Assembly (NCBI GenBank): GCA_902625415.1 | Contig: CACOBG010000007.1 | Span: 6,757 to 70,756 of the forward strand | Reading direction: 5' to 3' | Length of the DNA: 64,000 nucleotides | DNA from: an uncultured SAR86 cluster bacterium | GTDB lineage: Bacteria > Pseudomonadota > Gammaproteobacteria > Magnimaribacterales > AG-339-G14 | Translations under genes and position numbers: made by a program | Notes under the pieces: model-generated | The model's database searches: none | What the model saw: only the letters and a program-made list of their open reading frames with translations | Told to the model about the DNA's origin: nothing | Shown: one piece after another, positions 1 to 64,000 of the stretch | Layout: each line of letters begins with the position of its first letter | Position numbering within the stretch: the stretch's first letter is position 1

Positions 1-164
1 CAACAAATTCTTATCCACCAACGAAAGAAAGCAACCCAGGAAAGAATAATTCTCTGTCTGAATTTTCTATCAATAAATATACAGGCAGGAAAGGTTAAAG
101 AAATGATGATCAAAGAAATTCCTAAAATCACATAAAAAAGAAAAGACCTTACATACGAAATCAT
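1..164 (-). CDS. plsC: Lysophospholipid (1-acyl-sn-glycerol-3-phosphate) acyltransferase, N-terminal part; runs off the window edge
   Basis: Hand translation MISYVRSFLFYVILGISLIIISLTFPACIFIDRKFRQRIILSWVAFFRWWIRIC...; ATGA overlap with the gmhB stop; gmhB-plsC is the usual order. The catalytic motif lies outside the window. Confidence 0.65.
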   Translation of the reverse strand, partial: MISYVRSFLFYVILGISLIIISLTFPACIFIDRKFRQRIILSWVAFFRWWIRIC

Positions 165-700
165 TGGCAGATAAATTTTGTTGCTGACAATAGATTTTCA
201 AAAACTCGAGCTTGAGAAGTATCATGATTTTTCAGCGTTATCTCTCCATAGCCTGTTTTAACCAATAAAGGTTTGCATTCATGTGCGAGAGCACACTGAA
301 CATCAGAAAATTTATCTCCAACAAAATAACTACCTTTAAGATCAATGCCCAGTGCCTTCTCTGCTCGGAGTAAAAGTCCGGTTTTTGGTTTTCTGCATTC
401 ACAATCATCTTCAGGTCTATGGGGACAAACTTCCACATGAAAAATATCAGATCCGTGTTCTTTAACTTTTTGTTTCATGTGAGAGTTGACTTTATCTATT
501 TGATCTTTAGAAGCCATGCCGAGACTAATACAAGCCTGATTTGTAGCAACTATAATTTTAAAATTATTGTCGGATAATAAAGATAATGCTTCTAGGCTCC
601 CATCCTCGAATTTAAAATTTGCTGGCTTTGTAACATAATCAAATAGATCCACGTTAATAACGCCGTCTCTATCAAGAATAATGTAACTCTGGTTTGACAT
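161..700 (-). CDS. gmhB: D-glycero-D-manno-heptose 1,7-bisphosphate phosphatase (HAD)
   Basis: LDRDGVIN HAD motif I, ATNQ, Zn motif CPH..CECRKP, VGDKFSD. Confidence 0.93.
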   Translation of the reverse strand: MSNQSYIILDRDGVINVDLFDYVTKPANFKFEDGSLEALSLLSDNNFKIIVATNQACISLGMASKDQIDKVNSHMKQKVKEHGSDIFHVEVCPHRPEDDCECRKPKTGLLLRAEKALGIDLKGSYFVGDKFSDVQCALAHECKPLLVKTGYGEITLKNHDTSQARVFENLLSATKFICQ

Positions 701-702
701 TC

Positions 703-2064
703 TTAACCCTTAAATAGCTTTAGAATGCTTTTCTCTATATCGCTTAAGTCGATTACTTCCTGCTCCATAGTATCTCTATCTCTAAAAGTAACTTTGTTCT
801 TTTCTATGGTGTCATAGTCAACTGTTATACAAATTGGGGTGCCAATTTCATCATGTTTGCGATAACTTTTTCCTATATTTCCAGTATTTTCAACCAAAAC
901 TCTTCCAATATTTAGCTTTAAAAGCCTGTTTTTTATTTCTAATGAAGCTCTTACTATTGCATCTACGTTCTTTTTAAGGGGAATTACAGCTACTTTTACA
1001 GGAGATAGGTGCTTTTTCAAAGACAATACTACTCTTTTCGTATCATTTTCAAGGCTTTCTTCTTTATATGCATCATTTAGAATAGCTAAAAATGCCCTTT
1101 CGACTCCAGCACTTGGCTCAATAACATAGGGTACAAGCCATTTATTTGATATTTTATCTTGGAAAGCAAGTTTTGCTTTTGAAGCTTTATTTTCCTTAGT
1201 TTTAGCTTGTATGTTGAATTCCTCTTGAGACTTAGTATGAGAGCCTAAATCAAAATCCGTTCTATTCGCAATGCCCTCCAGCTCTTCTGTTCCATGAGGA
1301 AATTTATACATAATATCAGCCGTTGCCTTGGAGTAATGGGATAATTCCTCTTTGGGGACATTGAAAATCTCTAAATTTTCTTCGTTTAGGCCCTGATCTA
1401 ACCACCATTTCATTCTTTCTTTAATCCAATATTCATGAAATTTCTCATCGTCTTTAGGCTCTACAAAATACTCCATTTCCATTTGCTCAAACTCTCTTTT
1501 TCTGAAGATAAAATTCCTAGCTGTTATTTCATTTCTAAACGCTTTACCAATTTGGGCAATTCCAAAAGGTAGTGTTCTAGAAGTGCTGTCTAAAACATTC
1601 TTAAAATTAATAAAAATATGTTGAGCTGTTTCAGGACGAAGATAGGCAATGGAAGAGCCATCGTCTACAGGCCCGATATTTGTTTTAAACATCAGATTGA
1701 AATCTCTAGGCTCTGTTAAATTTGTTGACCCACAATTTGGACACTTCATTCCATCTAAAGTATCTGCTCGCATTCTGAATTTACAATCTTTGCAATCAAT
1801 TAAAGGATCAGTGAAAGTGTCTTCATGACCTGACTGAGCAAAGATATTTTGGCTGCCCAAAATTGAAGAATCCAAACCCTCTATATCATCTCTTTGGTAA
1901 ATCATAGATTCCCACCAAGCTCTCTTAATGTTGTTGGCAAGTTCAACGCCTAGCGGTCCATAATCATAGACGCCCTGCATTCCTCCATATATCTCTGCGG
2001 TTTGAAAAATAAAACCCCTTCTCTTACAAAGAGAAACAATTTTATCCATTTTATTTTCAGCCAT
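703..2064 (-). CDS. glyQS: Glycine--tRNA ligase, alpha2 homodimeric type
   Basis: [36 protein letters not shown]-terminal anticodon-binding domain; 453 aa single chain. Confidence 0.95.
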
Positions 2065-2093
2065 GCTTGTATCTTATTAGAAGTAAGTACTTA

Positions 2094-3545
2094 CTATTCT
2101 TTCCAAAAGAATGCTGTAAATAATACCAACAAAGTATAAATTTCTAATCTTCCAAGTATCATTACAAAAGCCAAAAGAACCTTCGTAAACGCATCCATTC
2201 CTGCGTAATTATAAGCTACTTCACCAAGTCCTGGACCTAAATTATTTAGACATGCTGCTATTGCAGAAAAAGCAGTTTCTGTATCTATCCCCTGCCCCAT
2301 TAGAATAAAAGATCCAACTAAAAAAGTAAGCAGGTAAACTGTTAAAAATCCCCAAACTGAATCAGCAACTTCACTGTTGATTTTCTTTTTTCCAATTTTT
2401 AAAGGCAAGACAAGATTTGGGTGTATAAGTTTTTTAAGCTCTCTTCTAGCGTGATTCAAAAGCACCAAACCTCTTATCGCTTTAAATCCTCCAGCAGTTG
2501 ATCCCGCACAAGCTCCTATCATGCCAATAAAAATTAGTAGTTGAGGGAGGTAAGTCGGAAATGCAGTATGATCCAGAACGGTAAACCCTGTAGTTGTCGC
2601 AAACGAAGTAACGGTAAATAGGGAAGATACAATTAGATTAAAAGAAATCTCAGAGCTGCTAAACCAGATAGATATTAAGAATACTACAAAAGCAAGAAAA
2701 AGCATTTTCCAATAAAACCCGAATTCAGGATCTTTTACATAGTTGAATAATTTAAAATTTGAAAAAGAAAGATAATGCAGAGAAAAACTTATGCCTGAAA
2801 TGAACATAAAAACAACAGCCAAAATATAAATTGTGTTGTTGTTGAAGAAGGCAAAACTCTCGTTGTGATTAGAAAAACCCCCAATTGCAATCGTTGTAAA
2901 AGAGTGAACTACCGCGTCGAAATATCCCATGCCGGCTATAAAATATGAGATGAAACAAAGGAAGGTAAGAATAAGATATATGTACACCAAAACCATAGCG
3001 GTTTCAGCTATTTTCGGCCTTAACTTGCTTTGATTTATAGGTCCTTGCGTTTCGCCCCTATATAGCTGCATTCCACCAACCCCCAATAGAGGCATCAAGG
3101 CAATGGCTAATACAATAATACCAAGACCACCTATCCATTGGAGCAAGCCTCTATAAAACAGAATAGAGTAATATTCTCCGGATAGGTCAGAAAATATCGT
3201 TGCACCTGTAGTTGTTAAGCCAGAAGTTGCTTCAAAGTAAGCACTTACTATAGATAAATCGCTATTATTACCTAATATTAAGGGTAAAGTTGCGAAAATG
3301 GTAAAGAATAACCAAAGCAGAACGGTTAACAAAAAACCCTCTTTAACTCTTATCCCGTCATATTTTTTTTCAAAATTAACCAAATAAAGAAATGAGCCAA
3401 ATGCAAGGGTAATCATGAAGGAATAGGCAAAAGCTATAATATTATCTTCGTTATAGATAATTGAAACTATAATTGGCGTTAGCTGTAAAAAAGAAAAGGC
3501 GATCAAACCTATTCCCAAAACCCTAGAAATTAATCTAAACTTCAT
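2094..3545 (-). CDS. trkH: Trk potassium uptake membrane protein
   Basis: SGLTTTGAT, TIAIGGFS, TTTGF, GSTAGGFK, NNLGPG pore-loop motifs. Confidence 0.95.
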   Translation of the reverse strand: MKFRLISRVLGIGLIAFSFLQLTPIIVSIIYNEDNIIAFAYSFMITLAFGSFLYLVNFEKKYDGIRVKEGFLLTVLLWLFFTIFATLPLILGNNSDLSIVSAYFEATSGLTTTGATIFSDLSGEYYSILFYRGLLQWIGGLGIIVLAIALMPLLGVGGMQLYRGETQGPINQSKLRPKIAETAMVLVYIYLILTFLCFISYFIAGMGYFDAVVHSFTTIAIGGFSNHNESFAFFNNNTIYILAVVFMFISGISFSLHYLSFSNFKLFNYVKDPEFGFYWKMLFLAFVVFLISIWFSSSEISFNLIVSSLFTVTSFATTTGFTVLDHTAFPTYLPQLLIFIGMIGACAGSTAGGFKAIRGLVLLNHARRELKKLIHPNLVLPLKIGKKKINSEVADSVWGFLTVYLLTFLVGSFILMGQGIDTETAFSAIAACLNNLGPGLGEVAYNYAGMDAFTKVLLAFVMILGRLEIYTLLVLFTAFFWKE

Positions 3546-3576
3546 TTAAATTTCTTAAAAAGCATCTAATGTCTTC

Positions 3577-4941
3577 TTAACTCATTAAACTTGTTTCTAG
3601 CGCCGGGAATAATTTTTTATCAGACAAGAAAATAATTATATGGTCATTTTCATGTATTTTAACGTCATGATGAGCTATTTTCACTTCTTTTCCTCGAATT
3701 ACGGCACTTATTGTACATCCGTTTGGTAGTTTTATATCGTCTATTCCCTGACCAATTATCTTTGGAGTTATTTCAGGGCTTGCTATTAGCTCTAATGCTT
3801 CAGATTTACCTCTTTTAAAGGTATGAGCCCTTTCAATTTTTGCTTTTGTAATATTTTGCAAAACAACACCAATAGTAATTTCATTTGGCACTACAGTAAT
3901 GTCAACTTCTCCTTGATGTATTAGATCTAGAAAAGATTGTTTATTCATCAAAGAGAGTACCTTTTTCGCTCCAAGTTTTTTTGCCAACAATGACGACATT
4001 ACATTTGCCTCGTCACTGTCAGTTACCGAACAAAACATATCAATCGATTCAATACCTTCTTCTATCAGTAAGTCTTCTTCTGTGGCATCACCATTAAGCA
4101 CAAGAGCAGAATCTAAAGTTTCAGATAAGTAATCTCCTCTCTTTTTACTTTTTTCTATAATCTTTACAACGCTAAATTTATCTTCAAGTATTTTTGCGAG
4201 CCTTCTTCCAATCTTTCCACCACCTGCAATCATTATGTTTTTATATTTAGAATCTCTCGGTCTTATCTCTGACATTACTTTTTTAATATTTCCTTTAGCA
4301 GATATAAAGAATACTTCATCACCATCTTTTATATAGTCTTCTCCGCTCGGAATAATAATTTCTTCTTCTCTGTAAATAGCTGCAACTCTAGTATCTGCAT
4401 TAGGGATATGCTCTCTTAATTCGGAAACTTTATGGCCTGTTATGGGAGCGCCTTCTACGGCTTTTACACTAACCATTGAAGCTCTTCCATCACCAAAATC
4501 TAAAACTTGAAGTGCTCCGGGGAGTTGTACCAGTTTTGAAATGTATTCAGTAATGAGAGTTTCTGGCGAAATTAAAACATCTATTGAGTATTCCCCATTT
4601 TCAAAAATCTGACTACCCTTACCTTTAAGATATTCTCTTGCTCGAATCCGAGCCATAGTTTTAGTTTTTTTATTAAGATGTTTAATCATCTGACAAGCAA
4701 CTAAATTGACCTCGTCTCTTTCGGTCATTGCAATAGCAAGTTCTGTATCTTGAATGTTGGCGTCTTCAAGAGTTTGTGGATAGCAACAATTTCCACAAAC
4801 AATTTTTATATCGTGTTGTTCTGATTCTTTTTCGAGTTTTTCTTCGTTAAGATCGACGAGGGTTATGCTGTGACCATCTTCAGATAGAATTTCGGTTAAT
4901 TCTGATCCAACTTGGCCTGCACCTAAAATTAAGATGTTCAA
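3577..4941 (-). CDS. trkA: Trk potassium uptake NAD-binding subunit
   Basis: Two RCK domains (GAGQVG, GGGKIG); adjacent to trkH. Confidence 0.95.
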   Translation of the reverse strand: MNILILGAGQVGSELTEILSEDGHSITLVDLNEEKLEKESEQHDIKIVCGNCCYPQTLEDANIQDTELAIAMTERDEVNLVACQMIKHLNKKTKTMARIRAREYLKGKGSQIFENGEYSIDVLISPETLITEYISKLVQLPGALQVLDFGDGRASMVSVKAVEGAPITGHKVSELREHIPNADTRVAAIYREEEIIIPSGEDYIKDGDEVFFISAKGNIKKVMSEIRPRDSKYKNIMIAGGGKIGRRLAKILEDKFSVVKIIEKSKKRGDYLSETLDSALVLNGDATEEDLLIEEGIESIDMFCSVTDSDEANVMSSLLAKKLGAKKVLSLMNKQSFLDLIHQGEVDITVVPNEITIGVVLQNITKAKIERAHTFKRGKSEALELIASPEITPKIIGQGIDDIKLPNGCTISAVIRGKEVKIAHHDVKIHENDHIIIFLSDKKLFPALETSLMS

Positions 4942-4999
4942 TTATTACTCCAATAAAAATTATACTCTCAGAAGAATAATATTGTGAACTTGATTATCA

Positions 5000-5932
5000 C
5001 TATTTAAAGCTTTCATCGGAGTTAAAAAAATCTTTTGATCCATTGTAGAAACTTCTGTATTCCATTCGTTTTTTATTCTGTCTAGCTAGCTCTTTAATTT
5101 CTACACACTGATCTATTCCAGAAACTAAAAATTCTTTTTTATCAGCCTTTATAACTTTTCCGGGATCCGAAGCGGGCAGGGCATATACTTTTGCACGGTG
5201 AAAAATAATTCTTTCATTTTTATATTCTGAAAAGGCACAAGGATTAGGACAAAGACCGTTAATTTTGCCAACTATTTCTTTCGCTGATTTTGTCCAATCT
5301 ATTCTAGCTTCGTCTTTAGTTACTTTAGGAGCATAAGAAGATTCATTTTCATTTTGTTCTGTAAGTGAAAAATTATTTTCCTCAATAGAATCAATAACAT
5401 GTAGTATATTTCTAGATGAAATATCGCTCATAATTTCCTCTAAATCTTCAGTATTCGTTCCTTCCTCAATAGGAAATTTTATGCTGTTTACAATTGGACC
5501 CGTATCGAGACCGGCATCCATTTTCATAAATGTAATCCCTGTTTCTCGGTCGCAGTTAATTATGCTTCTTTGAATTGGAGCTGCACCTCTGTACTTAGGT
5601 AATAAAGATGTGTGAATGTTAAAGCTTCCATGTTTTGCCACGTTCAAAAGATCTTCACTAATGATGTGTCCAAAAGCAAAGACAAGAAGAAGATCAATAT
5701 TAAGTTTTTCCAAGGTAGGTCTGAACTTTCTATCTTTGATTTCATCGTAAGAAAAAATTTTAATTTTTTTCTCTTCTGCAAAAACTCTGATTGGACTTTT
5801 AACAAATTTTAAACCTCTGCCCGAACGCTTTTCTTCTGCACAAATCACTCCAACCAAATCGTGTTTGGACTCATAGATGGTTTCAAGAGTTTCAAGGGCA
5901 ATCTTAGGCGTAGCAGCAAATAAGATATTCAT
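5000..5932 (-). CDS. fmt: Methionyl-tRNA formyltransferase
   Basis: NIHTSLLPKYRGAAPIQ, MDAGLDTGP; coupled to def. Confidence 0.96.
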   Translation of the reverse strand: MNILFAATPKIALETLETIYESKHDLVGVICAEEKRSGRGLKFVKSPIRVFAEEKKIKIFSYDEIKDRKFRPTLEKLNIDLLLVFAFGHIISEDLLNVAKHGSFNIHTSLLPKYRGAAPIQRSIINCDRETGITFMKMDAGLDTGPIVNSIKFPIEEGTNTEDLEEIMSDISSRNILHVIDSIEENNFSLTEQNENESSYAPKVTKDEARIDWTKSAKEIVGKINGLCPNPCAFSEYKNERIIFHRAKVYALPASDPGKVIKADKKEFLVSGIDQCVEIKELARQNKKRMEYRSFYNGSKDFFNSDESFK

Positions 5933-6429
5933 TATTTCTGTTTGACAATTTTATTTCGGATTCTTCTTCTTTTCAGTTCAGAAATATGATCGACGAATAA
6001 TCGGCCGTTGAGGTGATCAAGTTCATGCTGGACAACTTTCGTTAATAGTCCTTCGGGTTTAATTTCTTGTTTTTTTCCGTTTAGATCTTGATAAGAGAGT
6101 TTAATATCTGATGGTCTTGAAATTTTCTCAAAAAAACCCGGGACACTTAAGCAGCCTTCATCGTAATCTTCAGTTTTAGAAGGATCCAAAATTTGGATTG
6201 CAGGATTGACGATTACTAAAGGTTCATTTTTTTCTGGACTGATGTCGATAACAGCTACTTGTTTAGCAACGCCAATTTGAGTAGCTGCCAATCCAATTCC
6301 ATTCACGGAGTGCATGGTTTCGAACATATCATCCGTTAAAGTTTTCAACTCTTCGTCAAAAGTTTCAACAGGTTTTGCTTTAATACGTAAATCTTGATCA
6401 GGAAATTTTAAAATTTTTCTTATTGCCAC
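5932..6429 (-). CDS. def: Peptide deformylase
   Basis: GIGLAATQ, EGCLS, QHELDH. Confidence 0.97.
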   Translation of the reverse strand: MAIRKILKFPDQDLRIKAKPVETFDEELKTLTDDMFETMHSVNGIGLAATQIGVAKQVAVIDISPEKNEPLVIVNPAIQILDPSKTEDYDEGCLSVPGFFEKISRPSDIKLSYQDLNGKKQEIKPEGLLTKVVQHELDHLNGRLFVDHISELKRRRIRNKIVKQK

Positions 6430-6490
6430 GATTGTTATTCAATTTATTTTTATCATCTGTAAAATAACATTTTAGTTAAGGAGATCAAAA

Positions 6491-6976
6491 ATGAAAGTTT
6501 CAATTGTCATGGGTTCTAAATCAGATTTAGATTTAGCAAAAGCTGCTGGAGAAATTCTCGATACACTCGACGTTCCATACAAAATAAATATTTTAAGTGC
6601 GCACAGAACACCAGAGCTATTGCATGCTCATATAGATGAGGCCATTGCAGATGGAGTGAGAGTTTTTATCGGCATTGCAGGTTTGGCTGCTCACTTGGCA
6701 GGAAATGTTGCTTCCAAAACTACTTTGCCAGTCATCGGTGTGCCTGGAGACGGCGGACCTTTGAATGGTTTTGATGCTCTTCTTTCAACTGTACAGATGC
6801 CAAAAGGTGTACCTGTAGCAACAGTTGCTATAGGTAAGGCAGGAGCTATTAATGCTGGATATCTAGCTGCTCAAATGCTATCCACAGGCAATGATGAACT
6901 CGCTAAAAAGGTAAAAAACCTCAGAGAAGAGCAAAAAGAGGCCTTAAAAAAAGAAAACGAGGAGCTTCAAGGCTAA
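6491..6976 (+). CDS. purE: N5-CAIR mutase / AIR carboxylase catalytic subunit
   Basis: IVMGSKSD, SAHRTP, AAHLAG, STVQMPKGVPVATV. Confidence 0.95.
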   Translation: MKVSIVMGSKSDLDLAKAAGEILDTLDVPYKINILSAHRTPELLHAHIDEAIADGVRVFIGIAGLAAHLAGNVASKTTLPVIGVPGDGGPLNGFDALLSTVQMPKGVPVATVAIGKAGAINAGYLAAQMLSTGNDELAKKVKNLREEQKEALKKENEELQG

Positions 6977-6989
6977 ATTATCAAGGAAA

Positions 6990-7493
6990 ATGATTTACGC
7001 ATACCCAACTGAGGGAGTTTGGGGGTTGGGCTGTCTGCCTGATTCAGAAGAAGATGTAAAAAAAATTTGTTTCCTTAAACAAAGAACCTTGGACAAAGGA
7101 TTAATTTTAGTTTCAGGACATTTTTCCCATTTTGATGCCTACCTATCTCACTTGTCTGAAGATCTGATAAACAAAACAAAAAGTAAATGGCCTGGAGCTC
7201 ATACTTGGTTAGTTCCTGCAAACGATAATGTTCCTCCTTGGATAAAAGGCAACAGCGATTTTGTCGCTTTGAGGCAGAGCGTTCATCCTTCAATTATTGA
7301 GCTCTCTGAAAGGTTAAATAGTGTTATCACATCTACTTCAGCGAACATTTCGTCAGAACCTCCAGCAAAAAATGCTAAAGAAGTTAGGAACTTATTTGGT
7401 GATGAGGTATCTATATTGGAAGGAGAGCTTGGCGGAGCAGAGAAACCTACTCCAATACAAAATTTAATAACTGATGAATGGATAAGAAATTAA
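6990..7493 (+). CDS. tsaC: Threonylcarbamoyl-AMP synthase (YrdC/Sua5 family)
   Basis: AYPTEGVWGLGC, K.R...KGLIL, STSANIS. Confidence 0.92.
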   Translation: MIYAYPTEGVWGLGCLPDSEEDVKKICFLKQRTLDKGLILVSGHFSHFDAYLSHLSEDLINKTKSKWPGAHTWLVPANDNVPPWIKGNSDFVALRQSVHPSIIELSERLNSVITSTSANISSEPPAKNAKEVRNLFGDEVSILEGELGGAEKPTPIQNLITDEWIRN

Positions 7494-8326
7494 AACTCGC
7501 TGTAATTGGCAAGCCGATAACTCACTCAAAGTCTCCTTATATCCATCAAGACTTTGCCAATCAATTTAATGCAAAAATTGAATTCGGAAAAGATGAAGTT
7601 ACACCAGATACCTTAGAAACATGGCTTACTGACTTTTTTAAGAATGGCGGTAAAGGAGTTTCCATAACACTTCCACTTAAAGAAGCAGCTTTAAATTATG
7701 CAGATGAAATTTCTGATCGAGCCAGACTTGCCTCAGCATGCAATGTCGTTTATGCGAAAGATAAAAAATTATTCGGGGATAATACAGATGGTCACGGTTT
7801 GATAACAGACTTAGAAAATAACCTAAAGGTCACTTTGAAAGATAAGAAAATATTGATTTTGGGAGCTGGAGGGGCTGCGCGTGGAATTATTCCCTCCATT
7901 ATCGAAAAAAAACCAGCGAAGCTGAAAGTAGCTAACAGAACTGAAAGCAAAGTTCTATTACTAAAAAAAGACTTAGAAGGAAAAGTTGATCTAAAAGAAA
8001 AAAATACAATATTTGAAGTCGGAGACCTTTCGGATGACTTTTTGTTGGATGATTCCTACGATATTGTTATCAACTCAACTTCAATTTCAACGCAAACTGG
8101 AGAATCCATAGGGCTGCCAAAAGCCTTATTTAATGGGACAAAGCTTGCTTACGATCTCTTTTATGCTGCAGAAAAGACAGCTTTTATGCAGGAGGCCTTA
8201 GCAGGTGGAGCTGAAAAAGTATCGGATGGCTGGGGCATGTTGGTTGAGCAGGGCGCAGAGTCTTTTAAATTATGGACTAATCTTATTCCAGATACTTCTA
8301 GATTGCTGGAAAAGCCTATTGATTAA
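7478..8326 (+). CDS. aroE: Shikimate dehydrogenase
   Basis: HSKSP, NTDG, GAGGAARG, DLFY, GWGMLVEQ. Confidence 0.94.
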   Translation: MDKKLKLAVIGKPITHSKSPYIHQDFANQFNAKIEFGKDEVTPDTLETWLTDFFKNGGKGVSITLPLKEAALNYADEISDRARLASACNVVYAKDKKLFGDNTDGHGLITDLENNLKVTLKDKKILILGAGGAARGIIPSIIEKKPAKLKVANRTESKVLLLKKDLEGKVDLKEKNTIFEVGDLSDDFLLDDSYDIVINSTSISTQTGESIGLPKALFNGTKLAYDLFYAAEKTAFMQEALAGGAEKVSDGWGMLVEQGAESFKLWTNLIPDTSRLLEKPID

Positions 8327-8379
8327 GGGTTATTCATATATAATTCTTGCACGTAACGCCCACAAAAAAACTTTTTGAG

Positions 8380-9513
8380 ATGTATTTGAAAAAACTTATT
8401 CTGTGCCTCATGGCATTGTTCTTAGCGCCTCTGTCTTTTTCGGCCTGGGACGACATCAATATGACCCCTGGTGTTAACGCCATTGCCCAAGAAATCTTTG
8501 GCTTGCACATGACCATTTTTTGGATTTGTGTCGTCATCGGTACATTGGTTTTGGGCTTTATGGTTTTTCTGATCATTAAGTACCGCAAGAAAGAGGGCGT
8601 GGAACCTGCTGACTTTGATGATAATCCAAAACTAGAACTAACTTGGACAATATTGTTCGCTCTGATTCTCGTGGGTATGGCAATTCCTGCGACTTCAACC
8701 ATGATAAAAGCTTACGATGATGAAGAAGGGGACATTAACATCCTGATCACTGGACATCAGTGGAAATGGCAGTATGAATATATGGAAGACGAAGTAAGTT
8801 TTTTCAGTAATTTAACAACATCTTTAGACGCCAGAAACAACATAGCCCCCAAAACAGAAACTTATCTGTTAGAGGTTGATGAGCCTCTCGTAATTCCTGT
8901 GAACAAAAGAGTAAGATTTTTAATTACTGCAAATGATGTTATTCATTCTTGGTGGGTACCAGACTTTGCCGTTAAGCAAGATGCCATTCCTGGTTTTATA
9001 AATACCGCTTGGACATTCGTTGATGAGCCGGGAGTTTATCGCGGACAATGTACCGAATTATGCGGTGTCTATCACGGTTACATGCCAATTGTTGTAAAGG
9101 CAGTTTCAGATTCAGATTATAAAGATTTCATTCAAGGCAAAAGAGATTTGAAAGCTCAACAAGCCTTGCTTACCGAGAAGCTTTGGGAAACAGATGAGCT
9201 TTTTGCAATCGGAGAAGAGGTTTATTTGAAAAATTGTGTCGCCTGTCACCAAGTTAATGGTGCAGGAATTCCACCGGTATTCCCAGCTTTAGCTGGAAGC
9301 GAGATTGTCATGAATGATAAAGGCAGACAAGTAGAAATTTTAATGGAAGGAGTTCAAGGTGCAGCAATGCAATCTTATGCGGAACAACTTTCCGAAGTAG
9401 AGATCGCAGCAGTTATTACCTATACCCGTAAGGCATGGGGCAATGATGCTGGAGGCGACGGCGAAATTGTCGTGCCTAAAGAAATTCTAGATTATAAAAA
9501 CAACAAACTATAA
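8380..9513 (+). CDS. coxB: Cytochrome c oxidase subunit II with fused C-terminal cytochrome c
   Basis: CuA ligands DVIHSW, CTELCGVYHGYM; heme motif CVACH; ATG 8380 preferred over TTG 8347. Confidence 0.96.
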   Translation: MYLKKLILCLMALFLAPLSFSAWDDINMTPGVNAIAQEIFGLHMTIFWICVVIGTLVLGFMVFLIIKYRKKEGVEPADFDDNPKLELTWTILFALILVGMAIPATSTMIKAYDDEEGDINILITGHQWKWQYEYMEDEVSFFSNLTTSLDARNNIAPKTETYLLEVDEPLVIPVNKRVRFLITANDVIHSWWVPDFAVKQDAIPGFINTAWTFVDEPGVYRGQCTELCGVYHGYMPIVVKAVSDSDYKDFIQGKRDLKAQQALLTEKLWETDELFAIGEEVYLKNCVACHQVNGAGIPPVFPALAGSEIVMNDKGRQVEILMEGVQGAAMQSYAEQLSEVEIAAVITYTRKAWGNDAGGDGEIVVPKEILDYKNNKL

Positions 9514-9531
9514 GAGAAGGAGCTGTAAAAC

Positions 9532-11136
9532 ATGAGCGCAGTAATAGAAGGACATCACGACGACCATCATCACCATGGTCCAGCTAAAGGAATAAGCCGT
9601 TGGTTGTTTACTACCAATCATAAAGACATAGGTTCTTTATACTTATGGTTCAGTTTCATCATGTTATTTATTGGTGGAGCAATGGCTATGGTCATCAGAG
9701 CTGAGCTCTTTGAACCAGGTAGTCAAATTGTTTCTCCTGAGTTCTACAATCAAATGGTTACCAATCATGGATTGATTATGGTATTCGGTGTCATCATGCC
9801 AGCTTTCGTGGGCTTCGCAAATTGGTTGGTACCAATGCAAATTGGCGCTCCAGATATGGCTTTACCAAGATTAAACAATTTAAGTTTTTGGATATTGCCT
9901 GCAGCTTTTGGTGTTTTGATAGCAACTTTCTTCATGGAAGGCGGCGCTCCAAACTTTGGATGGACTTTCTATGCACCACTCTCAACAGAGTATGCGCCAC
10001 CCACAGTAACTTACTTCATTTTTGCAGTGCACATTATGGGTGCTTCTTCCATTATGGGTTCAATCAACGTTATTACTACCATTTTAAATATGAGAGCTCC
10101 TGGCATGACTTTAATGAAAATGCCCCTCTTTGTATGGACTTGGCTGATTACTGCTTATCTATTGATCGCGGTAATGCCAGTTCTTGCTGGTGCTGTAACC
10201 ATGATGCTTATGGACATCCATTTTGGAACGAGTTTCTTCAAAGCCGGAGGAGGGGGAGACCCTGTTTTATTCCAACATGTTTTCTGGTTTTTTGGACATC
10301 CTGAAGTTTACATAATGATTTTGCCTGCTTTTGGAATTGTGTCTCACATTATCGAGACTTTCTCGAGAAAGCCTATTTTTGGTTACGAATCTATGGTTTA
10401 TGCAATAGCATCAATTGCATTGTTATCGTTCGTAGTTTGGGCTCACCACATGTTTACGGTTGGGATGCCAATTGCGGGCGAGTTGTTTTTCATGTATTCG
10501 ACAATGTTAATTGCAATTCCAACAGGAGTTAAAGTCTTCAATTGGCTATCAACAATGTTCAAAGGCTCACTAACTTTTGAAACACCTATGTTGTTTGCCA
10601 TTGCGTTTGTAGCGCTCTTCACTATTGGAGGGCTGTCAGGAATCATGCTTGCTATTGCTCCTGCTGATTTCCAATATCACGATACTTACTTTGTAGTTGC
10701 TCACTTTCACTATGTTTTGGTTCCAGGAGCTTTGTTCTCTATCATTGCTGGAGTTTATTACTGGCTTCCGAAGTGGACGGGTTACATGTATGACGAATTT
10801 ATGGGCAAAACGCATTTTTGGCTTTCCTTTGTTTCAGTGAATTTAACTTTTTTCCCAATGCATTTTGTCGGCTTAGCTGGAATGCCAAGAAGAATTCCAG
10901 ACTACGCTATGCAATTTGCGGATTACAACATGATCGTAAGTGTTGGGGCGTTCCTATTTGGGTTATCGCAATTACTCTTTTTATACGTAGTACTCAAAGC
11001 AATTTTCTACGGCAAGAAGGCTACCGGACAAGTTTGGGAAGGAGCCAAAGGTCTGGAGTGGACTTTAGATTCTCCGCCTGCTTATCACACCTTTGAAACA
11101 CCTCCTAACTTGGAGTCAGGAGAAGCCAAAGCTTAA
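9532..11136 (+). CDS. coxA: Cytochrome c oxidase subunit I (A-type)
   Basis: WFFGHPEVY, WAHHM, AHFH; His-rich N-terminus. Confidence 0.98.
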   Translation: MSAVIEGHHDDHHHHGPAKGISRWLFTTNHKDIGSLYLWFSFIMLFIGGAMAMVIRAELFEPGSQIVSPEFYNQMVTNHGLIMVFGVIMPAFVGFANWLVPMQIGAPDMALPRLNNLSFWILPAAFGVLIATFFMEGGAPNFGWTFYAPLSTEYAPPTVTYFIFAVHIMGASSIMGSINVITTILNMRAPGMTLMKMPLFVWTWLITAYLLIAVMPVLAGAVTMMLMDIHFGTSFFKAGGGGDPVLFQHVFWFFGHPEVYIMILPAFGIVSHIIETFSRKPIFGYESMVYAIASIALLSFVVWAHHMFTVGMPIAGELFFMYSTMLIAIPTGVKVFNWLSTMFKGSLTFETPMLFAIAFVALFTIGGLSGIMLAIAPADFQYHDTYFVVAHFHYVLVPGALFSIIAGVYYWLPKWTGYMYDEFMGKTHFWLSFVSVNLTFFPMHFVGLAGMPRRIPDYAMQFADYNMIVSVGAFLFGLSQLLFLYVVLKAIFYGKKATGQVWEGAKGLEWTLDSPPAYHTFETPPNLESGEAKA

Positions 11137-11138
11137 AA

Positions 11139-11675
11139 ATGTCCAGCATAAGAAAAAGTGTTTCCAAACTGTTTCTTGCAACAGTAGGAATGTTTTTATT
11201 TGGTTTTGCTTTGGTGCCCTTATATGACGTTTTTTGCGAAATAACTGGTCTAAACGGAAAAGTTACAGGCCCAACATTCTCGGAGTACGAAAATGTCGGC
11301 AACAGAGAAATTAAAATAATTTTCACTACAACCAACAATGATGATATGCCGTGGTTTTTCGATTCTTCAAAATCTCAGATGAGAGTTAAGACTGGGGAGC
11401 AAAACCTTTTGAACTATGTTTTTACAAACACCACGAACAAGCCAATGATTGCTCAAGCAATTCCTAGCGTGTCTCCTGGAAAGGGAGCTCAGTATTTCCA
11501 CAAGACGGAGTGTTTCTGTTTCGAGCAACAATTCTTAGAACCAGGGGAAAGCATAACGATTCCTTTAAAGTTTGTGATAGATCCAGACTTACCAAAAGAC
11601 ATTTCTTCACTAGCTTTAGGCTATACTCTTTTCGACATAACAAAAGACTTGGTACAAAAACAAGCAAGCAATTAA
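11139..11675 (+). CDS. ctaG: Cytochrome c oxidase assembly protein Cox11/CtaG
   Basis: PLYDVFCEITG, CFCF Cu motif. Confidence 0.94.
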   Translation: MSSIRKSVSKLFLATVGMFLFGFALVPLYDVFCEITGLNGKVTGPTFSEYENVGNREIKIIFTTTNNDDMPWFFDSSKSQMRVKTGEQNLLNYVFTNTTNKPMIAQAIPSVSPGKGAQYFHKTECFCFEQQFLEPGESITIPLKFVIDPDLPKDISSLALGYTLFDITKDLVQKQASN

Positions 11676-11679
11676 TACA

Positions 11680-12582
11680 ATGAGTTCTGAATCTTCTTAT
11701 TACGTTCCAGATAGTAGTAAGTTGCCCATTTTTATGGCTTTTGGGCTTTTGCTTTTTGTCTTGGGAGCTGGTGGAACCATAAATGATTTAGGTAAGGAAA
11801 GCTCAAATTCGTATTTGTTGCTCATGGCCTCTTTCGCTGTAATTTGGGGCGTAATGTTTGTTTGGTTCAGTAATGTAATTAGCGAAAACAATCAAAAACT
11901 CTATAGCGATCAGTTAAACAGATCTTTCGTTCATGGCATGGCATGGTTCATATTTTCCGAAGTCATGTTTTTCTTTGCATTCTTCTTAGCTCTAGGATAC
12001 GTGAGGCTCTTTGCAGTCCCTTGGCTTGGAGGCGATGGCGAGAAAGGAATTACAAATATCCTTTGGCCTGCTTTTGAATCGGCTTGGCCGGTTATGGAAA
12101 CTCCAGATAATGAAAACTTTCCTGGAGCATATAAAAATATGAACATACCAGGGATTTCTAAACTTCACACTTGGCTACCTTTCTGGAATACGCTCTGTCT
12201 GGTTACTTCAAGCGGAACGATAGCATTAGCCGAATCAGCACTGAAAAAAGGCAACAGGACATCTTTTAAAAGTTGGATGGTCGTAACAATTTCTTTAGGC
12301 TTTATCTTTGTATTTTTGCAAGGTCTAGAATATTACGAAGCATACGCTCATATGGGTTTAACGCTTGGCGCTGGAATTTATGGTACAACATTCTTTTTAT
12401 TGACGGGATTTCATGGTTTTCACGTATGTCTTGGGGCAATCATACTAACCATCATGACAATTAGAGGATTTAATGGAGCTTTTTCTAAACATGATCATTT
12501 TGGGCTTGCTGCTGGATCATGGTATTGGCACTTCGTAGATGTAGTTTGGATACTACTCGTTTTGGTCGTTTATGTATTTTAA
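11680..12582 (+). CDS. coxC: Cytochrome c oxidase subunit III
   Basis: FIFSEVMFF, TGFHGFHV, WYWHFVDVVW. Confidence 0.96.
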   Translation: MSSESSYYVPDSSKLPIFMAFGLLLFVLGAGGTINDLGKESSNSYLLLMASFAVIWGVMFVWFSNVISENNQKLYSDQLNRSFVHGMAWFIFSEVMFFFAFFLALGYVRLFAVPWLGGDGEKGITNILWPAFESAWPVMETPDNENFPGAYKNMNIPGISKLHTWLPFWNTLCLVTSSGTIALAESALKKGNRTSFKSWMVVTISLGFIFVFLQGLEYYEAYAHMGLTLGAGIYGTTFFLLTGFHGFHVCLGAIILTIMTIRGFNGAFSKHDHFGLAAGSWYWHFVDVVWILLVLVVYVF

Positions 12583-12785
12583 CCCCAAGGGGAATTTAGA
12601 CCCAATTGTCCAGTGAACAATCCATATCCGATAGTAAGTAAGAGAAGCATCGCTATTGTTACTCTCACTCTCAAACTGTAAATAGCCCTGACCGTATTAC
12701 CTTTATCTTTTAACAAGAAAAATGCACTCGAAAAAAGACTCACCAACATTGCTAGGGCAAGCACAGCGATTATAAATTTAAGCAT
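12579..12785 (-). CDS. Twin-transmembrane small protein (DUF2909-like) of cox clusters
   Basis: Two hydrophobic helices, SLRVRV motif; antisense position between coxC and SURF1 as in other gammaproteobacterial cox clusters. Confidence 0.8.
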   Translation of the reverse strand: MLKFIIAVLALAMLVSLFSSAFFLLKDKGNTVRAIYSLRVRVTIAMLLLLTIGYGLFTGQLGLNSPWG

Positions 12786-12790
12786 TGGGT

Positions 12791-13477
12791 ATGAATTTTT
12801 CTAAATATTTAATTGTTTCGATTTTCGTTCTCGTTTTTGTTGGCGCATTATCTCTTGGCGTATGGCAAATTGACAGAGGCTATGCCAAAAAAGCATTAGA
12901 AAATGCCTTTTCAGAAAGACAGTCTCTTCCAGTAGAAACAAATCCTGGAGAGCTGAATCAAGATTTATATTATAGGAATATACAAATTTCGGGAGTTTTC
13001 GGTAAAAAAACTTTTTTTGTGGATAATAAAACGTTTAACGGCAAGGCTGGCTACGTGGTTTTCAATCCATTTACTTTAGTAAGTAAAGAAAAAATTCTCG
13101 TTTCAAGGGGCTGGATAGAATCTGAACAAAGGGATTCTTTACCAGAACTTTCTTTGCCAAAAAAAAATTTAAAACTAGATGGAATGATAAGACCCTTTAC
13201 CAAAGACTTTGTTCTTAAAGACCAAGCTAAAAAGTTTGGTGAGAACTTCATAATCCAAGGATTGGATAAAGATCTAATGGAAGAATTAAGCGGGAAAAAG
13301 TTTACGCCATATGTGTTCGAATTATCGGCTTTATCTAACTTAAGTTTTGAGCCAATTTGGCAGCCAACTTCATTAAAATCAACCAGACATTTTGGCTATG
13401 CTATTCAGTGGTTTGCTCTCGCCTTGGTTGTTTTGTTTGGTGGCCTCTACCTATTTAGAAAGAGGAAAGTAATATGA
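12791..13477 (+). CDS. surf1: SURF1/Shy1 family heme-insertion protein
   Basis: LGVWQIDRG, LVSRGWI, HFGYAIQWF; ATG 12791 (TTG 12785 alternative). Confidence 0.9.
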   Translation: MNFSKYLIVSIFVLVFVGALSLGVWQIDRGYAKKALENAFSERQSLPVETNPGELNQDLYYRNIQISGVFGKKTFFVDNKTFNGKAGYVVFNPFTLVSKEKILVSRGWIESEQRDSLPELSLPKKNLKLDGMIRPFTKDFVLKDQAKKFGENFIIQGLDKDLMEELSGKKFTPYVFELSALSNLSFEPIWQPTSLKSTRHFGYAIQWFALALVVLFGGLYLFRKRKVI

Positions 13478-14055
13478 AAAACAAAGGCTTTCTTTTGGCT
13501 TTGATAATTTTTGGAACTCCTTTTTTGGTAATTTCCTTGTCTACTTTTTGGTATTACGCGGGGCTTGGTCCCAAAGCAACAGTCAATTATGGCACAATGA
13601 TAGAACCGCCGGTTGATTTGGGTAGTTTAGAGCTTGAGTTGAATTATCAGCCTTTGAATATTGATTCAATGGAAAGAAAATGGATGATTATTCATTTTTT
13701 AGACGATAGATGTAACGAAGACTGTTTAGAGGCCTTTTATTTTTCTAGGCAAATTAATACTGCGATAGGAAGAGAAAAGGACAGAGTTAAACGCTTTTAC
13801 GTCGCATCTTCCAAGACACAGGAAAAAGTAAAAAAACTATTTCAAAGTGAAAAAAATTTAACCGCAATATCTGCTAAAAATTTAAATTTATTAAGACAAA
13901 AAATGACTGAGGCCGGTATAAACCCCTTCATTCAACCAGGCTTTCTCTTAGCAGATCCGCTTGGGAATATCATTTTGTCCTATCAAGGAGATATCGATCC
14001 CAAAAAGATCCTATCTGATATAAAAAAATTATTAAGAGCATCGAAAATTGGCTAA
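13474..14055 (+). CDS. Cox-cluster-associated membrane-anchored thioredoxin-like protein
   Basis: N-terminal TM, NYGTMIEPP, C...C, DPLGN; conserved slot between SURF1 and ctaA. Confidence 0.75.
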   Translation: MKNKGFLLALIIFGTPFLVISLSTFWYYAGLGPKATVNYGTMIEPPVDLGSLELELNYQPLNIDSMERKWMIIHFLDDRCNEDCLEAFYFSRQINTAIGREKDRVKRFYVASSKTQEKVKKLFQSEKNLTAISAKNLNLLRQKMTEAGINPFIQPGFLLADPLGNIILSYQGDIDPKKILSDIKKLLRASKIG

Positions 14056-15043
14056 TTTAAAAAAAATTCAACTGATTGCATTGCTAGGAATATTTCTAGC
14101 TTTTACTGTAGTGGGGTTAGGTGCTTGGACAAGGCTTGTAGACGCAGGCCTAGGCTGTCCCGATTGGCCAGGCTGTTATGGCTTTGCTATTTGGCCAATG
14201 TCAGAATCTGAAATTTCACTGGCTAATGAACTTTATCCTGAGAGAAAATTTGAAATAGCCAAAGCAGTCCCAGAAGTAGTTCATAGATATTTTGCCGGGT
14301 CACTTGGCTTGCTTATCATTGGACTTTTTCTTTTTGCAGTTTTTTCTAAACCAAGAAATTCCTTTATTGTAAAAATTACCGCTACTATGACCGCTTTGGT
14401 TTTATTTCAATCACTTCTTGGTTATTTTACCGTTAGCTTGAAACTTTGGCCTCAGGTTGTAACTGCTCACCTGCTCGGTGGGTTTGCTACGACAACCCTA
14501 ATTTTCCTGACGTATCTGAAATTAAAAGAAATTAACTTAGAGAATATTAATTATTTTTCAGTATCTAAAAATACATTAAGAGCTCTTAATATTGCTTTTC
14601 CAATTTTGATTGCTCAAATTATTATGGGGGTGTGGCTTAGTTCAAATTATGCGGCCTTAGCTTGTTCTGATTTTCCGCTATGCAAAGGACAAATTCTTCC
14701 AGATGCTGATTATGTGAAAGGTTTAAACTTTGCTCAAAGAATCGGGCCTGACTATTTAGGTGGTCAATTAGATCATCAATCAAGGGTGGCAATTCACCTT
14801 GTTCATAGATTCGGCGCATTGATTGTGACTTTATACTTTTTGTTTTTAACCTACTTGTTCGCAAAAGAAAAAAATTATTTTATTTCCGGTCTTATAGGAG
14901 CTTTGCTTTTTCTTCAACTTGCATTAGGCATATCAAACATTATTTATAGACTTCCACTTTATGTTGCAATAGCTCATAATCTTGGAGCTCTTTTCCTATT
15001 ATTAGGTTTATCATATGCTAGATTAAGGTCCCGTGAATACTGA
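14048..15043 (+). CDS. ctaA: Heme A synthase (COX15/CtaA)
   Basis: GAWTRLVDAGLGCPDWPGC, EVVHR, AHLLGG, HLVHR, AHN. Confidence 0.93.
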   Translation: MANLKKIQLIALLGIFLAFTVVGLGAWTRLVDAGLGCPDWPGCYGFAIWPMSESEISLANELYPERKFEIAKAVPEVVHRYFAGSLGLLIIGLFLFAVFSKPRNSFIVKITATMTALVLFQSLLGYFTVSLKLWPQVVTAHLLGGFATTTLIFLTYLKLKEINLENINYFSVSKNTLRALNIAFPILIAQIIMGVWLSSNYAALACSDFPLCKGQILPDADYVKGLNFAQRIGPDYLGGQLDHQSRVAIHLVHRFGALIVTLYFLFLTYLFAKEKNYFISGLIGALLFLQLALGISNIIYRLPLYVAIAHNLGALFLLLGLSYARLRSREY

Positions 15044-15932
15044 AGTCATAACTCAATCCCAAAGGTTTCCTTTTTCTGGTTATCTTAAGCTCACCAAACC
15101 GTCAATTATCTATTTACTTGTCCTTACTTCAGCTACAGCAATGTTTTTGGCTGATGGGTTTTCAGGAAATTTGATGAAAGTAGCATTTGGATTATTAGGC
15201 ATAGGATTGATTGCCTCATCCAGCGCTGTAATTAATCAAATTCTTGATGTTGAAGTAGACAGCAAAATGGCAAGAACTAAAAACCGACCTATAGTTATAG
15301 GAGAAATTTCTGTAACAAATGCAAAGATTTTTGCAACAGCTCTATTAATTGTTGGAGCTATTATGTTGCTATTCTTTATAAACGTACTAACTCTTTTACT
15401 AACTCTTTTTACTTGGGCCTTCTATTCTTTTCTTTACACCAAAATACTCAAGTTTGCAGGCACTCAAAATATTGTTATTGGGGGGATAGCGGGAGCAATG
15501 CCGCCACTACTTGGTTGGACTGCAATTACTAACTCCATAGATGCCTTACCTTTGTTGATGGTCTTAATCATATTCATTTGGACGCCCCCTCATTTTTGGG
15601 CCTTATCAATAAATAGGAAAGAAGATTACGTAGCTGCAAAAATTCCCATGATGCCCGTTGTTAAAGGTACCGAGTACACAAAAATTCAAATTACTCTTTA
15701 TTCTGTTTTATTAGCTGTATCGTCTCTTTTTCCTTTTGCGACTGGCTACTTAGGCGGTTTTTATTTTTTCAGCGCAATTACTTTAAATGCTATATTCATC
15801 GGATTATCTATAGCCTTAATTTTTGATAAAAAAAACAAATTAGCTTTACCATTATTTCTTTACTCCATTGTCTTCTTAACAATATTGTTTATTTGCATGG
15901 CCCTTGATAAGTTGATTCCAATTCAATTATGA
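15033..15932 (+). CDS. cyoE: Protoheme IX farnesyltransferase (heme O synthase)
   Basis: LTKP, DSKMARTKNRP, WTPPHFWAL. Confidence 0.95.
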   Translation: MNTEVITQSQRFPFSGYLKLTKPSIIYLLVLTSATAMFLADGFSGNLMKVAFGLLGIGLIASSSAVINQILDVEVDSKMARTKNRPIVIGEISVTNAKIFATALLIVGAIMLLFFINVLTLLLTLFTWAFYSFLYTKILKFAGTQNIVIGGIAGAMPPLLGWTAITNSIDALPLLMVLIIFIWTPPHFWALSINRKEDYVAAKIPMMPVVKGTEYTKIQITLYSVLLAVSSLFPFATGYLGGFYFFSAITLNAIFIGLSIALIFDKKNKLALPLFLYSIVFLTILFICMALDKLIPIQL

Positions 15933-16567
15933 GTAACAACAAATCTATAAGAATTACTGTTGCGTCATGCTTGCTCTTTGTCTCCATGGTTGCAGGGCTT
16001 TTTGTATATACAACAGTATCTCCTAAAGAATTGACTGCAGCAGAATACAAACAAATAGGTTTTTATAAACTGGTTCGAACTAGGCAAATAAATAATTTTG
16101 AGCTTATCGAAGGGAGCAATAAGTTTTCTAATAATGATCTCAAGGGAGCATGGGATATATTATTTCTTGGTTTTGCATCTTGTCCTGATATGTGCCCGAT
16201 GACTATGAAGAAAATGGCAATGGCGAACAGTAGTCTTCCAGAAGAAATATCTTCAAAAGTAAATTTTAGAATGATCTCTGTTGATCCAGATCGCGATACT
16301 CCAAAAAAGATGCAGGAATATGCATCGGCATTTAATCCAAATTTCTCTGGAATTACCGGAGATATTGAAGTTATTTATAAGTTGGCCACAGATTTGACCT
16401 TACCTTTTGTTCCGGTGGTAGGCTCAGATAATTCCAATTACGATATGGATCATAGTATGAATCTTGCTGTTATCGACCCTAATGGTAATTATTTCGGATT
16501 TTTTAAGTCTCCTCATATGCCAGAAAAAATGGCAGAGGTTTTAGAAAGTATAGTTTCTTTCAATTAA
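15929..16567 (+). CDS. senC: SCO1/SenC copper chaperone
   Basis: CPDMCP, SVDPDRDT, DHS. Confidence 0.92.
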   Translation: MSNNKSIRITVASCLLFVSMVAGLFVYTTVSPKELTAAEYKQIGFYKLVRTRQINNFELIEGSNKFSNNDLKGAWDILFLGFASCPDMCPMTMKKMAMANSSLPEEISSKVNFRMISVDPDRDTPKKMQEYASAFNPNFSGITGDIEVIYKLATDLTLPFVPVVGSDNSNYDMDHSMNLAVIDPNGNYFGFFKSPHMPEKMAEVLESIVSFN

Positions 16568-16577
16568 AAATTTTTTA

Positions 16578-16630
16578 TTTAAAAAAATTTAAAAATTATA
16601 TATAGTTTCTTAATGAGAATAATTCTCATA
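16578..16630 (+). promoter_or_regulatory. Putative sigma70 promoter overlapped by a Fur-box-like palindrome
   Basis: TTTAAA(16578-83)-17 bp-TATAGT(16601-06); perfect 8-1-8 palindrome ATGAGAAT-A-ATTCTCAT at 16613-16629. Confidence 0.65.
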
Positions 16631-16653
16631 AAAATTTAATTGGGAGAAAAAAT

Positions 16654-17061
16654 ATGACCGCAGAACAAATAATGTTCAATTTCCAAAGCGGAAGAATGGT
16701 AGACGCTTTGGCTTTTATAGGAACTATTATAGCCATTTGGTTGGCTTTAAGAGTTGCAAACATGACAGGAGAAAATCCTGCCTCAAATCTTGTTACCAAA
16801 CTTGTATCAACTGGTTTTTGTGCCTGTATTATCGCTGGAAGCTGGCAAGCTTATACTTTCGCAGCTAATACTTTCATTATCACAGCTAGAAGAATTCAAG
16901 ATAATATAGAAAATGCTCCAAATCCTGAAGCTGCTCAAAACTTCATTGACTATGTTGGGACGACTCAAACATCAGCGACCCCAACTCCTTTGGGAATAGC
17001 ATTTTTAGCAATTGTAACCATCATGCTTCTTACTTTAATTTGGTTACCAAGAAATAACTAA
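16654..17061 (+). CDS. Unknown 3-TM membrane protein, paralog 1 of 3
   Basis: SD GGGAGA; three hydrophobic segments; shares W..R.A, N...K, A.NF...G, IW.P with the next two ORFs. Confidence 0.85.
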   Translation: MTAEQIMFNFQSGRMVDALAFIGTIIAIWLALRVANMTGENPASNLVTKLVSTGFCACIIAGSWQAYTFAANTFIITARRIQDNIENAPNPEAAQNFIDYVGTTQTSATPTPLGIAFLAIVTIMLLTLIWLPRNN

Positions 17062-17079
17062 TAATAGGAGAAGAAAGAT

Positions 17080-17493
17080 ATGGATCAGTTTCAAATAGGA
17101 ATGCTCTATAATGGGCTATTTACGTCAAATGCAATTTTTACAGGCGTCTTCATATTTCTTTTATGGATGATGTTTAGAGGTGCAAACCAATCTCACGAAA
17201 GAGGGGCAAACCTAATACAAAAAATTCTAGGTTCAGTAGTCTCGCTTTGTGTCATTGCTTTTAATTTAAATATGTTTAGCCAAGTTTTTGCGAATGTAAA
17301 CAACTATGCATACAGCTTATCTCAGCTTGATGAAATTAGCGAAGCTGGACAGGCATTTGTAAACGCAACCGGCGCTACAGAGGTTATTACTCCATCAATT
17401 ATACCTGGTGATCCAATAAGTATAGTTTTCTGGGCCATAATCACTCTGACTTTGTTAGCAACGATTTGGACGGCCCCGGAGCCAAAATCCTAA
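17080..17493 (+). CDS. Unknown 3-TM membrane protein, paralog 2 of 3
   Basis: SD AGGAGA; WMMFRGA, NLIQKILGS, AYSLSQL, IWTAP. Confidence 0.85.
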   Translation: MDQFQIGMLYNGLFTSNAIFTGVFIFLLWMMFRGANQSHERGANLIQKILGSVVSLCVIAFNLNMFSQVFANVNNYAYSLSQLDEISEAGQAFVNATGATEVITPSIIPGDPISIVFWAIITLTLLATIWTAPEPKS

Positions 17494-17502
17494 AAAAAAT
17501 TT

Positions 17503-17532
17503 AAAAAGGGAGGATTAACCTCCCTTTTTTTT
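17503..17532 (+). terminator. Intrinsic (bidirectional-type) terminator
   Basis: AAAAAGGGAGG-ATTAA-CCTCCCTTTTTTTT. Confidence 0.85.
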
Positions 17533-17562
17533 ATTTCATTTTAAAAGTTTAAGGAGGAAAAA

Positions 17563-17982
17563 ATGGAAGAAACACAAGTATGGAGCCTTTTTGCAATGCA
17601 GAACGTAGGCATCTCAATATATTTTGTTGGCATGATGTTTTTAGTATGGGTGGCATTTAGAGTTTCAAAAGGAATAAGTGAAGGTACAAACAACATTCTT
17701 ACGAAAGTCGTCGGTTCGGTTTTTGGTTTAGGAGTAGTATTTTTTGGTCTTCAAATTAATGCAATCGGAGACTATGTTGGCGGATCTGCTGCATACTCAC
17801 TCTCGCAACTTAAATCATCAGGCATAGAAGTATCGCCAATGGCAGAAAACTTTATTGCGATGAATGGAGCAGGATCTGCCCCTGAATTTTCTATATATCC
17901 TGGTGTAGTTGGAGTGATTTGGTGGTTGAGTGTTTTAATTATTATTCTTTTTCCAATCTGGGGACCGAAGTCTTCAAATTAA
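17563..17982 (+). CDS. Unknown 3-TM membrane protein, paralog 3 of 3
   Basis: SD AAGGAGG; WVAFRVS, NILTKVVGS, AYSLSQL, IWGP. Confidence 0.85.
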   Translation: MEETQVWSLFAMQNVGISIYFVGMMFLVWVAFRVSKGISEGTNNILTKVVGSVFGLGVVFFGLQINAIGDYVGGSAAYSLSQLKSSGIEVSPMAENFIAMNGAGSAPEFSIYPGVVGVIWWLSVLIIILFPIWGPKSSN

Positions 17983-18001
17983 ATTTGAATAAATAATTTA
18001 G

Positions 18002-18028
18002 AAAAAGGGAGGGAAACCTCCCTTTTTT
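18002..18028. terminator. Bidirectional intrinsic terminator between paralog 3 and the qor-like gene
   Basis: AAAAAGGGAGG-GAAA-CCTCCCTTTTTT between convergent genes. Confidence 0.88.
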
Positions 18029-18998
18029 ATATTTCTATTACAACTTTTCCGGTAGCAGTTCTATCTTCTAAAGATTTTATTGCCTCGACCGCCTGATCTA
18101 AAGAATAGCTTTTTGTAATTTCTGGTTTCAGCTTGCCATCACTATGCAAGGCAAACAATTCTTCAAAATTTTTAGCATTCTCTTCGGGCTCCCTTCCAGT
18201 AAAGCTTCCCCAGAAGACTCCAACTATTGAGCAACCTTTTAGAAGGGCCAAGTTAGTTGGAACGCTAGGAATTCCCGCAGGAAAGCCAATAACCAGTACT
18301 CTGCCTTTCCAGTTTACACATCTCATGCATTGCAAAAAGATATCTCCACCTACAGCATCGTAAATAACGTCTGCTCCTAAGCCATCAGTTAATTCTTTCA
18401 CCTTCTCTTTTAGTTCGCCATCGCCATAGTTAACCAACTCATCAGCACCCAACCTTTTAGCAATATCTAATTTTTCTTGGTTACTAGCAGCGGCTATAAC
18501 TCTGGCACCCATTGCTTTACCAATTTCTATGGCAGTTGTACCGACTCCGCCTCCTGCTCCAGTTACTAATAGTGTTTCGCCTTTCTTTAATTCTCCTCTT
18601 TGCTTTAAAGCATAGTAAGTAGTTCCGTAATTTAGTGGGAAAGCTGCGCCATCTTTGAAATCCATTGATTCAGGTAATGGCATTAAAGTAGCAGCATAAG
18701 CAGATGTTTTTTCTGCTATCCCGCCATTACCGACCATTGCAATTACTCGATCTCCTTCTTCCCAATCAGCAACACCTTCACCTACTTCGGAAATAACTCC
18801 AGCAATCTCTCCTCCCGGAGAAAATGGAAAGGGCGGCTGAAACTGATATTTTCCTTGCACAATTAAGACATCTGGAAAACTCACTCCAGCAGCTTTGACA
18901 TCAATCACAACCATACCTGGCTCTGCTCTTGGATCTTCTATTTCTTCTACTTTATGTGAATCTACTGGACCAAATTCTCTACAGACGTATGCTTTCAT
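18027..18998 (-). CDS. NADPH:quinone oxidoreductase (zeta-crystallin/MDR family)
   Basis: PGGEIAG, GAGGGVG, YDAVGG, GKVVI; no Zn ligands. Confidence 0.88.
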   Translation of the reverse strand: MKAYVCREFGPVDSHKVEEIEDPRAEPGMVVIDVKAAGVSFPDVLIVQGKYQFQPPFPFSPGGEIAGVISEVGEGVADWEEGDRVIAMVGNGGIAEKTSAYAATLMPLPESMDFKDGAAFPLNYGTTYYALKQRGELKKGETLLVTGAGGGVGTTAIEIGKAMGARVIAAASNQEKLDIAKRLGADELVNYGDGELKEKVKELTDGLGADVIYDAVGGDIFLQCMRCVNWKGRVLVIGFPAGIPSVPTNLALLKGCSIVGVFWGSFTGREPEENAKNFEELFALHSDGKLKPEITKSYSLDQAVEAIKSLEDRTATGKVVIEI

Positions 18999-19044
18999 AT
19001 TTCTCCTAAAACCAAATTAATTATTTTTTTAATAGAAACAAACC

Positions 19045-20595
19045 TTATATATCGTTTACGAATTTATCAAGATAAACCTCAAAATCTTCTTCTTCAAGCT
19101 TTTCTAGCTCTTTAAATTTCTTCAAGGAACTTTCTGCTTCTTCTGAGAGGTAATTTAAATCGGTATCAATATTTTTAAGTGAATTTGAATGTTTTTTGGA
19201 TAATTCTAAATTCAGCTCCTCCCAAGTCTTATTTTTAGTTTTCAACTCTTTTATTATTTTTCCAGAGGGTGTTAAGGATGGATCGTTTAACTTTTTTTCT
19301 TGTTCATCAAAAGATTTAAAAACCTTGTCTCTAAAAAGATTCATTTCTTGTGGCATTTGCTCAAAAATAGATCTCAGAGAGTCAATGACTTTCATACCAC
19401 AATCTTTGATAGTGATTCTTTCATTGTTTTTATGTAATTTAAGATCAGGATTTCTACCATTTTTTACAACGTTTTCCCAATTAAATAAAAGTTCTTTTAT
19501 TTCAGACTGAGTAGCTTTTTTGTTTTCATCAAAAAAACAGCCTATCAAATAGGCCTCTAAAAAATAGCTTGTATTTTCATCAATGCCGGCAGGTAAAAAA
19601 GAATTATTATCCAATGCTCTTATTTCTAAGTAGTCTATACCCTGATCTCGCAAAACGTTTATAGGTCTTTCGCCAGGAGGCGTGACTCTTTTTGGTCTGA
19701 TAGAACTGTAATATTCATTTTCAATTTGAATGATTGATGTATTTATTTGAATTCTCTTTCCATTATTAATCAGACCGACTTCACCGTACCTTTTGTGTTC
19801 TTTCGTAAGAGCATGCCTTAAATCTTTCAAGTATTCCTCAATATTATTGTAAGCAATATAAAGTTTATCTTGAGCTTCTGACATGTAACCTAATTCGCTC
19901 ATTCGAAGGCAGGTTGCATGCTCCAAAAAGAGATCTTCGCTGTTTAGTTCACTGAGAAAGTTTTCTCTGTTCGTAATAAAAGTTTTTGGAACCACTGGAC
20001 TTGATCCAAAAAGATAAAGAATCATCCAAGCATTACGTCTAAAATTTCTTATTAAACTCAGATAAGATTTATTTTTAAAGGTTTGGAGATCTTCTTCGCC
20101 TCTTAAATTTTCAAAGAAGGCATCTTTAAAGGAAAAATTATAATGAATGCCAGAGACTGTTTGCATCATCGAACCGTATCTATAGCTTAATCCTGATCTG
20201 TACAAAGTTTTTAGAAGTCCAGAATTTGAAGTTCCGTAATCAGCGAGCCGTATTGAATCTTCGTCCTCTATTTTGCAAGGGATGCTACTTGGCCAAATGG
20301 TCTCAGAAGTTTCTTCAACAACAAATTTACAGATTTCATTCAGATTTTTAAGGACACCTTCTACCGAGGAATGAGTAGGTGTTATCAATTCTAATAGGGC
20401 TTCAGAAAAATCTGTAGTTATGTATTTATTTGTAAGAGCTGAACCTAATGAGGAAGGGTGGTCAGCACTTGAAATGGTATTATCTTTTGAAACTCTAAGG
20501 GATTCTTTTTCAATTCCTCGAGAAATTGAATTTTCTAGGTTTATATCACCCTTATCGGCTAGAAGCGATAAGGCCTCTCCCAAAGACCTTGTCAT
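19045..20595 (-). CDS. gshA: Glutamate--cysteine ligase
   Basis: RGIEKESLRV, TTDFSEALLELIT, GIHYNFS, IENEYYSSIRPKR, YLEIRALD. Confidence 0.95.
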   Translation of the reverse strand: MTRSLGEALSLLADKGDINLENSISRGIEKESLRVSKDNTISSADHPSSLGSALTNKYITTDFSEALLELITPTHSSVEGVLKNLNEICKFVVEETSETIWPSSIPCKIEDEDSIRLADYGTSNSGLLKTLYRSGLSYRYGSMMQTVSGIHYNFSFKDAFFENLRGEEDLQTFKNKSYLSLIRNFRRNAWMILYLFGSSPVVPKTFITNRENFLSELNSEDLFLEHATCLRMSELGYMSEAQDKLYIAYNNIEEYLKDLRHALTKEHKRYGEVGLINNGKRIQINTSIIQIENEYYSSIRPKRVTPPGERPINVLRDQGIDYLEIRALDNNSFLPAGIDENTSYFLEAYLIGCFFDENKKATQSEIKELLFNWENVVKNGRNPDLKLHKNNERITIKDCGMKVIDSLRSIFEQMPQEMNLFRDKVFKSFDEQEKKLNDPSLTPSGKIIKELKTKNKTWEELNLELSKKHSNSLKNIDTDLNYLSEEAESSLKKFKELEKLEEEDFEVYLDKFVNDI

Positions 20596-20604
20596 AAATT
20601 TTTT

Positions 20605-22128
20605 TTAGATAATTGGCCCAGCCTGTCTAATTGCGTCTGAGATATCGAATTTATCTATATTTTCCTTAAATTTAGCTGCCAATTCTTTAGCAGCGTTGTC
20701 ATAATCATCCTTACTAGACCATGTTTCAGCTGGGTTTAAAAGCTTCGTATCGACACCATTAAGCTTTGTAGGTACTTTCACATTCATTATTTCTAGTTTT
20801 TCAGTTCCAGCGTCATTTATAGAGCCATCTTGTATGGCTTTAATAACGGCTCTAGTTACAGGAATATCAAAGCGCTTACCAACCCCATAAGGGCCTCCAG
20901 TCCAGCCTGAATTAACGATAAAAACCTTACTACCAAACTCTTCTATTCTTTTCACAAGTAATTCCGCGTAAACCTTAGCGGGCCTTGGAAAAAAGGGTGC
21001 GCCGTAACAGTTTGAAAAAGTAGAGTCGATATCAGATGATGAACCTAGCTCTGTCGAACCTACTTTAGCTGTATAACCACTGAGAAAATGATAAGCGGCA
21101 GCCTCTTTAGATAAAATCGAGACTGGCGGCATGACGCCTGTTAAATCACAAGTAAGAAAAATTATGTTTTGAGGTTCTCCTCCATAATTTTTTTCTAGGT
21201 GCTGCTCAACATGACTTAAAGGATAAACCGCTCGAGTATTTTCAGTGAGAGTTTGATCGGTGTAGTCAATTTCCAAAGTAGAAGGATTGAAGATGACATT
21301 TTCAACAACTGAACCATGTTTTATGGCATTCCATATGACAGGTTCATTTTTTTGGGATAAATCAACCGTCTTAGCATAGCAACCACCTTCGATATTAAAG
21401 ACGATTCCATTTCCCCAGCCATGTTCATCATCTCCAATGAGCCATCTTTCTGGATCAGCAGAAAGAGTAGTTTTGCCTGTACCCGATAAACCAAAAAATA
21501 AAGATACATCTCCATCAACTCCAGCATTGGCTGCACAATGCATCGGCAATACATCTGCATCTGGCAAGATAAAATTCATAACTCCGAACATAGACTTTTT
21601 CATTTCTCCGGCATATGCGATTCCAAGAATCAGAACTTTCTTATCACTGAAATTAACCATGATAGCTCCATCCGAGTTTGTGCCATGTAGTTCAGGCTTA
21701 CACTCAAAGTTTGGTAGAGATCTCAAAGTCCATACCTCTTTTTTAGCAGGATTAAACGAACTTGGTTTTATGAATAAACTTTGACAAAAAACATTATGCC
21801 AAGCCAATTCATTTTCAACATGAACCGGCTGATAATGTTCATCACTTGCACCAACATGCATGTCGGCTATAAAAATATTTTTATCTTTTATGTAATCTTC
21901 AGATTCTTGCCAAAGCTTGGAAAACTTTTCAGGCTCTATTGGTTGGCTGTCAGCATTCCAATTGACAGTATCATGGGTAATTTCATCATCAACTATGAAC
22001 TTATCTGCTGGACTTCTGCCCGTCCTTTTTCCTGTGGTAACAACTAGAGCACCATTACTCGCGATGACACCTTCTTTATTATCAACTGCAATTTTTATAA
22101 GGTCGTCAATTGGCAAGTTAGAATTCAA
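20605..22128 (-). CDS. pckA: Phosphoenolpyruvate carboxykinase (ATP)
   Basis: [43 protein letters not shown]. Confidence 0.96.
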
Positions 22129-22226
22129 GTTTAGTCCAGATATAAAAATTAGTTAAAAAAGGTAGATTATTATGCCAAACTTCTTAAACACTTCTCAAGG
22201 GAGAAGGGAATTGTTCTTATTTTATA

Positions 22227-23165
22227 ATGAATGAAACTATAGATTTAAAAAGCGGTCAGCAAGGGTATTTAGAATACAAATCATCTAATCCTTTTGAGTT
22301 CTATCATATTTTAAATGAGCTAGATAAAGCTCCTCAAATTGATGCACAGGGCTGGTTGATATTTCCTGAAAAGGGGAATGGCCCATTTCCAGTCATATTT
22401 TGTGTGCATGGTAGCGACAACTGGGCAGGGCACCATCATGAGCACATATTAAATTTTTTAGAAGCAGGGTTTGCGATTTTCAGGGTACATAGCTTTGACT
22501 CGCGAGGCGTTGCATCTACTGTTGAAGATCAGATGTCTGTCACTGCAGCCATGATGATGGTGGATACTTTCGAGGCTCTTAAAATTGTATCAAGACACCC
22601 CGATATTGACTCTTCAAGAATTGGCATTACCGGTTGGAGCTTAGGCGGAACAGTAAGTTTTTATTCATTTTGGGAGCCCTTAGCTGAAAAATTAGCTCCC
22701 AATGGCGAAAGATTTAAATGTTGTTTGCCCTTTTACCCAGCAACGTATATCAAACCTGAAGAGAATAGGTGGAACTCGGGACCAATCTTAAATCTTGTTG
22801 GCGAAAGTGATAATTACACTCCAGCGGCCTTGGTGCATCAAATGTCAGATATCGTAAACGCATCTGGCGGTAACAGCTCAGTAATATCTTATCCTGGAGG
22901 AGAGCACAGCTTTGATTCCATAAATCCAGTTACGCATTGGCCTGATGCTATTGCAGTATCTGAAAAATTTTGTTCTGTTGCCAAGGATGGCAACATGACT
23001 TATGAAACCGACTCAGGAGAAAAGTTGGGTATGAATCAACCGGAAGACAGAATGAAAATTTTCGAATCCGGAGAAATTCATTTTGGAGCTAGTACGGGAG
23101 GCGACTGGTCAATAAGACGTCAATGCCAAAAAGATGCTTTGAATTTTTTTAAAAAGAACCTTTAG
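22227..23165 (+). CDS. Dienelactone-hydrolase-like alpha/beta hydrolase
   Basis: GWSLGG nucleophile elbow, GESDNYTP, GEHSFD. Confidence 0.8.
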   Translation: MNETIDLKSGQQGYLEYKSSNPFEFYHILNELDKAPQIDAQGWLIFPEKGNGPFPVIFCVHGSDNWAGHHHEHILNFLEAGFAIFRVHSFDSRGVASTVEDQMSVTAAMMMVDTFEALKIVSRHPDIDSSRIGITGWSLGGTVSFYSFWEPLAEKLAPNGERFKCCLPFYPATYIKPEENRWNSGPILNLVGESDNYTPAALVHQMSDIVNASGGNSSVISYPGGEHSFDSINPVTHWPDAIAVSEKFCSVAKDGNMTYETDSGEKLGMNQPEDRMKIFESGEIHFGASTGGDWSIRRQCQKDALNFFKKNL

Positions 23166-23170
23166 CTTTT

Positions 23171-23551
23171 TTAAAAAATAAAATCTCTTTTCGTATAACG
23201 CCAGTATGCAATTACAAAAACAATAAATTCATTTGCAAAAGCAATTGCGGTCCCCGTACCAAAGCTGTTATCTAGAAAAAAGCTTAAAGTTCTCCCAATC
23301 AAAAAACTTCCCATTAAAATACCGAAAGTTAAATAAACTTTTTTTCTAAGCCTAACTCGATAGATGCTTATTAAAGACATTAAGCCTAAAATAGTGAAAA
23401 AGGAATACCAAGCTCTAGTTTCGCTTAAAAAGAAATCAGAAGATTGATTTACACCAATCATATTGGAAATAATTTCTGGAAAGAAAAGCCCTAAAATCCC
23501 AAAACCGAACCATTCGATCCCAAATATAAAAAGAAAAACTTTATCTAACAT
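23171..23551 (-). CDS. Four-helix membrane protein (DUF4345-like)
   Basis: Hydrophobic helices, SETRAWY, GRTLS; family call tentative. Confidence 0.55.
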   Translation of the reverse strand: MLDKVFLFIFGIEWFGFGILGLFFPEIISNMIGVNQSSDFFLSETRAWYSFFTILGLMSLISIYRVRLRKKVYLTFGILMGSFLIGRTLSFFLDNSFGTGTAIAFANEFIVFVIAYWRYTKRDFIF

Positions 23552-23576
23552 TGATTTTTAATTTTTTTGATAGCAT

Positions 23577-24398
23577 ATGTATTTATTTAAGCATATAAAT
23601 AGCAGCATGACTAAAAGAGCCTCGTTTTACTTTATTGGCACTTTATTTATTCTTATTTTGGGAGGCTGGTTTGTAAATGGAAAATATTGGGAGTATTACG
23701 TTATAGATAGAGCAAAAGCACTTGGTCATGAACTTAACGATGAGGAGTTAAAATACTGGACAAAAAATATTCGAAGTTACAATTCACCAAATCGTTTTGA
23801 TGCAGACATTGAGCAATTTGTTCAACAGGATAAGATTTCTTTCCCCCCAATAAATCAATTTCTATTTATAGGAAGTTCCTCAATCAGACTTTGGGACTCC
23901 TTGGAAGAAGACATGAAGCCGCTTAAGGTTATCAACAGAGGTTTCGTAGGGGCACATATTAAACATATAAACCGACATCTAGACAAAATTGTTTTTCCTT
24001 ATAAGCCTAAGGCAATCGTATTTTTTTGCGGATCAAATGATATCAATGGATGGAATTCTCCTCAGGACGTTTTTGCTGAATTTGAAATTTTTTTTGATTC
24101 CGTAAAAAAAGAACTTCCTAAAACAAAGATCTTTGCAATAGGTATTCAGCCTTCACCTAGCAGGTTCGATCAAAGACCAAGACAGCTAGAATGGAACGAT
24201 TTGGTAAATAATCTGTCAAAGACCGATCCTAATTTGGTTTTCGTCGATGTCTCCACTGCAATGTTATCTTCTGATAATAAACCAAGGCTTGAGCTCTATA
24301 CTTACGATACCCTTCATATGAATAAAAAGGGCTATAAAATTTGGACCAAATTGGTCAGGGAAAATTTGAAAAAATATTTTCCAGATGACTTTCTATGA
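23577..24398 (+). CDS. SGNH/GDSL-family esterase, membrane anchored
   Basis: FIGSSSIRLW, NRGF, GSND, DTLH. Confidence 0.88.
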   Translation: MYLFKHINSSMTKRASFYFIGTLFILILGGWFVNGKYWEYYVIDRAKALGHELNDEELKYWTKNIRSYNSPNRFDADIEQFVQQDKISFPPINQFLFIGSSSIRLWDSLEEDMKPLKVINRGFVGAHIKHINRHLDKIVFPYKPKAIVFFCGSNDINGWNSPQDVFAEFEIFFDSVKKELPKTKIFAIGIQPSPSRFDQRPRQLEWNDLVNNLSKTDPNLVFVDVSTAMLSSDNKPRLELYTYDTLHMNKKGYKIWTKLVRENLKKYFPDDFL

Positions 24399-25252
24399 AA
24401 TTAAAGCTGTATCACGCTAAATGGTCTTTGTGCAGCCAAATGGTTCGAGTTGCCATGGAAGAAAAAGGGCTTTCTTATGAAAGCAATTTGATAAAACTTT
24501 GCGATCAATATCCAGAGGCTGAGAATCTATCTCCTGAATATCTCGCAATAAATCCAAAAGGTATCGTGCCTTCATTAGACTTGGGTGGCGAAATAGTCAC
24601 GGAAAGCACAAACATTATTAAAAAATTAAATTCTATTCCTGGTGAAAACGACATAGACTTGTGGCCAGCAGATGTAGACCAAGAGAAACTAAATGCTTGG
24701 GTAGAAGATACCACTCTAACTGATGGCGTTCCTTTAGGGAAAACTTTAGGTACAGCAATACCCCCTTTCTCGATAATTCTTATAAATTTCATGGTTAAAA
24801 AATATTTATCTATTTTTCAAGCCATTAAAGTCTTTTGGAAACATCCCTTGAGAGAAAGAGGGCGCTTTTTTTTAGTCATGAAATTTTTCAATATTCAGAA
24901 GCCAGTAGCAGCTAGGAGCTACAGAGTATTGGCAAAAAGCCTTCTTGATATTGAAAAACATTTAGAAAACTCTGACTCATACTTTCTAGGTAAATTTTCG
25001 CACATAGATATAAATTTAATGTGCTGCTTTCATAGGCTTATCGACGTAAGACTTGAAAAGATTCTAGAGACAGATGAACTGCCAAAAGTAAAAAGTTATT
25101 GGAAACTATTAAAAAGTAGAAAAAGTTACCAAAAATGCATTTTAGATTTCTACGGAGAAAAGGAAAATGGAGATATTGAAGAGGTGTTCGGATCAAATGT
25201 TTCTATGCACTTAGAGCCTCTTAAGAGCATGATCAAAAAATATAAAACCTAA
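24395..25252 (+). CDS. Glutathione S-transferase family protein
   Basis: SLCSQMVR, NPKGIVPSL, ESTNII, FSHIDI. Confidence 0.85.
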   Translation: MKLKLYHAKWSLCSQMVRVAMEEKGLSYESNLIKLCDQYPEAENLSPEYLAINPKGIVPSLDLGGEIVTESTNIIKKLNSIPGENDIDLWPADVDQEKLNAWVEDTTLTDGVPLGKTLGTAIPPFSIILINFMVKKYLSIFQAIKVFWKHPLRERGRFFLVMKFFNIQKPVAARSYRVLAKSLLDIEKHLENSDSYFLGKFSHIDINLMCCFHRLIDVRLEKILETDELPKVKSYWKLLKSRKSYQKCILDFYGEKENGDIEEVFGSNVSMHLEPLKSMIKKYKT

Positions 25253-25265
25253 GCCTTAAGCTTCT

Positions 25266-25427
25266 CTAATGAGCCAAAGGATGTTTTATATGGAATTTTC
25301 TTTTTTTGTGTCTCAACCTAACAAGATGGGCATATAAATTATCGCTTCTTTGCGAGAGCGTTTTCTTCAAACGAGCCCTTCTTTGTCTTGCATGGATTGA
25401 TCGGCCTAACCGTTCATTTCTATCCAT
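25266..25427 (-). CDS. 53-aa highly basic small protein (not in ORF track)
   Basis: Hand translation MDRNERLGRSIHARQRRARLKKTLSQRSDNLYAHLVRLRHKKRKFHIKHPLAH; fills a 250-bp gap; no clear SD. Confidence 0.55.
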   Translation of the reverse strand: MDRNERLGRSIHARQRRARLKKTLSQRSDNLYAHLVRLRHKKRKFHIKHPLAH

Positions 25428-25501
25428 ATATTTAAGATTAGCTATTCTTGACTGATATAGCTACTACTTTAAAATTATTAAAAAAAACTTTGTGATAATT
25501 A

Positions 25502-25813
25502 ATGTTTATTAAAAAAATCATCTTTGCAATACTATTTCTTTTTAGTATTCATGGTCTAAGCGCCGAAGAAAAAAAGACTCCTCCTGTAGTAAAAGAAACC
25601 ATTAAATTTAAAGAATTAACAGAGTTTGATGCGTGCTTTTTAATTTATAGAGCACCAATCAGCTTCAATTTAAAGGATATGTTAAGAGACTACATGAAGT
25701 TCAGAGAATTTGAGTGCGCAAAATACGACGAAATTTTAAAGCGTGCTTCAGTAATAAAAGGTTCTTCTTTTCCAAAAAATTCAAAAGCTTACGAAGTAAA
25801 TAAAAAAAAATAA
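25502..25813 (+). CDS. Secreted hypothetical protein
   Basis: Signal peptide ending GLSA; two Cys. Confidence 0.65.
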   Translation: MFIKKIIFAILFLFSIHGLSAEEKKTPPVVKETIKFKELTEFDACFLIYRAPISFNLKDMLRDYMKFREFECAKYDEILKRASVIKGSSFPKNSKAYEVNKKK

Positions 25814-25842
25814 TTTTCAGGCAATCTTATATACTTTAATTA

Positions 25843-27741
25843 ATGAGCCAAAACTATAATCATCCTTTGAGTACTCTTAGCGCATCTGAAATAGAAGATG
25901 CAGTTTCTATTCTCAGAAAATCTAACAAAGAACATGAAAATTCTTTCTTTAGTTACATTTCCTTAGAAGAGCCAGACAAAAAATTACTCAAAGAAAGCAC
26001 TAATTTAGACAGGTTTGTAAAAATTGTTGGAGTAGACCAAAAATCCATTGGTTTTGAAGCCGAAATAAATATCTCAAAAAAAGAGCTTTTGAAAGAAGAG
26101 AAAATTTCTAATAAGGCAGGACCAACTTATACCTTGGCTGAGATCTTTAAGGCGATTGAGCTAACTATGGGCGATGAGAATTATCAAAAGGCATTGGGAA
26201 AAAGAGGTATAAAAGATTTGAGTCTCATTCAAATAGACCCCTGGCCGGGTGGAGGGTTCGTCAATAAGAACATTAAAAATGGTAATAGAGCTCTCAAAGC
26301 AATATCGTTTTTAAAAGATAGTGAAAAGGACAATGCTTATGCTCGGCCTATTCAGGGCTTGATCGCGCATATTGATCTTACTGAGAGTAAGGTTGTGGAA
26401 GTAGAAGATCATGGTGTTGTTGAAGTTCCTAAAGCTCACGCTAGATATGATAAAGACGGCCAAGAGTCGTTAAGAGAAAATCCAAAGGAAATCGCCATAA
26501 CTCAACCTGAAGGAGTAGGATTCTCTGTTGAAGATAACTTGATTTCGTGGGAGGGTTGGCAACTAAGAGCTTCTATTGATCCCATTGAAGGCTTAGCCTT
26601 ACATCAGGTTTCTTTAAATGATAGACCAATTTTCTACCGAGCAGGATTATCGGACATGGTAGTCCCTTATGGCTCATCTGATCCAATGCACTGGTGGAAG
26701 GCAGTTCACGATGGTACTGAATATGGATTTGGCACTATGACAAATTCTTTAACTTTGGGATGTGATTGTCTCGGGGAAATTCACTACTTGGATGCACATA
26801 AGTTATCCTTTGATGGTTCCGTCGAAACAATCGAAAATGCGATATGCATTCATGAAGAAGATTTTGGCGTTCAGTGGAAACATAATGATTCCACCCAAAT
26901 GGGATACAACGAAGTAAGGCGATCACGTCGTCTCGTAGTAAGTTCCTTTGCAACTATTGGTAACTACGATTACGGCATATTTTGGTATTTATATTTAGAT
27001 GGCACGATTCAATTAGAGATTAAACTAACCGGTGTAGTTGGCATAAGCGCATTCCATGAAGATATCCATAAACAAGGACAAGATTTTAAAATTTCTCCAG
27101 AATTAGCTTCACCAATTCATCAACACCTTTTTAATGTAAGAATTGATTGGGATTTGGATGATGGCGACAATCAGTTATATGAAACTAATGTTGAGCCCTT
27201 ACCTATTAATAACGCAAACCCAGAAGGCACTCAATTTCAAGCTGTTTCATCTCATTTAACAAAAGAGAGTGAAGCACAAAGGAATATTGCTCCAGAAAAA
27301 AGTCGCTCATGGAAAATCGTAAATCCCAAAAAGCTAAATAAAGTTGGCTTGCCAACAGCCTACAAGATACTTTATGGAAATACACCAACGCTGCTATCAA
27401 ATCCCGATTCTCCGCCAGGAAAAAGAGCTTCATTTGCGAAACACAATATTTGGGCAACGCCGTTTCAGAACGAAGAAAGATCTGGAGGAGGCAGACATAC
27501 TGTAATGCATTCTGGAGAAGGTGGTTTAGAAGAGGTTACCGCTAAAGACAGAAACATAAGCGAATGCGATTTGGTTACATGGCTTACTTTTGGGGTAACA
27601 CATTTACCACGTCCGGAAGACTGGCCTGTAATGCCTGTAGAGTATTGTGGGGTTCACCTAATCCCGGTTGGTTTTTTTGATCAAAATCCTACAATTAATC
27701 TCCCTCCAAGTTGCTCGTCTAGGTCAAAAAGCAATAAGTAG
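25843..27741 (+). CDS. Copper/TPQ primary amine oxidase
   Basis: TIGNYDY TPQ motif, Cu ligands HQH and THLPRPED, LGCDCLG; no signal peptide. Confidence 0.93.
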   Translation: MSQNYNHPLSTLSASEIEDAVSILRKSNKEHENSFFSYISLEEPDKKLLKESTNLDRFVKIVGVDQKSIGFEAEINISKKELLKEEKISNKAGPTYTLAEIFKAIELTMGDENYQKALGKRGIKDLSLIQIDPWPGGGFVNKNIKNGNRALKAISFLKDSEKDNAYARPIQGLIAHIDLTESKVVEVEDHGVVEVPKAHARYDKDGQESLRENPKEIAITQPEGVGFSVEDNLISWEGWQLRASIDPIEGLALHQVSLNDRPIFYRAGLSDMVVPYGSSDPMHWWKAVHDGTEYGFGTMTNSLTLGCDCLGEIHYLDAHKLSFDGSVETIENAICIHEEDFGVQWKHNDSTQMGYNEVRRSRRLVVSSFATIGNYDYGIFWYLYLDGTIQLEIKLTGVVGISAFHEDIHKQGQDFKISPELASPIHQHLFNVRIDWDLDDGDNQLYETNVEPLPINNANPEGTQFQAVSSHLTKESEAQRNIAPEKSRSWKIVNPKKLNKVGLPTAYKILYGNTPTLLSNPDSPPGKRASFAKHNIWATPFQNEERSGGGRHTVMHSGEGGLEEVTAKDRNISECDLVTWLTFGVTHLPRPEDWPVMPVEYCGVHLIPVGFFDQNPTINLPPSCSSRSKSNK

Positions 27742-27753
27742 TTTGGGCTTGAA

Positions 27754-29472
27754 ATGAGCGTAGAAGATTCTTTCAAGCCTGGAGTTACTCAAACGGGCCC
27801 CAAGGGACAGTTGGCGCACCCTATAACTTTGGAACACAGTAAGCGTTTAGAAAAAAAGCTTTATAAAGTTGGTGAAAATTCTTGGTCTTTAATTGGTAAT
27901 GGTCTTTCCAATCAATCTTTTGTAGAGGGGCCCGAAGGTTTGATTTGTATCGATACTGGAGAAAGTAATCAGGAAATGGCCGCAGCTTTGAAGGAAGTGA
28001 GAAAGGAAACCCAAGCTCCAGTTGTAGCATGTATCTACACGCATTTTCATTACGTTGGAGGCACGCAAACACTCGTTGACGAAAATAAAAAGTTAGCTAT
28101 TTGGGGACATGATGGTATTCAAGCTAATTTAGATAGATTTGGCGGAGAGGTAGCACCCAGAGTAACGAGAGGATTGGCTCATCAGTTTGCGACTTCCATG
28201 CCACAAGAAGGACCCGATGGCATTGTCAATTTGGGGTTGGGGAACTTTTTTCGTAACCCAGAGCATGCTCCTTTTACTAATGGTTACATTCCACCGAAAC
28301 ATACATTTGTTGAGCCGACAAAAGCAAAAATTGCTGGCTTAAAAGTAGAGTTTTTTCCTGCTCCATCCGATGCAACCGATTCCATTACAATATGGTTTCC
28401 TGATTTAAAGCTGGCTATTAACAACCTTTTGTGGCCAGTTTTATTCAATGTATTTGCCATAAGAGGAGAAGAATATAGAGATCCAAGAATTATGATGAGG
28501 GGCCTTGATCATTTGTCTGATCTTAATGCAGAAAAGCTAATTGGCGCACATGGACCTCCTTTCGAGGGAAAAAAAGAAATAAAGAAAATTATTACTAATT
28601 ATAGAGATTCACTTCAATTTTTATGGGATCAGACCGTTAGATGTGCGAACAAGGGTTTGACCTTAAATGAAACCATAAGCGCTATCAAATTGCCTTCTCA
28701 TTTTAAAGAACACTATACTACTCAACAGTTGTACGGGGTTGTAGAACATCATGTCAGACAGATCTATACGGGACTATTCGGCTGGTTTGACGAAGACGAG
28801 GCTAATCTTTTTCCAATTCCCTCTCCTGAACGTTCTCAAAGACTCATTGCAGGATTTGGAGGAATAGAAAAAGTTAGAACTATAATCGATGATGCTTTAC
28901 GAAATGACGATTATCGCTGGGCTTTAGAACTTTCATCATGGTTGGTTAGGTCAGAGCTAAATAATCACGGAATAGCTGATGCAGGAGAACCTAAAGACAG
29001 AAAACGTCTAGCAGCCGCTTTAAGAGGAATAGCTTATTCGACGTCTGCAGCTAATATCAGGAATTGGTGTATTACGAGAGCATTGGAACTTGATCAAGCT
29101 TTAAACCTGAGCCGTTTTAGGAGTCATCGTTTCAACAAAAGAGAGCTTGAAAGACGTAAAGCTTCTAATTCGCTAAAATTACTAAGAGTATTATTGGTTC
29201 CCGAGAGAACCTCTGAAATAGATTTGAATTTAAAAATAAGCTTTGACGATGGCGAGACCATAACTTATTCAATCAGAAATTCAATTGCATTAGTAAGGAA
29301 GGCTGAAGATTCAGATCTCAGCATTTCATTAAGTAAAGATTCATGGTTTGATGTTTTATGTGGCAAAAAAACTTTATCCGAATTGATGCTTGAGAAAACT
29401 ACGAATACTAAACATGAAAAAGAAATTAAAAAATTCTTTTCATGTTTCGATTTACCAAGCCTTATGAGTTAA
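27754..29472 (+). CDS. Alkylsulfatase-like (SdsA1/BDS1) MBL-fold protein with dimerization and SCP2-like domains
   Basis: IDTG, THFH, IRGEEYRD, YTGLFGWFD, C-terminal SCP2-like region; metal motif atypical. Confidence 0.8.
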   Translation: MSVEDSFKPGVTQTGPKGQLAHPITLEHSKRLEKKLYKVGENSWSLIGNGLSNQSFVEGPEGLICIDTGESNQEMAAALKEVRKETQAPVVACIYTHFHYVGGTQTLVDENKKLAIWGHDGIQANLDRFGGEVAPRVTRGLAHQFATSMPQEGPDGIVNLGLGNFFRNPEHAPFTNGYIPPKHTFVEPTKAKIAGLKVEFFPAPSDATDSITIWFPDLKLAINNLLWPVLFNVFAIRGEEYRDPRIMMRGLDHLSDLNAEKLIGAHGPPFEGKKEIKKIITNYRDSLQFLWDQTVRCANKGLTLNETISAIKLPSHFKEHYTTQQLYGVVEHHVRQIYTGLFGWFDEDEANLFPIPSPERSQRLIAGFGGIEKVRTIIDDALRNDDYRWALELSSWLVRSELNNHGIADAGEPKDRKRLAAALRGIAYSTSAANIRNWCITRALELDQALNLSRFRSHRFNKRELERRKASNSLKLLRVLLVPERTSEIDLNLKISFDDGETITYSIRNSIALVRKAEDSDLSISLSKDSWFDVLCGKKTLSELMLEKTTNTKHEKEIKKFFSCFDLPSLMS

Positions 29473-29475
29473 AAA

Positions 29476-30009
29476 GTGCCAAATAAAATTTTACTTTTTC
29501 TTCTTGTTATATTTTTTGTTCCGCTTTTCAGTGAAGAAATGATTATCGGTAAAAAAACTATTCAACCAGGTATTGAGTTAATTTTCGAGGGCGCACCTAA
29601 AGATACTATTTTTCCAAAAGACTCACATTTAGCTGAAAAGGATACTGATATACACATAGAAATGCTTGCTTATTGGACCGATGATAATAGCGCTTCTGCT
29701 CCAGCTAGAAGCTTTGTCGCCTATCTTAATGTATTGGCAGAAATTAAAAGTAAAAACGGATTTTCAAAAAAGGTTAAATTAACCCCACATCTTAATTTAA
29801 TAGATAACCTGCATTATGCTCAAAATGTAAAGCTTCCAGGCAGAATAGATGATTTATACGACATTACTTTCACAATTTCACCTCCTAAAAAAGAAGATTT
29901 GGGTATTCACTACGATTGGAATTCAAAGTTTGGAGGGTTGATAAAAAAGACTTCTTTTACTTTTAGAAATCTAGATTTTGAAAAAATTGCCCTAAAATCC
30001 AGAAGATAA
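29476..30009 (+). CDS. P19/Tpd/FetP-like periplasmic metal-binding protein
   Basis: Signal peptide; HIE, FVAYL, D..HYAQNVKLPG, GIH; GTG start. Confidence 0.75.
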   Translation: MPNKILLFLLVIFFVPLFSEEMIIGKKTIQPGIELIFEGAPKDTIFPKDSHLAEKDTDIHIEMLAYWTDDNSASAPARSFVAYLNVLAEIKSKNGFSKKVKLTPHLNLIDNLHYAQNVKLPGRIDDLYDITFTISPPKKEDLGIHYDWNSKFGGLIKKTSFTFRNLDFEKIALKSRR

Positions 30010-30010
30010 T

Positions 30011-30181
30011 ATGAAAAGATTAAATCCTGAAACAGGCAAACCTTTTGAAATTGGTGATGAAAGGCCTGCATCAGATATTCAAGACGGAAAAGTTTTTGGG
30101 GGATATTACACCTCAATGTACAAAGAAAGACCAAAAAAAGGTATTTTTTTTGAAGAGTTTTGGGTTGAAAAAACTAATTAA
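30011..30181 (+). CDS. 56-aa hypothetical protein (not in ORF track)
   Basis: MKRLNPETGKPFEIGDERPASDIQDGKVFGGYYTSMYKERPKKGIFFEEFWVEKTN; 1 bp after the upstream stop, 5 bp before the next gene. Confidence 0.78.
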   Translation: MKRLNPETGKPFEIGDERPASDIQDGKVFGGYYTSMYKERPKKGIFFEEFWVEKTN

Positions 30182-30186
30182 GATTC

Positions 30187-30984
30187 ATGAAAATAGAACT
30201 ACACGAAAAAAATAGATCTTTTGCTTGGCAAACAAAGAAACCACCATTTAGCTTCCTTTCTAAAGCTCAAGTTCAGCAATATGATGAACAAGGCTTTTTT
30301 CTACTAAAAGACGCTTTTACGCAGGAAGAAATTAATCAAGTTCTAAATGAAATAGATCCTTTTGAAGAAAAAGTAACAGAAGATTTGCGTCAATATGAAG
30401 ATGGAAAGTTTTTAATTTCAAGAGCTGATGATATTACTTTTACTACGCATTTAGTTTTGTACTCAAAATTTCTCAAAGCATTTGCTAGTCACAGAGTTTT
30501 TAAAGGATTGTGTCAGGACTTAATTGGTGGTGACGTAAGATTATACTGGGATCAAGCAGTGTATAAGAAAGCGGATACACAAGAAGATTTTCCCTGGCAT
30601 CAAGATAACGGCTACACTTTTGTCAACCCTCAAGCTTATTTAACTTGTTGGATTCCTTTAACTGACACTGACGAAACCAATGGTTGTCCATGGGTAATAC
30701 CGAAGCTACATAAAATGGGAACACTTAAACATGAAATCACTGAATTAGGTTACAAAATAAAACTCGATGACTCAGAAGCTATTCCGATTCCAGCTAAAGC
30801 AGGAGATATTGTAGTCTTTTCCTCTTTGACTCCTCATTGCACTGGACCAAACAAAACAGAGTCAGTTAGAAAGTCTTACATTTTGCAATATGCTCCTAAT
30901 GGCGCTGTTAGATATCCTCCTTTTTCTAATAAAGAAGAGGCAAACAATCCTGACAGACAGTTTTTTGTAAATAAAAAATCTTAG
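30187..30984 (+). CDS. Phytanoyl-CoA dioxygenase (PhyH) family Fe(II)/2-oxoglutarate oxygenase
   Basis: PWHQD, TCWIPL, NGCP, PHCTGPN..R. Confidence 0.88.
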   Translation: MKIELHEKNRSFAWQTKKPPFSFLSKAQVQQYDEQGFFLLKDAFTQEEINQVLNEIDPFEEKVTEDLRQYEDGKFLISRADDITFTTHLVLYSKFLKAFASHRVFKGLCQDLIGGDVRLYWDQAVYKKADTQEDFPWHQDNGYTFVNPQAYLTCWIPLTDTDETNGCPWVIPKLHKMGTLKHEITELGYKIKLDDSEAIPIPAKAGDIVVFSSLTPHCTGPNKTESVRKSYILQYAPNGAVRYPPFSNKEEANNPDRQFFVNKKS

Positions 30985-32024
30985 TTTTCTATTAGGCCAA
31001 ACTCTTTGGCACTCTCAGCAGCAGATTTTACAGCCTCTTTAGCAGATCTTGGATTCCAGCCTAATAAATTTCTTGCCTGTGAAGAATCCATACTTCTTTC
31101 TTTGCCTAAGCCCTCAGCAATCATTTTTAAAGCAGGCAGGAAAAGCGCTAGAAACTTAATTAGCCAGTTAGGCGCTACTCTCTTTGGAATTTTGGAAGCA
31201 GATTCTGGAAAGATTTCTGAGAGATACTCATTTTGATCTTTCATGAACATGTTTTCTGCTGAGCAAACAAATCGTTTGCCTGCCGCTTCAGGCTTGGTCA
31301 TCGCTAATAATTCAAGCGAAGCAACATCTCTTACGTCAACTACTCCCATATCCCAATTTGGGACAATCGGATATTTACCATTCATCATATCTAAAATTGC
31401 ACCAACACTTACACCAAAGTCTTCCTCTAAAATTGGGCCAAAAACCATAGCCGGCAAGACCGTAGAGAGTTCCATGCCAGTGGTGTCTTTTTTTATAAAA
31501 TCCCAAGCAGCCTGTTCAGCTAAAGTTTTTGATTTGGCATAAACATTTGTAGTTTTGCTTTCCGGATTAGTCCAATCCTCTTCATTGAAGACGCCTTGTT
31601 TATCTGTGCCATACATAATTGCAGCAACAGAGGAAGTAATAACAACTCTTTTTACTCCTGCTTTTGAAGCAGCTTCTAGAACTCTAAGAGTCCCTTCAAC
31701 AGCAGGCTTAACCATTTCATCCTCATTTTTAGGTAGCTCCATACCAATTGGCGACGCAACATGCAAAACATAATCACATCCTTTGACTGCTTCATCCCAG
31801 CCTTCATCAGATGACAAATTTGCCACTTGCCAATCAACTGAAAGATCTGATTTTCCTTCATGTTTTTCTAAACCAGTTAATAGTATTTGGTTAAGTTTAT
31901 TGGTTCTCGATAAATCTCTTACTGTAGCTTTCACGTTATAACCAGCTGCAGCAAGTTGAATAATGCAATGAGATCCAATAAATCCTGAACCACCTGTGAC
32001 TAATACTGTTTCTTTATTTTCCAT
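30981..32024 (-). CDS. NAD-dependent epimerase/dehydratase-type aldehyde reductase (extended SDR)
   Basis: TGGSGFIG, HVASP, TSS, YAKSK, VDVRD. Confidence 0.88.
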   Translation of the reverse strand: MENKETVLVTGGSGFIGSHCIIQLAAAGYNVKATVRDLSRTNKLNQILLTGLEKHEGKSDLSVDWQVANLSSDEGWDEAVKGCDYVLHVASPIGMELPKNEDEMVKPAVEGTLRVLEAASKAGVKRVVITSSVAAIMYGTDKQGVFNEEDWTNPESKTTNVYAKSKTLAEQAAWDFIKKDTTGMELSTVLPAMVFGPILEEDFGVSVGAILDMMNGKYPIVPNWDMGVVDVRDVASLELLAMTKPEAAGKRFVCSAENMFMKDQNEYLSEIFPESASKIPKRVAPNWLIKFLALFLPALKMIAEGLGKERSMDSSQARNLLGWNPRSAKEAVKSAAESAKEFGLIEN

Positions 32025-32102
32025 ATCTAATCAATAATAAGTTTTAAAAAAATTTTTTGTTATTTAATCTAGAATAACCCATAAAGGAATTTTAAAAAAT
32101 AT

Positions 32103-32360
32103 ATGACTGATAAAGAGTATTGGAAAGCAAATATAAAGCTATTAATTATTCTCTTGTCCATCTGGCTTATGATCTGGTTTGGATTTGGAATAGTTCTTTC
32201 GGATTTTTTAGATCAATTTTCAATAGGTGGATTCAAATTAGGCTTTTGGTTCGCTCAGCAAGGAAGTATCTATGGTTTTGTGATCCTTATTTTTGTTTAT
32301 GTTTTTGCCATGAATCGCATTGAAAAAAAACTTAAGGATAACAAAGAGGATAAGAGTTGA
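32103..32360 (+). CDS. DUF4212 small membrane partner of SSS transporter
   Basis: YWKAN, GFWFAQQGSI. Confidence 0.88.
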   Translation: MTDKEYWKANIKLLIILLSIWLMIWFGFGIVLSDFLDQFSIGGFKLGFWFAQQGSIYGFVILIFVYVFAMNRIEKKLKDNKEDKS

Positions 32361-34105
32361 GCGCCCAAGCATTAACTTATCTTTTTGTAGGACTTTCTTT
32401 TATGCTCTACATCGGCATTGCTATTTGGTCGCGCGCAGAATCTACTAACGATTTTTATGTTGCTGGGAAAGGGGTGAATCCAGTTGCAAATGGAATGGCG
32501 ACTGCAGCCGATTGGATGTCAGCATCATCTTTTATTTCCATGGCAGGCCTGATTTCTTTTCTCGGGAAAGATGGAGCGGTATATTTGATGGGCTGGACTG
32601 GAGGATACGTTTTATTGGCCCTATTGCTAGCGCCTTACTTAAGAAAATTTGGCCAATATACTGTTCCAGATTTTATAGGCACGCGTTATTACTCAAAAAC
32701 TGCCCGACTCGTTGCAGTACTTTGCTTAATTTTTATTTCTTTTACTTATGTTTCAGGACAAATGAGAGGGGTTGGAATAGTCTTTTCAAGATTTTTGGAA
32801 GTCGAGATAAACATTGGAGTTATTATTGGAATGATTGTAGTTTTTTTCTACGCAGTACTCGGTGGAATGAAAGGGATTACCTACACTCAAGTCGCTCAAT
32901 ATTGTGTGATGATTTTTGCCTACCTAGTACCAGCAATATTCATTTCCATTTTGATAACTGGAAATCCTGTACCTCAATTAGGTTTCGGAGATACTTTAGT
33001 TAATAGCTCCACCTATTTATTGGATAAATTAGATCAACTCTCTATTGATCTAGGTTTCAATGCATATACAGAAAGTACCAAGTCAAATATTGATATTTTT
33101 TGTATCACTGCTGCTTTGATGTTTGGCACCGCAGGATTGCCGCATGTAATTGTTAGATTTTTCACTGTGCCAAAAGTCAGTGATGCCAGAAAGTCAGCCG
33201 GATATGCTCTGATATGCATTGCTATTTTGTACACGACCGCACCTGCGGTAGCTGCTTTTTCAAGGGTAAACTTTATTGAATCCATTCAAGAAAAAAGCTA
33301 TCTAGATTCACCAGATTGGTTTAAAAATTGGGAAAATATCGGCCTAATTGCTTGGAAGGATAAAAATGATGACGGATTGATAAATTATTCAGTAGGCAAA
33401 GCATTTGAAGAGGGTCGTCCAGATTTTCTTGACTCAAGAGGGTCACAAGGAGAGCGCGAAATAAAAAATCCTATTACAAAAGATAATGATAACGAGGTTT
33501 ATATTGATCAAGACATTATGGTGTTAGCTAATCCTGAAATTGCAAAATTACCTGCGTGGGTAATGGCGTTAGTAGCTGCTGGAGGTTTAGCAGCTGCCTT
33601 ATCTACAGCAGCTGGTTTGCTTTTAGTAATATCTTCATCGATATCTCATGATTTACTCAAGAAAACCTTTATGCCCAAAATCAATGAAAAACAGGAGCTA
33701 TTTTATGCAAGGTGTTCTGCAGCAATTGCAATTTTCATAGCGGGACTTTTTGGAATCTATCCTCCAGGCTTTGTAGCACAAGTTGTTGCCTTCGCATTTG
33801 GCTTGGCAGCCTCCACAATATTTCCTGCAATATTTTTGGGTATCTTTCTCAAAAGATTAAATAAGGAAGGTGCTATCTTTGGTATGTTAGGCGGTTTGTT
33901 ATTTACTTCTAGTTACATCATCTTTTTCAAATTCATATCTCCAGAATTAAATAATCCTGAAAATTGGCTTTTTGGCATCTCTCCTGAAGGAATTGGTTTT
34001 CTAGGTATGTTTGTGAATTTTATGATTGCTATTTTTGTTTCTGCTTTAACTGCCAAACCACCAATTAAAGTAGAGCAGATGGTTGATAAAATAAGACTGC
34101 CATGA
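32357..34105 (+). CDS. Sodium:solute symporter, ActP-like (monocarboxylate permease family)
   Basis: NGMATAADWMSA, GTAGLPH, AAALSTAAGLL; paired with DUF4212. Confidence 0.9.
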   Translation: MSAQALTYLFVGLSFMLYIGIAIWSRAESTNDFYVAGKGVNPVANGMATAADWMSASSFISMAGLISFLGKDGAVYLMGWTGGYVLLALLLAPYLRKFGQYTVPDFIGTRYYSKTARLVAVLCLIFISFTYVSGQMRGVGIVFSRFLEVEINIGVIIGMIVVFFYAVLGGMKGITYTQVAQYCVMIFAYLVPAIFISILITGNPVPQLGFGDTLVNSSTYLLDKLDQLSIDLGFNAYTESTKSNIDIFCITAALMFGTAGLPHVIVRFFTVPKVSDARKSAGYALICIAILYTTAPAVAAFSRVNFIESIQEKSYLDSPDWFKNWENIGLIAWKDKNDDGLINYSVGKAFEEGRPDFLDSRGSQGEREIKNPITKDNDNEVYIDQDIMVLANPEIAKLPAWVMALVAAGGLAAALSTAAGLLLVISSSISHDLLKKTFMPKINEKQELFYARCSAAIAIFIAGLFGIYPPGFVAQVVAFAFGLAASTIFPAIFLGIFLKRLNKEGAIFGMLGGLLFTSSYIIFFKFISPELNNPENWLFGISPEGIGFLGMFVNFMIAIFVSALTAKPPIKVEQMVDKIRLP

Positions 34106-35274
34106 CTGTAATTAAATATTTTACTCTAATTTCTTTTTTACTAATTTCGCCCTTGTCTTTTTCTGAAAGTCAGGACAAAAATTATCAGGCACGTCTTCAA
34201 GATGTCATAAAGGCAAGAAAGCTCATGGATAGAAAAAGAGAAAGAGATGAGCTTAAAGATCTTGCTCAAGAATTAGCACAAGAGATTTTAATTATCGATA
34301 CTCATATAGATACGCCGATTCAACTTTATATGCAGCAGGATAAAAATGGATCATATGAAGACATCACAAAGGCTTCTTCCTTGCATTTTGATTTCGATAG
34401 AGCTGTAAGTGGAGGGCTAAATGTACCTTTTTTTGTTATCTTTACACCGCCATCTGCAGAAGAAAAAGGTACATCCTTTGAAATGGCTGAAGAACTCATT
34501 CAGATTCTTGAAGATATAATGAATAAAAATCCTAAGAAATTTAGATTGGTGAAATCCCCGGAAGAAATTACAAACGATAAAGATATTATGCAGGTTGTTT
34601 ACGGAATGGAAAATGGCGCTCCAATTGAAAGTAAGCTTTCAAATATAAAATTATTTTCCGATATGGGGATCAATTACATTACTTTGGCACATTCGAAAAG
34701 CAATCATATTTCAGATTCTTCTTATGATGAAAATAAAAATTGGGGAGGATTAAGCCCTTTCGGAAGAGAAGTTGTTGCTGAAATGAACAAGCAAGGAGTA
34801 ATGATAGATATAAGTCATGTGTCTGATGCAGCCTTTTATGAAGTTCTAAGCCTTACAAAGACACCCGTTATTGCTTCTCATAGCTCATTGAGGCATTTCG
34901 TTCCTGGATTTGAGAGAAACGTTTCTGATGACATGTTGCGAGAATTAGCTAAAAACGAAGGCGTCATTCAAATTTGTTTTGGTTCTGAATTCATTGCTGA
35001 GAAACGAAAATACCCAAAACTTGTTGTCACCGTTCAGGATGTTGCTGACCATATAGATCGGGTAAAAAATTTAGTTGGTGTTGATCACGTTGGAATAGGC
35101 TCCGATTACGATGGTTGGCGAAATTTCCCCGTTGGCTTAGAAGACACTTCTACTTACCCAAATCTAATTGAAGAGCTTTTGAAAAGGAATTATTCAAAAG
35201 AGGAAATCAAACAGATCTTCGGAGGTAATTTATTAAGGGTTTGGCGAGAAGTAAAAAAATTCTCGGAGTCTTGA
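34102..35274 (+). CDS. Membrane (renal-type, M19) dipeptidase, secreted
   Basis: Signal peptide; DTHID, GMENG, DISH, SHS, HVGIGSDYDG. Confidence 0.9.
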   Translation: MTVIKYFTLISFLLISPLSFSESQDKNYQARLQDVIKARKLMDRKRERDELKDLAQELAQEILIIDTHIDTPIQLYMQQDKNGSYEDITKASSLHFDFDRAVSGGLNVPFFVIFTPPSAEEKGTSFEMAEELIQILEDIMNKNPKKFRLVKSPEEITNDKDIMQVVYGMENGAPIESKLSNIKLFSDMGINYITLAHSKSNHISDSSYDENKNWGGLSPFGREVVAEMNKQGVMIDISHVSDAAFYEVLSLTKTPVIASHSSLRHFVPGFERNVSDDMLRELAKNEGVIQICFGSEFIAEKRKYPKLVVTVQDVADHIDRVKNLVGVDHVGIGSDYDGWRNFPVGLEDTSTYPNLIEELLKRNYSKEEIKQIFGGNLLRVWREVKKFSES

Positions 35275-35298
35275 TAGAAAAATCTCATTTGCTATATT
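35271..35298 (+). promoter_or_regulatory. Putative sigma70 promoter for the 35334/36037 gene pair
   Basis: TTGATA-16 bp-TATATT with extended -10 TG. Confidence 0.5.
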
Positions 35299-35333
35299 AA
35301 ATTTCCAAAATATTTTTTTTAAGGAGAGAAAAA

Positions 35334-36020
35334 ATGAAAAAACTTTTAATTTTTATTGTAACTTTTGTTGCGAGTACCGCTTATGCAGTTCCAGCAATGA
35401 ATGTTTTTACAATCAATACTTCTGACCCAATGGGTTACATGGAATGGGCGAGAAAAAGCGCTCCAATCACAGCACCTCCGTCAAACGCATCAGCCGCGGG
35501 CGTGTGTTTGTCTACAGCCGGAGCTGAAGAATTTGGTGATATGTACTTTTTCAATCTATTTGATAGCAATGTAGATTCTTTGAGTGGAGACTACTACAGC
35601 CCCGAGATTGCAGCTGAGATTGCGAAGATTGCAAACAAAAGAACTGTCAGAATGGTAGATCATTACACACCAATGGAGCCAGCTGGAGAAGGTTTTGAAG
35701 TAGGGTTAACTTATTCAAATTACAATTTGAATGTCTATACAAAAAATCCTCAAGCATATATGGAAGCTCTCAAAGACTATGAAGCTGCAGCACAAGCTAA
35801 TGGTTTTGAAGATGTTACCTTAAGTGCTTTTCAAATAAATACAGGCGACTATTCAGGTCAAATTTTGGTTGTCACACAAGCACCCAATGCAAAAAGACTT
35901 GGGCAATTTCTGGATGCAAGAAATGAAGCTTGGTCTACTTCTCTAGGAAATAGATTTCCAAAATTAAGGAAACTAAAGAGAGGCATCATGATGAACTGTG
36001 AAGTTGTCTACGTAAGGTAA
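35334..36020 (+). CDS. Secreted hypothetical protein with an internal two-domain repeat (dimeric alpha/beta-barrel-like)
   Basis: Signal peptide AYA; DPMGYME and NPQAYME half-repeats; SD AAGGAG. Confidence 0.8.
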   Translation: MKKLLIFIVTFVASTAYAVPAMNVFTINTSDPMGYMEWARKSAPITAPPSNASAAGVCLSTAGAEEFGDMYFFNLFDSNVDSLSGDYYSPEIAAEIAKIANKRTVRMVDHYTPMEPAGEGFEVGLTYSNYNLNVYTKNPQAYMEALKDYEAAAQANGFEDVTLSAFQINTGDYSGQILVVTQAPNAKRLGQFLDARNEAWSTSLGNRFPKLRKLKRGIMMNCEVVYVR

Positions 36021-36036
36021 TTTAAGGAGAAAAATT

Positions 36037-36777
36037 ATGAAATTTATAAAAATATCTTTACTTGCTACTTTATTGATAAGTACTTCAGCAATTGCGCAAC
36101 AATTTGCAGCGACAGGTATGCATGCGGGCTTTGGAGTTAATTCAGTTAATCCAATGGCTACTTTTCAAAATGTTAGCAAATATATGGAATCAGAAGATTT
36201 TAAAAAATTAGGCATTACTGCTGGCTTATATGCAAACAACGTTAATGGTGCTGATGATACAACTCACCTTATCGAGTTTTATTATCCAGATGCTGCGTCG
36301 TATCAAAAAGCTGTTGATATGGCCACTACTTCATCCGCAGTAGCTAATTTAGTATCAACCGCAGCGCAAAATGGTACGCAAAATACTTATGAATCTGTGT
36401 ACATCAATGTTAGAGAAAAAATCACAGCAGCTGATGTAGAAAAAAATAAGGTTTTTTATGTATGGCGCGTGGAAACTACTGATCTTCCAAGATATCTCCG
36501 TGAGTGGGACAAAATGATTGAAGAAATAGAAGAAGAAGGCATAGCTGGCGATTCTTATGGCATGAAAGTTGCTTTTGCAGGAGCCGTTCACGGTGAAACT
36601 CTATTCGTTTGGGCGGGTTACGAAAATCAGCAACAAATGATTGAACAATTGGCAGTATTTAATGATTCAGAAAGCTTTGCTAATTTTAATAATAGAACTC
36701 AAGGCTTTTCTTCAATAGTTGCTAATGAAATATCAACTCAATTAGCTTTATGGAATGGAGCTCTATACACTGAGTAA
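36037..36777 (+). CDS. Secreted hypothetical protein with an internal two-domain repeat (NIPSNAP/DABB-like)
   Basis: Signal peptide AIA; THLIEFYYPDAA and TLFVWAGYENQQ half-repeats; SD AAGGAG. Confidence 0.8.
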   Translation: MKFIKISLLATLLISTSAIAQQFAATGMHAGFGVNSVNPMATFQNVSKYMESEDFKKLGITAGLYANNVNGADDTTHLIEFYYPDAASYQKAVDMATTSSAVANLVSTAAQNGTQNTYESVYINVREKITAADVEKNKVFYVWRVETTDLPRYLREWDKMIEEIEEEGIAGDSYGMKVAFAGAVHGETLFVWAGYENQQQMIEQLAVFNDSESFANFNNRTQGFSSIVANEISTQLALWNGALYTE

Positions 36778-38059
36778 ATTTAAAAAGGCGGGGCGACTCG
36801 CCTTTTTAATTGGATTAATTTTTTTGCTGAACTCCTGCGGAGGAGGTGGTGGAGGTAGTAGTCCCGTAGAAGTAACTGAAACCACGCAAGCTGGTTTCTC
36901 CTACTCATCTTTTAGTGCTTGGATATCAGCTTTTAATAAGTTTGAAAGCGACTGTGAGTCGGAAAATGCAAATTGTACAGAACAACAGGCAAGGTCATTA
37001 CTGGAAAGTGCAATTTCGTCATTATCAATTGAAACTGAAGCGATACATGTTTATTACACTTCACCAGGAGTAGGAGGGATAGGTTTCAATCCTGGCGAAT
37101 CTTCCTATAGATATTTCATACAAGGAAATAGCTTATTTGAAACTTGGAAATTTGATTCAGCAACATTCGGATCTGTTGCATATCCTGGTTTTGAAGTAAC
37201 TTCAGATTTTTTTAGCTACCCAACATTTTCATACAATTTTCCGGGCTCGCTTAGTGGCTTATTATCTTTAGAACATGAAAGAATAGGCGTGACAGATAGT
37301 TCTCTTAATGAAAAAGTCTTCAAAGGAATACATATAAGACCTCTAGAGAATTCAGGAATATTCTGGACTGGGACTCAGTATAACTGGGCTGAAATTGCAG
37401 AATTTGATTATGGGAATACTTGTGATTATTCAGGAGACCCTCGTTATTGTTTGAGAATTTCACTAGATAATAAAGTAGATATTTCTGTCACAGGAACAAT
37501 CTTTGGGTTTAAAACTTTTAGTGGTGATATGCCTGCCTCAGGATCTTTTAGCTATAGATCTTATGCTGTTTCTAAAGGAGTTTATGAGAAAGGAGACCTA
37601 GACTTTCTCTATTCGGGAAACTCTATAGATGCTTATAATACTTCTAGTTGCAATGTCACAAATCCCTCTCACAAATCTTGTGCTTGGAAAACTTCAGTTG
37701 CCGTCTCGGCTGAACAATTTATTTCAGTAAACTTTTCAGAGAATACATTGACAGGCTCAATTGGTATGCAAAATTTTTATTATGAGTCTTCATCAGGAAC
37801 CATGACACTTTTAGATAACGCTAGCTACGCTCCACATAAATCCACACTCGATAACCTCTCTATATCTGCAACTATCACTGGCAATAGTTTTTCTGGCACT
37901 GTATCTAACTCTCATTTCAGCGGATCAATATATGGAAATTTTTATGGACCTAGTGCCAGCGAAATTGGAGGAGTGATTGTCTTAAATACTCTTCCTAATA
38001 CTTCTTACTATCTATCAGATGCAGCTTTTTCAGTGATAGTTATATCTGGAAAAAAATAA
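36755..38059 (+). CDS. Surface lipoprotein with C-terminal TbpB-like beta-barrel
   Basis: Lipobox LNSC then GGGGGGSS linker; GNFYGPSASEIGGV barrel motif; Ser/aromatic-rich. Confidence 0.7.
   Translation: MELYTLSKFKKAGRLAFLIGLIFLLNSCGGGGGGSSPVEVTETTQAGFSYSSFSAWISAFNKFESDCESENANCTEQQARSLLESAISSLSIETEAIHVYYTSPGVGGIGFNPGESSYRYFIQGNSLFETWKFDSATFGSVAYPGFEVTSDFFSYPTFSYNFPGSLSGLLSLEHERIGVTDSSLNEKVFKGIHIRPLENSGIFWTGTQYNWAEIAEFDYGNTCDYSGDPRYCLRISLDNKVDISVTGTIFGFKTFSGDMPASGSFSYRSYAVSKGVYEKGDLDFLYSGNSIDAYNTSSCNVTNPSHKSCAWKTSVAVSAEQFISVNFSENTLTGSIGMQNFYYESSSGTMTLLDNASYAPHKSTLDNLSISATITGNSFSGTVSNSHFSGSIYGNFYGPSASEIGGVIVLNTLPNTSYYLSDAAFSVIVISGKK
36781..36808 (+). terminator. Intrinsic terminator after the 35334/36037 pair, inside the 5' end of the lipoprotein ORF
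   Basis: TAAAAAGGCG-GGGCGACT-CGCCTTTTTA. Confidence 0.7.
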
Positions 38060-38062
38060 CAC

Positions 38063-39112
38063 TTAATTAATTTTTAGGTATTTTTTAATTGCTTTAATTT
38101 CATCTTCGTCATATGGAGAACCATCAATTCTATAAATATCGTGAAACCATTCTTTAGGCTCTGGCAACACATCTCCCTCATTTACGAATTCACCTTTCTT
38201 CTTTTTGTCTTGGAGCTCTAAAATTGTTGACCAACCAAAATGAGTCTGACTTTTACCCGCGACAAATCCCCAGTTGTAACAACCTACATTTTCTTTTTTA
38301 AAGATGGGCAGCGAAAATTCAAAAGTGGTACCAAATTCTCTTGCCATATACTCGGTACACAACAAAGGTCTTCCAAATTCTTTGAGTCTTTCAATAGTAG
38401 GCTCAAGTTTTTCTGCTTCATAAGTATGAAAAGTTATTACATCTGAATTTTCACCATTGAGCTTTAAGATTTCATCTCCAATTGCACCATCCAAACATGA
38501 AGTTAGAGGTTGAGAAGGTCTAACTTCGAAAGCCCATTCCCAAGTATATTGAAGTAATTTTAGAGCTTTATCACCAATTCCAAATTGACCAGGTTCGTTA
38601 TAAATATCCCACATCAAAATTCTTTCATCGCTTGAGTAGTCTTTGAGGACGCCTTGGACAAATTCTTTTAATCTGCTTAATTCATTTGCATCAATTCTTT
38701 TCTCATCAACTTGATTGACTAATTCCATACCAGGACTTTGCTTCCAACCAGAGTTGTGAACTCCTTTAACTGGCAAGGGTTGTTTGCCTAATTTTGGATA
38801 GGGCCGGTGACAATCGTCAAAAAGAACAATAATTGGTCTGATATTTCTTTTTTCACAAATATCTAAAAATCTATCAAAAGTTTTTTTGAACTTATCTTTC
38901 TCTGACCAAAGCAAATCATGCAAGTAAACCCTTAAAGAATTGAAGCCAAGATCTTTTGCCCAATCTAACTCTCTTTCAATTGTTTTTTCATCAAAAGTAT
39001 CTTCTTGAAACATTTCCAGTTGATTTATTGCTGAACTTGGCAAAAAGTTGCAACCAACAAGCCATGGTTGTTCTTTGTACCAACTATTTGCTTTTTCTTT
39101 TGACCACTTCAT
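38063..39112 (-). CDS. Clan GH-A (GH5-like) glycoside hydrolase
   Basis: WDIYNEP acid/base, CTEYMAR nucleophile; no signal peptide. Confidence 0.82.
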   Translation of the reverse strand: MKWSKEKANSWYKEQPWLVGCNFLPSSAINQLEMFQEDTFDEKTIERELDWAKDLGFNSLRVYLHDLLWSEKDKFKKTFDRFLDICEKRNIRPIIVLFDDCHRPYPKLGKQPLPVKGVHNSGWKQSPGMELVNQVDEKRIDANELSRLKEFVQGVLKDYSSDERILMWDIYNEPGQFGIGDKALKLLQYTWEWAFEVRPSQPLTSCLDGAIGDEILKLNGENSDVITFHTYEAEKLEPTIERLKEFGRPLLCTEYMAREFGTTFEFSLPIFKKENVGCYNWGFVAGKSQTHFGWSTILELQDKKKKGEFVNEGDVLPEPKEWFHDIYRIDGSPYDEDEIKAIKKYLKIN

Positions 39113-39122
39113 GTTTTAAAGT

Positions 39123-39539
39123 TTAATAAATCAGAATAACAATTGAAAACATATAACAACCACAAACTCCTGAGGTGAGATTTTTTCTTAGTTTTAAATA
39201 ATCAGGATTAGTAAATTGAGGATTGACCTTGGACTCTAAGAGATAGAAAAGAAAAAATAAGAAAAACAACAAAGTCATCGCATAAATAAGATTTATCCAA
39301 GCCAATAGAATTGCTCCAAATCCCAAAAGAGAAAAAACAATGGCTAGAACAAGATTTTTCCTATTTGTTGCATCAATACCCCAAATAATTCCTGATAAAA
39401 AAGAGATTATTATGCCTCCATATACAACTAATAATTGAAAAGAAATCTCTTCGTAAGTTTCTCCAAAAATCCAAGGCAGGATTGTGAGAGCTGCAAAGGG
39501 TAGAAAGCCTAAATAACCAAGGGTAATTTTAGTTTGCAT
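39123..39539 (-). CDS. DUF3429-like membrane protein
   Basis: LGYLGFLPF, YGGIIISFLSGIIWG, LR..LT. Confidence 0.8.
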   Translation of the reverse strand: MQTKITLGYLGFLPFAALTILPWIFGETYEEISFQLLVVYGGIIISFLSGIIWGIDATNRKNLVLAIVFSLLGFGAILLAWINLIYAMTLLFFLFFLFYLLESKVNPQFTNPDYLKLRKNLTSGVCGCYMFSIVILIY

Positions 39540-39764
39540 TTATCCATGAGCCATTTTGAGAAGAGTCATGAAAAGTATACCTGTTCCAATAACACCACTG
39601 ATCAGTATTATTAGGTCAACAACAAACACCTGAAAAAGCTTCAGCCAAGATCTTTCTTTGCCTTCTTTGATATCTTGCAAAAGATACATAAAAGCACTTA
39701 TCTTAAAAAGCACAAAAGCAGTTAAGAAAGTTATGCCGCCAAGAATAAAAATCCCAGAGTTCAT
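39540..39764 (-). CDS. Two-TM hypothetical protein (74 aa)
   Basis: Two hydrophobic helices; in line with neighbouring genes. Confidence 0.6.
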   Translation of the reverse strand: MNSGIFILGGITFLTAFVLFKISAFMYLLQDIKEGKERSWLKLFQVFVVDLIILISGVIGTGILFMTLLKMAHG

Positions 39765-39780
39765 CTTAGATTAGTTACAT

Positions 39781-40992
39781 TTAAAGTTTGTAACCTGACT
39801 GGCCGTGTTCAGCCACATCCAGACCTTCTTCCTGAGAATCATCTGATACTCTCAATCCAAATATAGATCTTGTAATAAGTAATAAAATAATTGAGCCAAC
39901 CAAAGTAAATAGTCCAACACTAACCGCACCAATAACTTGTGTAGTCATTAAATCACTAAAACTAGAACCTTCGTCGTATCCAATTCCACCATAACTTTCT
40001 GCAGTCAAAAACGGAATAAGCAAAATTCCCAACAGTCCACCAATACCATGAACAGCAAAAACATCTAAAGAATCATCAATATTAAAAGTTTCCTTAACGA
40101 TATTGACCATGTAGTAGCAAACTCCACCGGCAATCAAACCAATGATCAAGCCACCCATTGGGCCAACTGAGCCACTTGCTGGAGTAATGGAAGCTAGACC
40201 TGCTATACAACCTGTAACAGCTCCAACCAAAGAAGATTTACCAAACTTAACTTTTTCAATGATGATCCAGACAATAGTCGCTGTAGCTGCTGATATGTGA
40301 GTCACCAAAATTGCCATTCCAGCATCACTATTTGCAGCCAATGCGCTACCGCCATTGAAGCCGAACCAACCAACCCATAACATACATGCTCCCATCATGG
40401 TTAAACCTGGGTTATGCGGAGGTTGTACAGAATTTGGGAAGCCATCTCTTGGGCCTAGAAAGTAGGCTATAACTAGAGCGGTTATACCTGCAGTAAGGTG
40501 TACCACAAGTCCACCGGCAAAATCTCTTACTCCCATTTCATAAAGCCAACCACCTTCTGCCCAAATCCAGTGAACCACGGGAGCATAAATTAAAATTACC
40601 CATAGTAAAGAAAAGGCGGCCACAAAACTGAATTTTATTCTTTCTGGGTATGCTCCAACAATCAAAGCAGGAGTTATGATGGCAAAGGTCATTTGGAACA
40701 TAAAGAAAACACTTTCCGGAATGTCTCCAGACATGCTATCCCTCGATAAATTTGCTAGAAACAGATTTTCTAAATCTCCAACATAAGCTCCAGTTCCACT
40801 AAAAGCAATACTGTAGGCAATTACCAGCCAAGCGATTGAACTGATGCACGCAATGGTGAAACAATGCATCAAAACTGAAAGAATGTTACTAGCCCTTACA
40901 AGACCTGCATAAAATAATGCTAAGCCAGGCAAGGTCATAAATAAAACTAGGGCAGTGGATGTAATTATCCAAGCTGTATTTCCAGTATCCAT
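39781..40992 (-). CDS. amtB: Ammonium transporter (Amt)
   Basis: DTGNTAW, FQMTFAIIT, DFAGGLVVH, WVGWFGFNGGS, DVFAVHG; ATG 40992 with SD AAGGGGA. Confidence 0.95.
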   Translation of the reverse strand: MDTGNTAWIITSTALVLFMTLPGLALFYAGLVRASNILSVLMHCFTIACISSIAWLVIAYSIAFSGTGAYVGDLENLFLANLSRDSMSGDIPESVFFMFQMTFAIITPALIVGAYPERIKFSFVAAFSLLWVILIYAPVVHWIWAEGGWLYEMGVRDFAGGLVVHLTAGITALVIAYFLGPRDGFPNSVQPPHNPGLTMMGACMLWVGWFGFNGGSALAANSDAGMAILVTHISAATATIVWIIIEKVKFGKSSLVGAVTGCIAGLASITPASGSVGPMGGLIIGLIAGGVCYYMVNIVKETFNIDDSLDVFAVHGIGGLLGILLIPFLTAESYGGIGYDEGSSFSDLMTTQVIGAVSVGLFTLVGSIILLLITRSIFGLRVSDDSQEEGLDVAEHGQSGYKL

Positions 40993-41088
40993 AGTGTATT
41001 CCCCTTTAAGTGTAAGATAAAACTTTAACAAAAAGTTTTTTGGTAAATGAGTCTAAATTAGTGCAATAAATGCACTATCAAAGGGCAG

Positions 41089-41604
41089 TTAAGAACTTTC
41101 AGGATATTTTGAAAGAATTTGAGAAATTATTTCGTTAGCCATATCTTGATCATCAAGAGAATTGGTATTTATTCTCATATTTGCATACCAAACAACTTTA
41201 TCTAATTCTTCATCAAAAAATTTTACTGATAAGTAGTTTAAAGGAGGAAAGTCATTGGTATAAAACTTGTGAGAAAAAGGATCATTTCTGTAACCATAAA
41301 AAAAATGCGAAGAATTTACTTGTCTATATCTCTCTTTCTCTTTTACTGAAAAGCTTATTTTTAAGGACGACTTGTTATTTTGGTTTAATCCAAGTTGAGT
41401 AAGAGATGAAGATAAGGCTTTAGCAATTCTATTTATCCTTATCGGGTTTTCTTCCTCATCGGATTCAACTCTGAAAGGGTCAGGTTTGAAAATTTTAAAA
41501 TCTTTATATTTGGCAGCAGAGAAAGCTTCATCTGAATCGACTTTGACAACAAAGCCAGAAGCACAAGATGTGAGCAAAACTAAAATTATTAACCTAGCTA
41601 TCAC
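41089..41604 (-). CDS. DUF4136-like lipoprotein
   Basis: Lipobox LTSC; VVWYA and C-terminal ..ILSKYP pattern. Confidence 0.6.
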   Translation of the reverse strand: MIARLIILVLLTSCASGFVVKVDSDEAFSAAKYKDFKIFKPDPFRVESDEEENPIRINRIAKALSSSLTQLGLNQNNKSSLKISFSVKEKERYRQVNSSHFFYGYRNDPFSHKFYTNDFPPLNYLSVKFFDEELDKVVWYANMRINTNSLDDQDMANEIISQILSKYPESS

Positions 41605-41659
41605 TCCAATATTATAACTTTGTTATAGTAATCAGAGTAAATTTTTTAAGGAGAGAAAA

Positions 41660-42397
41660 ATGAAAAAAATGTTAATAGTTCTGATGTTACTAGCTCCCTC
41701 ATTGAGTTTTGCATCACCTACTTGGGTTGAATACCTTATAAAAGTGGATAGTCCCGAAAGTGCAGCAAAAATTGTAGCTGCTACAGATAAATTTATGTCT
41801 TCTGAATTTGTTAAGAACAATTTTAAAGGATCTTTGCACTTAAATGCTTATATCGCTGGCGGCAAGGTAGAGGAAACTCATTCTTTTGCAATTCTTCAGC
41901 CAAGCTTAGCTGAACATGAGATTTGGCTAGCCAAAGTTAGTGATCCAAATAATGAAGAAGTGAGAAAATTTGGTTCCGTGCTTAATGCAAACTCTGAAGG
42001 AGTTGGCTCAAGAATCAATGTATTCATTCAAACATATGGAACACCTTCAAACAAAGATACTGTTTGGGCAATTTATCCATTTAGAACGAAGGCTTCAAAT
42101 GTTGAAGATATAGTAGATGCTACTGAAGATTTAGATGAAGCAATTAAAGATTCATTTCCAGGACAGTTTGGTCTTTCAGAAAGAATGGCTGGCGGGGGCA
42201 TGCAAACCCATTTGTACACGGTAGGTTATGAATCCCTAGCTGAAATGGAGCAATGGGAAGATTCCGCTTCTAGAGATACAGGCCTTTCTCCATTTGATAA
42301 AGAAATGGATAAGTTAGTAGAGTGGCATGAAAGAGAAATAGTGAGAAACATAAGGGTTTATGATTCTGCAATGACTCTTCAAGATTTCGTTGAATAA
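41660..42397 (+). CDS. Secreted hypothetical protein with an internal two-domain repeat (NIPSNAP/DABB-like)
   Basis: Signal peptide SFA; THSFAILQPSLAE and THLYTVGYESLAE half-repeats; SD AAGGAG. Confidence 0.8.
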   Translation: MKKMLIVLMLLAPSLSFASPTWVEYLIKVDSPESAAKIVAATDKFMSSEFVKNNFKGSLHLNAYIAGGKVEETHSFAILQPSLAEHEIWLAKVSDPNNEEVRKFGSVLNANSEGVGSRINVFIQTYGTPSNKDTVWAIYPFRTKASNVEDIVDATEDLDEAIKDSFPGQFGLSERMAGGGMQTHLYTVGYESLAEMEQWEDSASRDTGLSPFDKEMDKLVEWHEREIVRNIRVYDSAMTLQDFVE

Positions 42398-42398
42398 A

Positions 42399-43199
42399 AT
42401 GAAAATTTTTACAGCCGCTTTGTCCACCCTTGTTTTAGTTGTAGCTTGTAGCTCAGCAGAAGATGAAATGGAAGTTTCGTTTTCAAACCTTGGTTCGGAT
42501 GATTATCCGCAAATGTTTTATATGGAGTATGTTCCATGTCAGGAAGGCGTTTATTACACCGCAGAAAATTTCAGAAATGAAGTTCTTCCTGAGTGGCAAG
42601 ATTTATTGGTGGAGGTTAATTCGCCATTGGTATCCTCATATGGTATTCAACATGTTCAAAGGCTATCTTCTGATAATGAAGACGGCTTTTGGCAGTTGAT
42701 ATGGAATACCAAAGCCGATGCTGAGGCTGCATGGAAAGTTTGGAACTCAAATGAAAATGTTGCTAGATGGACAGAGGATACAGCTGAGATTCTTTCTTGT
42801 GACGGTGAAAACAAATTTTCGTTTGATGCTTATATAGCAAGAGCAAATGATACTTTTGGGGAATTTGACACTACCAGCTTTACCTCTGAATATTTTCAGT
42901 GCTTGTACAAGGAAGGTAAAGAGGGAGCAGATCTTCGTGAAGTTATAGGAGAACTTGAAACGTTTCTAGAGGATGCTAATTCTCTTCCAGGACCTTTTAG
43001 TTATGTAATTTTGGGTCCCGATTATGAAACGAGCGAAGTTGACTTTTTCTGGGGAAATTTTTATCAATCGGAAGAAGCAAGGCAATCCTTTGATGCCGAG
43101 TGGCAAAAACTTGATCCTGATGTTGAGGAAAGTTGGAATATGGTTTCAGATTGTGAAGAGCCTAGATATTACAACTCAGGAATAGTCCCAACGAGCTAA
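42399..43199 (+). CDS. Lipoprotein with two Cys-paired repeated domains
   Basis: Lipobox VVAC; halves YVPC...FWQLIW...SCD and YFQC...FWGNFY...DCE; ATG 42399 preferred. Confidence 0.78.
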   Translation: MKIFTAALSTLVLVVACSSAEDEMEVSFSNLGSDDYPQMFYMEYVPCQEGVYYTAENFRNEVLPEWQDLLVEVNSPLVSSYGIQHVQRLSSDNEDGFWQLIWNTKADAEAAWKVWNSNENVARWTEDTAEILSCDGENKFSFDAYIARANDTFGEFDTTSFTSEYFQCLYKEGKEGADLREVIGELETFLEDANSLPGPFSYVILGPDYETSEVDFFWGNFYQSEEARQSFDAEWQKLDPDVEESWNMVSDCEEPRYYNSGIVPTS

Positions 43200-43202
43200 A
43201 TA

Positions 43203-44099
43203 TTATTTAGTTTTAAATAAAGCTAAGCAACCGAAAATGCCTGGTTCGTCCTCCGTTAGGAGGTCGACCTGGGTTCTTTTTATTAATTCAGTATATTTTG
43301 GATTGATTTCTGTAGAAAAATATTTGAGTATTTTTTCTGTCATTAAAATTGGTTTTAGGGCATTTAAAATAGATCCTCCTAAAATTACTTTTTCACATGA
43401 AAAAGATAAAACCAAATCGTTGATGATTGAAACAAGTGTTTTGAGAAAATTCTCTATTATAAAGAGCTCATCTTTACTTCCACTTAAAGCAGAAGATATT
43501 ATCTTTTCAGAAGAAAGTTTTCTCTCGAATTTTTCTTCATAAAGTTTCTCAATGCCTGGGCCACTTAAGATATTTTCAAGAGAAAAAAATTTTTCGTTAT
43601 CTCTCAAGTTGAAATTTTCTAAGATGCCTCTAGTTGGACTCAAAGTATTTCCAAATTCTGTGGGAATAATTTGACTGTTAATAATTAGTGTCACTCCCAG
43701 ACCAGTTCCTGGCCCTATTAATATGGTATTCTCGTTTGAGGGAATTCCATTTCTAATGGGCAAAAAACTTTCTTGATTAATTTCACTCAAAGACTGAGCT
43801 ACTGCCTCCCAATCGTTTAAAAGCAAGCACTCTTTTAGGTTCAGTTTAGTCTTCAGTTCACTCGCATTAATTAACAAATCTCTATTCGTGAGACTTATAG
43901 AACTCTGATTATTAGGACCAGCTGCAGCAATAACGAGACAATCAATTTCGTTCTTTTCTTCTTCTAATAATTTTGCAAGAAAAGAAATAAAATCTTTATC
44001 GGTAATTTTTTCTTTTGATATTTCGGATAAGGTATTTTCTATGAAAAATGCATATCTGATATTTGTTCCACCGAGATCAATTAAAAGGGCGTTTCTCAT
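43203..44099 (-). CDS. glk: Glucokinase (Glk family)
   Basis: DLGGTNIR, AAGP, LLNDWEA, GPGTGLG, TEFG, SGPG. Confidence 0.85.
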   Translation of the reverse strand: MRNALLIDLGGTNIRYAFFIENTLSEISKEKITDKDFISFLAKLLEEEKNEIDCLVIAAAGPNNQSSISLTNRDLLINASELKTKLNLKECLLLNDWEAVAQSLSEINQESFLPIRNGIPSNENTILIGPGTGLGVTLIINSQIIPTEFGNTLSPTRGILENFNLRDNEKFFSLENILSGPGIEKLYEEKFERKLSSEKIISSALSGSKDELFIIENFLKTLVSIINDLVLSFSCEKVILGGSILNALKPILMTEKILKYFSTEINPKYTELIKRTQVDLLTEDEPGIFGCLALFKTK

Positions 44100-44212
44100 T
44101 TTTTATCTTTGTAATACCTTCGGAATATATGACTACCGACGGCTACAAAGATAAACCACACAAATGAGAACGTAAAGAAGAATACGTTTGCTAAAAAAGT
44201 AGGGTTTTCCAT
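44096..44212 (-). CDS. 38-aa single-TM microprotein (not in ORF track)
   Basis: MENPTFLANVFFFTFSFVWFIFVAVGSHIFRRYYKDKK; stop overlaps the glk start (ATGA). Confidence 0.65.
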   Translation of the reverse strand: MENPTFLANVFFFTFSFVWFIFVAVGSHIFRRYYKDKK

Positions 44213-44293
44213 AGAAAGGAATTATTAAGTCAAAATAATTTAAGGTTTAAAAGAGGGTAGTGATTTAAATTCTATTAATATTACAATGTAATT

Positions 44294-44731
44294 ATGAAAT
44301 TTTACCCACCACATTATTTATTGTTTCTCTCATTATGCATGCTACTCACTTGGTACTTTGGAGAATCTTCACCACAAAACCTGCTTCTAATAATCTTTGG
44401 GCTTGGTTTAATTGGATTTGGTTTTTTATTGGCTTTCAATTCAATTGCAAAATTTATAAGAGCGAAGACTGGCGTTGTACCTTTTAGCGAGTCTACTACC
44501 TTGATTACAGAGGGTTTTTATAAATACACAAGAAACCCAATGTATGTTGGTATGAATTCTTTTTTATTAGGATTATTGATCATCCTAAATAATCCAATTA
44601 ATTTTATCTTTTTAATTATTTTCTTTTTTATCGTAAGAAATTTGTTTGTCATTAAAGAGGAGGTGCAGATGGAAGAGACTTTCGGAGAAGATTATTTAAC
44701 TTATAAAGGAAAGGTAAGACGCTGGTTGTAA
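44294..44731 (+). CDS. Isoprenylcysteine carboxylmethyltransferase/PEMT-family membrane methyltransferase
   Basis: YTRNPMYVG, EE...FGEDY..Y...VRRWL. Confidence 0.85.
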   Translation: MKFYPPHYLLFLSLCMLLTWYFGESSPQNLLLIIFGLGLIGFGFLLAFNSIAKFIRAKTGVVPFSESTTLITEGFYKYTRNPMYVGMNSFLLGLLIILNNPINFIFLIIFFFIVRNLFVIKEEVQMEETFGEDYLTYKGKVRRWL

Positions 44732-44735
44732 AAAT

Positions 44736-45899
44736 CTAGTTGAGTGCTTCTTGAGTTACTATTGTCTTAATTTGAGCACCATCTCCCAGAAAACCACTTA
44801 ATTCATCAAAGAAGTTATCGGGATCTAGTCCGCATGCTTCAGGAGCTAATACTCCAAATTTGGTAATCTTTTTCTCAAGTAACATTTTCAATCCGCACGC
44901 CAATGGATAGCCAGTTGCTGCACCCATAGACATATTTTCTTCAAAACCGTCTAGCGTAACAGCAACAATAGTTTCTGTTTCGTTTTTCAAACCCTGAGCC
45001 AGTCCATAAACCTCAGGCAGGGAATTTAAAATATCCTTGGGCTTACTCACCTGATTTTTTTCAAGTTGTTCCAATATATTTGTTGCTTGACTCTTCGAGA
45101 GCAGCTTTATTTCAATGAAGAATCTAATCATTTTGAAGACAAAAACATTAATTAATTCGTTACCATGCATTAAATTTAAGCTTGTTGATATGTCTGGATA
45201 GTGATGAGGGAAAGTTATTGCTTCAGGATGACCGAAAATTCTTGCTTTAAATTTACCTAACTGAGGATATTGAACATTTACTTTTGTTAAGGGCCTTACC
45301 ATTTTAAATTTTTTATTCATATAAACTTTAACTTGTCCTATCATCTGTTCAACACCATGCTCCATTGCAGCATTGGCTCCCGTTTGAGAACTGTCTTCTT
45401 CTGGCTTTGCCTCAGAGACATCCCAGCCTGTATAAACATTTGAAACTTTATCCAACTCGTTCATAGCTTTCAAAGCAAGCATATTAGTTATGCCTGGACT
45501 GGCTCCTAATCCTAAAATAGCAATCTTGTTTTTTTCCTCAGCTAATTTGTTTAGGGAAAACATTTTTTCAGTTGGCTCCCAATCATCACATATATCTAAA
45601 TAATGACAATTTTGCTCCAACGCAATCTCTAAGATTGGATAAGCAAGCTTAAAAAATGGACCTGTGAGATTAAGAACTACGTCTGTGGAAGCTGTAACTT
45701 TTCTAAGAGAATCTCTGTCTAAAACATCTAGGCCTATTCCGGTAACCCTGTCATCGTTAAAGGATTTAGCATAATCAGAAGCAGCAGTTTCGTTTATATC
45801 GGCGATAGTTATAGAATCAATTCCACCTATAGAGCTGACTGCTGAGGAAGCAAATCTTCCCATGCCACCACTACCTCCTAAAATCAAAACATTCATCAA
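44736..45899 (-). CDS. Saccharopine-dehydrogenase-like NAD(P)-dependent oxidoreductase
   Basis: GGSGGMG, NLTGPF, HYLDICDD, GASPG, HPE. Confidence 0.8.
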   Translation of the reverse strand: MMNVLILGGSGGMGRFASSAVSSIGGIDSITIADINETAASDYAKSFNDDRVTGIGLDVLDRDSLRKVTASTDVVLNLTGPFFKLAYPILEIALEQNCHYLDICDDWEPTEKMFSLNKLAEEKNKIAILGLGASPGITNMLALKAMNELDKVSNVYTGWDVSEAKPEEDSSQTGANAAMEHGVEQMIGQVKVYMNKKFKMVRPLTKVNVQYPQLGKFKARIFGHPEAITFPHHYPDISTSLNLMHGNELINVFVFKMIRFFIEIKLLSKSQATNILEQLEKNQVSKPKDILNSLPEVYGLAQGLKNETETIVAVTLDGFEENMSMGAATGYPLACGLKMLLEKKITKFGVLAPEACGLDPDNFFDELSGFLGDGAQIKTIVTQEALN

Positions 45900-45996
45900 T
45901 AAGCATTAAACATGAGTAAAGGATATTTTCAAAATTTTTTAAAAATTGATAGATTTAGGATTAAATTTATCAAGAATAGATAATGGAGAAAACTAC

Positions 45997-47031
45997 ATGA
46001 CTAATAAAATCACAGAAGATCCAAGAATAGATCCAAGAATCAAAGAACAATGGAAAGATATAAACTTTCCAGAGGTATCGTTTGAAAGCTCTTCTAGAGA
46101 AGAAATGCTAGCTAAGGTAAATTCTGAAGAGGGACAAGTGGAACTCATGTTGTATGAAGCTTTTTTTAACGATCCTAGGTTAGATGATGCTATCTCATTT
46201 GATGGACTTAAAAACGAAACTATTGAAATCGAGTCGCAGCCAGATGGCAATAAAATAAAACTTTTAAATATTCGTCCCGACAATGAGGATATTCTCCCTT
46301 GTGTTTATTACATACATGGAGGCGGTATGGAGATTGGCTCATGTTTTTATAAGCTATACCAAGCATTTGGCAGATTGATTGCACATCAAAATGTTTCAGT
46401 AATTATGGTGGATTTTAGAAATGCCAGAGTGCCATCATCAGTTCCAGAAGTAGCACCTTTTCCGGCAGGATTGAATGACTGCGTTTCAGGCTTTGATTAC
46501 ATCAAAACCAATGCAAAAAAACTCAATATTGATTCGGAAAGAATTGTTATTTCAGGAGAAAGTGGCGGGGGAAATTTAACTATTGCGACGGGACTGAAAT
46601 TATCTCAAGCCGGTAGATCAAATGAAGTTAAAGGTCTTTATGCTTTATGTCCTTACATCGCTGGTATTTGGCCATTACCTGAAAATCCTTCTTCTACAGA
46701 AAATAATGGCATCATGCTTGATTTACATAATGATCATGGTGCTGTGGTTTATGGTATAGAAGAATGGGAAAAGCGAAATCCTCTCGCTTGGCCAGGTTTT
46801 GCAAAAGAGGAAGATGTAAAGGATCTCCCCAAAACTTTCATTAGCGTTAACGAATGTGACCCCTTGAGAGATGAGGGCATAAATTTTTATAGATTGCTCA
46901 GAAGGGCGAACGTTGAAGCTCAATGCAGGGTGCTATCTGGAACCATTCATGGAACAGATACCATGGTGCTCTCTTGTCCAGAAGTTAGCTTGGAAACGGC
47001 AAGAAGTATTGCTGCCTTTACGGGAGATTAA
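45997..47031 (+). CDS. HSL-family alpha/beta hydrolase (esterase/lipase)
   Basis: HGGG, GESGGG, DPLRDE, H; ATG 45997 with SD GGAG. Confidence 0.9.
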   Translation: MTNKITEDPRIDPRIKEQWKDINFPEVSFESSSREEMLAKVNSEEGQVELMLYEAFFNDPRLDDAISFDGLKNETIEIESQPDGNKIKLLNIRPDNEDILPCVYYIHGGGMEIGSCFYKLYQAFGRLIAHQNVSVIMVDFRNARVPSSVPEVAPFPAGLNDCVSGFDYIKTNAKKLNIDSERIVISGESGGGNLTIATGLKLSQAGRSNEVKGLYALCPYIAGIWPLPENPSSTENNGIMLDLHNDHGAVVYGIEEWEKRNPLAWPGFAKEEDVKDLPKTFISVNECDPLRDEGINFYRLLRRANVEAQCRVLSGTIHGTDTMVLSCPEVSLETARSIAAFTGD

Positions 47032-47610
47032 TTAAAAAATATTAACTAGCCAGATAAGTAGATAGTGCCCTATGAATCCATAGAGGCCGATTGCAATAAT
47101 TGGTTTGTTGGAAAGCCCAATTTCTTTATTAAATAAAATCGCATATACAAAAAGCGGAATATAGCAGAACAGAGAGCTTACCATTCCTGGACTAAAAATA
47201 TTTTGCGCTGTTGATATACCAATATGGAAGCTTGCGTTTGCCATGGTGAGAGCATTATTAAAAAGAAAAAATATTCCAAATATTTTTTCCGATCTTGCTC
47301 TCGATATAACTAATGCTGGTAATAGAATCAGATAAGGCGTTAGGTTTAGTAAAGTAACTTCCAATGGTGAAATATCCATTCCATTTCTATATGCCCAATT
47401 TAAAAAATGGTAGTAATCTCCGAATAAAAGAGGGGATAAAACGTACTCTTCAAACTGATGAGCAGAAAGCGCTAACAAAGGTAGAAGGGCTAGCATATAC
47501 TTGCTCTTAGCTCGATAAAGATAGATACAAATTCCTAAAAAAACGATAAAAGAAATTGTAAAAAAGTTTTGCATCAGCAAAACCAGAGGCGCATCAAAGG
47601 TTGGACTCAT
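47032..47610 (-). CDS. HXXEE-domain membrane protein
   Basis: HQFEEY, HIG, PG; ATG 47610 overlaps the upstream stop (TAATG). Confidence 0.78.
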   Translation of the reverse strand: MSPTFDAPLVLLMQNFFTISFIVFLGICIYLYRAKSKYMLALLPLLALSAHQFEEYVLSPLLFGDYYHFLNWAYRNGMDISPLEVTLLNLTPYLILLPALVISRARSEKIFGIFFLFNNALTMANASFHIGISTAQNIFSPGMVSSLFCYIPLFVYAILFNKEIGLSNKPIIAIGLYGFIGHYLLIWLVNIF

Positions 47611-48557
47611 TAGGCCACAATACCCCAAATTCTTGTCATAAACCAAAAACAACCCATGCCGCCAATTCCATAAGTTACGAGACTTCGAAATACTTTTTTT
47701 AGATCTACTTTATTGAGTAAGAAAATAATTATTCCCACAACAGGAATTATCATAAGCTGACCAATTTCAATTCCTATATTGAAGAACAATAAAGATAGGA
47801 AAAGTTGATCATTGGCTATGCCGATCTCTGATAAAGCTCCAGCAAAACCAAATCCATGCAAGAGACCAAAGCCAAAAGCCATCAACCATGGTCTTTTTAC
47901 ATCAGTCTCTGCTTTAGTTAATTCATATGCCAAATATATGATCGTCAATGCGATCAAGGCTTCAGTACTTGCTGAAGGAAGTTTAAAAATATCCAAGACA
48001 GAAATTGCAAGGGTAATGCTATGTGCCAAAGTAAATGCTGTTATTGTTTTAAACAATGGAACAAATCCTGAAATTAAAAAAATAAGTCCCAAAACAAATA
48101 CGATGTGGTCAATTCCACCGAGCAGGTGTTCTATTCCCAAGTAAAAATAACCAGTTGGATAAACTTGTTTGTCTTCGGGAATGACAATCTCCGGAGCTTT
48201 AAGATTCATCAAACCTTCAAATCTATCTCCATCGAAATGATTTACCGTCACCAGGGCATCGTTAAGAATACTCAGACCACTTACTTGAATCGCTTTACCT
48301 TTTAGAGATTCAGAACATTTCAAATTTATTTTTTCAGAGATGTATTTTCCTTGCCTAAAGGGAAGGTCTTTCTCGATTTCACAAATTTCAGGAAAAGTAA
48401 GCTCTGGAGAGGTACCAAGGTTTTTTATTGGCGTCATCCAAAGGGCTTCGTATTCAAGCTCTACGGTCTCATCTATTAATAAATGGGCAGGATTGAATTC
48501 ATGGGCAAAAAAAGCGGATGAAAAAAAAACAAATAAAGAAAATAAAACTTTAGTCAT
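47610..48557 (-). CDS. HupE/UreJ family protein
   Basis: Signal then AHE; GIEHLLGGIDH, FTLAHSITL, GLLHGFGFA, FNIGIEIGQ. Confidence 0.9.
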   Translation of the reverse strand: MTKVLFSLFVFFSSAFFAHEFNPAHLLIDETVELEYEALWMTPIKNLGTSPELTFPEICEIEKDLPFRQGKYISEKINLKCSESLKGKAIQVSGLSILNDALVTVNHFDGDRFEGLMNLKAPEIVIPEDKQVYPTGYFYLGIEHLLGGIDHIVFVLGLIFLISGFVPLFKTITAFTLAHSITLAISVLDIFKLPSASTEALIALTIIYLAYELTKAETDVKRPWLMAFGFGLLHGFGFAGALSEIGIANDQLFLSLLFFNIGIEIGQLMIIPVVGIIIFLLNKVDLKKVFRSLVTYGIGGMGCFWFMTRIWGIVA

Positions 48558-49356
48558 TAAAGAGGTATTTTGGATTAATGATTACTTGATATTTATCTCT
48601 CAATTCGAACAGGTAGGAATCTAAAGTTTTTTGTTTTTCCTCCAAATAAAAATCAACTTCTACCTTTTCTTTTACTTGATTCAAACTGGGAGTAACGCTT
48701 TCAACTTTATTGAGTAGCTTAACAACATGGAAGCCATACGCTGATTCAACTGGACCAAGCCAAGTATCAAAAATGGGTTCTTCAAAAACTGTACTAAATT
48801 GATTACCAAAATCTCTTTGTATCTCAAATCTGGATTTTTCAACAAAATTTTTCCCTAGCATGAAAGGATCGCTTTTAGGCAAAGTATCCTCATTCTGTTG
48901 AATAGTCTTTAAAGCCTCTTCTGATCTTTGTTTGCCATTTCTTTCCGAAGAAAAGTAAAGATGAGTAAAAGTAAATCTTTCAGGAAAAATATATGACTCT
49001 AAATTTTTCTCAAAAAATTTCTGAAGTTCATCTAGTTTTGGAGGAGCAATAGAAGTTTCTTCTCTTAAAAAAGATATTTTTTGAGCAAGTCTTCTTTTAA
49101 TTATCCGATCTTCTAGGTCAAGATTTAATCTCAAAGCTTCTCGGTATAAAATCTCTTCTTTGATTACGTCATCAATGATGTTTTTGATGTCAGTTCTGGT
49201 TGGCGATCTACCAACCTGGATTTCCCAAGCGTATATCAAGCTTTCAATTTCTTGATCGGAAATAAAAATATTAAGCTCATCCTCATCATAATTGAAAACT
49301 AAGTCAAATATTAAGATGACAACACCTATCCCAAAAAAAGCAAATATTTTCTTCAT
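48550..49356 (-). CDS. PpiC-type peptidyl-prolyl isomerase-like protein, membrane anchored
   Basis: EEILYREA..L.LD, DRIIKRRL, FG..F, GPVESAYGFHVV. Confidence 0.85.
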   Translation of the reverse strand: MKKIFAFFGIGVVILIFDLVFNYDEDELNIFISDQEIESLIYAWEIQVGRSPTRTDIKNIIDDVIKEEILYREALRLNLDLEDRIIKRRLAQKISFLREETSIAPPKLDELQKFFEKNLESYIFPERFTFTHLYFSSERNGKQRSEEALKTIQQNEDTLPKSDPFMLGKNFVEKSRFEIQRDFGNQFSTVFEEPIFDTWLGPVESAYGFHVVKLLNKVESVTPSLNQVKEKVEVDFYLEEKQKTLDSYLFELRDKYQVIINPKYLFND

Positions 49357-49371
49357 TTTATGTATCTGAAA

Positions 49372-50820
49372 CTATTGAAAATTGGGCGGTATTTTAAATC
49401 CACCTCTCAAATCTCGAACGATTTTGGCAACTTCGATACAAGTTTTATCCTCTAAATAAGGACCTGTTATTTGCATGCCAATAGGTAGATTTTTTGAAGA
49501 CATACCTATTGGAACATTCGTGCTTGGCAATCCAGCCGAAACCGCAGGACCAGCCCACAAAGTTGCTCTGAGATATTCATCATCTTTGCCGTTCACAGTG
49601 AGCTTTCTTTCATGAACTGGATTATGGTTATGTTTAAAAGCCGGAGTAATAGAGGTAGGACATAAAATTACATCATATTTTTTAAAGAATTCTCTCCATT
49701 TCTGACGCATATTTTGTCTCATGGCATTTACTACAACCCAGTCTGAGTATTTTAAAACAGATCCTCTAGCAACCTTCGCAAGTTCAGACTTGTCGTTTTG
49801 ATCTAAACCTTCGTTTAACTTAGCGAGTGTTTCAAAAGTTTCTTGCGGGGAGCCAGCAAGCATCAGAGGATTTAAAAGTTGACTATAAATATTATCGATT
49901 TCTTCAAAACTTATTGGTAGGTTCGCTGTTTCAACTTGTGCACCAGCATGTTTTAAATCATCTGCTGTTTCAGTAATTAGATTTGTTATTTCATCATCTA
50001 CCTCTGCATAGGGTTCATCAGGCCAGATTGCGATTTTCAGTTCTTTAATTTTTTTTGTTCTGGCTTTTGGCAATTTAATTTTCCAGGCTGGACTATCTTG
50101 CATTTGAGCTGCAACTAAAACATCCAGTGCAATTTCCAAGTCCTCGGGGGATCTTGCAAGCGGACCCGCTACAGATAATCCGTTACCAGTTAATACTGAA
50201 CCTGGTGGAGGAGGCATATGTCCAACTTCAGAAATGATGTTGTAACTTGGCTTATGGCCAAAAAGACCGCAGAAGTGAGCAGGCACTCTAATGGATCCAC
50301 CTATATCCGAGCCAAGCTCTAGTGGCGTCATACCTGAAGCTAAAGCAGCGGCAGACCCTCCAGAAGAACCGCCTGGAGTTCTTTCTAAATCCCAAGGATT
50401 ATTGGTAGTGCCGTAGATTTTATTAAAGCTTTGCAAATCTGATGAAAGAAACGGCACGTTGGTTTTACCAAAAATAATTGCTCCGGCATCAATCAATCTT
50501 TGAACTGCCTCTGCATTTCGTTTTGGAATGTTGTCTTGCCAGGCAGGGTTTCCACCAGTCGATACAATGCCCTCCACCTCAAAAGCATCTTTTATGGTCA
50601 TGGGCAAGCCATGCAAAGAACCTAGTTTAGATTTAGAAGCAGTTTTTTTGTCTGCCTGTTTTGCTTTTTCTAGTGCTCGTTCAATATCTAATGCAACTAC
50701 TGCATTGATTTTTGGGTTTACAGCTTCAACTTGTTTTAAAAAGGACTCAAGGACCTCTTGAGCAGAAACCTCTTTTTGTTTTATCTTTTTAAGAATCTCA
50801 TGAGCATTTTCAAATATCAT
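49372..50820 (-). CDS. Amidase signature family enzyme
   Basis: GLPMTIKD, GGSSGGSAAA, GSDIGGSIRVPA. Confidence 0.92.
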   Translation of the reverse strand: MIFENAHEILKKIKQKEVSAQEVLESFLKQVEAVNPKINAVVALDIERALEKAKQADKKTASKSKLGSLHGLPMTIKDAFEVEGIVSTGGNPAWQDNIPKRNAEAVQRLIDAGAIIFGKTNVPFLSSDLQSFNKIYGTTNNPWDLERTPGGSSGGSAAALASGMTPLELGSDIGGSIRVPAHFCGLFGHKPSYNIISEVGHMPPPPGSVLTGNGLSVAGPLARSPEDLEIALDVLVAAQMQDSPAWKIKLPKARTKKIKELKIAIWPDEPYAEVDDEITNLITETADDLKHAGAQVETANLPISFEEIDNIYSQLLNPLMLAGSPQETFETLAKLNEGLDQNDKSELAKVARGSVLKYSDWVVVNAMRQNMRQKWREFFKKYDVILCPTSITPAFKHNHNPVHERKLTVNGKDDEYLRATLWAGPAVSAGLPSTNVPIGMSSKNLPIGMQITGPYLEDKTCIEVAKIVRDLRGGFKIPPNFQ

Positions 50821-50846
50821 TATGCTTAGTAATTCTCTGTTAAATA

Positions 50847-52955
50847 CTAGTTAGTATTTAAAGGTTCTTCAGTTTCTTGAACGCTGTCCATTATCGATCT
50901 GATTGTAAAAACGCCACCTGGATTTGGAACATTTGGAATGTACCAGATTGGGCTTGACCAAGCACGTTCTTGAAAAGTTTTCGGTAAGTCTTCTCTGGGT
51001 TTCAATCCAGCTTTTATCGCATCCCAAGTAGTCCATGGGCAACTGGGGTTTTCCAAAACCCTCACATAGTAAAAAGCTTTTTCATTTTTATTGAAATCAG
51101 GATCTGTCCAAACAGTTTTAAGTTCAGCCGATCCCACATCATTCGATATTTCACAAGTTTCAGTATTTACCGTAGCGCCATTATCTGGACATCTATTTGT
51201 TATTGGATTTACTTTAGCTCCGTTGGAACAAACTACGTCATAAACTGTTTCTTTTGGCTCAGCATCAAATTGATTGATAGTGCCTTTAATAATTTGAACT
51301 CTTTGTAGCGGCGCTCCATTTTTTGCTCTTTGTGCCCAAACGAAAAAGTTAGGAATATTGCTACCTTTGGAAACTAAGTCTGAACCCATGGGAACACCGT
51401 TGCGATAAGCCTCACTGATGACGTTTTCACTATTAAGGTCTAATTCATTCAAACGATAGCCACCAAAGAAACGAACTGAAATCCTATTTCCACTAGTAGC
51501 AAAAGTCTCTTTTCTTCGCAAGGCGCTAAAAATTGATTCTCGCGTATTTTCTTCAGCCCAAACTGCAGCCAAACCCGATGCACCCCATTGAGTGAATCCG
51601 GACTCTAAATAATTTCCTTCTTGGCCTTCGTAAATTTCAATTGGCAAACCCGTATCACCAAAATTACCCTGACGTCCTAAAATCGTTTGTTGATAATCAG
51701 TTACAGGCACTGAACCTCTTCCTTCTGGAGTAGCATCAATGATTCCAATTTTTGACCAAAAATCAGATTCGTCATATGAAGAAGCCCCAGTATGCGTATC
51801 GGACGAGCCAATCAAACCAAATTTATAAGGATTTCCTCGATCTTCCCACTCAAGAACCATTCCTCTAAAAAAAGCATCTCTTACATAACCACCAGCAGGC
51901 AAAGAGTAAGTTCTAGGAAAGCTTCCTACTCTAGAATTCATGATACCAAAATCTGCCCATTCATCATTAGGTGACAAAAGAGGGTGGGTATCGCTTGTGC
52001 CTTTAACTTGAGTCATTTCTACAATAGGTTCATTCCTCATTCGTAATGCGGAATAAGTTTTATCAATAGGTGACCCATCAAATTGTTCCACTTCAAACAT
52101 CTGTCCATTTGACCCATTTGAATTATGTGGCATAGCAATAGAATCTATGCCTTTATCCCTTAGCTTATCCATCCATGCCCACAAATCCTCTGGATTAATA
52201 GAATCGATTCTAGTCCAAGGTCTTTCAGGCGCTTTAGAACCTTCAAAAATTACATTTCTATGTAAATTACCATTTTCTACATCCGTAGAAGTTGTGAATT
52301 CATAACCAATGAAGGTTGTAAAATTCCCAGGATCATTGTGTTCGTTCGCAGCTCTTGCAACATCTGCCCAAGATGACTTGTGAGTTTCATCATCAAAAGA
52401 GCGTATCGCCAATGAAATATGATTTGATAGGAAAGCCTGAATAAATTTTGGATGATACCAAGGATAAGGATTTGCAATTGCTTCAACGGCACCTCTGAAG
52501 CTCCCTAATCGAAATGCAGAAGACTCTAAAGTTTGGTTCTCAGGAGCATTTATATTGTGATAAATCTCTGCGCCTGGAAGAGTGGAGGCATAGGTTGAGG
52601 TATCAGCCCAAGCTTGGATCATACCAAGAAAAAAACCATGATCAGTAACTGCATAAAAATCCAATGGCTCTCTAAGTTTCATATCGAAGCCCAAAGCATG
52701 CTTTATAGTGTCACCTTTTGCATATCTGTAAGCATCATCAGGAGAGGCAGTTGTGCCAAATACATATGCATCGAATGAATATCTCGTGTGAACATGAAGA
52801 TCACCAAAGTAGGCATTTCTTAGTTCGTTAAAGTCTTTGCTGGGAGCAGGCGCAGGTTTCCCTTCAATAGAAAAATCCACTACTTCTAATGAAGTATCTG
52901 TACATCCAATAAAAATTAATGCCGTAAAAATTAAAGCGCTGATATTTTTTTTCAT
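50847..52955 (-). CDS. DUF3604 lipoprotein (PHP-like metallohydrolase)
   Basis: Lipobox FIGC; YFGDLHVHT, AVTDH, GYEFT, LHRNVIF, PHNSN, GSSDTH, QERAWSSPIW. Confidence 0.88.
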   Translation of the reverse strand: MKKNISALIFTALIFIGCTDTSLEVVDFSIEGKPAPAPSKDFNELRNAYFGDLHVHTRYSFDAYVFGTTASPDDAYRYAKGDTIKHALGFDMKLREPLDFYAVTDHGFFLGMIQAWADTSTYASTLPGAEIYHNINAPENQTLESSAFRLGSFRGAVEAIANPYPWYHPKFIQAFLSNHISLAIRSFDDETHKSSWADVARAANEHNDPGNFTTFIGYEFTTSTDVENGNLHRNVIFEGSKAPERPWTRIDSINPEDLWAWMDKLRDKGIDSIAMPHNSNGSNGQMFEVEQFDGSPIDKTYSALRMRNEPIVEMTQVKGTSDTHPLLSPNDEWADFGIMNSRVGSFPRTYSLPAGGYVRDAFFRGMVLEWEDRGNPYKFGLIGSSDTHTGASSYDESDFWSKIGIIDATPEGRGSVPVTDYQQTILGRQGNFGDTGLPIEIYEGQEGNYLESGFTQWGASGLAAVWAEENTRESIFSALRRKETFATSGNRISVRFFGGYRLNELDLNSENVISEAYRNGVPMGSDLVSKGSNIPNFFVWAQRAKNGAPLQRVQIIKGTINQFDAEPKETVYDVVCSNGAKVNPITNRCPDNGATVNTETCEISNDVGSAELKTVWTDPDFNKNEKAFYYVRVLENPSCPWTTWDAIKAGLKPREDLPKTFQERAWSSPIWYIPNVPNPGGVFTIRSIMDSVQETEEPLNTN

Positions 52956-53001
52956 AATCTCCCCTAGTGATATTTATATTAATGCAATCAAAGTAAAACT
53001 T

Positions 53002-54060
53002 CTAATTTAAATCTGAAAGGTTTATTTCTTCCGTACCAACAGGTAAAACAACGAAAGTTCCATCTCTCGACAAGGTCCAGTCCGTTCTTATCTCATCAAC
53101 GCCTCTTACAAAAACGTTCTCCATGATTCCATTTCGCGGAGCTGGGGTAAGGTGATAAAAGATTAGGTGTCCTACTTTTGCCATGTTTGCTAGTTTCGCT
53201 GCTTCTATAGGCGTCATATGATAAGTCTTTATGTCTTCAAGTACCTTTACTAAGGGCTGATTGGAATCTCTTTCTAAAATAGCTTTTTGCATTATATTAA
53301 TGATGTGATTTGCTTGAGCTTCAGCAATCAAAACATCGGCATTTTCAGAATTAACAGCAATGTTTTCATCGTAAGACGTGTCTCCGGTTATGACCAACGA
53401 TCTTCCTTTGTAGTCAAAACGATAACCAAGGGCAGGCTCAATTGGTTCGTGGGTCACTTTAAAGGCTGTAATTTTCAAACCGTTTTTGTTGTAAATGATA
53501 GGATTGTTTAGATCGACAATGGTTGTATCAAAGCCGACAGACTTAATTGGCGCAAGCGCCTCACCATGATGTTCATTTCTGAACCCATAGTCTAATTTAT
53601 ATGCCATTTCGAAGCCTGCGGTTACGATATCCGTGCCTTCAGGCCCATATACAGAAAGTGCTTTTGGACGACCTGGTAACCAAGTTGCCAAATGAAGATC
53701 TGCTAAATCTGAAATATGGTCAGAGTGGAGGTGAGTGAATAGCACCGCTTTAATTTTATTTGTTGGGACGCTGTATTTTCCTAAATTAACATTTGCTCCA
53801 TCTCCTATATCAACTATAAAAATATCCTCCCCTGCTTTTACAGCAACACAGGTTTGTGCTCTTCCAGGCGATGGTAGCGGAGATCTTGATCCACAAATGA
53901 GAGCGCTCAACGCGTCTTCTTCAGGGAAAGGACTGTCAGCTGTAGCTAAATTTGAAACAGCTGTTTTTATTACCAAATCTTGTACAAATGGAACTCTTAA
54001 AGAAACAAAAACAATTAAGAAGAGAATAAAAATGACGCCTAAAATTTTCCAAATTCTCAT
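53002..54060 (-). CDS. MBL-fold hydrolase of the RNase Z/arylsulfatase (AtsA-like) group, N-terminally anchored
   Basis: THLHSDH, VTHEP, TGDT, YH, YHLTP. Confidence 0.85.
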   Translation of the reverse strand: MRIWKILGVIFILFLIVFVSLRVPFVQDLVIKTAVSNLATADSPFPEEDALSALICGSRSPLPSPGRAQTCVAVKAGEDIFIVDIGDGANVNLGKYSVPTNKIKAVLFTHLHSDHISDLADLHLATWLPGRPKALSVYGPEGTDIVTAGFEMAYKLDYGFRNEHHGEALAPIKSVGFDTTIVDLNNPIIYNKNGLKITAFKVTHEPIEPALGYRFDYKGRSLVITGDTSYDENIAVNSENADVLIAEAQANHIINIMQKAILERDSNQPLVKVLEDIKTYHMTPIEAAKLANMAKVGHLIFYHLTPAPRNGIMENVFVRGVDEIRTDWTLSRDGTFVVLPVGTEEINLSDLN

Positions 54061-54098
54061 AAATCCTCCATAATTTGGAATAGTAAATATACTAAAAT

Positions 54099-54137
54099 AA
54101 TCTAACTATTGACAGTATGCATGTCAAAATATACCTT
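54099..54137. promoter_or_regulatory. Palindromic bidirectional promoter/operator TTGACA-N7-TGTCAA
   Basis: Perfect -35 on both strands (54109-14 and 54127-22), each 17 bp from a TAnnnT hexamer. Confidence 0.6.
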
Positions 54138-54154
54138 ATAAATTTAATAGAAAT

Positions 54155-55453
54155 ATGACAAAAATAAATGACCCATTAACTCTTCCTTGTGGACAAGTTA
54201 TCAAAAATAGAGTTTGTAAAGCCGCTATGACAGAAAGAATTGCTCTGGGCAATAACTTTACTAACGAAAAGCATATAGAACTTTATAAAATGTGGGGTGC
54301 AGGCGACATCGGTATCTTACTTACAGGCAACGTCCAAGTGCACCGAGATAATTTAGAAGGTCCAGCTAATGTTGCAATTGAGGCGGATACTTATAAAGAA
54401 CAAATGCCGATGTTAAAAAATTGGGCTGAAGCTGCAACTCTAGAAGGCAGTAGACTGTGGATGCAAATTTCACATGCCGGAAGACAAACTCCAGGTGAGA
54501 TCAATATGAGCCCCATGTCACCCTCCGACGTACAATTGAAAATTCCTGGCAGGAAATATGGTAAACCAATTCCTATGACCGAGGAAGATATTCAAGATGT
54601 CATCAATCGATTTGTGTTTACGGCAAAAATTGCTCGAGAGTCAGGATTTGATGGCATTCAGCTGCATTCCGCTCATGGCTATCTACTCTCTCAATTTTTA
54701 TCTCCTGATATCAATCAAAGAACTGATGCTTGGGGCGGATCATTGGAAAATCGAGCGAGAATTCATCTGGAAATCATCAAAAAATGCAGAGAGGAAGTGG
54801 GTGAAGATTTTGCAATTTCAATAAAAATGAACTCGGCAGATTTTCAAAAAGGGGGCTTTTCTCCAGAGGACTCCATTCTAGTAGCAAAATTATTTAGCGA
54901 TTCAGGGATAGACAATATTGAAATTTCCGGTGGAACTTATGAGCAGCCAAGATTACTGGGTTTGGATAAGGTGAGCATCAATCCAAAGAGGAGCGAAAAC
55001 AGAAAAGAAAGCACCATTGCTCGAGAGGCATATTTCCTTTCTTATGCAGAAGAAATAGCAAAAGTTGTAAATATTCCTTTGATGGTAACTGGAGGATTTC
55101 GGACTAAAGATGGTATGGAAGCAGCATTAGCAGACGGAGCTTGTGAAATAGTTGGAGTTGGCAGACCCCTTTGTGCAAACCCTTATGCGATTAAGGAACT
55201 ATTGGCCGGACAGATTGATGAATTACCAAAATACGAAAAAACTTTGTCGATTGGCCCTTGGTGGCTCTCACCGACAAGCCCTTTCAGGTTAATTCAGGCA
55301 ATTAATGCTTTTAGTGCCCAAGCTTGGTTTTACCAACAAATTAAAAAAATGGGTAAAGGGTTAATGCCAGACTTAAATCTCAAACCCTGGAAAGCATTTA
55401 GAGAGGATGCTAAGGCTGATCAAGAGGCTATAAAAGAATATCAAAATTTTTAA
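54155..55453 (+). CDS. NADH:flavin oxidoreductase (Old Yellow Enzyme family)
   Basis: KAAMTE, QISHAGRQ, HSAHGYLLSQFLSP, EISGGTYE. Confidence 0.9.
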   Translation: MTKINDPLTLPCGQVIKNRVCKAAMTERIALGNNFTNEKHIELYKMWGAGDIGILLTGNVQVHRDNLEGPANVAIEADTYKEQMPMLKNWAEAATLEGSRLWMQISHAGRQTPGEINMSPMSPSDVQLKIPGRKYGKPIPMTEEDIQDVINRFVFTAKIARESGFDGIQLHSAHGYLLSQFLSPDINQRTDAWGGSLENRARIHLEIIKKCREEVGEDFAISIKMNSADFQKGGFSPEDSILVAKLFSDSGIDNIEISGGTYEQPRLLGLDKVSINPKRSENRKESTIAREAYFLSYAEEIAKVVNIPLMVTGGFRTKDGMEAALADGACEIVGVGRPLCANPYAIKELLAGQIDELPKYEKTLSIGPWWLSPTSPFRLIQAINAFSAQAWFYQQIKKMGKGLMPDLNLKPWKAFREDAKADQEAIKEYQNF

Positions 55454-55478
55454 TTCAAATTCAAAGGAGCTAAAAAAA

Positions 55479-55889
55479 ATGAAAGTAGAAAACAAAGTAA
55501 TGCCAAATGAAAAACAAATGGAAGAGTTTTTAGAGGAAGGTCATGATGAGCCTATCTTTATGGTCAACTTGTTAAAATTCAAAGAAAAGGCAGAGTATCC
55601 TGATAAAAGAAAAACTGACCTCACAGGTAAAGAAGCCTATGCAATCTATGGAAAAGAAGTTGTAAAACATCTCGAAAAAGTTGGAGGTAAACCAATTTTT
55701 GGCTCAGAAGTCACGAGACTCATGTTGGGCGAGGTAGAAGAGCTTTGGGATCAAGTGGCTATTGCTATGTACCCTAATAGAAAAGCGATGTTGAAAATGA
55801 TTTCAGATCCTGATTATATTGAAAGTGCCCAACACAGAGTTGCTGGTTTAGCTGGTCAATTAAACATTGAAACAAAATTGAGAGATTAA
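55479..55889 (+). CDS. DUF1330 family protein
   Basis: MVNLLKF, AYAIYG, WD...YP, HRVAGL. Confidence 0.85.
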   Translation: MKVENKVMPNEKQMEEFLEEGHDEPIFMVNLLKFKEKAEYPDKRKTDLTGKEAYAIYGKEVVKHLEKVGGKPIFGSEVTRLMLGEVEELWDQVAIAMYPNRKAMLKMISDPDYIESAQHRVAGLAGQLNIETKLRD

Positions 55890-56341
55890 TGAAGACTTTA
55901 AAAATTTTAGGACTTTTAAGCCTTTTGGTTTTTTCCTTTTCACTTCTTGCGGCAAAATACGACAAAAAAGTTGATCCTTCTGAGCTGTATGATAAGGCTA
56001 CTAATCATTTGAAAAATGAAGAATATCGTAAGGCTTTAAGGGTTTTAGGTAAATATACAAAATCCAAGCCGAAAGATGCTGATGGTTGGACGTTGTATGC
56101 TTTCACACAAAGAAAGTTAAAAAATTATAAGAAAGCAGAAGTTAATTACGAAAAAGCTTTGAAGTTAGATCCTGAAAATAAAATTGCTTTGGAATATCAA
56201 GGTGAATTATTTGTAGAAACCGAACGCTTAGGACTAGCTCAAACCAATCTTAACAAACTCAAAGAATTGTGTCCTACATCTTGTGATGAGCTTGAACAAT
56301 TAAAAAAGTACATCAATCAAGAAGCTGATAAATCTCTGTGA
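55889..56341 (+). CDS. Secreted tetratricopeptide-repeat protein
   Basis: Signal peptide; TPR pattern ADGW..Y..ALKLDP...ALEYQGE. Confidence 0.8.
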   Translation: MKTLKILGLLSLLVFSFSLLAAKYDKKVDPSELYDKATNHLKNEEYRKALRVLGKYTKSKPKDADGWTLYAFTQRKLKNYKKAEVNYEKALKLDPENKIALEYQGELFVETERLGLAQTNLNKLKELCPTSCDELEQLKKYINQEADKSL

Positions 56342-57195
56342 TTATTTTAGACGGTAGTATGGGCAACGAATTGCTCAAACGAACAAACAAGCCTTCTTCA
56401 GGTTTGTGGTCAGCGCAATTTCTCATAGACTCTCCGAATCTAGTAAAAGAAGTCCATCAGGCTTATGTCGATGTTGGTGCTCAAGTGATTACTACTAATA
56501 CCTATTCAACTATTCCAAGTTATCTTCAAAAAGAAAATAAAACACATTTAATGCATGACTTGATTGTGAAGGCTGGAGAAATTGCTCGTGAAGTTGCAGA
56601 TGAAAATGCTCAAGAAATTATAGTCGCCGGCAGTTTACCGCCTTTAGATGAGAGTTATCGTCCAGATCTAGTTCCAGATGAAGCCGATTCTATTCCTATT
56701 TATGAAGAATTAATCGATGGGCTAAATCCTTTTATCGATATTTTTCTTTGTGAAACGGTTTCTTCAATTCCAGAAACTTCAAATATTTTAAAAGCAGTCT
56801 CAAATGCAGCTGAGAAAGATAAAAAGATATGGCTTTCATGGACTCTACTTGAAGATAAAAGCACCAGACTAAGAAGCAAAGAAACCATTGAGGAAGCTTT
56901 TGAGCTTGCAGAAAGTTTTAATATTGACGCGTATTTATTTAATTGTACTGATCCAATTGCAATTACTGAGGGTATTAAAAAGCTATCCGATCTCACGGAT
57001 AAACCAATTGGTTGCTATCCAAACATATTTGGAGTTCCTTTTGATTGGACTTTAGATAATAGTATCCAATTGGAACCCAGAAACTTATCCATTAAGCAAT
57101 TCGTTGAGTATAAAAATTTATGGAAAGATTTAGGAGCATCTATCATTGGTGGATGCTGTGGGTTAGGACCCGATTATATTAAAGCCATCGCATAA
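56338..57195 (+). CDS. Homocysteine S-methyltransferase family protein
   Basis: LDGSMG, TNTY, AGSLPP, CET, FNC, GGCCG Zn ligands. Confidence 0.88.
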   Translation: MIILDGSMGNELLKRTNKPSSGLWSAQFLIDSPNLVKEVHQAYVDVGAQVITTNTYSTIPSYLQKENKTHLMHDLIVKAGEIAREVADENAQEIIVAGSLPPLDESYRPDLVPDEADSIPIYEELIDGLNPFIDIFLCETVSSIPETSNILKAVSNAAEKDKKIWLSWTLLEDKSTRLRSKETIEEAFELAESFNIDAYLFNCTDPIAITEGIKKLSDLTDKPIGCYPNIFGVPFDWTLDNSIQLEPRNLSIKQFVEYKNLWKDLGASIIGGCCGLGPDYIKAIA

Positions 57196-57197
57196 AA

Positions 57198-57240
57198 AAA
57201 TTCTCCAGAAGACAAACCGCTCTCTGGAGAATTTATTTTT
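57198..57240. terminator. Bidirectional terminator between convergent genes
   Basis: AAATTCTCCAGA...TCTGGAGAATTT flanked by A and T runs. Confidence 0.75.
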
Positions 57241-57249
57241 TTAAGCTTT

Positions 57250-58227
57250 TTAAGCTACAAATTGCGAAAGTCTGCTTTTAATAATTTCTTCTGCATCAGA
57301 AACTATTCTTTCTACCAGCTCTTTACAAGTCGGGATGTCATGAATTAGTCCAGCAACCATTCCGCAACTCCAAGCACCGGCATCCATAGTACCTTCTTGC
57401 ATGATTTTCGGATAGACGCCAGCTACTTCATCCATGATGTCGGTGATTTGAATTTCGTCGCCCAAGGCTTTTTCTTTTTCAAGGATCTTTTGCACTGCAT
57501 CGTTTGCCAAAACTCTTTCGGTATTTCTTAAAGGTCTCATGATCAATTCGGTATCCAATTCAGATGCAGCAACCAAAGCTTCTTTAACGTTTTGGTGCAC
57601 CGGAGCTTCCTTAGTTGCAATAAATCTTGTACCCATATTTATTCCATCTGCGCCCATGGAAAGAGCAGCAGCAAGTTGCTGGCCATTACCCATACCACCT
57701 GAAGCAACAAAAGGAATTGAAAGTTCTTCAGCAGCTCTTGGCAGAAGAATCATATTCGGTATGTCATCTTCTCCAGGGTGGCCACCGCACTCAAAACCAT
57801 CAACACTGACTGCATCACAGCCAATTTTTTCTGCTTTTAAAGAATGTCTTACAGAAGTACATTTGTGAATGACCTTAATACCAGCACCTTTAAGGTCAGG
57901 CATGTAAGCTTCAGGACTTCTGCCCGCGGTCTCAACGATTTTTACTCCACCTTCAACAATAGCTTTGATGTAACCAGGATAATCAGGCTCTTGAAAACCA
58001 GGCAAAAAAGTTAAGTTTACGCCAAAAGGCTTATCGGTCATTTCATGACATTTTGCAATTTCTTTGGCCAGGTCATCAGGAGTTTTTTGGGTTAGACCGG
58101 TAATGATTCCTAGCCCACCTGCGTTGGCAACTGCAGCAGCCATTTCTGCGAAACCTACATAATGCATTCCTCCTTGAATAACTGGATGTTCAATATCGAA
58201 CATTTCGGTGATTTTTGTTTTTATCAT
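57250..58227 (-). CDS. Nitronate monooxygenase / FabK-like flavin oxidoreductase
   Basis: IQGGM, PFGVN, ECGGH, ASGG, MGTRF. Confidence 0.9.
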   Translation of the reverse strand: MIKTKITEMFDIEHPVIQGGMHYVGFAEMAAAVANAGGLGIITGLTQKTPDDLAKEIAKCHEMTDKPFGVNLTFLPGFQEPDYPGYIKAIVEGGVKIVETAGRSPEAYMPDLKGAGIKVIHKCTSVRHSLKAEKIGCDAVSVDGFECGGHPGEDDIPNMILLPRAAEELSIPFVASGGMGNGQQLAAALSMGADGINMGTRFIATKEAPVHQNVKEALVAASELDTELIMRPLRNTERVLANDAVQKILEKEKALGDEIQITDIMDEVAGVYPKIMQEGTMDAGAWSCGMVAGLIHDIPTCKELVERIVSDAEEIIKSRLSQFVA

Positions 58228-58259
58228 TTTTTCTCCCTAATAAATTGAAGGTTTAATTT

Positions 58260-58278
58260 AAAGCCCGTAAGGCTTTTT
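58260..58278 (-). terminator. Probable weak intrinsic terminator after the GMC gene
   Basis: Minus strand AAAGCC-TTAC-GGGCTTT. Confidence 0.45.
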
Positions 58279-58299
58279 GTCTACCAAAAGGCTATTTTT

Positions 58300-59976
58300 T
58301 TAAGCCCAAGATGACTTAATCATATCAGCTGCTTTTTCTCCAATCATAATGGTTGGCGCATTTGTATTCCCTCCGACCAAGGTCGGCATGATGGAGGCAT
58401 CAACAACTCGAACATTTTCCAGCGCATGAATCTTGAGCTCATGATTTACAACACTCATATCGTCAGAACCCATTTTGCAAGTTCCAACTGGATGGTAGAC
58501 GGTGTCTGCTCGGGCACGCATAGCTTCTTCAATATCTGCATCGCTATTGATATCGACCGGATCTTGGACTTTTCTGGTAAAAGGTCTCAAAGGTTCAGAA
58601 TCCATAATTTCCATCATTTTGCGATAACCCTTTATCATGACATCCATATCTTCTCGCTCGGAAAAAAACTTGGGATCAATTTTTGGCGAGTCAAAAGCAT
58701 CATTTGAATTAAGTGTAACCTCACCAGTAGATTTGGGTCTCAACAAACAAACATGACAACCCAGACCATGACCAAATGCAATGGTTCTGCCATGATCAAT
58801 GATTTTTGCCAGTACAAAGTGCAGTTGGATATCTGGAATATCCAAACTTTCCTCAGTTTTTATAAAGCCTCCAGCCTCAGCTACCGTAGAGGTCATCTGC
58901 CCCTTTCTAGTGAATAGATATTTCAAAAGTTCAAACGGCTGACGGTATAAAAGCGATTTAAATGAGAAACCCAATAAATCCGTATCATCCACCGGATGAT
59001 TGGTAATGTAGTCGATGTGATCTTGAAGATTTTTCCCTACTCCCGGGATATTAAAGATGGTGTCTATCCCATGTCTGTTCAGTTCTTCTGTGGGACCTAT
59101 GCCAGAGCGCATTAAGATTTGCGGTGAGCCGAAAGCTCCAGAAGACACAATAACCTCTCGGTGACATTTAAAATGAATTTTATTTTTTTGTTTATCAAAA
59201 CAATCAACGCCAGTTGCTTTATTACCTTCAAACACAATTCTATCGACTTGGGTATCGGTTAAGACGGTAAGGTTGGGTCTATCTAAGTTTGGCGTAAGAT
59301 AGGCTGCAGCGGCACTCCATCTTCTACCTTGTTTTTGTGTCGTGTGATAATAACCAATGCCCTCCTGATCAGCACCATTGAAGTCATGGTTTTCTTTGTA
59401 AAATTTTGTTCCTGCCTCAATAAAGTAGTCCTTGTATTTTGAATTATTCTCCACAGCAGTAACATTCAAAGGCCCTTCTTGACCATGAAATTCATTGTCT
59501 ACCAATTCGTTGTGTTCCGCTTTTTTAAAGTAAGGTAAAACTTCATCATAAGACCAGCCAGAATTTCCAAGTTTTGACCAATGATCGTAATCCCAACGAT
59601 GTCCTCTCACATAGAGCATGGCATTTATTGAACTCGAACCACCTAAAGTTTTTCCTCTGGGTTGATAGCCTTTACGATGTTCTTCGAGCTCTTCTTTCAT
59701 CGTATGAGTTTGACCTGTTGGGTCAGCGACAACGACTTCTGTAGCAGGTAATTTTTCTTTAGCAAAACCTTTTTGAGGTTCGGTTTCAAAAGCCCAATTC
59801 ATTTTACTTGTTGGTCCCATGTAAGCGAAAAGTGCAGGAACATGAATCCGAACGTCTTTATCTTTAGAACCAGCTTCTATTAAGCAAACTTTGTGATTGG
59901 GATTTTCTGACAGTCTTCCAGCAAGAACACAGCCTGCTGAGCCCGCTCCCAAAATAATATAATCGAATTCGTTCAT
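58300..59976 (-). CDS. GMC oxidoreductase (choline/alcohol dehydrogenase-like)
   Basis: GAGSAG, PRGKTLGGSSSINAM, GKNLQDH, YHPVGT, GNTNAP. Confidence 0.92.
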   Translation of the reverse strand: MNEFDYIILGAGSAGCVLAGRLSENPNHKVCLIEAGSKDKDVRIHVPALFAYMGPTSKMNWAFETEPQKGFAKEKLPATEVVVADPTGQTHTMKEELEEHRKGYQPRGKTLGGSSSINAMLYVRGHRWDYDHWSKLGNSGWSYDEVLPYFKKAEHNELVDNEFHGQEGPLNVTAVENNSKYKDYFIEAGTKFYKENHDFNGADQEGIGYYHTTQKQGRRWSAAAAYLTPNLDRPNLTVLTDTQVDRIVFEGNKATGVDCFDKQKNKIHFKCHREVIVSSGAFGSPQILMRSGIGPTEELNRHGIDTIFNIPGVGKNLQDHIDYITNHPVDDTDLLGFSFKSLLYRQPFELLKYLFTRKGQMTSTVAEAGGFIKTEESLDIPDIQLHFVLAKIIDHGRTIAFGHGLGCHVCLLRPKSTGEVTLNSNDAFDSPKIDPKFFSEREDMDVMIKGYRKMMEIMDSEPLRPFTRKVQDPVDINSDADIEEAMRARADTVYHPVGTCKMGSDDMSVVNHELKIHALENVRVVDASIMPTLVGGNTNAPTIMIGEKAADMIKSSWA

Positions 59977-59996
59977 TCTTCTTCTCCTTATAAAAT

Positions 59997-61004
59997 TTAT
60001 TCCATAGTGATGGAAATTTTTCCGAAATGCTTATTGTCAATTTGATGTTGGAAGGCGTTTGCTAATTCAGATAAATCAAACGAATCGCTTATGACGGGCT
60101 TAATTTTAGAATTCTCTAAATAATCAACCATAGCTTTTTGTGATTGATGATTAGCCATAGCGATACCACTGGTTCTTACCTGTTTAAGAAAAATTCTTGG
60201 CAAAACTAATTCGTTAGCCGCAGGCCCACTCAATACTCCGATTAACGCAATATGGCCTCCAAGTTTCACTGCTCTAATTGATTCATTGAAGGTTTCTCCT
60301 CCGCCAACTTCAACAACATGGTCCACCCCTTCATTGTCAGTAACTTCCAGAACCTTTTCTCCCCATTTGGGATGCTCTTTATAATTGATAACTTCATCTG
60401 CACCAAGTTCCTTTAGCTTTTCAGCTTTCTCTTCTGAAGAAGTAGTAGCAATGACTCTGGCTCCCATTTCTTTTGCAAATTGTAAAGCGATAATTGAAAC
60501 ACCCCCAGTTCCCTGTACCAAGACCGATTGCCCTGACTCAAGCCTCCCTTCGTCAACCAAAGCACGCCAAGCAGTTAATCCAGCACAGGGCAGAGTAGCT
60601 GCTTCTTGCAAAGACCATTTGGAAGGCATTTTTGTGACTGCAGTTTCTTTGATTGCAATGTATTCAGTAGCATATCCATCTTGATTGTCACCAATGAAAC
60701 TGAGAAATTCGTATCGGGGTGGACCATCTATCCAATTAGGGAAGCAGGCACTCATTACTTGATCACCAACTTGCCAATTTTGCACAGCTGAACCTACTTC
60801 AGTAACTTCACCTGCAGCATCGCCGAGTAACACCCTCCCGTCGTCTGTGGGTATCAAACCCAATGCGCACATCAAATCATGATAATTGAGACTGCTTGCG
60901 TTTACTTTAATTAAAATTTCATCTTCTTTTGGTTGAGGAATATCTACTTCTGTAAGTTTAAATTTGTCCAATCCACCGGGTTTTTCAAGCTGCATTTGTC
61001 TCAT
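59997..61004 (-). CDS. NAD(P)-dependent alcohol-dehydrogenase-like MDR protein (Zn-independent type)
   Basis: SLNYHD, DAAGEV, LPCAGLTAW, GTGGVS, HFGKI. Confidence 0.88.
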   Translation of the reverse strand: MRQMQLEKPGGLDKFKLTEVDIPQPKEDEILIKVNASSLNYHDLMCALGLIPTDDGRVLLGDAAGEVTEVGSAVQNWQVGDQVMSACFPNWIDGPPRYEFLSFIGDNQDGYATEYIAIKETAVTKMPSKWSLQEAATLPCAGLTAWRALVDEGRLESGQSVLVQGTGGVSIIALQFAKEMGARVIATTSSEEKAEKLKELGADEVINYKEHPKWGEKVLEVTDNEGVDHVVEVGGGETFNESIRAVKLGGHIALIGVLSGPAANELVLPRIFLKQVRTSGIAMANHQSQKAMVDYLENSKIKPVISDSFDLSELANAFQHQIDNKHFGKISITME

Positions 61005-61247
61005 CTATGTCTCCTCACTTTTTTTGTTTTTATTAGAACAAAAAAGCGTTGGGAAATGAATGAAAATCCATAATTTAAAAAGAATAAAAAAATATTTTTT
61101 TATAACCTAAATGAAAAATCTTATAATTTTTTATGAAATTTTTGAAAAAACAAGGTCTCGTGTCTGGTAAAAAAGCCTTGAAGTACTATACTTTCAGCGT
61201 TTTTAGTCGTTTGTATTTTATTGAATCACTTAATTTTCAATAAAAGT

Positions 61248-61309
61248 GCAAAAAGTGGCATTTTTGCTATTTTTCAGTCAATTTTGTCCTCTTTTTACAG
61301 TTGTATAAT
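61248..61309 (+). promoter_or_regulatory. Putative promoter (-10 TATAAT 61304-09) with upstream inverted repeat GCAAAAA-N6-TTTTTGC
   Basis: Consensus -10, no good -35 at 17 bp; 7-bp perfect inverted repeat at 61248-61267. Confidence 0.4.
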
Positions 61310-61422
61310 GCTTTCGATTTTGAAAGGTTGCTTAGTAAAAGTTTTAATTCATTAAATGAACTTTTAAGAAAATTTGTTCTCTACTAAGTATCTAAATTAA
61401 CCATCAGCTTAAGGAGTTAGCG

Positions 61423-61515
61423 ATGATAAATAGAGTGGTTACTGGAACTTTAGGATTTGGTTTTTGCCTCTCTTTTATACTTTATCTAGGAGTGATAGGA
61501 ATTAATTTTTTCTAA
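61423..61515 (+). CDS. 30-aa hydrophobic peptide (not in ORF track)
   Basis: MINRVVTGTLGFGFCLSFILYLGVIGINFF; SD AAGGAG 6 nt upstream; followed by a strong terminator. Confidence 0.65.
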   Translation: MINRVVTGTLGFGFCLSFILYLGVIGINFF

Positions 61516-61552
61516 TCCTGTAAAGCAATAAATTTATAAAGTTCTCCCCCCT

Positions 61553-61585
61553 AATCCCCTCGTCGAGACGAGGGGATTTCTTTTT
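61553..61585 (+). terminator. Strong intrinsic terminator
   Basis: AATCCCCTCGT-CGAG-ACGAGGGGATT followed by TCTTTTT. Confidence 0.85.
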
Positions 61586-61609
61586 GAAAAACATTAATTT
61601 AGAGTGCTT

Positions 61610-61732
61610 ATGACTAAACAATGCGAAGAGTGTCAAAAAGATTTACTGTTTAGCTATTTTTTAAAACAAAGAGGCGGTTTCATCGATCTAAGGAAAGTCT
61701 GTCGATCTTGTGAAAGAAAGAATTTTTGTTAA
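61610..61732 (+). CDS. 40-aa CxxC...CxxC zinc-finger microprotein (not in ORF track)
   Basis: MTKQCEECQKDLLFSYFLKQRGGFIDLRKVCRSCERKNFC; weak SD. Confidence 0.55.
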   Translation: MTKQCEECQKDLLFSYFLKQRGGFIDLRKVCRSCERKNFC

Positions 61733-61736
61733 TTTT

Positions 61737-63164
61737 TTAAGAAGAACAAGAGATTTCTAATTTTTTACCCCATTCAGGCGGAGCATTTGCAAAATCATCA
61801 AATTCTGAGTTTTCTTCATAAGGATTTTTAAGCACCTTAAGTAAATCTTTTAATTTTGTGAAGTCTGACTTTTCTGCATCTTGAATGGCTTCTTGTGCTA
61901 AATAATTTCTTAAAACAAACTTTGGATTTGCTCGTGTCATCATTTTTGATCTATCCTCGGAAGAGGTTTTTTCAAAACTCAAACGGTGTTGATATTTTTC
62001 ATGCCAAGATTTACCTTCGTCATCTTCAAACAGAGAATCTTGTTCTTTTGCAAGGTTTCTGAAGGTCAAGGTATAGTCTTTTTTATTTTTTTGCATCCAA
62101 GAAAGAAACTCTTCAATCAATTTCAAATCGTCTGCTTGCTCAACCAGCAAACCTAATTTTCTTCTGAAAATTGCTGTAAGTTCATCATAAAAAAACCCCT
62201 CATAGGAATTTATTATTTCTTTGGTTCGTTCTATTTCAATATGATCTTTTAAAGCTGCAGCTAGTGCATGACAGTTCCAAAGACCTATTGAAGGTTGGTT
62301 ATTGAATGCGTAACGACCGCTGTGATCTGAATGATTACAGATAAAACCAGGGTTGTAATCATCCAAAAAGCCAAAAGGCCCAAAATCAAAAGTTTCTCCT
62401 AGGATAGACATGTTATCGGTATTCATTACACCATGGGCAAAACCGAAAGCTTGCCATTTGGCAATAAGTCTTGCCGTCGAAGAAACTATTTTCTCGAATA
62501 AATCGGTATAGCCAGCTTTGGATGCTCTTAACTCAGGAAAATAATTTTCAATGACATGATTCAGCAAAATTGGAATTAATTCTGATTTTTTATTATGCAT
62601 AAGATATTCAAAGTGCCCAAATCGAATATGAGTTTTTGCGACTCTTACCATCATTGCTCCAAATTCGGTCGTTTCCCTAAAGACCGGTTCATCGCTACCG
62701 ATCATGATTAAAGACCTCGAACTTGGAATGCCAAGATGATGCATGGCCTCGCTACACAAATATTCTCTGATCGTTGATCTTAAAACTGCGCGGCCATCTC
62801 CAAATCTTGAGTAGGGTGTTTTGCCAGCACCTTTTATGTGTAAATCCATTAAGCCGTCTTCGGTTTGTATTTGGCCCAGCAAAATTCCTCTACCATCTCC
62901 CAATTGGGGGACCCAAGAACCAAATTGATGTCCGGCGTAGGCCATTGATAGAGGCACACTGTGTTTAAAAGCTTTATTGCCATTTATGAAGGGCACCAAA
63001 TCTTCAGCATTAAGATCTTTAGGAAAGCCTAAAAGCTCTGCTAGCTCTTCATTAAAATGTATGAGTTTTGGGTTATCAAAAGGTGTCCAATTTTGCTTAT
63101 GAAATAAATCTTCCGGTAAATCGGCGAAAGGATTTGAAAATTTAAAGCCTTCTAGTTCCTGCAT
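61737..63164 (-). CDS. selO: Protein adenylyltransferase SelO (YdiU)
   Basis: YAGHQFG, QLGDGRG, KGAGKTPYSR, GVMNTDN, DFGPF, C-terminal SCSS. Confidence 0.95.
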   Translation of the reverse strand: MQELEGFKFSNPFADLPEDLFHKQNWTPFDNPKLIHFNEELAELLGFPKDLNAEDLVPFINGNKAFKHSVPLSMAYAGHQFGSWVPQLGDGRGILLGQIQTEDGLMDLHIKGAGKTPYSRFGDGRAVLRSTIREYLCSEAMHHLGIPSSRSLIMIGSDEPVFRETTEFGAMMVRVAKTHIRFGHFEYLMHNKKSELIPILLNHVIENYFPELRASKAGYTDLFEKIVSSTARLIAKWQAFGFAHGVMNTDNMSILGETFDFGPFGFLDDYNPGFICNHSDHSGRYAFNNQPSIGLWNCHALAAALKDHIEIERTKEIINSYEGFFYDELTAIFRRKLGLLVEQADDLKLIEEFLSWMQKNKKDYTLTFRNLAKEQDSLFEDDEGKSWHEKYQHRLSFEKTSSEDRSKMMTRANPKFVLRNYLAQEAIQDAEKSDFTKLKDLLKVLKNPYEENSEFDDFANAPPEWGKKLEISCSS

Positions 63165-63196
63165 ATTAGTTAATTATATAGGTTAGAATTTGTCTA

Positions 63197-63886
63197 ATGC
63201 TCAAAGATGAAAAACTAAATTTAGACTTATATCAAAACCTCAATTCCAATCGGGCACCAGAAGATTTTCATCATGTGGCCTTTAAAACCATTAATTACGA
63301 AGCCATGGTTGATTTTTATTCCAGACTTTTTGTTTGCGAACCTTTATATACCAGCGAAGAATTAACGTTTTTAGCTTTTGATGAAGAGCATCATCGAGTA
63401 GCTATTGCCAACACTGCTGGTGTTTTTAAAAATCTTGGATTTATTCCGAAAACCATTATGCGAATCAAAAATTGGATGAATCGCTCTTTACCTTCAATTG
63501 TTGGCTTGGATCATATTTCTTACAAATTAAATCCAATAGAAAAGTGGTTCGAGTTTTACCACAAAGCCAAAGAGCAGGGACTGGAACCTTATTGGACGAT
63601 CAATCACGGATGGATTACTGGCATGTATTACAAAGATCCAGATGGCAATTTGGTGGAAATATTTTTTGAACATTGGCGTAACAAAGAAGAATTCAAAACC
63701 AATATTTCTCCAGATTTTTCCGATGAACCCATTGGAACCAACATGGATATCGATGTGCTTTATGATATGTTTAAACATGGCGCATCTTTTGAAGAGCTTA
63801 TTCAAAAAGGCAATACTGTCCCAAAGGGGAAGAAACCAGTTGCTGGCATGGATGCGGTTATGAATATGCGAAAAAAATTCAAATAA
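63197..63886 (+). CDS. VOC (glyoxalase/extradiol dioxygenase) family protein
   Basis: FHHVAF, DEEHHR, LDHISY, MYYKDPDGNLVE. Confidence 0.82.
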   Translation: MLKDEKLNLDLYQNLNSNRAPEDFHHVAFKTINYEAMVDFYSRLFVCEPLYTSEELTFLAFDEEHHRVAIANTAGVFKNLGFIPKTIMRIKNWMNRSLPSIVGLDHISYKLNPIEKWFEFYHKAKEQGLEPYWTINHGWITGMYYKDPDGNLVEIFFEHWRNKEEFKTNISPDFSDEPIGTNMDIDVLYDMFKHGASFEELIQKGNTVPKGKKPVAGMDAVMNMRKKFK

Positions 63887-63963
63887 TTCAATTCCTGCAA
63901 ATTAATCTTTTTTCTTTTAAAGATTCAACTATGATAAATCTTTAAATATTTTTAGGAGAAAAC

Positions 63964-64000
63964 ATGAAAAAAATAATTATTATTTTAATGACGTCTTTGA
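63964..64000 (+). CDS. Start of a probable secreted protein (truncated by the window end)
   Basis: SD AGGAG then MKKIIIILMTSL. Confidence 0.55.
   Translation, partial: MKKIIIILMTSL

What the first reader, a model, noticed from the sequence alone, without database searches (positions are those of the whole stretch)
47032..54060. MBL hydrolase - DUF3604 - amidase - PPIase - HupE/UreJ - HXXEE operon: a possible metalloenzyme maturation module
Seen: six co-oriented genes, gaps of 46 bp or less, two overlaps. DUF3604 is a 702-aa lipoprotein with His-rich PHP-like motifs (HVHT, TDH, HRN, PHN, DTH); the HupE-like protein has an N-terminal AHE and membrane His motifs; HXXEE is another potential metal-binding membrane protein. 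Knowledge: HupE/UreJ proteins handle Ni/Co, PpiC-type proteins fold exported proteins, and DUF3604 has no assigned reaction; I recall DUF3604-PPIase-HupE as a recurrent trio. Inference: a periplasmic metallohydrolase with its own foldase and metal supplier, here extended by an amidase and a sulfatase/RNase Z-like enzyme, suggesting stepwise cleavage of P-, S- or amide-linked organics. No urease or hydrogenase is nearby to explain HupE.
Basis: partly seen in the sequence, partly recalled or inferred. Interest (0 to 1): 0.65.

Follow-up and report, generated by a model that had tools for sequence, protein, structure and literature searches.

The report
Exported metal-enzyme with two conserved helper genes
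In this SAR86 marine bacterium, three of the six genes (an exported metal-dependent hydrolase of unknown substrate, a membrane-anchored folding helper and a metal-permease-like protein) form a widely conserved module that I did not find described in the literature. The other three genes are local neighbours seen together only in this genus.

Summary

The conserved unit is only the trio DUF3604, parvulin-like protein and HupE/UreJ-2.
- In 61 SAR86 genomes, 40 of 48 HupE-2 genes of this type have DUF3604 upstream on the same strand. All 8 genomes without DUF3604 also lack HupE-2.
- In 251 Pseudomonadota, 15 of 16 DUF3604 genomes carry HupE-2 (p = 2e-10). All 16 parvulin-like genes found next to HupE-2 belong to this subfamily, and 15 of them have DUF3604 or a remnant beside them.

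The MBL hydrolase, amidase and HXXEE genes join the trio only in the window's own genus.

DUF3604 is a Sec-exported lipoprotein. It has a confident PHP-type model, with 3E38 as the best PDB match, and nine invariant residues that match the trinuclear metal site of PHP phosphodiesterases.

The most likely reading is a periplasmic PHP phosphoesterase with its own foldase and metal-handling permease. The substrate, the metal and the transport direction are unknown. The proposed six-step cleavage pathway is not supported. The trio has been noted often in this scan, but I found no paper that describes it.

The parts
50847..52955 (-). DUF3604 protein, 702 aa. It is a Sec-exported lipoprotein (Cys18) with a PHP-type barrel carrying nine invariant putative metal ligands (H54, H56, D62, H106, E219, H232, H277, D386, H388). 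A C-terminal beta-sandwich holds four invariant Cys (C576, C589, C601, C639). This is the core enzyme of the trio.
   Evidence: PF12228 at 720 bits. Invariant columns in 64 sequences. AF2 model with pLDDT 91 and pTM 0.91, with the ligands at the ends of successive beta-strands. Best Foldseek PDB hit is 3E38, a PHP phosphoesterase, at E 3.8e-5 and prob 1.0. The N-terminus has a lipobox and no Tat motif.
48550..49356 (-). Parvulin-like protein, 268 aa, of SurA/PrsA/PEB4 type. It has an N-terminal membrane anchor, a strongly conserved helical segment (EEILYREALRLxLDxxDxIIKRRLAQK) and a divergent parvulin domain. It is the second core member of the trio.
   Evidence: Rotamase_2 at 44 bits. Alignment of 20 orthologues. 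Profile hits to HP0175, SurA, Cbf2 and PrsA at E about 1e-7, with the GGDLG-type loop not aligned. It lies directly beside the trio-type HupE-2 in 23 of 23 loci and again in 16 of 16 loci.
47610..48557 (-). HupE/UreJ-2 family membrane protein, 315 aa. A signal peptide is followed by H19-E20-x-x-P23, then a small beta-sandwich periplasmic domain with C59 and C81, then a helical membrane domain with invariant H144, D150, H151, H179, E199, H234, N260, E264 and Q267. It is the third core member of the trio.
   Evidence: PF13795 at 148 bits; the classical PF04955 scores 21.7 bits, below its cut-off of 23. Alignment A2. AF2 model with pLDDT 81. Its start overlaps the stop of the parvulin-like gene by 8 nt.
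53002..54060 (-). MBL-fold hydrolase, 352 aa, with an N-terminal membrane anchor or signal and an HLHSDH motif. It resembles RNase Z, PNGM-1 and MBL-type arylsulfatases. It is a neighbour of the trio only in this genus.
   Evidence: Lactamase_B_2 at 72 bits. It falls below every NCBIfam equivalog cut-off. Closest PDB sequences are PNGM-1 and the arylsulfatase 8GYG, at E about 2e-19. Orthologues occur in 58 of 61 SAR86 genomes and are unlinked to the trio outside genus g1.
49372..50820 (-). Amidase-signature enzyme, 482 aa, with no signal peptide. In this genus it is inserted between DUF3604 and the parvulin-like gene.
   Evidence: PF01425 at 361 bits; NF004816 at 553 bits against a cut-off of 503. 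Orthologues elsewhere in other SAR86 genera. It is interrupted by a stop in at least one genus member.
47032..47610 (-). HXXEE-family membrane protein, about 192 aa from the ATG at 47610 (206 aa from the TTG at 47652). Its start is joined to the HupE-2 stop by TAATG. It is found only in this genus.
   Evidence: PF13787 at 35 bits. Junction sequence. Present in 15 of 17 genomes of genus g1, always right after HupE-2, and absent from the 13 other SAR86 genera sampled.
54099..54127 (-). Best sigma-70-like promoter match upstream of the MBL gene (TTGACA-17-TAGATT). It lies within a TTGACA-N7-TGTCAA palindrome shared with the divergent OYE-family gene.
   Evidence: 10 of 12 matches, the top-scoring site in 46500-54600, but a consensus match only. 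Sequence and inverted repeat.

Best explanation
The locus holds a conserved three-gene envelope module inside a six-gene cluster that is specific to this genus.

Shown:
- DUF3604 is exported through Sec and is lipid-anchored.
- It is predicted with high confidence to adopt a PHP-type fold.
- It keeps all nine residues that bind three metal ions in characterised PHP phosphoesterases.

Inferred:
- DUF3604 hydrolyses a phosphomono- or phosphodiester of unknown identity in the periplasm.
- Because it crosses the membrane unfolded, it must acquire its metals outside the cytoplasm.
- The membrane-anchored SurA/PrsA-like protein holds or folds the newly exported enzyme (possibly also the periplasmic domain of the permease).
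- The HupE/UreJ-2 protein, whose mature N-terminus is His on a small periplasmic beta-sandwich, captures a divalent metal or moves it across the inner membrane so that the enzyme can be loaded.

The metal (Zn, Mn, Co and Ni are all possible) and the direction of transport are not known.

The MBL hydrolase, the cytoplasmic amidase and the HXXEE protein are probably co-transcribed here but are not part of the module.
For: Adjacency and co-occurrence:
- SAR86 order: 40 of 48 HupE-2 genes of about 320 aa have DUF3604 upstream on the same strand, separated by a gap the size of the parvulin-like gene. All 8 genomes without DUF3604 also lack HupE-2.
- 251 Pseudomonadota: DUF3604 in 16 genomes, HupE-2 in 54, both in 15 (Fisher p = 2e-10). 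18 of 30 DUF3604 genes have a HupE-2 within 5 kb.
- 67 HupE-2 loci: 16 carry the parvulin-like gene, and 15 of those have DUF3604 or a remnant beside them. 51 have neither gene.
- Gene order differs in some loci (L133, L137) while adjacency is kept.
- The trio also occurs in a Gemmatimonadota MAG (L035).
- The window's DUF3604 sits in a SAR86-wide clade (SH-aLRT 97) in which every member has the trio.

Enzyme:
- Invariant H54, H56, D62, H106, E219, H232, H277, D386 and H388. These have the same order and chemistry as the alpha, beta and gamma metal ligands listed for No-PDE/Sb-PDE, which hold a trinuclear Zn site (PMC11656708).
- AF2 pLDDT 91. The best PDB fold match is the PHP protein 3E38, and the next PHP hit is RNase AM, 7UG9.
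- Most of the 90 DUF3604 N-termini examined carry a Sec signal followed by a lipobox-type Cys (40 by a strict pattern, more by eye). None has a convincing Tat motif.

Permease:
- H19-E20-x-x-P23 is invariant directly after the signal peptide, and conserved His, Asp and Glu lie in the helices.
- Periplasmic N-terminal-His domains fused to HupE/UreJ-2 bind Cu and Ni experimentally (PMC12537917).

Precedent: the E. coli ycdX-ycdY(-ycdZ) operon pairs a PHP Zn phosphatase with a chaperone needed for its Zn-dependent maturation (PMC4464133).

No urease or hydrogenase is present to use a Ni permease.
Against: - No experiment or expression data exist for this locus.
- HupE/UreJ proteins are generally regarded as importers into the cytoplasm, and import would not directly supply a periplasmic enzyme.
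- Two DUF3604 paralogues in the same genome, and 12 of 30 in the Pseudomonadota sample, have no helper nearby. In SAR86 genus g3 the helper pair stands without an adjacent DUF3604.
- The periplasmic domain shows no significant similarity to the solved Ang-1 domain, 9GCE. In some lineages its first residue is Asp rather than His.
- The parvulin domain lacks the usual catalytic loop, and its first His is Gln in some orthologues, so isomerase activity is doubtful.
- Neighbouring genes give no clue to the substrate: no family recurs in more than 4 of about 70 loci.
- I could not inspect the model coordinates, so the spatial clustering of the nine ligands was not verified.
Confidence: 0.55

Rival explanations
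1. One reading: all six genes form one catabolic pathway. The MBL (sulfatase/RNase Z-like), DUF3604 and the amidase would cleave successive P-, S- or amide-linked groups of one organic substrate. The PPIase, HupE and HXXEE would act as maturation and metal-supply factors.
For: The six genes are tightly packed and co-oriented behind one promoter-like site. The order is kept throughout the genus, including the most divergent member, where MBL and HXXEE are about 65% identical. The MBL resembles an MBL-type arylsulfatase.
Against: - The arrangement exists in only one of the 14 SAR86 genera sampled.
- The amidase lacks a signal peptide while the trio works in the envelope. Amidase orthologues in other genera stand alone in varied contexts, and the gene is interrupted by a stop in at least one genus member.
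- The MBL is present in genomes that lack DUF3604 and HupE-2 and is unlinked to the trio elsewhere.
- Across 79 DUF3604 loci, none outside this genus carries these three genes.
Confidence: 0.08
2. Process-and-import model: the trio is a nutrient or metal acquisition unit, not an enzyme-maturation unit. DUF3604 would release something in the periplasm (a metal from an organic complex, or a small product), and the HupE-2 permease would import it into the cytoplasm. The parvulin-like protein would serve mainly the permease.
For: HupE/UreJ proteins are regarded as importers, and the anglerase model proposes capture followed by uptake (PMC12537917). The parvulin-like gene is tied more tightly to HupE-2 than to DUF3604: they overlap by 8 nt, they are always adjacent, and the pair persists without an adjacent DUF3604 in SAR86 genus g3 and in G241. 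One helper pair per genome coexists with several DUF3604 paralogues.
Against: - Nearly every genome with the trio-type permease also has DUF3604, and 15 of 16 pairs sit beside it or a remnant. A general importer would not need that.
- The conserved His, Asp and Glu in the helices look like a metal pathway rather than an organic-solute pathway.
- No known PHP enzyme releases metals from complexes.
Confidence: 0.2
3. Co-regulation only: the three genes respond to the same signal, for example scarcity of a metal. DUF3604 would be a metal-sparing or alternative-metal isoenzyme expressed together with an uptake system, with no physical hand-over between them.
For: Metal-starvation regulons commonly put alternative enzymes beside transporters (general knowledge). 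In one alphaproteobacterial lineage DUF3604 lies next to a convergent ZnuBC-like ABC-3 transporter instead of the helper pair.
Against: The strict subfamily-level pairing across phyla and the start-stop overlaps argue for a closer functional tie. No metal-regulator box was identified. The ZnuBC adjacency is convergent and limited to one lineage.
Confidence: 0.12

Closest known systems
3E38 (BVU_3505) and the related PHP phosphodiesterases Sb-PDE and No-PDE (PMC11656708)
   Same: 3E38 is the best PDB fold match, a PHP barrel followed by a second domain. The set of nine metal ligands has the same order and residue types, and Sb-PDE/No-PDE carry a trinuclear Zn site.
   Different: DUF3604 is about twice as long, with large insertions. 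TM-score is 0.48 on the target and 0.26 on the query, with about 10% identity. No sequence or profile hit to any PDB chain. It has a lipoprotein signal and four invariant C-terminal Cys. Substrate unknown. Dedicated helper genes have not been reported for Sb-PDE.
Anglerase Ang-1/Ang-2 domains fused to HupE/UreJ-2 permeases (RbAng-1a, PDB 9GCE; PMC12537917)
   Same: Same Pfam membrane domain (PF13795). The architecture is the same: signal peptide, N-terminal His, periplasmic beta-sandwich, then the permease.
   Different: The periplasmic domain is shorter (about 110 aa against about 170 aa) and shows no significant sequence or fold match to 9GCE. The first residue is Asp in some trio-type relatives. 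The paper does not mention a parvulin-like or DUF3604 partner.
E. coli ycdX-ycdY-ycdZ operon (PMC4464133)
   Same: A PHP-family metal-dependent phosphatase encoded with a dedicated chaperone that helps its Zn-dependent maturation, plus an inner-membrane protein.
   Different: YcdX is cytoplasmic. YcdY is a TorD/DmsD-family chaperone and YcdZ is DUF1097, so neither helper is homologous to the ones here. This is an analogy of logic only.
SurA, PrsA, PEB4/Cbf2, HP0175 and PpiD periplasmic foldases
   Same: Profile hits at E about 1e-7 to HP0175, SurA, Cbf2 and PrsA. A helical chaperone segment plus a parvulin domain. An N-terminal membrane anchor as in PpiD (own knowledge).
   Different: It is much smaller than SurA or PpiD. 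The catalytic loop is not conserved. It is genetically tied to a single permease subfamily instead of acting as a general housekeeping factor.
Classical HupE/UreJ Ni permeases of hydrogenase and urease clusters
   Same: Distantly related membrane domain with conserved His and Asp.
   Different: PF04955 scores below its cut-off (21.7 against 23). The genome has no urease or NiFe hydrogenase.

Membership tests
Pfam DUF3604 (PF12228) | Full-length match above the gathering score | tested here: met
   720 bits against a cut-off of 20.4, covering profile positions 2-591 of 591.
PHP (polymerase and histidinol phosphatase) superfamily | PHP-type barrel fold | tested here: met
   AF2 model with pLDDT 91. 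Foldseek's top PDB hit is 3E38 at prob 1.0 and E 3.8e-5, and the next PHP hit is 7UG9. TM-scores are modest (0.48 and 0.26) because of large insertions.
PHP superfamily | Nine conserved ligands of a trinuclear metal site (HxH, D/H, H, E, H, H, DxH) | tested here: met
   H54, H56, D62, H106, E219, H232, H277, D386 and H388 are invariant in 64 sequences. They lie at or just after successive beta-strands of the model. The pattern equals that listed for No-PDE.
PHP superfamily | Metal-dependent phosphoester hydrolysis | not testable with these tools
   Needs an enzyme assay and metal analysis.
HupE/UreJ-2 (PF13795) | Match above the gathering score | tested here: met
   148 bits against a cut-off of 24.5, residues 137-283.
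Anglerase (Ang-1) HupE/UreJ-2 proteins | His as the first residue after signal-peptide cleavage, on a periplasmic beta-sandwich fused to the permease | tested here: met
   H19 is invariant in 18 orthologues directly after a hydrophobic signal ending in ...FFA. The model shows beta-strands at residues 24-125 followed by helices. The cleavage site is predicted, not shown. Some non-SAR86 relatives have Asp instead of His.
Anglerase (Ang-1) HupE/UreJ-2 proteins | Homology of the periplasmic domain to RbAng-1a (9GCE) | tested here: not met
   No phmmer or profile hit to 9GCE at E up to 10. Foldseek gives E 0.38, prob 0.41 and TM 0.18/0.28.
Anglerase (Ang-1) HupE/UreJ-2 proteins | Binding of Cu, Ni or another transition metal at His1 | not testable with these tools
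   Needs purified domain and metal-binding assays.
Classical HupE/UreJ Ni permease (PF04955), accessory to hydrogenase or urease | Match above the cut-off, and a Ni enzyme in the genome | tested here: not met
   21.7 bits against a cut-off of 23. No urease alpha or NiFe hydrogenase in the genome.
Parvulin-type PPIase (PF13145 Rotamase_2) | Domain match above the gathering score | tested here: met
   44.4 bits against a cut-off of 27, residues 109-230.
Parvulin-type PPIase | Conserved catalytic residues (two His and the Cys/Asp-bearing loop) | tested here: inconclusive
   S205, G208 and H210 are invariant, but the first His (H133) is Gln in four orthologues. The GGDLG-type loop of HP0175 has no counterpart.
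Amidase signature family (NF004816 / PF01425) | Match above the equivalog cut-off | tested here: met
   552.6 bits against a cut-off of 503. PF01425 at 361 bits.
RNase Z, or GntH-type MBL | Match above the equivalog cut-off | tested here: not met
   GntH scores 145 against 333. The RNase Z models score 98-128 against 252-363. Only the general MBL fold is met (PF12706, 72 bits).
HXXEE (PF13787) | Match above the gathering score | tested here: met
   35.2 bits against a cut-off of 25. The 'HQFEE' motif is present.

The most novel reading that the evidence does not exclude
The trio may be a dedicated machine for metallating an enzyme in the periplasm. A membrane-anchored SurA-like holdase would keep the Sec-exported apo-DUF3604 competent for loading. 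Meanwhile a HupE-2 permease, through its N-terminal His/Asp 'hook', would capture scarce metal in the periplasm or export it from the cytoplasm, and load the three-metal PHP site. This would be the first described system devoted to putting metal into a Sec-exported hydrolase. It would also give DUF3604 (960 clusters at E <= 1e-30) both a reaction class and a maturation route.
Probability: 0.3. Interest if true: 0.8.

Novelty: new variant of a known kind. Interest (0 to 1): 0.55.

Why it matters
How enzymes exported unfolded through Sec get the right metal in the periplasm is poorly understood. A conserved enzyme, foldase and permease trio gives a compact genetic handle on that question.

DUF3604 is a sizeable uncharacterised family: 960 clusters at 50% identity with E <= 1e-30. 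It is retained in 2-3 copies in a 1.2-Mb streamlined SAR86 genome and occurs in most of the SAR86 genomes sampled (53 of 61). Its reaction is therefore likely to matter for the turnover of dissolved organic matter, or of phosphorus, in the surface ocean.

The work also narrows the finding. Future effort should go to the trio, not to the six-gene cluster.

Tried and rejected
- Sequence and profile searches of DUF3604 and HupE-2 against the PDB found nothing.
- Foldseek with the HupE-2 model gave no significant match; 9GCE appeared only at E 0.38. I therefore did not file the periplasmic domain as Ang-1.
- A Pfam tally of 136 genes flanking DUF3604 in 66 non-redundant loci found no recurrent partner other than the helper pair. 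The maximum was 3-4 of 66-70, and no Pho-regulon genes appeared. The substrate could not be inferred. My ORF calls in the high-GC loci are crude, so this tally is noisy. A first attempt with all 136 sequences in one call exceeded the residue limit.
- The promoter and terminator scan gave fewer promoter-like sites than shuffled sequence and no convincing internal terminator. It supports a single transcription unit only weakly.
- A classical Ni-supply role for HupE was rejected because the genome has no urease or hydrogenase.
- I considered a Tat-exported, cytoplasmically metallated DUF3604 and rejected it, because the N-termini carry Sec/lipobox signals.

Full report
**What is in the sequence**

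Six ORFs lie head to tail on the minus strand between 47032 and 54060. Pfam assigns them as follows:
- an MBL-fold hydrolase (Lactamase_B_2, 72 bits);
- DUF3604 (720 bits);
- an amidase-signature enzyme (361 bits; NCBIfam NF004816 at 553 bits against a cut-off of 503);
- a Rotamase_2 parvulin-like protein (44 bits);
- a HupE_UreJ_2 protein (148 bits);
- an HXXEE protein (35 bits).

The gaps are 46, 26 and 15 nt. The parvulin-like and HupE-2 genes overlap by 8 nt. The HupE-2 stop and an ATG of the HXXEE gene share TAATG, so HXXEE probably starts at 47610. The best promoter-like site of the region lies upstream of the MBL gene, and no convincing internal terminator was found. These are consensus matches only.

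**Organism**

The nearest public loci are SAR86 single-cell genomes and MAGs at 92-99% protein identity. The genome held here is 1.22 Mb, 90.6% complete, with about 37% G+C. It has no detectable urease alpha subunit or NiFe hydrogenase. The HupE-like protein is therefore not an accessory of those enzymes.

**Which genes belong together**

Three independent samples give the same answer.

1. Among 79 loci fetched with the DUF3604 protein, the parvulin-like and HupE-2 genes always occur together (23 of 23) and next to DUF3604. This holds in SAR86 lineages at 55-62% identity, in other Gammaproteobacteria and in a Gemmatimonadota MAG. The MBL, amidase and HXXEE genes appear only in loci at 92% identity or more.

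2. In 61 SAR86 genomes (4 families, 14 genera), 40 of 48 HupE-2 genes of about 320 aa have a DUF3604 gene upstream on the same strand.
   - The usual distance is about 1.3 kb, the size of the parvulin-like gene.
   - In the window's genus it is 2.8 kb, because the amidase is inserted.
   - In one genus it is about 6 kb, because an acyl-CoA dehydrogenase and a fused carboxylase are inserted.
   - All eight genomes without DUF3604 also lack HupE-2.
   - In genus g3 the helper pair remains, but no DUF3604 lies on the same contig.

3. In an even sample of 251 Pseudomonadota genomes, DUF3604 occurs in 16, HupE-2 in 54 and both in 15 (Fisher p = 2e-10).
   - 18 of 30 DUF3604 genes have a HupE-2 within 5 kb.
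   - I fetched 67 of those HupE-2 loci. Sixteen carry the parvulin-like gene beside HupE-2. Fourteen of these also have a full DUF3604 beside them and one has a remnant. Fifty-one have neither gene.
   - The HupE-2 proteins with these partners form a distinct subfamily: E <= 1e-67 against the trio-derived profile, compared with 1e-54 or weaker for the rest.
   - Gene order varies in two loci while adjacency is kept.

On a tree of 95 DUF3604 sequences, the window's protein falls in a SAR86-wide clade (SH-aLRT 97) in which every member has the trio. The label 'has the trio' needs at least six changes on the tree overall.

**The three accessory genes**

- Amidase: orthologues at 61-74% identity exist in four other SAR86 genera, but at unrelated positions with unrelated neighbours. 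The protein has no signal peptide. The gene carries an internal stop in at least one member of the genus.
- MBL: the gene is present in 58 of 61 SAR86 genomes, including those with neither DUF3604 nor HupE-2, and is unlinked to the trio outside this genus. Its closest solved relatives are the RNase Z-like PNGM-1 and an MBL-type arylsulfatase. It reaches no equivalog cut-off.
- HXXEE: the gene is found only in this genus, in 15 of 17 genomes, always directly after HupE-2.

The six-gene order is therefore a feature of this genus. It gives no independent evidence for a shared pathway.

**DUF3604**

The protein starts with a signal peptide and a lipobox (…IFIGC, Cys18). Most of the 90 family N-termini examined show a Sec signal followed by a Cys, and none has a convincing Tat motif.

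In 64 diverse sequences the invariant residues include H54, H56, D62, H106, E219, H232, H277, D386 and H388, plus four C-terminal Cys.

The AlphaFold2 model is confident (pLDDT 91, pTM 0.91). It places those residues at or just after successive beta-strands.

Foldseek against the PDB returns 3E38, a two-domain PHP-like phosphoesterase, as the only significant match (E 3.8e-5, prob 1.0). The next PHP entry is the PHP domain of RNase AM. Plain sequence and profile searches of the PDB find nothing.

[quoted passage not shown] Their ligands are H61, H63, D68, H93, E135, H142, H203, D260 and H262 (PMC11656708). The DUF3604 invariants have the same order and chemistry.

All PHP enzymes characterised so far hydrolyse phosphoesters (own knowledge, consistent). 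A periplasmic phosphomono- or phosphodiesterase is therefore the most likely activity. This is inference.

The only two papers in the library that mention DUF3604 treat it as uncharacterised. One of them predicts a metal site in a TIM-barrel-class model.

**The parvulin-like protein**

It has an N-terminal membrane anchor and a very conserved helical segment (EEILYREALRLxLDxxDxIIKRRLAQK). Its parvulin domain keeps S205, G208 and H210. The first His is Gln in some orthologues.

Its profile matches HP0175, SurA, Cbf2/PEB4 and PrsA at E about 1e-7. The GGDLG-type loop of HP0175 has no counterpart.

I read it as a membrane-tethered SurA/PrsA-type chaperone whose isomerase activity is uncertain.

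**The HupE-2 protein**

After a hydrophobic signal peptide, all 18 orthologues read H-E-x-x-P. Two invariant Cys lie in the following domain of about 110 residues, and invariant His, Asp, Glu, Asn and Gln lie in the helices.

The model (pLDDT 81) shows a beta-sandwich followed by a helical bundle.

This is the architecture described for 'anglerases': N-terminal-His domains fused to HupE/UreJ-2 that bind Cu and Ni and are proposed to feed the permease (PMC12537917).

The domain here shows no significant similarity to the solved Ang-1 domain, 9GCE, by sequence, profile or fold. In several non-SAR86 members of the trio subfamily the first residue is Asp, not His. It works like an anglerase on paper, but I do not file it as Ang-1.

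**How it most likely works**

Shown:
- the trio is a conserved genetic unit;
- the enzyme is Sec-exported and carries a complete PHP metal-site signature;
- the other two proteins face the periplasm from the inner membrane.

Inferred:
- the enzyme must be metallated outside the cytoplasm;
- the chaperone-like protein and the permease with its N-terminal metal-binding residue assist folding and metal loading.

The logic resembles E. coli ycdX-ycdY, where a PHP Zn phosphatase has its own maturation chaperone (PMC4464133). The proteins are unrelated and the compartment differs.

Open points:
- which metal is involved;
- whether the permease imports, exports or only hands over;
- whether the chaperone serves the enzyme, the permease or both;
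- what the substrate is.

The helper pair may act in trans on the other DUF3604 paralogues. Two more exist in this genome without helpers: one beside a P450 and a TonB-dependent receptor, the other between two MFS transporters and a rhomboid.

**Novelty**

No paper in the library links DUF3604, a parvulin and HupE/UreJ. The anglerase paper does not mention either partner.

Earlier notes of this scan report the same trio in many other genomes. I treated those notes as leads and re-derived the statistics, the fold match and the limits of the anglerase comparison here.

The components belong to known superfamilies, and the logic of 'enzyme plus own maturation factors' is known. I therefore class the module as a new variant of a known kind, and this locus as one more instance with additions specific to this genus.

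**Limits**

- I had no access to the model coordinates.
- The ORF calling used for the neighbour tallies was crude.
- The loci are biased towards the best matches to the query.

Noticed in passing
L005:7981-9981 (G000 contig C5) and L006:7289-9526 (G000 contig C3): The same 1.2-Mb genome carries two more DUF3604 genes without helpers. One (666 aa) sits next to a cytochrome P450 and a 949-aa TonB-dependent receptor. The other is a very divergent 745-aa copy flanked by two MFS_2 transporters and a rhomboid protease.
   Followed up: partly
window 54110-54128: The 94-nt divergent intergenic region between the MBL gene and the OYE-family gene contains the palindrome TTGACA-N7-TGTCAA. It could provide a -35 box for each direction, or it could be a regulator site.
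   Followed up: partly
SAR86 relatives, e.g. G010:C2:498333-498914: Most SAR86 relatives have a second, longer (about 398 aa) HupE_UreJ_2 paralogue that is never near DUF3604 (0 of 32). It was not detected in the window's own, 90%-complete genome.
   Followed up: partly
L064, L071, L077, L082 (alphaproteobacterial MAGs, Rhodobiaceae): Here DUF3604 has no helper pair. It lies between an arginase-family gene with a PLP decarboxylase-like gene on one side and a convergent ZnuBC-like ABC-3 permease with its ATPase on the other. This may be a different link to Zn/Mn supply.
   Followed up: partly
L087:3144-13870 (SAR86 genus g10): Two tandem DUF3604 genes are separated from the helper pair by an acyl-CoA dehydrogenase and a 1124-aa fused biotin carboxylase/carboxyltransferase. 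An alpha/beta hydrolase follows.
   Followed up: partly
L037, L039, L030 (Azotimanducaceae and Pseudomonadales MAGs): Tandem arrays of four or more DUF3604 paralogues from different clades of the family tree, with no helper pair in the 20-kb locus.
   Followed up: no
L138, L131, L147, L129, L150, L146 (trio-type HupE-2 in other Pseudomonadota): The residue right after the predicted signal peptide is Asp (D-E/N-x-R-P) instead of His. The conserved feature is therefore [H/D]-E-x-x-P, not a strict N-terminal His.
   Followed up: partly
L011:12106-13581 and G007:C2:280533-281978: In at least one member of the window's genus the amidase gene inside the cluster is interrupted by an in-frame stop, while its neighbours stay intact. 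These two records may be the same genome.
   Followed up: no
window 45946-47031 (+) and 47032 (-): A convergent Abhydrolase_3 esterase gene ends at 47031, exactly abutting the stop of the HXXEE gene at 47032, so there is no room for a terminator between them.
   Followed up: no

Follow-up and report, generated by a model that had tools for sequence, protein, structure and literature searches.

What does a short transcription unit for a 30-residue hydrophobic peptide do in the intergenic space of a streamlined marine genome? SAR86 bacteria are among the commonest heterotrophs of the surface ocean, and the window analysed here (the whole stretch of 64,000 nucleotides from an uncultured SAR86 cluster bacterium) belongs to a streamlined genome of 1.22 Mb (25 contigs, 34.8% G+C). 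The unit lies inside a 730-bp intergenic region, with a Zn-dehydrogenase-like gene on one side and a SelO-like gene on the other (Table 1). A preliminary description, made from the letters of the sequence, had listed a -10 hexamer, leader dyads, a Shine-Dalgarno (SD) sequence, an ORF, a C-rich 3' tract and a terminator, and had read them as a self-contained unit that might be a type I toxin mRNA or, alternatively, a dual-function small RNA or small membrane regulator. On reading the sequence again, we found every one of these elements where it had been placed. Below, we ask whether the peptide is a real gene product, whether its RNA carries information beyond the coding sequence, and which of these readings the evidence favours.

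Table 1. Features of the peptide unit and its surroundings, in window coordinates
Feature	Position	Strand	Basis or remark
Zn-dehydrogenase-like gene	59997-61004	minus	neighbour of the unit
Conserved upstream blocks TTATTAGAACAAAAAAG; TTTTTTATAAC-17-TTATAAT; ACTATACTTT; GTGCAAAA	61028..61300		pairwise difference
-10 hexamer TATAAT, GTTGTATAATGC block	61304..61309	plus	sequence and conservation
5' leader	61310..61422	plus	5' part 61313-61378 variable; 3' part 61379-61422 conserved
Shine-Dalgarno AAGGAG	61411..61416	plus	6 nt 5' of the ATG at 61423
ORF, 30-aa predicted single-helix membrane peptide MINRVVTGTLGFGFCLSFILYLGVIGINFF	61423..61515	plus	stop codon included
AU-rich 3'UTR segment TCCTGTAAAGCAATAAATTTATAAAG	61516..61541	plus	conserved in the genus, unlike between genera
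C-run motif TTCTCCCCCCT, candidate base-pairing seed	61542..61552	plus	conservation
Intrinsic terminator, 11-bp stem, 4-nt loop, T tract	61553..61585	plus	terminator scan
Zinc-ribbon mini-ORF, 40 aa, CxxC...CxxC	61610..61732	plus	downstream neighbour of the peptide unit
SelO-like gene	61737-63164	minus	neighbour of the unit

Distribution of the peptide gene

The homologue search that had been proposed as a check on conservation found the unit widely kept: the region was present by DNA similarity in 14 of the 16 genomes of the window's own genus (71-91% identity), and the peptide in 40 of the 49 genomes of the family, spread over the window's genus (g1, 13/16) and the family's three others (g2, 7/8; g3, 13/16; g4, 7/9), counts that come from related genomes and are not independent of one another. 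Conservation on this scale is far beyond chance. Two weak extra peptide matches in g1 proved to be antisense noise and were discarded. The order comprises four families in our survey of families and genomes, and SAR86 has been described with four families (PMC11582366); in the other three, the peptide search returned nothing better than E 0.05.

The peptide gene is single copy in the window genome and in its relatives, and the order dehydrogenase, peptide, SelO is kept in all seven loci examined from g2-g4 as well as in the window. Close relatives of the neighbouring dehydrogenase occur in metagenome-assembled genomes of marine Gammaproteobacteria, with 73% identity in Gamma proteobacterium SCGC AAA076-P13, which we take to be a SAR86 single-cell genome. 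Among 32 loci inspected 5' of the dehydrogenase homologue (Porticoccaceae and others), the peptide was found only in the four that are close SAR86-type loci. By its distribution, copy number and gene order, the unit is a single-copy syntenic core gene of one SAR86-like family.

Coding evidence and relationship to known families

Homologues of the peptide (MINRVVTGTLGFCFCLSFILYLGVIGINFF in g1, MNYTKALLGTLGYVLCLSTVVYVGSLGILTFAS in g2, MINFQVFTGSVGLAFCLGFLIYLGSLGLASFSLV in g3 and MNVYRAVIGTVGYVVCFSTLLYVGSLGILTFGA in g4) are 30-34 residues long; that of the window has a basic N-terminus and is hydrophobic from residue 5 to the C-terminus. Across 20 aligned sequences, M1, G8, G11, Y21, G23 and F30 are invariant and C15 and G26 nearly so, and the predicted helix carries GxxG...C...YxGxxG small-residue packing faces. 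Within g1, the variable columns of the ORF fall 4/1/10 on the three codon positions and nine codons vary synonymously only, and Nei-Gojobori dN/dS was 0.05-0.5 within and between genera in the eight of ten pairs for which it could be computed. Conservation, synteny, the codon-position pattern and these dN/dS values together show that the ORF is a real protein-coding gene and, by its pattern of substitution, it is under purifying selection as a protein; that the peptide is inserted into the membrane we infer from its sequence. The conservation and the coding evidence uphold the central claim of the preliminary description, that of a self-contained transcription unit with a real ORF for a single-helix membrane peptide.

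The window peptide matched no Pfam and no NCBIfam family at E up to 10, the sole family match among 20 homologues was MgtS-like and sub-threshold (E 0.19), and a search of 1.84 billion representatives returned only the peptide's own cluster; no partner gene in an operon is indicated. Look-alikes in the Atlas (YncL, PmrR and similar) were rejected, with scores of at most 0.84 that are at chance level. We suggest that the peptide represents a new small-membrane-protein family without prior annotation, carried on a candidate dual-function RNA.

Conserved elements of the transcription unit

The RNA of the unit is, on comparative evidence, constrained beyond coding in g1. Third positions differ by 0.092 in the 25 amino-acid-invariant codons of the ORF; the adjacent gene, compared over the same 11 genomes at 275 codons of this kind, gives 0.349. 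Synonymous change in the ORF is suppressed roughly three-fold, to a level that none of 2000 resamples reached (0/2000 as low). Within the genus, pairwise difference is 0.056 in the ORF; the 3'UTR (61516-61552; 0.067) and the leader's 3' half (TTAACCATCAGC...AAGGAG...GCG; 0.076) are on a par with it, against 0.286 in the leader's 5' part. The dyads noted earlier in the leader (AAAAGTT at 61338-61344 with AACTTTT at 61361-61367, and an inner TTCAT-TAA-ATGAA) are indeed present at 61338-61367, but in this least conserved segment of the unit.

Three elements persist through the four genera: a -10 that resembles TATAAT and continues with (AT)GC, an SD of the form GGAG and, abutting a G+C-rich terminator hairpin on its 5' side, a C-run. 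The GTTGTATAATGC block is nearly invariant among 14 same-genus sequences, and TATAAT(G)C or TATCAT stands 5' of the ORF in every genus, 37-121 nt from the ATG outside g1. A promoter scan of 60900-61800 made its sole call at 61099-61127 and none for the TATAAT at 61304-61309; the unit's -10 was missed because its -35 is poor, and its conservation upstream of the ORF in four genera supports it nonetheless. A leader of ~110 nt had been described, but some RNA contigs (see below) already start at 61213 and 61248, on the upstream side of the -10, which leaves the transcript's 5' terminus, and with it the 110-nt length, provisional; in the other genera the leader is 30-50 nt, the long form being peculiar to g1. 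GGAG precedes the start codon in all four genera.

At the 3' end, TTCTCCCCCC was read at 61542-61551, followed by the G+C-rich terminator stem AATCCCCTCGT/ACGAGGGGATT at 61553-61578 and then TCTTTTT. This is the sole terminator-like site in 60900-61800, where shuffled sequences average 0.2, and two of its stem pairs show compensatory changes (CG to UA in 2/13 sequences each). A run of 5-8 C stands immediately 5' of the terminator in all 37 tabulated peptide loci from the four genera (GUUCUCCCCCCUAA in g1, UUUCUUCUCCCCCCUAG in g2, GUUUCUUCUCCCCCCUUGAA in g4, and CAUUUCCCCCUAGA in g3, together with UUCUCCCAA in the terminator loop), and outside the C-run and terminator the 3'UTR sequence differs between genera. 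This persistence marks the C-rich tract, which had been singled out earlier, as a conserved functional element.

The C-run is unpaired in the g1 consensus fold, and its 3' C's have P(unpaired) >0.9 in g2-g4. In the same consensus fold the SD sits in a hairpin loop and the AUG in a stem in 13/13 sequences, without variation. Sequestration of the SD by folding, for which RNA folding had been suggested as a check, was inconsistent, with P(unpaired) of the SD ranging from 0.03 to 0.99 across 13 representatives; pairing between the C-tract and the gene's own SD spans 4 bp only (GGAG/CUCC) and was seen in 4/13 folds. The fold of the whole unit is ordinary (z -1.55), and Rfam searches of 60900-61800 at E up to 10 returned only noise, the best match being SscA on the minus strand (25.6 bits vs a gathering threshold of 60).

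Expression in RNA libraries

The unit is present in RNA libraries as an expressed gene. Part of the stretch is contained in 17 RNA-library runs from 12 studies, and metatranscriptome contigs of four runs (three studies; 20 runs listed) cover 61213-61485, 61248-61550, 61380-61549, 61383-61551 and 61355-61548, with further contigs over 60868-61109; these contigs hold no information on strand, level, true ends or a processed 3' fragment. Their shared stop inside the C-run probably reflects length polymorphism of the run, and where contigs start ahead of the -10 (61213 and 61248), the cause may be an upstream start, read-through or carried-over DNA. The region of the zinc-ribbon ORF (61593-61780) had no contig in the four runs, nor had the flanking genes in runs X1, X3 and X7, and neither result is evidence of silence.

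A candidate target at the ribosome-binding site of a TonB-dependent receptor

The explanation that we put forward, tentatively and with rather less than even confidence, is that of a dual-function RNA, with a C-run that would base-pair to the ribosome-binding site (RBS; G5-G7) of a conserved TonB-dependent receptor of ~1040 aa. The gene would code for a single-pass inner-membrane peptide of 30-34 residues, and the peptide mRNA would also act as a regulatory RNA. Its unpaired C-run (UUCUCCCCCC), situated between the coding/3'UTR domain and the terminator hairpin, would base-pair without Hfq with G-run ribosome-binding sites, that of the TonB-dependent receptor being the foremost candidate, where pairing would keep translation from starting. 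Regulation might be exerted by the whole mRNA of ~270 nt or by a 3' fragment of ~70 nt that has the terminator in common with it. That the C-run acts by base-pairing, which mRNA it targets and how peptide and receptor might be linked in function are steps that we infer from the patterns described below.

Targets were sought with RNAduplex in the window genome, where the 21-nt motif was run against 1158 start regions based on crude longest-ORF gene calls. Rank 1 of 1158 fell to a 1042-aa gene (G000:C1:263834) at -20.1 kcal/mol (mean -5.6, sd 3.1), whose 5'UTR reads ...UUAUCCAGGGGGGAUAACA-AUG and is the only start region with G6, G5 occurring in five. The product (~1040 aa) has TonB Plug and barrel domains; an equivalog-level name was not found for it. 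In each of the four genera the RBS of the receptor orthologues is a G5-G7 run, and a duplex of -16 kcal/mol or better was obtained in 28 of the 30 genomes that have both C-run and receptor, the exceptions (G002 and G003) being genomes in which the best receptor match is without a G-run. The best receptor match in five g4 genomes is a paralogue without a G-run.

In g3 the motif AUUUCCCCCUAGA and the receptor 5'UTR UCUAGGGGGAAAU are complementary over 13 nt without a mismatch, and UCUAGGGGG(G)AAA(A/U) occurs in all 12 receptor loci examined. When the 13-mer was searched with up to one mismatch in five g3 genomes, it found the receptor RBS in four, the fifth having G6/C6 variants; the other matches were the motif itself, one conserved non-RBS site, the RBS of a family III CoA-transferase and three singletons, and a reversed-pattern control gave 0-1 matches per genome. 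Genome G020 of g2 holds 10 GGGGGAGA sites in all, of which the sole RBS-like one is that of the receptor; in two further g2 genomes inspection covered the first 10 sites out of 17 (G017) and the first 10 out of 29 (G023), and of the two RBS-like sites seen there one belongs to the receptor. Hfq was found in 0/50 genomes of the family and ProQ in 0/1, and the absence of Hfq fits a G/C-rich, chaperone-free seed. The complementarity of TTCTCC to the GGAGAA RBS of several genes, to which attention had been drawn previously, is true but generic, the more specific complement of the tract being the G-run RBS elsewhere in the genome.

Several controls temper the case for this target. Composition-preserving shuffles of the 21-nt motif reached -20.1 kcal/mol or better in 17 of 100 cases, so that the receptor's top rank is not significant alone. 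Matching motif and receptor within a genus brought no gain over matching them across genera (diagonal -18.4, off-diagonal -17.6; the identity assignment ranks 6/24), motif and receptor showed no co-variation between genera beyond C-run/G-run complementarity, and within the genus the length of the motif's C-run and that of the target's G-run do not track each other. That each of the two runs is conserved is a matter of fact. Because the shuffle and covariation controls weaken the claim, we treat the pairing of C-run and receptor as a hypothesis and not as a result. The receptor's G-run may exist for another reason, since it is common in SAR86 families in which no peptide was found: a GGGG-type RBS occurs at 10 of 15 large TonB receptor loci in three such families. 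A G-run RBS is widespread among SAR86 receptors in general; in the window genome, GGGG is found in the RBS of 3/7 Plug-domain genes vs 29/1158 start regions.

Alternative explanations

A plainer reading, to which we would give a substantial though minority share of belief, is that the unit is no more than the mRNA of a small membrane protein, which might, for example, serve an inner-membrane complex as accessory subunit or modulator, and that the C-run is a cis element without trans targets. It draws on the same coding and conservation evidence as the dual-function RNA, and the C-run could serve the transcript itself by stabilising it, by aiding termination efficiency or by tuning translation through weak pairing of the motif's CUCC with its own GGAG, as in the 4/13 folds mentioned above, although this own-SD pairing is 4 bp long and inconsistent between genera. 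In the window genome, C-run-plus-hairpin ends also follow the genes for Amt, a 677-aa receptor and an Hsp20-like protein, and proteorhodopsin is followed by a hairpin whose loop is UCUCCCCC; C-run hairpins after four other genes would also fit a general cis element. Against this reading, C5 runs have no general excess in 3' regions (7 C5 vs 10 G5). With the T tract required, only the peptide unit and the Amt 3' end carry C-run hairpins genome-wide, and a looser C-run pattern, tried on the three other families, gave no excess over its reversed-pattern control. The shuffle and covariation controls, which give no support for a specific target, likewise speak for the plain gene, but it leaves unexplained both the 13-nt exact complement to the g3 receptor RBS and the three-fold synonymous suppression inside the ORF.

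The remaining readings are far less likely. Steering of read-through into the zinc-ribbon mini-gene by a leader peptide or attenuator would suit a short ORF with a strong terminator 37 nt on and a small same-strand ORF beyond it, homologues of which lie 3' of the peptide unit in all four genera. We nevertheless hold it to be very improbable: a transmembrane helix is what is conserved in the peptide, which has no regulatory codon run, the consensus fold offers no antiterminator alternative, an Rfam Phe-leader match is noise (18 bits vs gathering 55), and in 3/14 same-genus sequences the zinc-ribbon ORF has been replaced, with the peptide and terminator kept. Even more improbable, in our estimate, is a type I toxin of the Hok/TisB/Fst kind, in which an antisense RNA, together with 5'-3' folding of the mRNA, would restrain a pore-forming peptide. 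The unit is like Hok, TisB, Fst and AapA1 in peptide size, hydrophobicity and a structured mRNA with a C-rich, anti-SD-like 3' tract; the long leader of g1 adds to the likeness, and the glycine-rich helix faces could support oligomers. It differs from them in distribution, copy number, selection and the lack of a visible antisense partner, this last point resting on sequence only, as the RNA contigs carry no strand: there is one copy per genome, synteny is fixed in four genera, purifying selection is strong in streamlined genomes of 1.2 Mb, the leader is long in one genus only and 30-50 nt elsewhere, pairing with the own SD is limited to 4 bp, no minus-strand promoter-like site was found in 60900-61800 and no toxin or antitoxin family matched in Rfam. 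Being neither patchy nor multicopy, and with no antisense promoter seen, the unit is probably not a toxin, and the toxin reading of the preliminary description is not supported. Least probable of all is a purely non-coding small RNA with an incidental ORF; nucleotide conservation within the genus is very high, synonymous sites and 3'UTR included, but between genera pS is 0.55-0.87 and yet peptide, length, SD and start codon are kept. It is the alternative offered alongside the toxin, a dual-function small RNA or small membrane regulator, that we favour, with the pairing itself hypothetical.

Comparison with known systems

Dual-function RNAs with small proteins include SgrS/SgrT, AzuCR/AzuC, VcdRP/VcdP and Spot 42/SpfP (PMC8915982, PMC8672173, PMC8916003), and have been reviewed (PMC12310071, PMC12612679). 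As these sources portray RNAs of the SgrS/SgrT type, the SAR86 unit is like them in its short transcript (~160-270 nt), its own promoter and terminator, a peptide in the range of 15-43 aa and a separate region for base-pairing, which in SAR86 is a candidate. It has no sequence relationship with them, and pairing and regulation in SAR86 are predictions. ORF and candidate seed do not overlap in the SAR86 unit, a layout also found for the ORF and pairing seed of SgrS. Enterobacterial dual-function RNAs are Hfq-dependent, whereas this SAR86 family is without Hfq in all 50 genomes, and its peptide is a predicted integral transmembrane helix in place of an amphipathic or soluble regulator. In having ~30 residues, one helix and small-residue packing motifs suited to a larger membrane partner, the peptide resembles small inner-membrane proteins known from Gammaproteobacteria such as KdpF, CydX, MgtS and AcrZ, from which it differs in having no family match and no partner gene in an operon.

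C-rich small RNAs with UCCC motifs, RsaE and RoxS, are known from low-GC Firmicutes, and the icaR 3'UTR of Staphylococcus aureus bears a UCCCC anti-SD element; in AT-rich genomes an unpaired C-run is a natural complement of a G-rich RBS and works without Hfq. The SAR86 unit is like icaR in that its C-run motif lies in a 3'UTR. It belongs to another phylum than RsaE/RoxS and icaR and has no homology to them, and icaR acts in cis, whereas the own-SD match in SAR86 is 4 bp. Yfr1 of Prochlorococcus and other cyanobacteria is reported to hold an unpaired C/U-rich motif by stem-loops, which pairs with the RBS of som mRNA and lowers translation (PMC2796815). On the account given there, Yfr1 and the SAR86 unit have in common a streamlined marine host, a conserved unpaired C-rich motif near a stem-loop and an outer-membrane protein RBS as target, which in SAR86 is a candidate. 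Unlike the peptide unit, Yfr1 is non-coding and ~60 nt long, its motif contains UCCU (the M2 mutant) and not a run of C5-8, and its targets are porin-like and reporter-validated (PMC2796815), whereas the candidate in SAR86 is a TonB-dependent receptor predicted from sequence.

C-run RNAs elsewhere in SAR86 and their possible significance

One match of the looser C-run pattern led to a sister family (f4), which carries a stand-alone candidate small RNA of ~55 nt made up of a promoter, a 7-bp stem topped by a UCUCCUCUCCCCCAA loop and a GGGGCUUCGGCCCC terminator; the hairpin RNA of this family (UCUCCUCUCCCCC loop) was matched in 29/30 of its genomes. With the f4 RNA, exposed C-runs are seen to recur in SAR86 in non-coding form, and a trans-acting role of the motif gains in plausibility. 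It also invites a wider speculation, which we regard as doubtful, that C-run RNAs in SAR86 constitute a chaperone-free 'anti-RBS code' for TonB receptors, carried by the peptide mRNA in one family and by the loop of a ~55-nt small RNA in its sister, with the G-run RBS, enriched on receptor genes throughout the order, as the address. Under such a code, the peptide may act on the same uptake pathway as the receptor.

TonB-dependent transporters are described as dominating the SAR86 transporter pool (PMC11582366). Neither small RNAs nor small proteins of the lineage came up as described in full-text searches of the SAR86 literature, the terms 'Hfq', 'small RNA' and 'riboswitch' are absent from the SAR86 isolate paper, and the group appears to have almost no described regulators. 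If true, control of the receptor by the C-run may mark the first case of receptor expression under a riboregulator in a streamlined genome that is without Hfq, and would offer a concrete, testable handle on the tuning of nutrient uptake in SAR86 cells. The plain reading matters too, as it would add a family-wide membrane peptide without annotation that standard gene callers mostly miss.

Neighbouring elements

The zinc-ribbon ORF downstream of the terminator, for which Pfam and NCBIfam gave weak sub-threshold family matches only, may belong to the same small-gene locus as the peptide unit. On the other side, the conserved upstream blocks differ pairwise by 0.14-0.23 vs 0.29 in the variable leader, and are likely promoters or operators of the divergent dehydrogenase gene and/or an upstream start of the peptide unit. 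In the oligo-dT run X5, depth rises to a spike over the A-rich tract 61076-61122, a signal that is probably unspecific.

A candidate stand-alone C-run RNA and similar 3' ends

In the sister SAR86 family f4, the C-run recurs in a candidate small RNA with a unit of its own, in which a promoter (TTGATAT...TATTATAAT) is followed by the loop UCUCCUCUCCCCCAA on a 7-bp stem (GUCAGUC/GACUGAC) and, 3' of this stem-loop, by the terminator GGGGCUUCGGCCCC. No plausible ORF was found within the candidate, which had DNA matches in 29 of the 30 f4 genomes. In the window's own genome, three genes also have a C-run motif adjoining a hairpin at the 3' end: those for an Amt ammonium transporter, for a TonB receptor of 677 aa and for an Hsp20-like protein. 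The run-plus-hairpin scan that covers these three returned no G-run equivalent in a 3'UTR; a hairpin with a UCUCCCCC loop lies 3' of proteorhodopsin.

Table. Locations of the small features, C-run elements and a predicted partner
Feature	Location	Strand	Remarks
Zinc-ribbon mini-ORF, 40 aa, basic, CxxC...CxxC	window 61610-61732	+	directly 3' of the peptide unit's terminator
Zinc-ribbon mini-ORF homologue	L036:1788-1922		GTG start
Second hydrophobic ORF, conserved, 33 aa (MDYETFQKLRNLLIMLFFTTGFSIGYFISQVII), genus g3	L036:1685-1786		between peptide unit and zinc-ribbon ORF
Second partial copy of 3'UTR, terminator and zinc-ribbon part	L013 (G009:C3:66182-66409)		matches window 61504-61731
Small-RNA candidate, f4	L169:1440-1570 (= G033:C1:52860-52990)		promoter, stem-loop and terminator
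3' element, Amt	G000:C11:7201
3' element, 677-aa receptor	G000:C2:86256	-
3' element, Hsp20-like	G000:C14:891
3' element, proteorhodopsin	G000:C11:11511
Family III CoA-transferase, second-ranked predicted C-run partner	L192 (G000:C3:39246-40382)	-

Candidate partners of the C-run

Genome-wide, GGGG ribosome-binding sites were enriched on the TonB-dependent receptor genes of the window's genome (3/7, compared with 29/1158 start regions overall), and were present on 10 of 15 receptor loci from the three other SAR86 families (L151-L165). The second-ranked predicted partner in the window's genome was a family III CoA-transferase (-19.5 kcal/mol), and the ribosome-binding site of a family III CoA-transferase in a g3 genome (L126:1514-2737) matched the pattern with one mismatch.

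Neighbouring small ORFs and upstream blocks

Each of the family's four genera has homologues of the zinc-ribbon mini-ORF 3' of the peptide unit (e.g. in G020, G061 and G019). Other sequence takes its place in 3 of 14 sequences from the window's genus, and cysteines have been lost from the copy in G009. Family searches gave it no family name, and a search of 5.8 billion proteins returned a single cluster. The second partial copy, found in one same-genus genome, lies ~1 kb from the first, and the 33-aa hydrophobic ORF was present in three of the four g3 loci examined.

Upstream, window 61028-61300 is an AT-rich, conserved intergenic stretch, unusually long for a streamlined genome, containing the invariant blocks TTATTAGAACAAAAAAG, TTTTTTATAAC-17-TTATAAT, ACTATACTTT and GTGCAAAA. 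These blocks are probably promoters or operators serving both divergent units; the GATAAC...GTGCAAA part of the stretch was found again in genus g4.
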